From IMG/VR virus record IMGVR_UViG_3300008251_000129: a DNA stretch of 7,703 nucleotides; one strand, given 5' to 3'. The DNA comes from a virus. A program made the position numbers and the translations under genes. Positions within the stretch are counted from its first letter, which is position 1; each line of letters starts with the position of its first letter. The notes under the pieces were generated by a model that was not told where the DNA came from, made no database searches, and was given only the letters and a program-made list of their open reading frames with translations. This document shows, in pieces, positions 1-7,703 of this stretch.

Positions 1-6
1 ATACTT

Positions 7-36
7 CGTTCGTGGGCTTCGCCGATTTTACTCTCT
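7..36 (+). repeat. Direct repeat copy A, core CGTTCGTGGGCTTCGC followed by a T/A-rich CTCTC tail (duplicated at 7587..7616)
   Basis: The 16-nt core at 7..22 matches 55..70 at 15/16 positions. Both copies are followed by a short AT stretch and then CTCTC. Confidence 0.8.
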
Positions 37-54
37 GCGTATGGCACCTAGAAT

Positions 55-81
55 CGTTCGAGGGCTTCGCTATTATCTCTC
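55..81 (+). repeat. Direct repeat copy B, core CGTTCGAGGGCTTCGC (duplicated at 7635..7661)
   Basis: Starts 48 bp after copy A. A degenerate third copy (TTCGTGGG-ATGCTAT) lies at 7345..7359. Confidence 0.8.
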
Positions 82-91
82 ACGACTCAAG

Positions 92-120
92 GCTAAACAT
101 AAGTGTGCATTATGCGCAGT
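92..120 (-). other. dif-like XerC/XerD recombination site (candidate attP)
   Basis: The minus-strand reading is ACTGCGCATAA TGCACAC TTATGTTTAGC, against E. coli dif GGTGCGCATAA TGTATA TTATGTTAAAT. The XerC arm matches 9/11 and the XerD arm 8/11, with a 7-nt spacer. It lies 7 nt downstream of the last phage gene. Confidence 0.7.
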
Positions 121-126
121 TAGCTT

Positions 127-447
127 CTAAGACCTTTTAAATAATGAATCAGTTAATAACTTTTTAAGCTGTTTCAAATTATGTGGTTTCATCATCTCAG
201 TATAGAAATCATCTACCAACTGCTTTTGTTCCTCTTCTGATAATGACTGAATATAATTAATAAACTCTTGCTCTGTTGAGTCTGTTTTTTGTTTATGTAA
301 ATTTGTTTTGCGCTCACCTCTATAGTTAAGCCATGTAAAAAAATCACGGATAAAACTAAAAACAAACCAAGCAACAAAAAATATTGCTATCAAGCACAGC
401 GGATTAAAACCGCTGTAATCGCGTAAATCGGTAAAGTTAATACTCAT
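127..447 (-). CDS. 106-aa membrane protein of unknown function, last gene of the minus-strand operon (accessory or cargo position)
   Basis: ATG preceded by AAGGA with a 7-nt spacing. One N-terminal transmembrane segment (PLCLIAIFFVAWFVFSFI) followed by a charged K/E-rich tail. I recognise no motif. Confidence 0.75.
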   Translation of the reverse strand: MSINFTDLRDYSGFNPLCLIAIFFVAWFVFSFIRDFFTWLNYRGERKTNLHKQKTDSTEQEFINYIQSLSEEEQKQLVDDFYTEMMKPHNLKQLKKLLTDSLFKRS

Positions 448-466
448 GTGACAATCCTTTTGATGC

Positions 467-483
467 AGGATAATTTCTATCCT
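467..483. promoter_or_regulatory. Palindrome AGGATA-5nt-TATCCT in the 65-nt gap between gI and the 106-aa ORF
   Basis: Six-bp perfect arms read by eye, sitting just upstream of the Shine-Dalgarno sequence of the 106-aa ORF. Function unknown. Confidence 0.35.
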
Positions 484-512
484 CGTTCTCAGTCTTCGAC
501 TCGGCGTAGAAA

Positions 513-1961
513 TTACTCTGCATCAGTTAAATTAAAAGCAGATAAAAAATCAGTTTGTTCTGATACTTCATCATGTGAATTATTAAAATCATCAGGTTCA
601 TTGTCTTCAATAAATTCACGTTTAGCACGCTGGTTAAAGACACAAAAAATCGTTGTATCTGTTAGATTATTCTTTAAGGCCACAAGTCCATCATCAACAA
701 ACCTAACAAACCAACCAATTGATTTCAAATCATCACTATTTAATTGAATTGTTGTTTCTCGACCGTCTTCTGGTGGGAACGTCAATTCAAAAATGTATAA
801 GGATGGGTGAGCGTAACCAGTTAAATATATTGATTTAGCATTAAACGGCAACATTAAATCACTAACGAACTCATTCCCAGTAGAAGCATTCGCAAGCAAA
901 GCAAAACGCATACGAACACCATCACTTTTATCATCAATGCCTTTGTTATTCGGAATGCTATCGATAGAATTTTTCTTAGGAGTTTTAAGATCCAAAGAAT
1001 TAGACTTTTTAATGGTTTTAATATCCTCAGTAACGGGCTGAACGGCTTCAATAACCGCTTCATTCTGTTTTTCAAGCGGGTTACTTTCCCGAGTAAGTAC
1101 ATCATAAAGCGTGACGAAAAAGAAAGATAATGAGACAAGTACCACCCCCAAAACTGCTAATAAAGCAGGAGATTTTAATGGATTAGAACCCTCACCAGAT
1201 TTAGTGAAAGTATTAGTTTGTGTAGATTTATAACAAAGATGAACCTCAACAGGCACATAGATTGACGTGCAATCCTGTTTCTTGGTTGTAATACCATTAG
1301 ACTTAGGATTATGTTCAAAAATACGTGGTCTTCTTTTAGTTACAAAGAATGAATCTCTTGAACGATGTGAATAAGCAACCTCTGCACACGCCCTAACATT
1401 TGATGATATTTGTGTAATGTCAGGTGTACCAAAAACAATATCCCAATTGTATTTTCGGTGGCGTTCGAAGGAGTCTTCTAAGGTATCAGGTCTAATAATT
1501 GTACCGTCTTCATTAAAACGTAAATCACCAGTATCGTCAGTATCACCCTCGTCAAACTCTTCAGCTTTAATTAATGCCTTTTGTTGTTCAAAAAGCTCTT
1601 TTACAATAACGGGCAATTCATCTTCAAAATCTTCAAAGGGTCTAAGTAACAAACCACCTTTAAACTTGTTGTTATAAATAGATTGAACTTCATCAATGAC
1701 AATCAATGCACCCAAAGGAACCCAAGAGAACCAGTTTTGCCACAAATCTTTTTTAGATTTCTTCAATGACCCCAAACGAACCAAACGAGCAGTATCAGGG
1801 AACTTAATACCTAATGATTTTTCAATGTGAGAAAGAGGATAAATACCCTCCATATTGGTGAAAACAATACGCCCTGCTTTCAACCCCTCAATAATATGAA
1901 ACCAAACAATGATAGCGGATTTATAAGAACCATTAGGGCCATGACGAAACAAGATAGCCAT
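513..1961 (-). CDS. zot: Phage assembly ATPase, gI / Zot family (P-loop NTPase with C-terminal membrane anchor and periplasmic domain)
   Basis: N-terminal Walker A GPNGSYKS (compare Zot GAPGSYKT). Walker B LIVIDEVQ. The block HRKYNWDIVFGTPDITQISSNVRACAEVAYSHR resembles M13 gpI ARKLGWDIIFLVQDLSIVDKQARSALAEHVVYCR. Transmembrane segment ALLAVLGVVLVSLSFFFVTLY near residue 266. The start codon overlaps the gVI stop as TAATG. Confidence 0.9.
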   Translation of the reverse strand: MAILFRHGPNGSYKSAIIVWFHIIEGLKAGRIVFTNMEGIYPLSHIEKSLGIKFPDTARLVRLGSLKKSKKDLWQNWFSWVPLGALIVIDEVQSIYNNKFKGGLLLRPFEDFEDELPVIVKELFEQQKALIKAEEFDEGDTDDTGDLRFNEDGTIIRPDTLEDSFERHRKYNWDIVFGTPDITQISSNVRACAEVAYSHRSRDSFFVTKRRPRIFEHNPKSNGITTKKQDCTSIYVPVEVHLCYKSTQTNTFTKSGEGSNPLKSPALLAVLGVVLVSLSFFFVTLYDVLTRESNPLEKQNEAVIEAVQPVTEDIKTIKKSNSLDLKTPKKNSIDSIPNNKGIDDKSDGVRMRFALLANASTGNEFVSDLMLPFNAKSIYLTGYAHPSLYIFELTFPPEDGRETTIQLNSDDLKSIGWFVRFVDDGLVALKNNLTDTTIFCVFNQRAKREFIEDNEPDDFNNSHDEVSEQTDFLSAFNLTDAE

Positions 1962-2362
1962 TATTTAACCCCCATGAAATTCAAAACAAAACGAGTCGTA
2001 CCACATTCAATTAAGAATTGAACCATGTTGGGAATATCGTACAAATTCATATAATGACCGATTTTAGGCGGGATATTAGAAAAAACATCATTCACAATAC
2101 TAGTGACATTCAAATCAACAAGTAACGCCTTAGCCGTACCCATTGCAATTTGCATCATCCATATTTGAAACTCTATTTTACCTAACGTGAAATACAAAAT
2201 GATATTTGCAAACATGCGCTCAAAAAAAGATGGAATACCATAAAAAGCATCACGAATATCAGTTATATTTTGACCAATAGACTCAAAAAAGCCCACTTCA
2301 TCGGCAGCGAACACGCCCGAGCTAACCAGTAATAACGGGATGATATAGATTAATTTATTCAA
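1961..2362 (-). CDS. gVI-like minor coat / virion-cap membrane protein (assigned by position and hydrophobicity)
   Basis: Lies between gIII and gI as in all inoviruses. Has hydrophobic segments. TTG start preceded by AGGAG at 7 nt, overlapping the gIII stop as TTGA. Confidence 0.7.
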   Translation of the reverse strand: MNKLIYIIPLLLVSSGVFAADEVGFFESIGQNITDIRDAFYGIPSFFERMFANIILYFTLGKIEFQIWMMQIAMGTAKALLVDLNVTSIVNDVFSNIPPKIGHYMNLYDIPNMVQFLIECGTTRFVLNFMGVK

Positions 2363-4044
2363 AATTTAACTCCTAAGACAATTAAGAAACCAGTCACGCC
2401 AATCATGAACCAGAGAATATGTTGAATACCAAATTCAGTAGAAAACTTCTCAAGCCAATGAGAGCCTAAATCTAAATTAACGCCTTTTATATCAACCATG
2501 TTAGGCACATAACCACTATCAGAAACGGTCAAACTACCAGTAGAAAAAACACCTTTTACTTCATCCATTAAAGCCTGCAAGTCCCCTTTTGAACTTTCGA
2601 TTTTTCCCTCAATAGCTGTAATAGTTTCAGCACCTAATACCTCAGCAAAAGGATCGCTTCCAGTAGTAGGCAAGTTATAATTCTTTACCTCTGTTTCTCC
2701 ACCTAAACTTTCTAAACCTGCTTTAATATCATCAAGCTTTCCATCTCTTTTAGCGTCACGTTCAGCTTGTCTATCAGCTAGTGATTGTTCTCTTGCTGTT
2801 AAATCATCAACAGAGTTTTTTACTTTTCCTAAACCAGTAGAAACTGCCCCACCTAATTCATCTAAGTTTTTTGATAAGTCTGTTGAGGCTTTCCTTATAT
2901 CTCCCTGTATGCCAGAAAGTAATTTTTCACTTGTTGTATTACTTGCATCAACAGGGGTTAAAGTATCAGGATTAAAATCTTCATTTGGTGTAATTGGAGA
3001 GGCAAAAATTGAATCTGAAATACAATAGAATTCATCGTCAACATATCCACAACCATCGGGATAAGTCCCATCAGGGTTAATATGCTTGGTTTCATCCTGT
3101 GGACAATATGAAGTGCCGTTTATTTTTCTACAAGAGCCCTCAACGCTTGGATCAAATTGAGAATCTTCTGGTAAATCAAAATCAGGCTTTTGATAATCAC
3201 TAGGGTCATCACCAAAACAAACAAAATTCTGTTTACCGCTTACAGAATCAGTAACACTTCCACAACCAGGCTGACAAACACCACTAGAACTACAAACATC
3301 ATTAGAATCAACAAGGCAAACAGTGGTTGAAAATCCATTGCTTAGATATGGCTTACAAATTGGTTCGGGAGGTGGCTCTGGCAAATCGGGAAGCTCAGGT
3401 AAATTATTAGTAGCACAATCAGGCCAAGAAGGTTTTTGTTTCATATTTAAACCTGTCTCACCACATTTATCATATGGAATTGTAGGGGTAATACGGGCGC
3501 AAACACTAGAAGATTCAAATTCAGGATCACCTAAATAACCATCATTACAGATCTTAATCCTACAAACATTTTCACTTAAATTATTTAAATCTGGTATTAA
3601 ATCAGGATAGTTATCATCATCACAGAAGGGACCTGTTTCATATGTGCCTGTATATTTAAGCTGTTCACCGCCTGTCTGGTAATAACAACTTTTGGCACTA
3701 TAACAAAGTGTCCAGTTTGCACTCAAATATGCATAAGTTGAAGCGTCACTGCGAGTTTTAACTCCATCAATTAATGAAAACGGAGGGGATAAGTCTTCTG
3801 TTCTCCATGAAAAGCCTTTTATTCTCGCATCTTCTAAAATTTTTAATTTCCATTGTTCTTTGACACTTGAAGCACATTCAAACATTGTATGACCGCGCCC
3901 CGTAATGGCTTTTGAATCGATTGAGCAAGTAACACCTATTTCTATCATTGGTTGTTTACAATTATTTAAGTTTTCAGCACAAACATTTGCATATATATCT
4001 AAACTAAAAAAAAGAGCTGTAAAAACAGCCAAGTATCTAACCAT
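2359..4044 (-). CDS. gIII-like adsorption / minor coat protein (561 aa from ATG 4044)
   Basis: ATG at 4044 is preceded by GGAG at 8 nt and opens a signal peptide MVRYLAVFTALFFSLDIYA. There are 22 Cys in the N-terminal two thirds and a proline linker LPELPDLPEPPPEP. The C-terminal membrane anchor is ILWFMIGVTGFLIVLGV. Its position after gVIII is canonical. The ORF-track start at 4128 is a TTG with no ribosome-binding site. Confidence 0.85.
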   Translation of the reverse strand: MVRYLAVFTALFFSLDIYANVCAENLNNCKQPMIEIGVTCSIDSKAITGRGHTMFECASSVKEQWKLKILEDARIKGFSWRTEDLSPPFSLIDGVKTRSDASTYAYLSANWTLCYSAKSCYYQTGGEQLKYTGTYETGPFCDDDNYPDLIPDLNNLSENVCRIKICNDGYLGDPEFESSSVCARITPTIPYDKCGETGLNMKQKPSWPDCATNNLPELPDLPEPPPEPICKPYLSNGFSTTVCLVDSNDVCSSSGVCQPGCGSVTDSVSGKQNFVCFGDDPSDYQKPDFDLPEDSQFDPSVEGSCRKINGTSYCPQDETKHINPDGTYPDGCGYVDDEFYCISDSIFASPITPNEDFNPDTLTPVDASNTTSEKLLSGIQGDIRKASTDLSKNLDELGGAVSTGLGKVKNSVDDLTAREQSLADRQAERDAKRDGKLDDIKAGLESLGGETEVKNYNLPTTGSDPFAEVLGAETITAIEGKIESSKGDLQALMDEVKGVFSTGSLTVSDSGYVPNMVDIKGVNLDLGSHWLEKFSTEFGIQHILWFMIGVTGFLIVLGVKF

Positions 4045-4090
4045 TTTTACAACTCCAAAAAACGAAAAAAGTACAAAAAGTTTAATTTTA

Positions 4091-4171
4091 TTAAGCGGAA
4101 ACAACGCCAGAGTAAACACCAAGGGCAAAAACTAAACCAATGGTGCAACCTAAAATTATCCCAAGAAACAC
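4091..4171 (-). CDS. Candidate 26-codon hydrophobic peptide (V/M)FLGIILGCTIGLVFALGVYSGVVSA, possible gVII/gIX-type minor virion protein
   Basis: Not in the ORF track because it is too short. GTG directly follows the gVIII TAA stop (TAAGTG). The peptide is entirely one transmembrane-like segment. It fills the otherwise empty gVIII-gIII gap. Confidence 0.35.
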   Translation of the reverse strand: MFLGIILGCTIGLVFALGVYSGVVSA

Positions 4172-4390
4172 TTACTTTTTAAGCCAGTAAAGAATCATAC
4201 CTACACCGAACATAATGCCCGCAAGACTGATTAAAGCCGTTGCAAGTAATGTTTGGTTTGTATTAGCAGCTGCAGATAAAGCCGCAATATCAGCAGCTAA
4301 ATCAGCTTTTGCTACAGCAGACATACCTAGAAAACTAGAAGCAACTGCAACTTTAGCGCCGTACTTTTTAGCCATTTTACGTAATTTCAT
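4172..4390 (-). CDS. gVIII: Major coat protein, gVIII type (72-aa precursor, predicted 43-aa mature)
   Basis: Signal peptide ending AKA|D. Mature peptide has an acidic N-terminus (DLAADIAAL), a hydrophobic core (LISLAGIMFGVGMILYW) and a basic C-terminus (LKK). AAGGA Shine-Dalgarno at 5 nt. Confidence 0.9.
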   Translation of the reverse strand: MKLRKMAKKYGAKVAVASSFLGMSAVAKADLAADIAALSAAANTNQTLLATALISLAGIMFGVGMILYWLKK

Positions 4391-4412
4391 AAAAATCCTT
4401 ATTTAATAAAAG

Positions 4413-4625
4413 TTATTTCCTCCCAAGCCATTTGAGGAATCGCCCCAAAACATGACCAGAGAAAAAGGTAGTTAGTAAGACACCATCTACTTGCAAAGCA
4501 ACAGCGGTATCTAACTCAGTTAATGGATTACTTACGGGTTGTTCGTAAGCTATCCAATTCGTTGTACCCGAACATGTTCCACTTGGTAATATTGGTTCAC
4601 TACAAACCAGAACATATTCAGTCAT
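4413..4625 (-). CDS. 70-aa small protein with hydrophobic C-terminal segment and basic tail, possible minor virion protein (gVII/gIX positional analogue)
   Basis: Lies between gV and gVIII, where Ff phages encode gVII and gIX. The C-terminus VLLTTFFSGHVLGRFLKWLGRK is coat-like. The start is 3 nt after the gV stop. Confidence 0.65.
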   Translation of the reverse strand: MTEYVLVCSEPILPSGTCSGTTNWIAYEQPVSNPLTELDTAVALQVDGVLLTTFFSGHVLGRFLKWLGRK

Positions 4626-4628
4626 TTG

Positions 4629-4964
4629 TTAAGCACTCTTTTTATGCTGATTTGTTTCATCACGTACAAAGCCAACACAGATAGATTTTTGAATATCTTT
4701 AGGGTCTGGCTGTAAAACTAGAGTTACTTTTTCACCAAAACGCATCATTGCCATTTCAGGCCAGATAGCAGGGTCAGGAGTAAAACCAATAGTCGCAACA
4801 TCAAAGCCAGCTTCCTTACGTTCCATATATCCATTTTTAAAATGAGGAGTACATGGTTTTAAGTAAGTAATATTTGCAAATTCATAAGGTGAACCTTTAC
4901 CCTTATCAGAAGTGCCTTTCATGTGAGTAATACCAATAACGATTACAGTAATTTCTTGTGACAT
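4629..4964 (-). CDS. gV: ssDNA-binding protein, gV-like
   Basis: Canonical position. The motif KGTSDKGKGSPYEF resembles the DNA-binding loop of M13 gpV (RSGVSRQGKPYSL). AAGGA Shine-Dalgarno at 7 nt. Confidence 0.75.
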   Translation of the reverse strand: MSQEITVIVIGITHMKGTSDKGKGSPYEFANITYLKPCTPHFKNGYMERKEAGFDVATIGFTPDPAIWPEMAMMRFGEKVTLVLQPDPKDIQKSICVGFVRDETNQHKKSA

Positions 4965-4975
4965 TTTCTTATCCT

Positions 4976-5281
4976 TTAGTTTGAGTGAATAACAGGCTGA
5001 CCATTATTTTTCATGAATTTAAAATGGCTCAACCTTGTTTCTTGATTAAAAATTCCTTTGAAGCGTAAGCCCCCTGCTCTTGGTGAGCGATTAGCAACTG
5101 AATCAAAATCTTGTTTTGTTGCGGTAACTATTTCGTGACAACATTCACAACGGGCAACACCTAACTTAAGGTAAAAGTCTTGGCGTTCGTGGCAGTTACC
5201 ACAGTGAATATCTTCAATATGGTAAAGTTCATCAGCATATTGGTAATCAGTCATATCTATTGAAAGTTGAGATTCATGCAT
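4976..5281 (-). CDS. 101-aa zinc-ribbon protein of unknown function (CxxC...CxCC)
   Basis: Contains CGNCH (residues 27-31) and CECCH (residues 45-49). The start codon overlaps the gII stop (TAATG), implying translational coupling. Ff phages have no counterpart between gII and gV. Confidence 0.75.
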   Translation of the reverse strand: MHESQLSIDMTDYQYADELYHIEDIHCGNCHERQDFYLKLGVARCECCHEIVTATKQDFDSVANRSPRAGGLRFKGIFNQETRLSHFKFMKNNGQPVIHSN

Positions 5282-5661
5282 TAGAAATTAACCACTTTAA
5301 GAGGACGAATATCAAAATCTACATGTTCGAGATTTGAAACGGGTTCAACGTACCAGTTAGGGCGTTGAGCAGAAAAATCAATTTCGATAGCTTTACAAAA
5401 TGGGATAATGTTCGTTTGAGAATCGGCAGATAAATTTTGAAGTTGAGCTTTGCTCATACCAGTTCCCTCAATCAAAGAATCAAGCATGCGTTTAAATGTT
5501 TGGCGAGAAGTCATAGAGCGATAAACTTTATCGTAACCCTCGTTAAGCAAGCGCATGTAATACGCATAAACACGATCTGCTTTTGCGTAAGAAAAACCTT
5601 TTTTAGTTTTAGTGAAAAAAACTTTTTTTAATTTGTCGTGAACCTTATCTTCATTTTGCAT
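5281..5661 (-). CDS. gX: Candidate gX-like protein: in-frame internal start within gII (C-terminal 126 aa)
   Basis: Met314 (GEGVNMQNED) aligns with the M13 gX start (EGDSMNIYDD). It is preceded by GGTGAGGGTGTAAAT, i.e. GAGG at 8 nt, comparable to GAGGGGGATTCA before M13 gX. Confidence 0.55.
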   Translation of the reverse strand: MQNEDKVHDKLKKVFFTKTKKGFSYAKADRVYAYYMRLLNEGYDKVYRSMTSRQTFKRMLDSLIEGTGMSKAQLQNLSADSQTNIIPFCKAIEIDFSAQRPNWYVEPVSNLEHVDFDIRPLKVVNF

Positions 5662-6600
5662 ATTTACACCCTCACCTTTCAGCGCCTCTAACAATGGTTG
5701 GAACGAGGCATTCCAAAGGGCTTCAATTAAGCAAACCCCATCTTTTAACATTTTCTTTTGTAGGCGAACCCAATCACTTAATAAAGTTGGGTACCCCATT
5801 CTTTTAAACCAATCTTTTTTTAATCGCGCCTCAAAGCGCACGAGCCCATCAGACCAAAGCAATAATTTTTCATCTTTTAAAACTGCTAAACGTTTTTGTA
5901 AGTCAGCATTAGAAGGATTTTTACCTAATTGAAAATCAAGCTTTGAAATCTCGTTTTGTACTTCTGAATATTTTAAATACACTTTTAAAACACGTTTTTT
6001 AGAAGTCATAGAAGTTAAATAAGTCGTGGTTTCAAAATCAGATGAATGGACAGAACGACGCATTTGACCGTTAGCCACATTGCGTAAAAATTTGATAAAT
6101 GAAAGTTGGTGAGAGCTTTCTTTAAGTCTTGCTGAATAAGTTGCATCAATAATATCAACCGTTGTTCTAGGCCAATCAATTGCATCAACTAAATCAGGGT
6201 AAGCCTCTTGGAGACTGCGAAGCATGTGAAAAGATCCATTTTCAATACTTGTAGAACCAAAAACATTATGACCTTGCATGATTTTCGCAGGACTTGCTTT
6301 AATTTCTAAACGAGGGTCGCCCATTGAATTTGAATCCCAAATTTTCATAGCGATACCAGAGAACGAACTAGGCAAAGATTCCCAAGGAGTATTAAGTTCG
6401 ATGTGGTCAACCTTGTAACCTTTCCCACCTTTCAAACCATCCCAACATTCAACATAACTAATTCTTCGAGCGGAAAGATTGAAGCCAAAAACAGAAAGCA
6501 TCTCAAATTTTAAATGGCGCTCACCAGACTCACATACCGTTAAGTATTCATCTTTAAAAAACACTGATAATTTTAAATAATCAATCATTTTCGAGTCCAT
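5281..6600 (-). CDS. gII: Rolling-circle replication initiator (nickase), homologue of Ff gene II protein
   Basis: Multiple blocks match my recall of M13 gpII. These are NLSARRISY/NLSARTVEY, WESLPSSFSGIAMKIW/FESLPTHYSGIAFKIY and EIKASPAKIMQGHNVFG/EIKASPAKVLQGHNVFG. Further blocks are IDATYSAR/IDATFSAR, LRNVANGQ/LRNVSNGQ, GLVRFEARLK/GLVRFEARIK, LLNEGYDKV/LVNEGYDSV and DFSAQRPNWYVEPV/DFSSQRPDWYNEPV. An alternative start is ATG 6588 (MIDYL, aligning with M13 MIDML). Confidence 0.93.
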   Translation of the reverse strand: MDSKMIDYLKLSVFFKDEYLTVCESGERHLKFEMLSVFGFNLSARRISYVECWDGLKGGKGYKVDHIELNTPWESLPSSFSGIAMKIWDSNSMGDPRLEIKASPAKIMQGHNVFGSTSIENGSFHMLRSLQEAYPDLVDAIDWPRTTVDIIDATYSARLKESSHQLSFIKFLRNVANGQMRRSVHSSDFETTTYLTSMTSKKRVLKVYLKYSEVQNEISKLDFQLGKNPSNADLQKRLAVLKDEKLLLWSDGLVRFEARLKKDWFKRMGYPTLLSDWVRLQKKMLKDGVCLIEALWNASFQPLLEALKGEGVNMQNEDKVHDKLKKVFFTKTKKGFSYAKADRVYAYYMRLLNEGYDKVYRSMTSRQTFKRMLDSLIEGTGMSKAQLQNLSADSQTNIIPFCKAIEIDFSAQRPNWYVEPVSNLEHVDFDIRPLKVVNF

Positions 6601-6649
6601 TCTAAGTTTCTAAGAAATTAGTTTATGAGGGCATCTTAGATTCTTAGAA
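6601..6649. promoter_or_regulatory. Operator-like array: two TCTAAG(A) hexamers (6601..6615) inverted against two TCTTAGA heptamers (6635..6649), containing a perfect 12-bp inverted repeat AGTTTCTAAGAA (6605..6616) / TTCTTAGAAACT (6641..6652)
   Basis: Read by eye. It lies between the divergent gII and regulator genes and overlaps the predicted gII promoter -10 and spacer. Confidence 0.65.
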
Positions 6650-6661
6650 ACTAATAGTCAA
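6633..6661 (-). promoter_or_regulatory. Predicted sigma70-type promoter for gII: -35 TTGACT (6661..6656), 17-nt spacer, -10 TAAGAT (6638..6633)
   Basis: 5/6 and 4/6 matches to consensus with optimal spacing. It is about 30 nt upstream of the gII ATG. Confidence 0.55.
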
Positions 6662-6680
6662 AGAAAATAATTTATTTGTT

Positions 6681-6686
6681 TATAAT
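6681..6686 (+). promoter_or_regulatory. Perfect -10 hexamer TATAAT upstream of the plus-strand regulator gene (weak -35)
   Basis: TATAAT sits 32 nt before ATG 6718. There is no good -35; the nearest candidate, TAGTCA, is 20 nt away. It is back-to-back with the gII promoter. Confidence 0.4.
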
Positions 6687-6717
6687 AAAATTACGTAACT
6701 TGATAAAGAGCAATAAA

Positions 6718-6903
6718 ATGCCAACTAAACACATCGACGAAAAAACATGGAAATACGTTAGTGATGCAACAATAAAAGCCATAATCCAAACGAAAGAACA
6801 CTTCAAAGAAAGTGATATTTTAAGGATGCTAATCACTAAAGGATTCGAATCTATAACCGAGGATGACTATGAAAAAGAGGCAAGAAAAAAGAGGAAAAAA
6901 TAG
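6718..6903 (+). CDS. Small (61 aa) putative ribbon-helix-helix-type transcriptional regulator, divergent from gII
   Basis: It is the only plus-strand ORF not embedded in a larger gene. ATG 6718 has AAGAG upstream, and the TTG 6676 extension is unlikely. The pattern is a short N-terminal strand (KHID), a helix (EKTWKYVSDATIKAII), a loop and a second helix (SDILRMLITKGFESI), then a basic tail KKRKK. The fold assignment is inference only. Confidence 0.6.
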   Translation: MPTKHIDEKTWKYVSDATIKAIIQTKEHFKESDILRMLITKGFESITEDDYEKEARKKRKK

Positions 6904-6920
6904 CGACTTCGTATCGAAAT

Positions 6921-6935
6921 GTCTCATAATGAGAC
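6921..6935 (-). other. Palindrome GTCTCAT-A-ATGAGAC directly downstream (phage sense) of the nick hairpin; candidate gII-binding element
   Basis: The phage-sense sequence CTTGTCTCATTATGAGACA parallels f1 CTTGTTCCAAACTGGAACA, which follows the f1 nick hairpin. Confidence 0.6.
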
Positions 6936-6937
6936 AA

Positions 6938-6963
6938 GGGAGCACTATTAAAGAGGTGCTCCC
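6938..6963 (-). other. (+)-strand origin of replication: nick-site hairpin, Ff type
   Basis: The phage-sense sequence is GGGAGCAC-CTCTTTAATA-GTGCTCCC, against f1 GAGTCCAC-GTTCTTTAATA-GTGGACTC. Both have an 8-bp stem and the loop core TCTTTAATAGTG is identical. By analogy, the nick falls in CTTT^AATA, between window positions 6950 and 6949 on the minus strand. Confidence 0.85.
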
Positions 6964-6979
6964 ATGCGTTTTCACCTAA

Positions 6980-7001
6980 CAACTGTATTTAAATACAGTT
7001 G
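6980..7001. other. Perfect 22-bp palindrome CAACTGTATTTAAATACAGTTG
   Basis: Eleven-bp arms with no mismatch. It lies upstream (phage sense) of the nick hairpin, where Ff phages carry the (-)-origin and packaging hairpins. It could also terminate the plus-strand regulator transcript. Confidence 0.6.
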
Positions 7002-7025
7002 AATGCTGTTTTCCGAAAAAATCGG

Positions 7026-7045
7026 GAAATCAGGGAACTGATTTC
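7026..7045. other. Hairpin GAAATCAG-GGAA-CTGATTTC (8-bp stem, 4-nt loop)
   Basis: Read by eye. It is part of the hairpin cluster in the large intergenic region. Confidence 0.5.
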
Positions 7046-7054
7046 GGGCATAGA

Positions 7055-7200
7055 ATGCCAAAAACAGGAGAAAAAGCGGGAGGCCGTGAGAACGGCAAAA
7101 ACAAGAAAAGGCATGGCGAGGAACGCCACAAAAGACCGGAAAAACAAAGAAAGGTCAAAACACTAAAGGAAATGATGCAAGCATCACAAAGCTTATAACT
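7055..7200 (+). other. T-depleted, purine-rich, GC-elevated block; coding status unresolved
   Basis: The 80 nt at 7061..7140 contain only 2 T and are about 79% purine, with GC near 50%, unlike the AT-rich rest of the genome. The block carries a 47-codon basic ORF on the plus strand (7055..7198, MPKTGEKAGGRENGKNKKRHGEERHKRPEKQRKVKTLKEMMQASQSL). The 63-aa ORF 7030..7221 lies on the minus strand. Neither has a convincing ribosome-binding site. Confidence 0.5.
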
Positions 7201-7535
7201 TCGCAAGCTCAGCAAAGGCATCCTCCGGACTAAGGGCGTTAATTCAAAAGAGGGGCGGAATTGAAATCAAGGCGTTGAGACTGCAAAACCTCTTCTAGCT
7301 GTCTATTTTTCTTCTCTTTTGGTTTGTTAATAACGATTAATTTCTTCGTGGGATGCTATCCAAGCAGTCATTAAGTAGCGTTCTTTGGGTGGGTTGGTAC
7401 TCTGCGAGGCAAATTCGAAAGAGATCCTTTTTAGATCACTTCCGCGAGCCACGTTTATTGTACAAATTTACCGCGGTTTGTGGTGAACGGGTATATTAAT
7501 TATGATACTCGGGTATCGCTAAATGGTCCTATTAT

Positions 7536-7551
7536 GACAAACAAGTTTGTC
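7536..7551. other. Palindrome GACAAAC-AA-GTTTGTC
   Basis: Seven-bp perfect arms, about 20 nt from the XerD-arm-like 11-mer. Function unknown. Confidence 0.4.
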
Positions 7552-7571
7552 AAATATCGCCAAATGTCTAC

Positions 7572-7582
7572 CTATGTTAAAT
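7572..7582 (+). other. Isolated XerD-arm-like 11-mer CTATGTTAAAT, inverted relative to the dif-like site 89 nt away
   Basis: 10/11 match to the consensus XerD arm TTATGTTAAAT. The adjacent would-be XerC arm (7555..7565) is degenerate. Confidence 0.5.
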
Positions 7583-7703
7583 ACTTCGTTCGTGGGCTTC
7601 GCCGATTTTACTCTCTGCGTATGGCACCTAGAATCGTTCGAGGGCTTCGCTATTATCTCTCACGACTCAAGGCTAAACATAAGTGTGCATTATGCGCAGT
7701 TAG
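7581..7703. repeat. Terminal redundancy copy 2 (identical to 1..123)
   Basis: Same 123 nt as the window start. Confidence 0.95.
7672..7700 (-). other. Same dif-like site as 92..120 (copy within the terminal redundancy)
   Basis: Identical sequence by virtue of the 123-bp overlap. Confidence 0.7.

Follow-up and report, generated by a model that had tools for sequence, protein, structure and literature searches.

The gene that lies between gII and gV in the 7,703-nt stretch of viral DNA analysed here (the window) encodes a small protein with a predicted zinc ribbon. Judged by profile and sequence comparisons, this gene, orf101, founds a new, unannotated protein family, which we call X, and with it the inovirus replication module takes a new form. 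Our favoured, though tentative, reading is that X is a Rep-coexpressed zinc-ribbon accessory that may act on ssDNA or on the priming step of rolling-circle replication.

The gene and its neighbours

The ORF list places orf101 at 4976..5281 on the minus strand (stop codon included), and the 101-aa ORF that a first-pass annotation had reported between gII and gV is present there. Its assignment of the upstream gene also stands: gII (5281..6600, minus strand) is an Ff-type rolling-circle initiator by its Pfam matches to Phage_CRI (2.6e-45) and G2P_X_C (1.5e-17), the latter domain covering residues 334-422. The protein is ~40% identical to gII of IKe and Ff and probably starts at M5 (position 6588), which gives 435 aa; homologues are called at 434-435 aa. 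By analogy with the gX annotations of Ff and IKe, gII contains a candidate in-frame gX of 126 aa (5281..5661, minus strand), which begins at an internal ATG at gII residue 314, with GGTGAGGGTGTAAAT just upstream, and shares with gII its terminal TAA, the one overlapping the orf101 ATG.

The downstream gene, annotated as gV, can be described more precisely as a functional gV that encodes a CTX RstB-type ssDNA-binding protein (4629..4964, minus strand; CTX_RstB, PF07459, 6.7e-13; phrog_929, 3.7e-21). It is separated from orf101 by an 11-nt spacer (4965..4975, minus strand), and the junction reads AAC TAA AGGATAAGAAA ATG. The gV Shine-Dalgarno sequence, TAAAGGA, begins within the orf101 stop codon (4976-4978) and continues into the spacer. 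An RstB-type gV follows X immediately 3' in every inovirus locus, at a spacing of 6-30 nt.

The statement that Ff phages have no counterpart of orf101 is confirmed, in that the region under the gII match in Ff and IKe records is annotated as gII and in-frame gX only. The ssDNA-binding gene lies directly 3' of gII in Dulem virus 52, Inovirus D_HF5_61 and VCY-phi, which come closest in gII or RstB-type gV among deposited phages. No primase domain was found in the window and neighbouring genes, an Rfam scan of the window returned zero matches, and promoter and terminator scans around X gave nothing above shuffled expectation.

A conserved coding gene with a predicted zinc ribbon

Comparisons with relatives identify orf101 as a real protein-coding gene that is evidently under purifying selection. 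In six pairwise comparisons its dN/dS is 0.10-0.20 at saturated dS (1.1-1.7), which is comparable to gII and below most gV comparisons. Six close homologues are 69-77% identical, and the family has 20 members in total. A frameshift fusion of gII and X was considered and ruled out: at 12 of 12 loci no more than 0-11 codons of open X frame precede the start, and because there is no long open frame upstream, X is not a frameshift extension of gII.

The zinc motif is present as first described, with C27-G-N-C30-H and C45-E-C47-C48-H separated by 14 residues from C30 to C45. The first knuckle, C27-G-N-C30, lies at 5192..5203 and the second, C45-E-C47-C48, at 5138..5149 (both minus strand). Across 20 homologues C27, C30, C45 and C48 are invariant and C47 is variable, so that C45 and C48 are the likely ligands of knuckle 2. 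The six frames have 29 stop-free stretches of 60 aa or more, of which orf101 alone contains CxxC-x(8-25)-CxxC, and shuffling of orf101's own residues recreated the motif in 343 of 200,000 trials; the zinc motif exceeds chance.

The reading of these residues as a four-Cys zinc-ribbon signature is borne out by the invariant Cys pairs together with the two-hairpin ribbon modelled by AF2 (core pLDDT ~88-92). A model built with 5 sequences was too poor for use (pLDDT 49); in the usable 20-sequence model, strands 25-27/32-34 and 36-39/42-45 flank the knuckles, each CxxC knuckle sits at a beta-hairpin turn, and the core has a pLDDT of ~87-92. The predicted assignment of X as a C4 zinc ribbon is, in our opinion, well supported.

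Outside the ribbon, the X-specific invariant features are I22, F36 and a basic tail with the family consensus RSPRAxILRF, present in orf101 as R65-S-P-R-A-G-G-L-R-F74 (5060..5089, minus strand); within this tail the family keeps R73 without exception and R68 almost without exception. The ILRF segment was inspected by eye as a beta-clamp-binding motif (QL[SD]LF), which is ruled out by the missing Q and a wrong fourth position. Family proteins are stand-alone and 66-121 aa in size, those of the window's clade having an additional C-terminal helix that ends in HSN. Net charge is -7.2 for residues 1-26 of the orf101 protein and +5.6 for residues 61-101. The pI is 5-6.7 in most members and 7.6-8.7 in six; the proteins are not globally basic.

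The reading of orf101 as a chance ORF or decaying remnant without function, to which its loss in one relative (L026) and its lack of a known family might lend some colour, is effectively refuted by the conservation data given above, namely the dN/dS values and the four Cys invariant across 20 homologues, along with a confident AF2 core and the improbability of 101 open codons by chance at 36% GC.

Family membership and distribution

The family comprises ~20 sequence clusters, all unannotated and found only in metagenomes. Profile searches and structure prediction, both of which had been recommended, yielded no curated family and the ribbon model described above. Neither single sequences nor all 20 members gave a significant match in Pfam, NCBIfam, PHROG or PADLOC. 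The best curated match, to phrog_2834 (unknown function), was obtained by 9 of the 20 members with a best E of 0.0019 and covers the second knuckle only; in the Pfam scan, family members also weakly matched generic zinc-ribbon families. Foldseek searches of PDB and BFVD returned generic zinc-ribbon noise only, and literature searches found no account of such a gene.

No homologue was found in INPHARED (by megablast and tblastn), PLSDB, IMG/VR or the GTDB representative genomes, and a metagenome scan added one further locus. X is absent from ~2,265 Rep_1 plasmids, from the known Ff phages and from Vibrio inoviruses. The gene is rare and patchy in distribution.

Proposed coupling to gII

Window positions 5279-5283 read CATTA, and the minus strand therefore reads TAATG, in which the gII stop (TAA, 5283-5281) overlaps the orf101 ATG (5281-5279); the reported overlap of orf101 with the end of gII (and of gX) at 5279..5283 is confirmed. 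Within 5-10 nt upstream of the ATG there is no good Shine-Dalgarno sequence, only a distant GTGG at -13 to -16. The window thus shows the features of a coupled gene pair, a stop/start overlap and no strong independent Shine-Dalgarno sequence. The exact 1-nt overlap (TAATG or TGATG) is kept in five lineages (the window, L001, L003, L007 and L018), although the length of the X N-terminus varies among lineages.

From this arrangement we infer that translation of orf101 is coupled to that of gII. As a general property of X the claimed coupling holds only in part: the overlap in five lineages agrees with it, whereas two extra ORFs separate gII and X in L005, a 119-nt gap separates them in L017, and in the Rep_1 elements X has its own Shine-Dalgarno sequence.

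Genomic context across replicons

A survey of synteny in related inoviruses, also proposed at the outset, found the order gII - X - RstB-type gV in 7 inovirus lineages (the window, L001/2, L003/4, L005/6, L007, L017 and L018). In 3 small-plasmid lineages, X lies directly after a Rep_1-family rolling-circle initiator. In a circular element of 2.87 kb (L012-14) Rep_1 precedes X and overlaps it by 13 nt, the same order is found in a relative that is 79-84% identical to it (L015), and in L020 Rep_1 (E 5.9e-68) is followed by X after a gap of 10 nt. Downstream of X, these Rep_1 plasmids have a non-coding stretch of ~300 nt and, beyond it, unrelated genes. One 96-aa protein of the Rep_1 circle was considered as a gV-like ssDNA-binding protein and rejected (hhalign probability 0.3%, no PDB or Pfam match).

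Counted over 13 lineages, with five family members outside the count, X lies immediately after an HUH initiator in 9, the initiators belonging to two Rep families (Phage_CRI and Rep_1), and in the remaining 4 it does not. Four divergent members, L008-11 (on an IncFII-type plasmid), L019, L024 and L025, are found among small ORFs, with no adjacent Rep. The homologues directly after Rep_1 initiators in small plasmids give new comparative support to the link with rolling-circle replication that the first-pass annotation had suggested.

The contexts are intermixed in sequence space, where the Rep_1-linked P0009 is nearest to the gII-linked P0019 and the plasmid-borne P0013 is nearest to the gII-linked P0012; the gene has therefore moved between replicon types. 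In L026, a close relative with a gII that is 75% identical, X is gone save for a probable 12-codon remnant and the rest of the module is retained; X is therefore accessory, not core. As regards conservation in relatives, on which the annotation had staked its reading, the gene is lost in L026, whereas the dN/dS values and the 20 homologues show conservation elsewhere. Taken together, the comparisons portray X as a dispensable accessory module that passes from one replicon type to another.

Resemblance to primase-helicase zinc-binding domains

The conclusion that no family could be assigned stands as far as curated families are concerned, and is amended in one respect: the nearest detectable relative of X is the zinc-binding domain (ZBD) of primase-helicases, and no similarity other than that to the T7-type ZBD with its linker rises above background. 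The T7-type primase-helicase ZBD reads the priming site on ssDNA. When the X family was compared by hhalign with an alignment of 13 gp4 ZBDs built from phage records, X residues 19-71 aligned with gp4 residues 7-60 (probability 73.8%, E 2.9e-5, score 32.7, 53 columns). None of 200 Cys-preserving column permutations reached 32.7 (mean 13.7, maximum 23.5), and reversed-alignment controls scored 13-17. The match was recovered with either half of the family taken separately, the close one (28.5) and the distant one (30.1). Residues 50-71 of X, which run from behind knuckle 2 into the start of the tail motif, add to the match with the post-ribbon segment of gp4. When P0019 was searched by tblastn against 50,697 phage genomes, the sole match was the N-terminal gp4 ZBD of a T7-like phage.

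Other searches were less specific. A PDB profile search placed T7 gp4 residues 7-58 at E 0.13, and LIM domains stood slightly ahead of gp4 in the PDB sequence search. The Pfam family PF08273 (Zn_Ribbon_Prim) was unmatched by nine distant X members even at E<=10 and was not among the matches listed for all 20 members at E<=1; as a control, the N-terminus of Rambo gp4 scored 3.1e-11 on PF08273. In their template-recognition region all 13 gp4 ZBDs have G-S-S-D behind knuckle 1 and D-G-H ahead of knuckle 2; X has H-E-R-Q and L-G-V at these places, with Gly alone in common. Foldseek against PDB gave nothing at E<=0.001, the top matches being ribosomal zinc ribbons with TM ~0.28, and T7 gp4 was not among the best 50; it should be noted that the flexible tails of the model depress these scores.

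X and the gp4 ZBD share a C4 zinc ribbon of nearly the same spacing (x14 in X, x15 in gp4), a charged flexible segment after the ribbon, a replication-gene context and action at the ssDNA stage, which for X is proposed. In contrast to the stand-alone X, the gp4 ZBD is joined to a TOPRIM RNA-polymerase domain and a helicase. We regard this faint likeness as moderate, not conclusive, evidence of remote homology. Primase ZBDs recognise a template trinucleotide (PMC2910064, PMC5517523).

Other small proteins offer partial parallels. YacG, a DNA gyrase inhibitor, likewise combines a small C4 ribbon with a conserved tail, which could engage a host replication enzyme; one X member matches it at E 0.19, which is not significant, and the tail motifs are unrelated. 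The gene X protein (pX) of Ff and IKe is, like the X family, small, part of the inovirus replication module and encoded in the same mRNA region as pII, and it regulates the RF/ssDNA balance, much as is proposed for X. Unlike X, it lacks a zinc site and corresponds to the C-terminal part of pII, read in the same frame. An identification of orf101 with gene X is ruled out: orf101 is a gene of its own, read in a different frame, it has no sequence relation to pX and no G2P_X_C match, and the phage keeps a separate gX candidate.

Possible functions of X

The X family consists, in our reading, of mobile-element genes in replicons that pass through ssDNA intermediates. In the mechanism that we favour tentatively, ribosomes ending gII (and the in-frame gX) would reinitiate at TAATG, and the orf101 protein would be made in proportion to the initiator. 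Placed on the displaced plus strand or at the origin/priming complex, this protein may serve as a ZBD-like adaptor with no catalytic activity of its own. Its ribbon would bind ssDNA or the primer-template, and its basic tail would bind either DNA or a partner, for example Rep, the ssDNA-binding protein or host primase; the protein would thereby tune complementary-strand synthesis (RF) against ssDNA accumulation. Of the accessory role in replication or strand switching put forward in the first-pass annotation, the link to replication gains support from Rep_1 adjacency, and the role itself is what we infer.

A somewhat unlikely alternative is that X is generic mobile-element cargo with an anti-defence, anti-SOS or other host-modulating activity, lodged in a permissive slot where two modules meet, co-expressed early with Rep for convenience and with no mechanistic part in replication. 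The gII-gV slot in L005/L006 is also occupied by two small ORFs unrelated to X, one of which encodes a 36-aa Cys-rich peptide; since the junction takes other small ORFs, position alone could reflect a permissive cargo slot. The same reading would accommodate the occurrence of the family in three element kinds, including the plasmid small-ORF arrays with no adjacent Rep, the dispensability of the gene in L026, its patchy distribution and absence from the databases named above, and an acidic N-terminus and near-neutral pI that are unusual for a DNA-binding protein. It is countered by the position of X immediately after HUH initiators of two families in 9 of the 13 examined lineages and, in inoviruses, always directly 5' of the ssDNA-binding gene. 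Moreover, X has no similarity to PADLOC or anti-defence families, and its sole specific similarity is to a replication-protein domain.

It is unlikely that X is a regulator of gene expression comparable to Mu Com or P2 Ogr, one that binds mRNA, DNA or RNA polymerase and controls either a lysogeny switch or the ssDNA-binding and coat genes downstream, at the level of translation or transcription. The accessory regulators Mu Com and P2 Ogr/P4 Delta resemble X in being phage-encoded, in size (~60-100 aa) and in having four Cys, and X is a small phage protein with a predicted zinc site and a basic tail. In inoviruses X keeps its short distance to gV even where it is apart from gII, and the gV Shine-Dalgarno sequence begins in its stop codon. 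The matches that point the same way, to Zn_ribbon_Com in one of 20 members (E 0.02, sub-threshold) and to the TFIIB-type Rrn7 ribbon in two (best E 0.003), are far below curated cut-offs; Ogr_Delta gave none, and the genomic context differs from that of Com and Ogr. It also counts against a regulator that non-coding DNA and unrelated genes follow X in the Rep_1 plasmids, and that searches around X turned up neither operator-like repeats nor RNA structures.

The ZBD resemblance could also be taken literally. X would then derive from a primase ZBD as a free-standing, catalytically dead protein, encoded beside the initiator in replicons with ssDNA intermediates, and would recognise sites on the displaced strand or compete with the host primase ZBD; we consider this quite unlikely.

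It is very unlikely that X helps XerCD/dif phage integration or excision as an IMEX accessory, with a function like that of XafT in TLC-phi. The phage does carry a dif-like site, GCGCATAATGCACACTTATG, at 98-117 and 7678-7697 (0.01 expected by chance), as do the related L003/L004, and the neighbouring RstB-type protein belongs to the CTX_RstB family (PF07459); CTX-phi RstB is needed for integration. RstC of the CTX-phi type and XafT-like IMEX factors resemble X as small accessory genes by rstA/rstB-type replication genes of dif-integrating inoviruses; to our knowledge, they have neither a zinc site nor sequence similarity to X. Unlike them, X also occurs in elements with no dif-like site: none was found at the same stringency in the Rep_1 circles or the other X-bearing loci. 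X does not resemble any known Xer factor, and L026, which lacks X, retains the rest of the module.

Implications

Three proteins, pII, pX and pV, are regarded as the fixed complement of the inovirus replication module. X could be an element-encoded handle on complementary-strand priming or on Rep function. Its role is directly testable, since it is small and non-essential and offers clean targets for mutation in its four Cys and in R68, R73 and F74; L026 is a natural deletion variant, and X also occurs in a 2.87-kb plasmid context. Should X prove to be mere cargo, it would still be a new mobile-element protein family, and the gII-gV junction would be an accessory-gene slot.

In the ΦX174 and pT181 models, ssDNA is converted to dsDNA by host priming machinery only (PMC5714925), and an element-encoded modulator of this conversion would be new. 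If the reading of X as a catalytically dead primase ZBD is true, the element itself would decide between priming of its ssDNA, with conversion to dsDNA, and keeping it single-stranded to be packaged or transferred. X would then be a portable strand-switch module common to inoviruses, Rep_1 plasmids and some larger plasmids, acting on a step that is now credited wholly to host machinery.

Genome organization

With a perfect 123-nt direct repeat at its termini (1–123 = 7581–7703), the window represents an inovirus genome of 7,580 bp, circular (or concatemeric), written with an overlap. GC content per 500-nt windows is 31–43%, mostly about 36%. All structural and replication genes lie on the minus strand: gII (5281–6600; Phage_CRI and G2P_X_C domains), orf101 (4976–5281), the RstB-type ssDNA-binding gene gV (4629–4964), a 70-aa ORF (4413–4625), the major coat gene (4172–4390), and pIII-like (2359–4128), Ace/pVI-like (1961–2362) and Zot/pI (513–1961) genes. 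At the nucleotide level, none of the deposited phages is a close match; gII shares about 40% identity with its counterparts in IKe, Ff and certain saliva inoviruses, and the ssDNA-binding protein is CTX/VCY-like. The listed gII ORF begins MDSKM... (window 6588–6600), but all homologues begin at the MIDY/MIDQ methionine; the true start is probably at 6588, which gives 435 aa. An internal in-frame ATG at residue 314, preceded by GGTGAGGG, opens a candidate gX (5281–5661, minus strand; 126 aa spanning G2P_X_C), which shares with gII the TAA overlapped by the orf101 ATG.

On the plus strand, a single convincing gene (6676–6903; phrog_5219, E 9.8e-20) diverges from gII and is followed by two terminator-like hairpins (6938–7001); its 75-aa product is possibly the phage regulator. 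In non-coding 7001–7500, GC reaches 43%, versus 31–39% elsewhere, and GC skew becomes positive, marking this region as a candidate for the origin or packaging signal. Nothing in the window matched an Rfam family.

A rare zinc-ribbon family

The 101-aa ORF, its TAATG overlap with gII and the CGNC-x14-CECC pattern, all reported in the first-pass annotation, are present in the window; the ORF lies on the minus strand. Of the 29 long open stretches in the window, no other has the zinc motif, and shuffling the residues of the protein recreates it in 0.17% of trials. Six close homologues from metagenomes are 69–77% identical. In a codon-level comparison of four lineages, orf101 has dN/dS of 0.10–0.20 at dS 1.1–1.7 (gII, 0.05–0.12; gV, 0.14–0.32). 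Thus, orf101 is a real gene.

Searching 1.84 billion representatives exhaustively with an HMM, and adding a profile search, expanded the family to 20 sequences (66–121 aa) with the consensus hIxxLxCxxC...DFYL...CxCCh...T..D..SV..RSPRAxILRF. I22, C27, C30, F36, C45, C48 and R73 are invariant, and D58 and R68 nearly so; since C47 varies, the zinc ligands are taken to be the two CxxC pairs. The first 26 residues are acidic (−7) and the last 41 basic (+5.6). An AF2 model from the 20-sequence alignment, the structure prediction proposed earlier, is a confident two-hairpin ribbon (blocks 21–60, pLDDT 87–92) with less certain tails.

As in the earlier failure to assign a family, no known family matched: Pfam, NCBIfam, PHROGs and PADLOC gave only sub-threshold generic ribbon matches, and Foldseek found nothing in PDB or BFVD at E ≤ 0.001. 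INPHARED, PLSDB, IMG/VR and GTDB representative genomes contain no member. The protein family is new and gives the inovirus replication module a new variant; it does not amount to a system of a new category.

Resemblance to the primase zinc-binding domain

A PDB profile search matched residues 7–58 of T7 gp4 (E 0.13–0.37), with LIM half-domains slightly above it (E 0.007–0.08). Queried by tblastn against all phage genomes, the distant family member P0019 had a single match (E 0.3, 44% over 49 aa): the 5' portion, left unannotated, of the primase/helicase gene in a T7-like Yersinia phage, i.e., the zinc-binding domain (ZBD) of gp4A. The record of this phage, vB_YenP_Rambo (OK042080.1; locus L028), annotates only the short form, starting at 11194; 61 upstream in-frame codons (11011–11193; L028 2474–2656) encode the ZBD of an unannotated full-length form. 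The segment matches PF08273 at 3.1e-11.

Aligned by hhalign with 13 diverse gp4 ZBD-plus-linker segments, the orf101 family scored 32.7 (probability 73.8%, E 2.9e-5) over 53 columns (orf101 19–71, gp4 7–60). Permuting all non-Cys columns 200 times gave a mean of 13.7 (sd 3.2, maximum 23.5), and reversed alignments gave 13.2 and 17.0. The close clade alone scored 28.5 and the distant members alone 30.1; the ribbon core scored 23.1, so the post-ribbon segment adds to the match. By profile comparison, then, no detectable relative of orf101 is nearer than the primase ZBD, which is plausibly a remote homologue. Nevertheless, orf101 does not belong to the primase-ZBD family as currently defined: it keeps neither the GSSD nor the D-G-H residues invariant in gp4, PF08273 matched no family member, and Foldseek with the model, whose flexible tails lower all scores, did not pick out gp4.

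Genomic contexts

The order gII–orf101–RstB-type gV is found in seven lineages (window, L001/2, L003/4, L005/6, L007, L017 and L018), with the orf101 stop always 6–30 nt before gV. The exact 1-nt overlap with gII occurs in five (window, L001, L003, L007 and L018) and persists although the orf101 N-terminus varies (77–121 aa). In L017, gII and orf101 are separated by a 119-nt gap.

In three further lineages, orf101 directly follows a Rep_1 (pC194/pUB110-type) rolling-circle initiator and has its own Shine-Dalgarno sequence on these elements. One is a 2.87-kb circular plasmid or satellite, recovered in three independent assemblies that are circular permutations of each other with 30–55-nt terminal repeats (L012, L013 and L014). 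It encodes a long Rep_1 initiator, an orf101 homologue that overlaps the stop of rep by 13 nt, a 94-aa protein that is possibly of the ribbon-helix-helix type, and ORFs of 96 and 47 aa. L015/16 is its relative (79–84% identical); in L020, a 10-nt gap separates orf101 from the Rep_1 gene (E 5.9e-68).

Four divergent members lie in small-ORF arrays with no adjacent Rep: three on short contigs (L019, L024 and L025) and one, P0013, on a plasmid with IncFII RepA, TopoIII and SSB (L008–11). The latter, at about 10001–10255 of L008/L009, lies in an array of small ORFs on the same strand, most of them membrane-like; the plasmid, of at least 31 kb, also has an Mrr-like nuclease gene. P0013 and the inovirus homologue in L017 share 52% identity. 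Similarity does not track context, as Rep_1-linked P0009 is nearest gII-linked P0019 and plasmid P0013 nearest gII-linked P0012; hence, the gene has passed between different types of element. The initial interpretation is supported in part and is now sharper: the real gene and the zinc ribbon hold, the link to Rep gains support, and coupling to gII does not extend to every lineage.

Proposed role and alternatives

We tentatively favor a replication or ssDNA-stage accessory. orf101 adjoins initiators of two Rep families and specifically resembles a domain that reads ssDNA templates in primases (PMC2910064, PMC5517523). In the window, its start lacks a good Shine-Dalgarno sequence; ribosomes ending gII and the candidate gX (5281–5661) would reinitiate on it, which would tie its level to that of the initiator. 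The protein would bind ssDNA, primer-template or a replication partner, and so may modulate Rep initiation/termination or complementary-strand priming. In the ΦX174 and pT181 models described in PMC5714925, such priming is by host machinery only. A more specific version of this reading, in which the protein is a decoy of the primase ZBD or a priming switch, is unlikely.

That orf101 is generic cargo of mobile elements, occupying a permissive slot, is less probable, though still credible. The gII–gV junction does behave as an accessory-gene slot, as judged from L005/6, in which two extra small ORFs, chained by stop/start overlaps (L005 1853–2211), precede orf101: an acidic 82-aa protein and a 36-aa Cys-rich peptide with CVICGKFISCGECPDC. 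Synteny breaks in L026 (IMGVR_UViG_3300028829_007242; gII 74.7% and gV 61% identical to the window's), which has no orf101 and a gII–gV spacer of only 135 nt (3866–4000). Its translation, ...YKNNGIRLTHSN (...KNNGIRLTHSN), can be aligned with the final 12 codons of orf101 and retains G, H, S and N, which are invariant in the clade. The spacer is a probable deletion remnant, so graded because it is short (tblastn E 0.53), and thus orf101 would be dispensable in at least one lineage. Among deposited phages, those whose gII or gV is most similar have gV directly after gII. The gene is rare and dispensable.

Regulation of expression by this ribbon protein is unlikely. A helper of Xer/dif recombination is very improbable. 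A dif-like XerC/XerD site, GCGCATAA-TGCACAC-TTATG (0.01 chance matches expected), does occur in non-coding minus-strand sequence at 98–117 and 7678–7697, and also at L003 245–264 and L004 271–290; none was found in the Rep_1 elements. This site suggests that the phage is an IMEX, integrating at dif. That orf101 is no gene at all has negligible probability beside the codon-level comparison.

The Rep link across replicons and the resemblance to the primase ZBD together provide, in our opinion, a concrete and cheap experimental programme.

Follow-up and report, generated by a model that had tools for sequence, protein, structure and literature searches.

Positions 7554..7700 of the window, by which we mean the whole 7,703-nt stretch of viral DNA analysed here, very likely form an Xer-dependent attP of some kind, belonging to a phage that has no integrase and exploits the Xer recombinases of its host. 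The segment contained two dif-like sites in inverted orientation, and both were conserved in a diverged relative (L001) whose (+) strand folded strongly across them. Relatives were found inserted at the dif site of Psychromonas, with hybrid junctions at the first of the two sites. The original prediction had described the region as the attP of an integrase-less phage that takes over XerCD, in either a CTXφ-like folded form or a VGJφ-like double-stranded form, and it is supported by the relatives at dif and by the fold. For the window phage itself, a CTX-type mechanism using folded single-stranded DNA is the probable form.

The window consisted of a circular genome of 7,580 nt plus a terminal redundancy of 123 nt, with positions 1..123 identical to 7581..7703, and its GC content was 36%. 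The phage is an inovirus, and its recognisable genes lay without exception on the minus strand. They encoded a rolling-circle initiator of the Ff pII type (Rep, 5281..6600; PF05144 and PF05155; ~40% identity to IKe/M13 pII), an RstB-like single-stranded-DNA-binding protein (4629..4964; PF07459 CTX_RstB, E 6.7e-13; PHROG 929), the major coat protein (4172..4390), a 589-aa protein in the pIII position (2359..4128) with no match in Pfam or PHROGs, an Ace/pVI-like protein (1961..2362), and the Zot/pI assembly ATPase (513..1961; PF05707 Zot, E 4e-38). Zot/pI was the final large gene of the morphogenesis module, which stopped directly upstream of attP, as in the layout of CTXφ. When the nine largest minus-strand ORFs (70-589 aa) and five smaller ORFs, covering both strands, were scanned against Pfam and PHROGs, no recombinase, integrase or transposase domain was detected, which bears out the earlier statement that the phage has no integrase gene. 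The packaged (+) strand of Inoviridae has the same sense as the genes, and the phage (+) strand therefore corresponds to the minus strand of the window. The strand of the rep gene would be the coding strand and hence the packaged (+) strand.

The replication module was a mosaic, in which the Ff/IKe pII-type initiator was combined with a protein of the CTXφ RstB family, whereas the initiator of CTXφ is of the RstA type. Between attP and rep, five terminator-like hairpins were found on both strands at 6938..7130 (0.9 expected), and A/G-rich direct repeats lay at 7052..7154, where a convincing ORF was absent. The 6938..7130 region may have a regulatory or origin role. The small divergent ORFs upstream of Rep were unrelated between the window phage and L001. 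A megablast search of the whole window genome against GenBank phages returned 0 matches, and Zot and pIII searches of IMG/VR gave no close relatives of the window phage.

Site 1 (7672..7700, minus strand) read ACTGCGCATAA-TGCACAC-TTATGTTTAGC and was composed of an XerC arm (7700..7690), a 7-nt central region (7689..7683) and an XerD arm (7682..7672); its top strand coincided with the strand that encodes all phage genes. Its arms matched those of E. coli dif at 9/11 and 8/11 positions, with a 7-nt spacer, and those of Psychromonas dif at 18/22 positions (10/11 for the XerC arm alone, counted by eye); the inner 7 nt of the XerD arm were perfect. The position, sequence, arm matches and spacer length agreed in full with the original prediction. 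The site appears twice in the window, at 7672..7700 and again at 92..120, because of the terminal redundancy, and the identity of the two copies was likewise as predicted.

Site 2 (7554..7582, plus strand) read ATATCGCCAAA-TGTCTAC-CTATGTTAAAT, inverted with respect to site 1. It comprised a decayed XerC-like arm (7554..7564), a 7-nt central region (7565..7571) and an XerD arm (7572..7582) that matched at 10/11 positions. Overall, 17 of the 22 arm positions matched Psychromonas dif, and the XerC arm matched E. coli dif at 5/11 and, read by eye, Psychromonas dif at 7/11. In both sites the seven inner positions of the XerD arm were perfect or near perfect. The bottom strand of site 2 lay on the phage (+) strand, where it was the complementary partner of site 1. 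An inverted XerD-like arm at 7572..7582, 89 nt from site 1, had been noticed before; its position, orientation and distance were correct, but it was not an arm standing alone, being the end of a complete second dif-like site. The three short pairings proposed earlier between the two sites were each perfectly complementary.

The statistical weight of the sites was assessed in shuffled genomes. Sites with at least 17/22 matches occurred ~0.115 times per shuffled genome, and 18/22 was reached in 0/200 shuffles, so that composite dif-like sites were significantly beyond chance in the window genome. Given how AT-rich the genome is, a lone XerD-like arm of 10/11 was not significant; one more occurred at 6457..6447.

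The 89-nt spacer between the two sites (7583..7671, minus strand) contained a 17-nt direct repeat, TCGTTCG(T/A)GGGCTTCGC, at 7586..7602 and 7634..7650, 48 nt apart. This repeat may represent paired protein-binding sites, or else a duplication by which the second prong of the fold described below was destroyed. On the other side, site 2 was abutted by a palindrome, TGACAAAC-AA-GTTTGTCA (7535..7552), which forms a hairpin on the (+) strand beside the attP fold. At the aligned position in L001 (about 6627..6650) the sequence was TTGACAG-CTTGA-CTGTCAA, with the stem changed and the symmetry kept. The palindrome is possibly a shared protein-binding or priming element. In unrelated IMG/VR attPs (L017-L025), a TTGACAGC...GCTGTCAA hairpin made up one fork prong.

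L001, an IMG/VR contig, was circular with 9,508 nt, and its Rep was 75% identical to that of the window phage. When the two phages were aligned around attP, they were diverged except for two blocks, which were exactly site 1 and site 2. Site 1 of L001 read ACTTCGCATAA-TTACCAC-TTATGTTTAGT, with the arms conserved and the central region different from that of the window. Site 2 of L001 read GAGCCGCATAA-TGTCTAC-TTATGTTAAAT, with an XerD arm matching at 11/11 positions and a central region identical to that of the window. Contigs of the nearest Rep homologues (94-83% identity) ended before attP, and no dif-like site was found in contigs of the more distant Rep homologues (~50% identity). Matches to a short site-2 pattern in four further IMG/VR contigs (L006-L009) were chance matches, unrelated to attP.

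Several other features were seen in L001. About ten tandem 10-nt repeats (CTCAATATGA and variants) were located just downstream of attP, at about 6660..6760, and also at 4840..4900 of the metagenome contig L026; these repeats are iteron-like and were absent in the window phage. L001 had its own secretin (3773..5662; pIV-like; PF00263, Secretin_N), a fragment of which persisted in the prophage remnant of Psychromonas RZ5 (L032, 16290..16619). The window phage was without a secretin and presumably uses that of its host. Inovirus prophages found through the L001 Zot in Colwellia sp. 20A7 and RE-S-Sl-9 (L030 and L031; Zot ~55% identical) had a Rep_trans initiator and, beside a Dus gene, a tyrosine integrase of their own, and were therefore rejected as Xer-type elements. 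The likeness of Zot together with the separate integrase indicates a morphogenesis module common to Xer-dependent and integrase-dependent filamentous phages of Alteromonadales.

When the GTDB species set was searched with a pattern built from the two conserved site blocks, a single genome was retrieved, Psychromonas sp. RZ5 (P. algicola), and 24 kb around its tamB gene (L032) were examined. The homology to L001 began exactly at the XerC arm, ~50 nt past the tamB stop codon, and the upstream sequence was unrelated host DNA. The order was tamB, attL, the spacer and inverted site 2, a decayed element, a perfect dif, and host genes. The attL read ACTTCGCATAA-TTACCAC-TTATGTTTAGT, which corresponds to the host XerC arm followed by the phage central region and phage XerD arm. 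The element was 3.6 kb in length, decayed and L001-like, and retained the secretin fragment and a regulatory region. Where the phage end sequence stopped, the attR read ACTTCGCATAA-TGTATA-TTATGTTAAAT, a canonical dif of 28 bp whose central region is 6 bp long, in which the phage supplied the XerC arm and dif supplied the central region and the XerD arm. An inverted XerC-arm-like sequence, ACTTCGCGTAA (L032, 13954..13981), was located 18 nt upstream of attL in the spacer between tamB and dif; its inverted repeat with the XerC arm may be a matter of chance or a tamB terminator.

The same dif 28-mer was present once each, between tamB and a DUF3297 gene, in Psychromonas sp. RZ22 (L033; TamB identity 52%) and in a metagenome scaffold (L034; TamB identity 76%). 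At this syntenic tamB locus the dif was unoccupied or nearly empty in both, and in the metagenome scaffold a ~460-bp remnant of the attP spacer still preceded the 28-mer. The GC skew flipped from positive to negative at the 28-mer and the genes converged on it, a pattern expected of a terminus.

A 16.7-kb metagenome contig (L026) contained a homologous tamB followed by three elements in tandem, with every boundary at site 1: first a 2.4-kb element with a degenerate attL, then an entire L001 prophage (4671..14241), and lastly the beginning of another element. The attL of the first element (2255..4662, ~2.4 kb) was degenerate and partly duplicated (CATCGCATAATCACCATCCCATAATCACCACTTATGT), and the element contained two small ORFs but lacked rep. 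It may have been left behind by a deletion, or it may be a satellite of the RS1 or TLC kind. All prophage junctions observed in the relatives were at site 1, and the hybrid sites of RZ5 and L026 were those predicted for a crossover at the border between the XerC arm and the central region of site 1. Of the copies at dif with hybrid sites that the original prediction had suggested looking for, those found belonged to a relative with a homologous attP module, in P. algicola RZ5 and in the L026 array, and the exact window phage was not found integrated. No integrated copy of it was detected by megablast against GenBank phages, by Rep-alignment scans of GTDB and metagenomes, or by the site-block pattern in GTDB; the Rep-alignment scan of GTDB genomes gave nothing, and that of metagenomes gave two short contigs, neither reaching attP.

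In the mechanism proposed for the window phage, it would act as an IMEX that borrows host XerC and XerD and inserts at chromosomal dif. On the (+) strand, the top strand of site 1 would pair with the bottom strand of site 2 to form an imperfect duplex closed by the forked spacer, in which binding arms for XerC and XerD flank a 7-nt central region that is partly open. XerC would cut after ACTGCGCATAA, the predicted crossover point being the border between the XerC arm and the central region of site 1, and one strand pair would be exchanged with dif. Replication would turn the exchange intermediate into a prophage, in which attL would combine the XerC arm of the host with the central region and XerD arm of the phage, and attR would be a regenerated dif. 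With a target of the Psychromonas type, ACTTCGCATAATGTATATTATGTTAAAT, the predicted attR junction of the window phage is a sequence ending in GGTCTTAGAAGCTAACTGCGCATAA joined to TGTATATTATGTTAAAT (also given as GAAGCTAACTGCGCATAA joined to TGTATATTATGTTAAAT), and the predicted attL junction is the host XerC arm joined to TGCACACTTATGTTTAGCCTTGAGTCG. The window phage presumably still integrates, with XerC as the catalyst and as folded single-stranded rather than double-stranded DNA, and its host is presumably a low-GC marine gammaproteobacterium such as Psychromonas.

In order to examine the fold, the (+) strands of the window, L001 and a CTXφ control were folded with DNA parameters, and z-scores were obtained from shuffles. 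The control was the RS1-CTX junction of NC_015209 (L015, 3175..3326), with attP1, AGTGCGTATTA-(12 nt)-TTATGTTGAGG, on the coding strand and attP2, AATGCGTATTA-TACGCCA-TTATGTTACGG, inverted ~90 nt away. The minimum free energy was -43.3 kcal/mol (z -7.4) for the control, -26.0 kcal/mol (z -5.2) for L001, and -13.7 kcal/mol for the window, with a z of about 0, no better than shuffles. CTXφ and L001 shared one topology, in which the arms of site 1 paired with those of site 2, the central region was partly open, and two inner hairpins formed a fork.

The same forked hairpin was the minimum-energy structure of the window (+) strand for 7551..7703 and for 7500..7703, that is, with the neighbouring palindrome either absent or intact. 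In the fold of 7540..7703, which cut the palindrome, z was about 0, the arms were unpaired and the forked form lay 1.9 kcal/mol above the minimum; the arm pairing was missed there because the palindrome was truncated. The inter-site pair probability in the window was ~0.4 for the bare segment and 0.7-0.8 with 60-nt flanks. When the two sites were paired in register, 17 Watson-Crick and 2 G-T pairs were formed over 29 positions in the window (6/11 in the XerC arm), compared with 20 and 2 in L001. A stem juxtaposing the half sites, as had been anticipated, was therefore the minimum-energy structure of the window and strongly stable in L001, but its stability in the window was at shuffle level.

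On a five-copy attP alignment, 90% of the L001 structure was paired. Prong A of the window (about 7672..7627) was kept relative to L001 by two compensatory double changes, UA->CG and GC->AU, which indicate continued selection. The second prong, strong in L001, was lost in the window, where the second copy of the direct repeat (the 7634..7650/7586..7602 pair) stood in its place.

Whether the DNA enters recombination single- or double-stranded is not separated by the junctions, since both routes would cut site 1 at the same place. The central region of dif, TGTATA, agreed with TGTCTAC of site 2 at 5/6 positions (TGT.TA), compared with one position (T) in site 1 of L001 and TG in site 1 of the window. 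Site 2 would therefore be the better double-stranded partner for dif, because it shares TGT and has an XerD arm of 11/11 in L001. That all junctions were nevertheless at site 1 would follow if the (+) strand alone served as substrate. The (+) strand would carry the cleavable top strand of site 1 only, and the bottom strand of site 2 would give three base pairs to the incoming dif strand. In CTXφ, homology beside the XerC arm decides integration (PMC4246890). Judged from the comparison of the two genomes, the maintenance of both sites and of a foldable spacer in two diverged phages favours a folded (+) strand. Furthermore, the tandem arrays and the decayed remnants by dif (L032, L034) are weakly indicative of an irreversible, CTX-like integration. 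Against folding in the window phage stand the marginal hairpin, the decayed XerC arm of site 2 and the resemblance of site 1 to the attP of VGJφ.

In a rival reading, site 1 alone, on the double-stranded replicative form, undergoes an XerC-first exchange with dif through its 7-bp central region as in VGJφ, site 2 being a decaying CTX-type relic or having another use; we consider this rather unlikely. The window site 1 has the format of the VGJφ attP, ACTTCGCATTA-TGTCGGC-TTATGGTAAAA, which is 29 bp long and has a 7-bp central region between arms of 11 nt (PMC4246890), and the XerC arms are nearly equal (ACTTCGCATTA and ACTGCGCATAA), with a crossover presumed on the XerC side in the window. The XerC arm of the window site 1 also matched E. 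coli dif better than that of L001 (9/11 vs 8/11), its central region shared TG rather than only T with TGTATA, and the XerC arm of site 2 and the second prong were decayed, with the fold at background level. The junction products would be the same. VGJφ, however, has one functional site, used as double-stranded DNA, whereas the window phage carried a second conserved inverted site, whose XerD arm and central region were kept in both phages. Prong A was held by compensatory changes, and the forked fold was still the minimum in the window. The homology of VGJφ to dif is 3 bp (TGT), compared with only 2 bp (TG) in the window.

VGJφ also has an activator, XafV (ORF136), adjacent to attP. When VGJφ ORF136 was used as a tblastn query, neither the window nor L001 gave a meaningful match, at a sequence level that a structural homologue could escape. 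XafV and XafT share 18% identity. The attP-adjacent ORFs (106 aa in the window, 137 aa in L001) were mutually unrelated and belonged to no Pfam family. XafV was beside attP in all V. cholerae VGJ-type IMEXs examined (bioRxiv 10.64898/2026.06.12.731946).

It is unlikely, though conceivable, that the window phage is a natural intermediate between two XerC-first IMEX classes. It would then descend from a CTX-type ancestor like L001, with site 1 improved through a better XerC arm and greater homology of its central region to dif, and with the partner site and one prong decaying, and might integrate both ways or be switching from irreversible to reversible integration. A decayed, non-functional attP, in which the lineage came from a CTX-type IMEX and the window phage is now purely episomal, is likewise unlikely. 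The weak fold (z about 0), the degenerate XerC arm of site 2 and the missing second prong agree with such a loss, as does the fact that the window genome and all close Rep relatives were encountered only as short or circular contigs; IMEX arrays, however, are seldom assembled from short-read metagenomes. Site 1 was intact (18/22, with the XerC arm at 10/11 to Psychromonas dif and no mismatch among the seven inner XerD-arm positions), site 2 kept a 10/11 XerD arm and an unchanged central region, and prong A was compensated. In addition, imperfect XerC arms in site 2 were also found in other natural variants, namely IMG/VR inoviruses, so that imperfection alone is no sign of lost function.

Inoviruses keep their origins and packaging signals in the main intergenic region, where the sites also lie, and a weak sigma-70-like match (9/12) overlapped site 2; but an operator, promoter, terminator, minus-strand origin or packaging hairpin resembling dif by chance is very improbable, since the dif match was far above chance and relatives were physically inserted at dif via site 1, and this reading is largely refuted by the prophage junctions, although the hairpins may hold a secondary role. 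The promoter-like match was rejected, as it was absent in L001 (site-2 sequence read by eye) and its frequency was that of the shuffle background. No Rfam family, tRNA or terminator-like site was found at attP.

When the window phage was compared with known Xer-exploiting elements, CTXφ was alike in layout and in the topology of the fold. CTXφ also has two inverted dif-like sites ~90 nt apart, between the morphogenesis/cargo end and the regulatory/replication genes, with the top strand of the first site on the coding (+) strand and a 7-nt central region in the inverted second site. Its hairpin is likewise forked, with the arms paired and the central region mismatched. Both phages are without an integrase and have an RstB-family protein, and the relatives of the window phage occur in tandem arrays at dif. 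The central region of site 1, however, is 7 nt in the window phage and 12 nt in CTXφ, and the dif-compatible TGT comes from the bottom strand of site 2 in the former and from site 1 in the latter. The hairpin is far weaker in the window phage, RstR and toxin genes were unrecognised in it, and the host of its relatives is Psychromonas (Alteromonadales) instead of Vibrio or Enterobacteriaceae as for the CTX type. Three IMEX classes and the CTX-type design have been described, with RS1, Ypfφ and CUS-1φ listed as further members of the CTX type, Ypfφ and CUS-1φ occurring outside Vibrio (PMC4246890), and Vibrio IMEX arrays have been catalogued (PMC12715192).

Elements of the TLCφ and Xanthomonas Cf1c type are similar to the window phage in being integrase-less and in using XerCD at dif. 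In TLC-type elements the XerD arm is degenerate, the central region is almost that of dif, exchange is XerD-first and XafT takes part (PMC4246890). In contrast, the inner XerD arm of the window phage was intact, and its central regions, TGCACAC and TGTCTAC, were not identical to that of dif.

IMG/VR was also searched for two inverted dif-like sites with 7-nt spacers, 75-105 nt apart. Ten inovirus-sized contigs of 36-40% GC were found, including that of L001, and the nine others all formed forked hairpins, with energies from -18 to -40 kcal/mol and z from -4 to -10. The best-known cases in which host Xer recombinases integrate folded single-stranded DNA are the cholera-toxin phage and a few enterobacterial relatives. 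The attP of the window phage is probably a further case of this known CTX-type strategy and introduces no new mechanism or principle. What is new is the host lineage of the relatives, Psychromonas in the Alteromonadales; the mosaic backbone, in which an Ff pII-type Rep is combined with an RstB-type protein and, in L001, additionally with its own secretin; and the mirrored role of site 2 as the dif-compatible strand, with a weak natural variant standing beside a strong one.

These results extend the CTX-type strategy to a wider host range and to further genomic backgrounds, with a relative located at the dif of cold-marine Psychromonas, and they provide a concrete dif sequence and a prophage locus, downstream of tamB, for this genus. 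The strong attP of L001 and the weak attP of the window phage form a pair well suited to asking how much hairpin stability is needed for Xer-mediated single-stranded integration.
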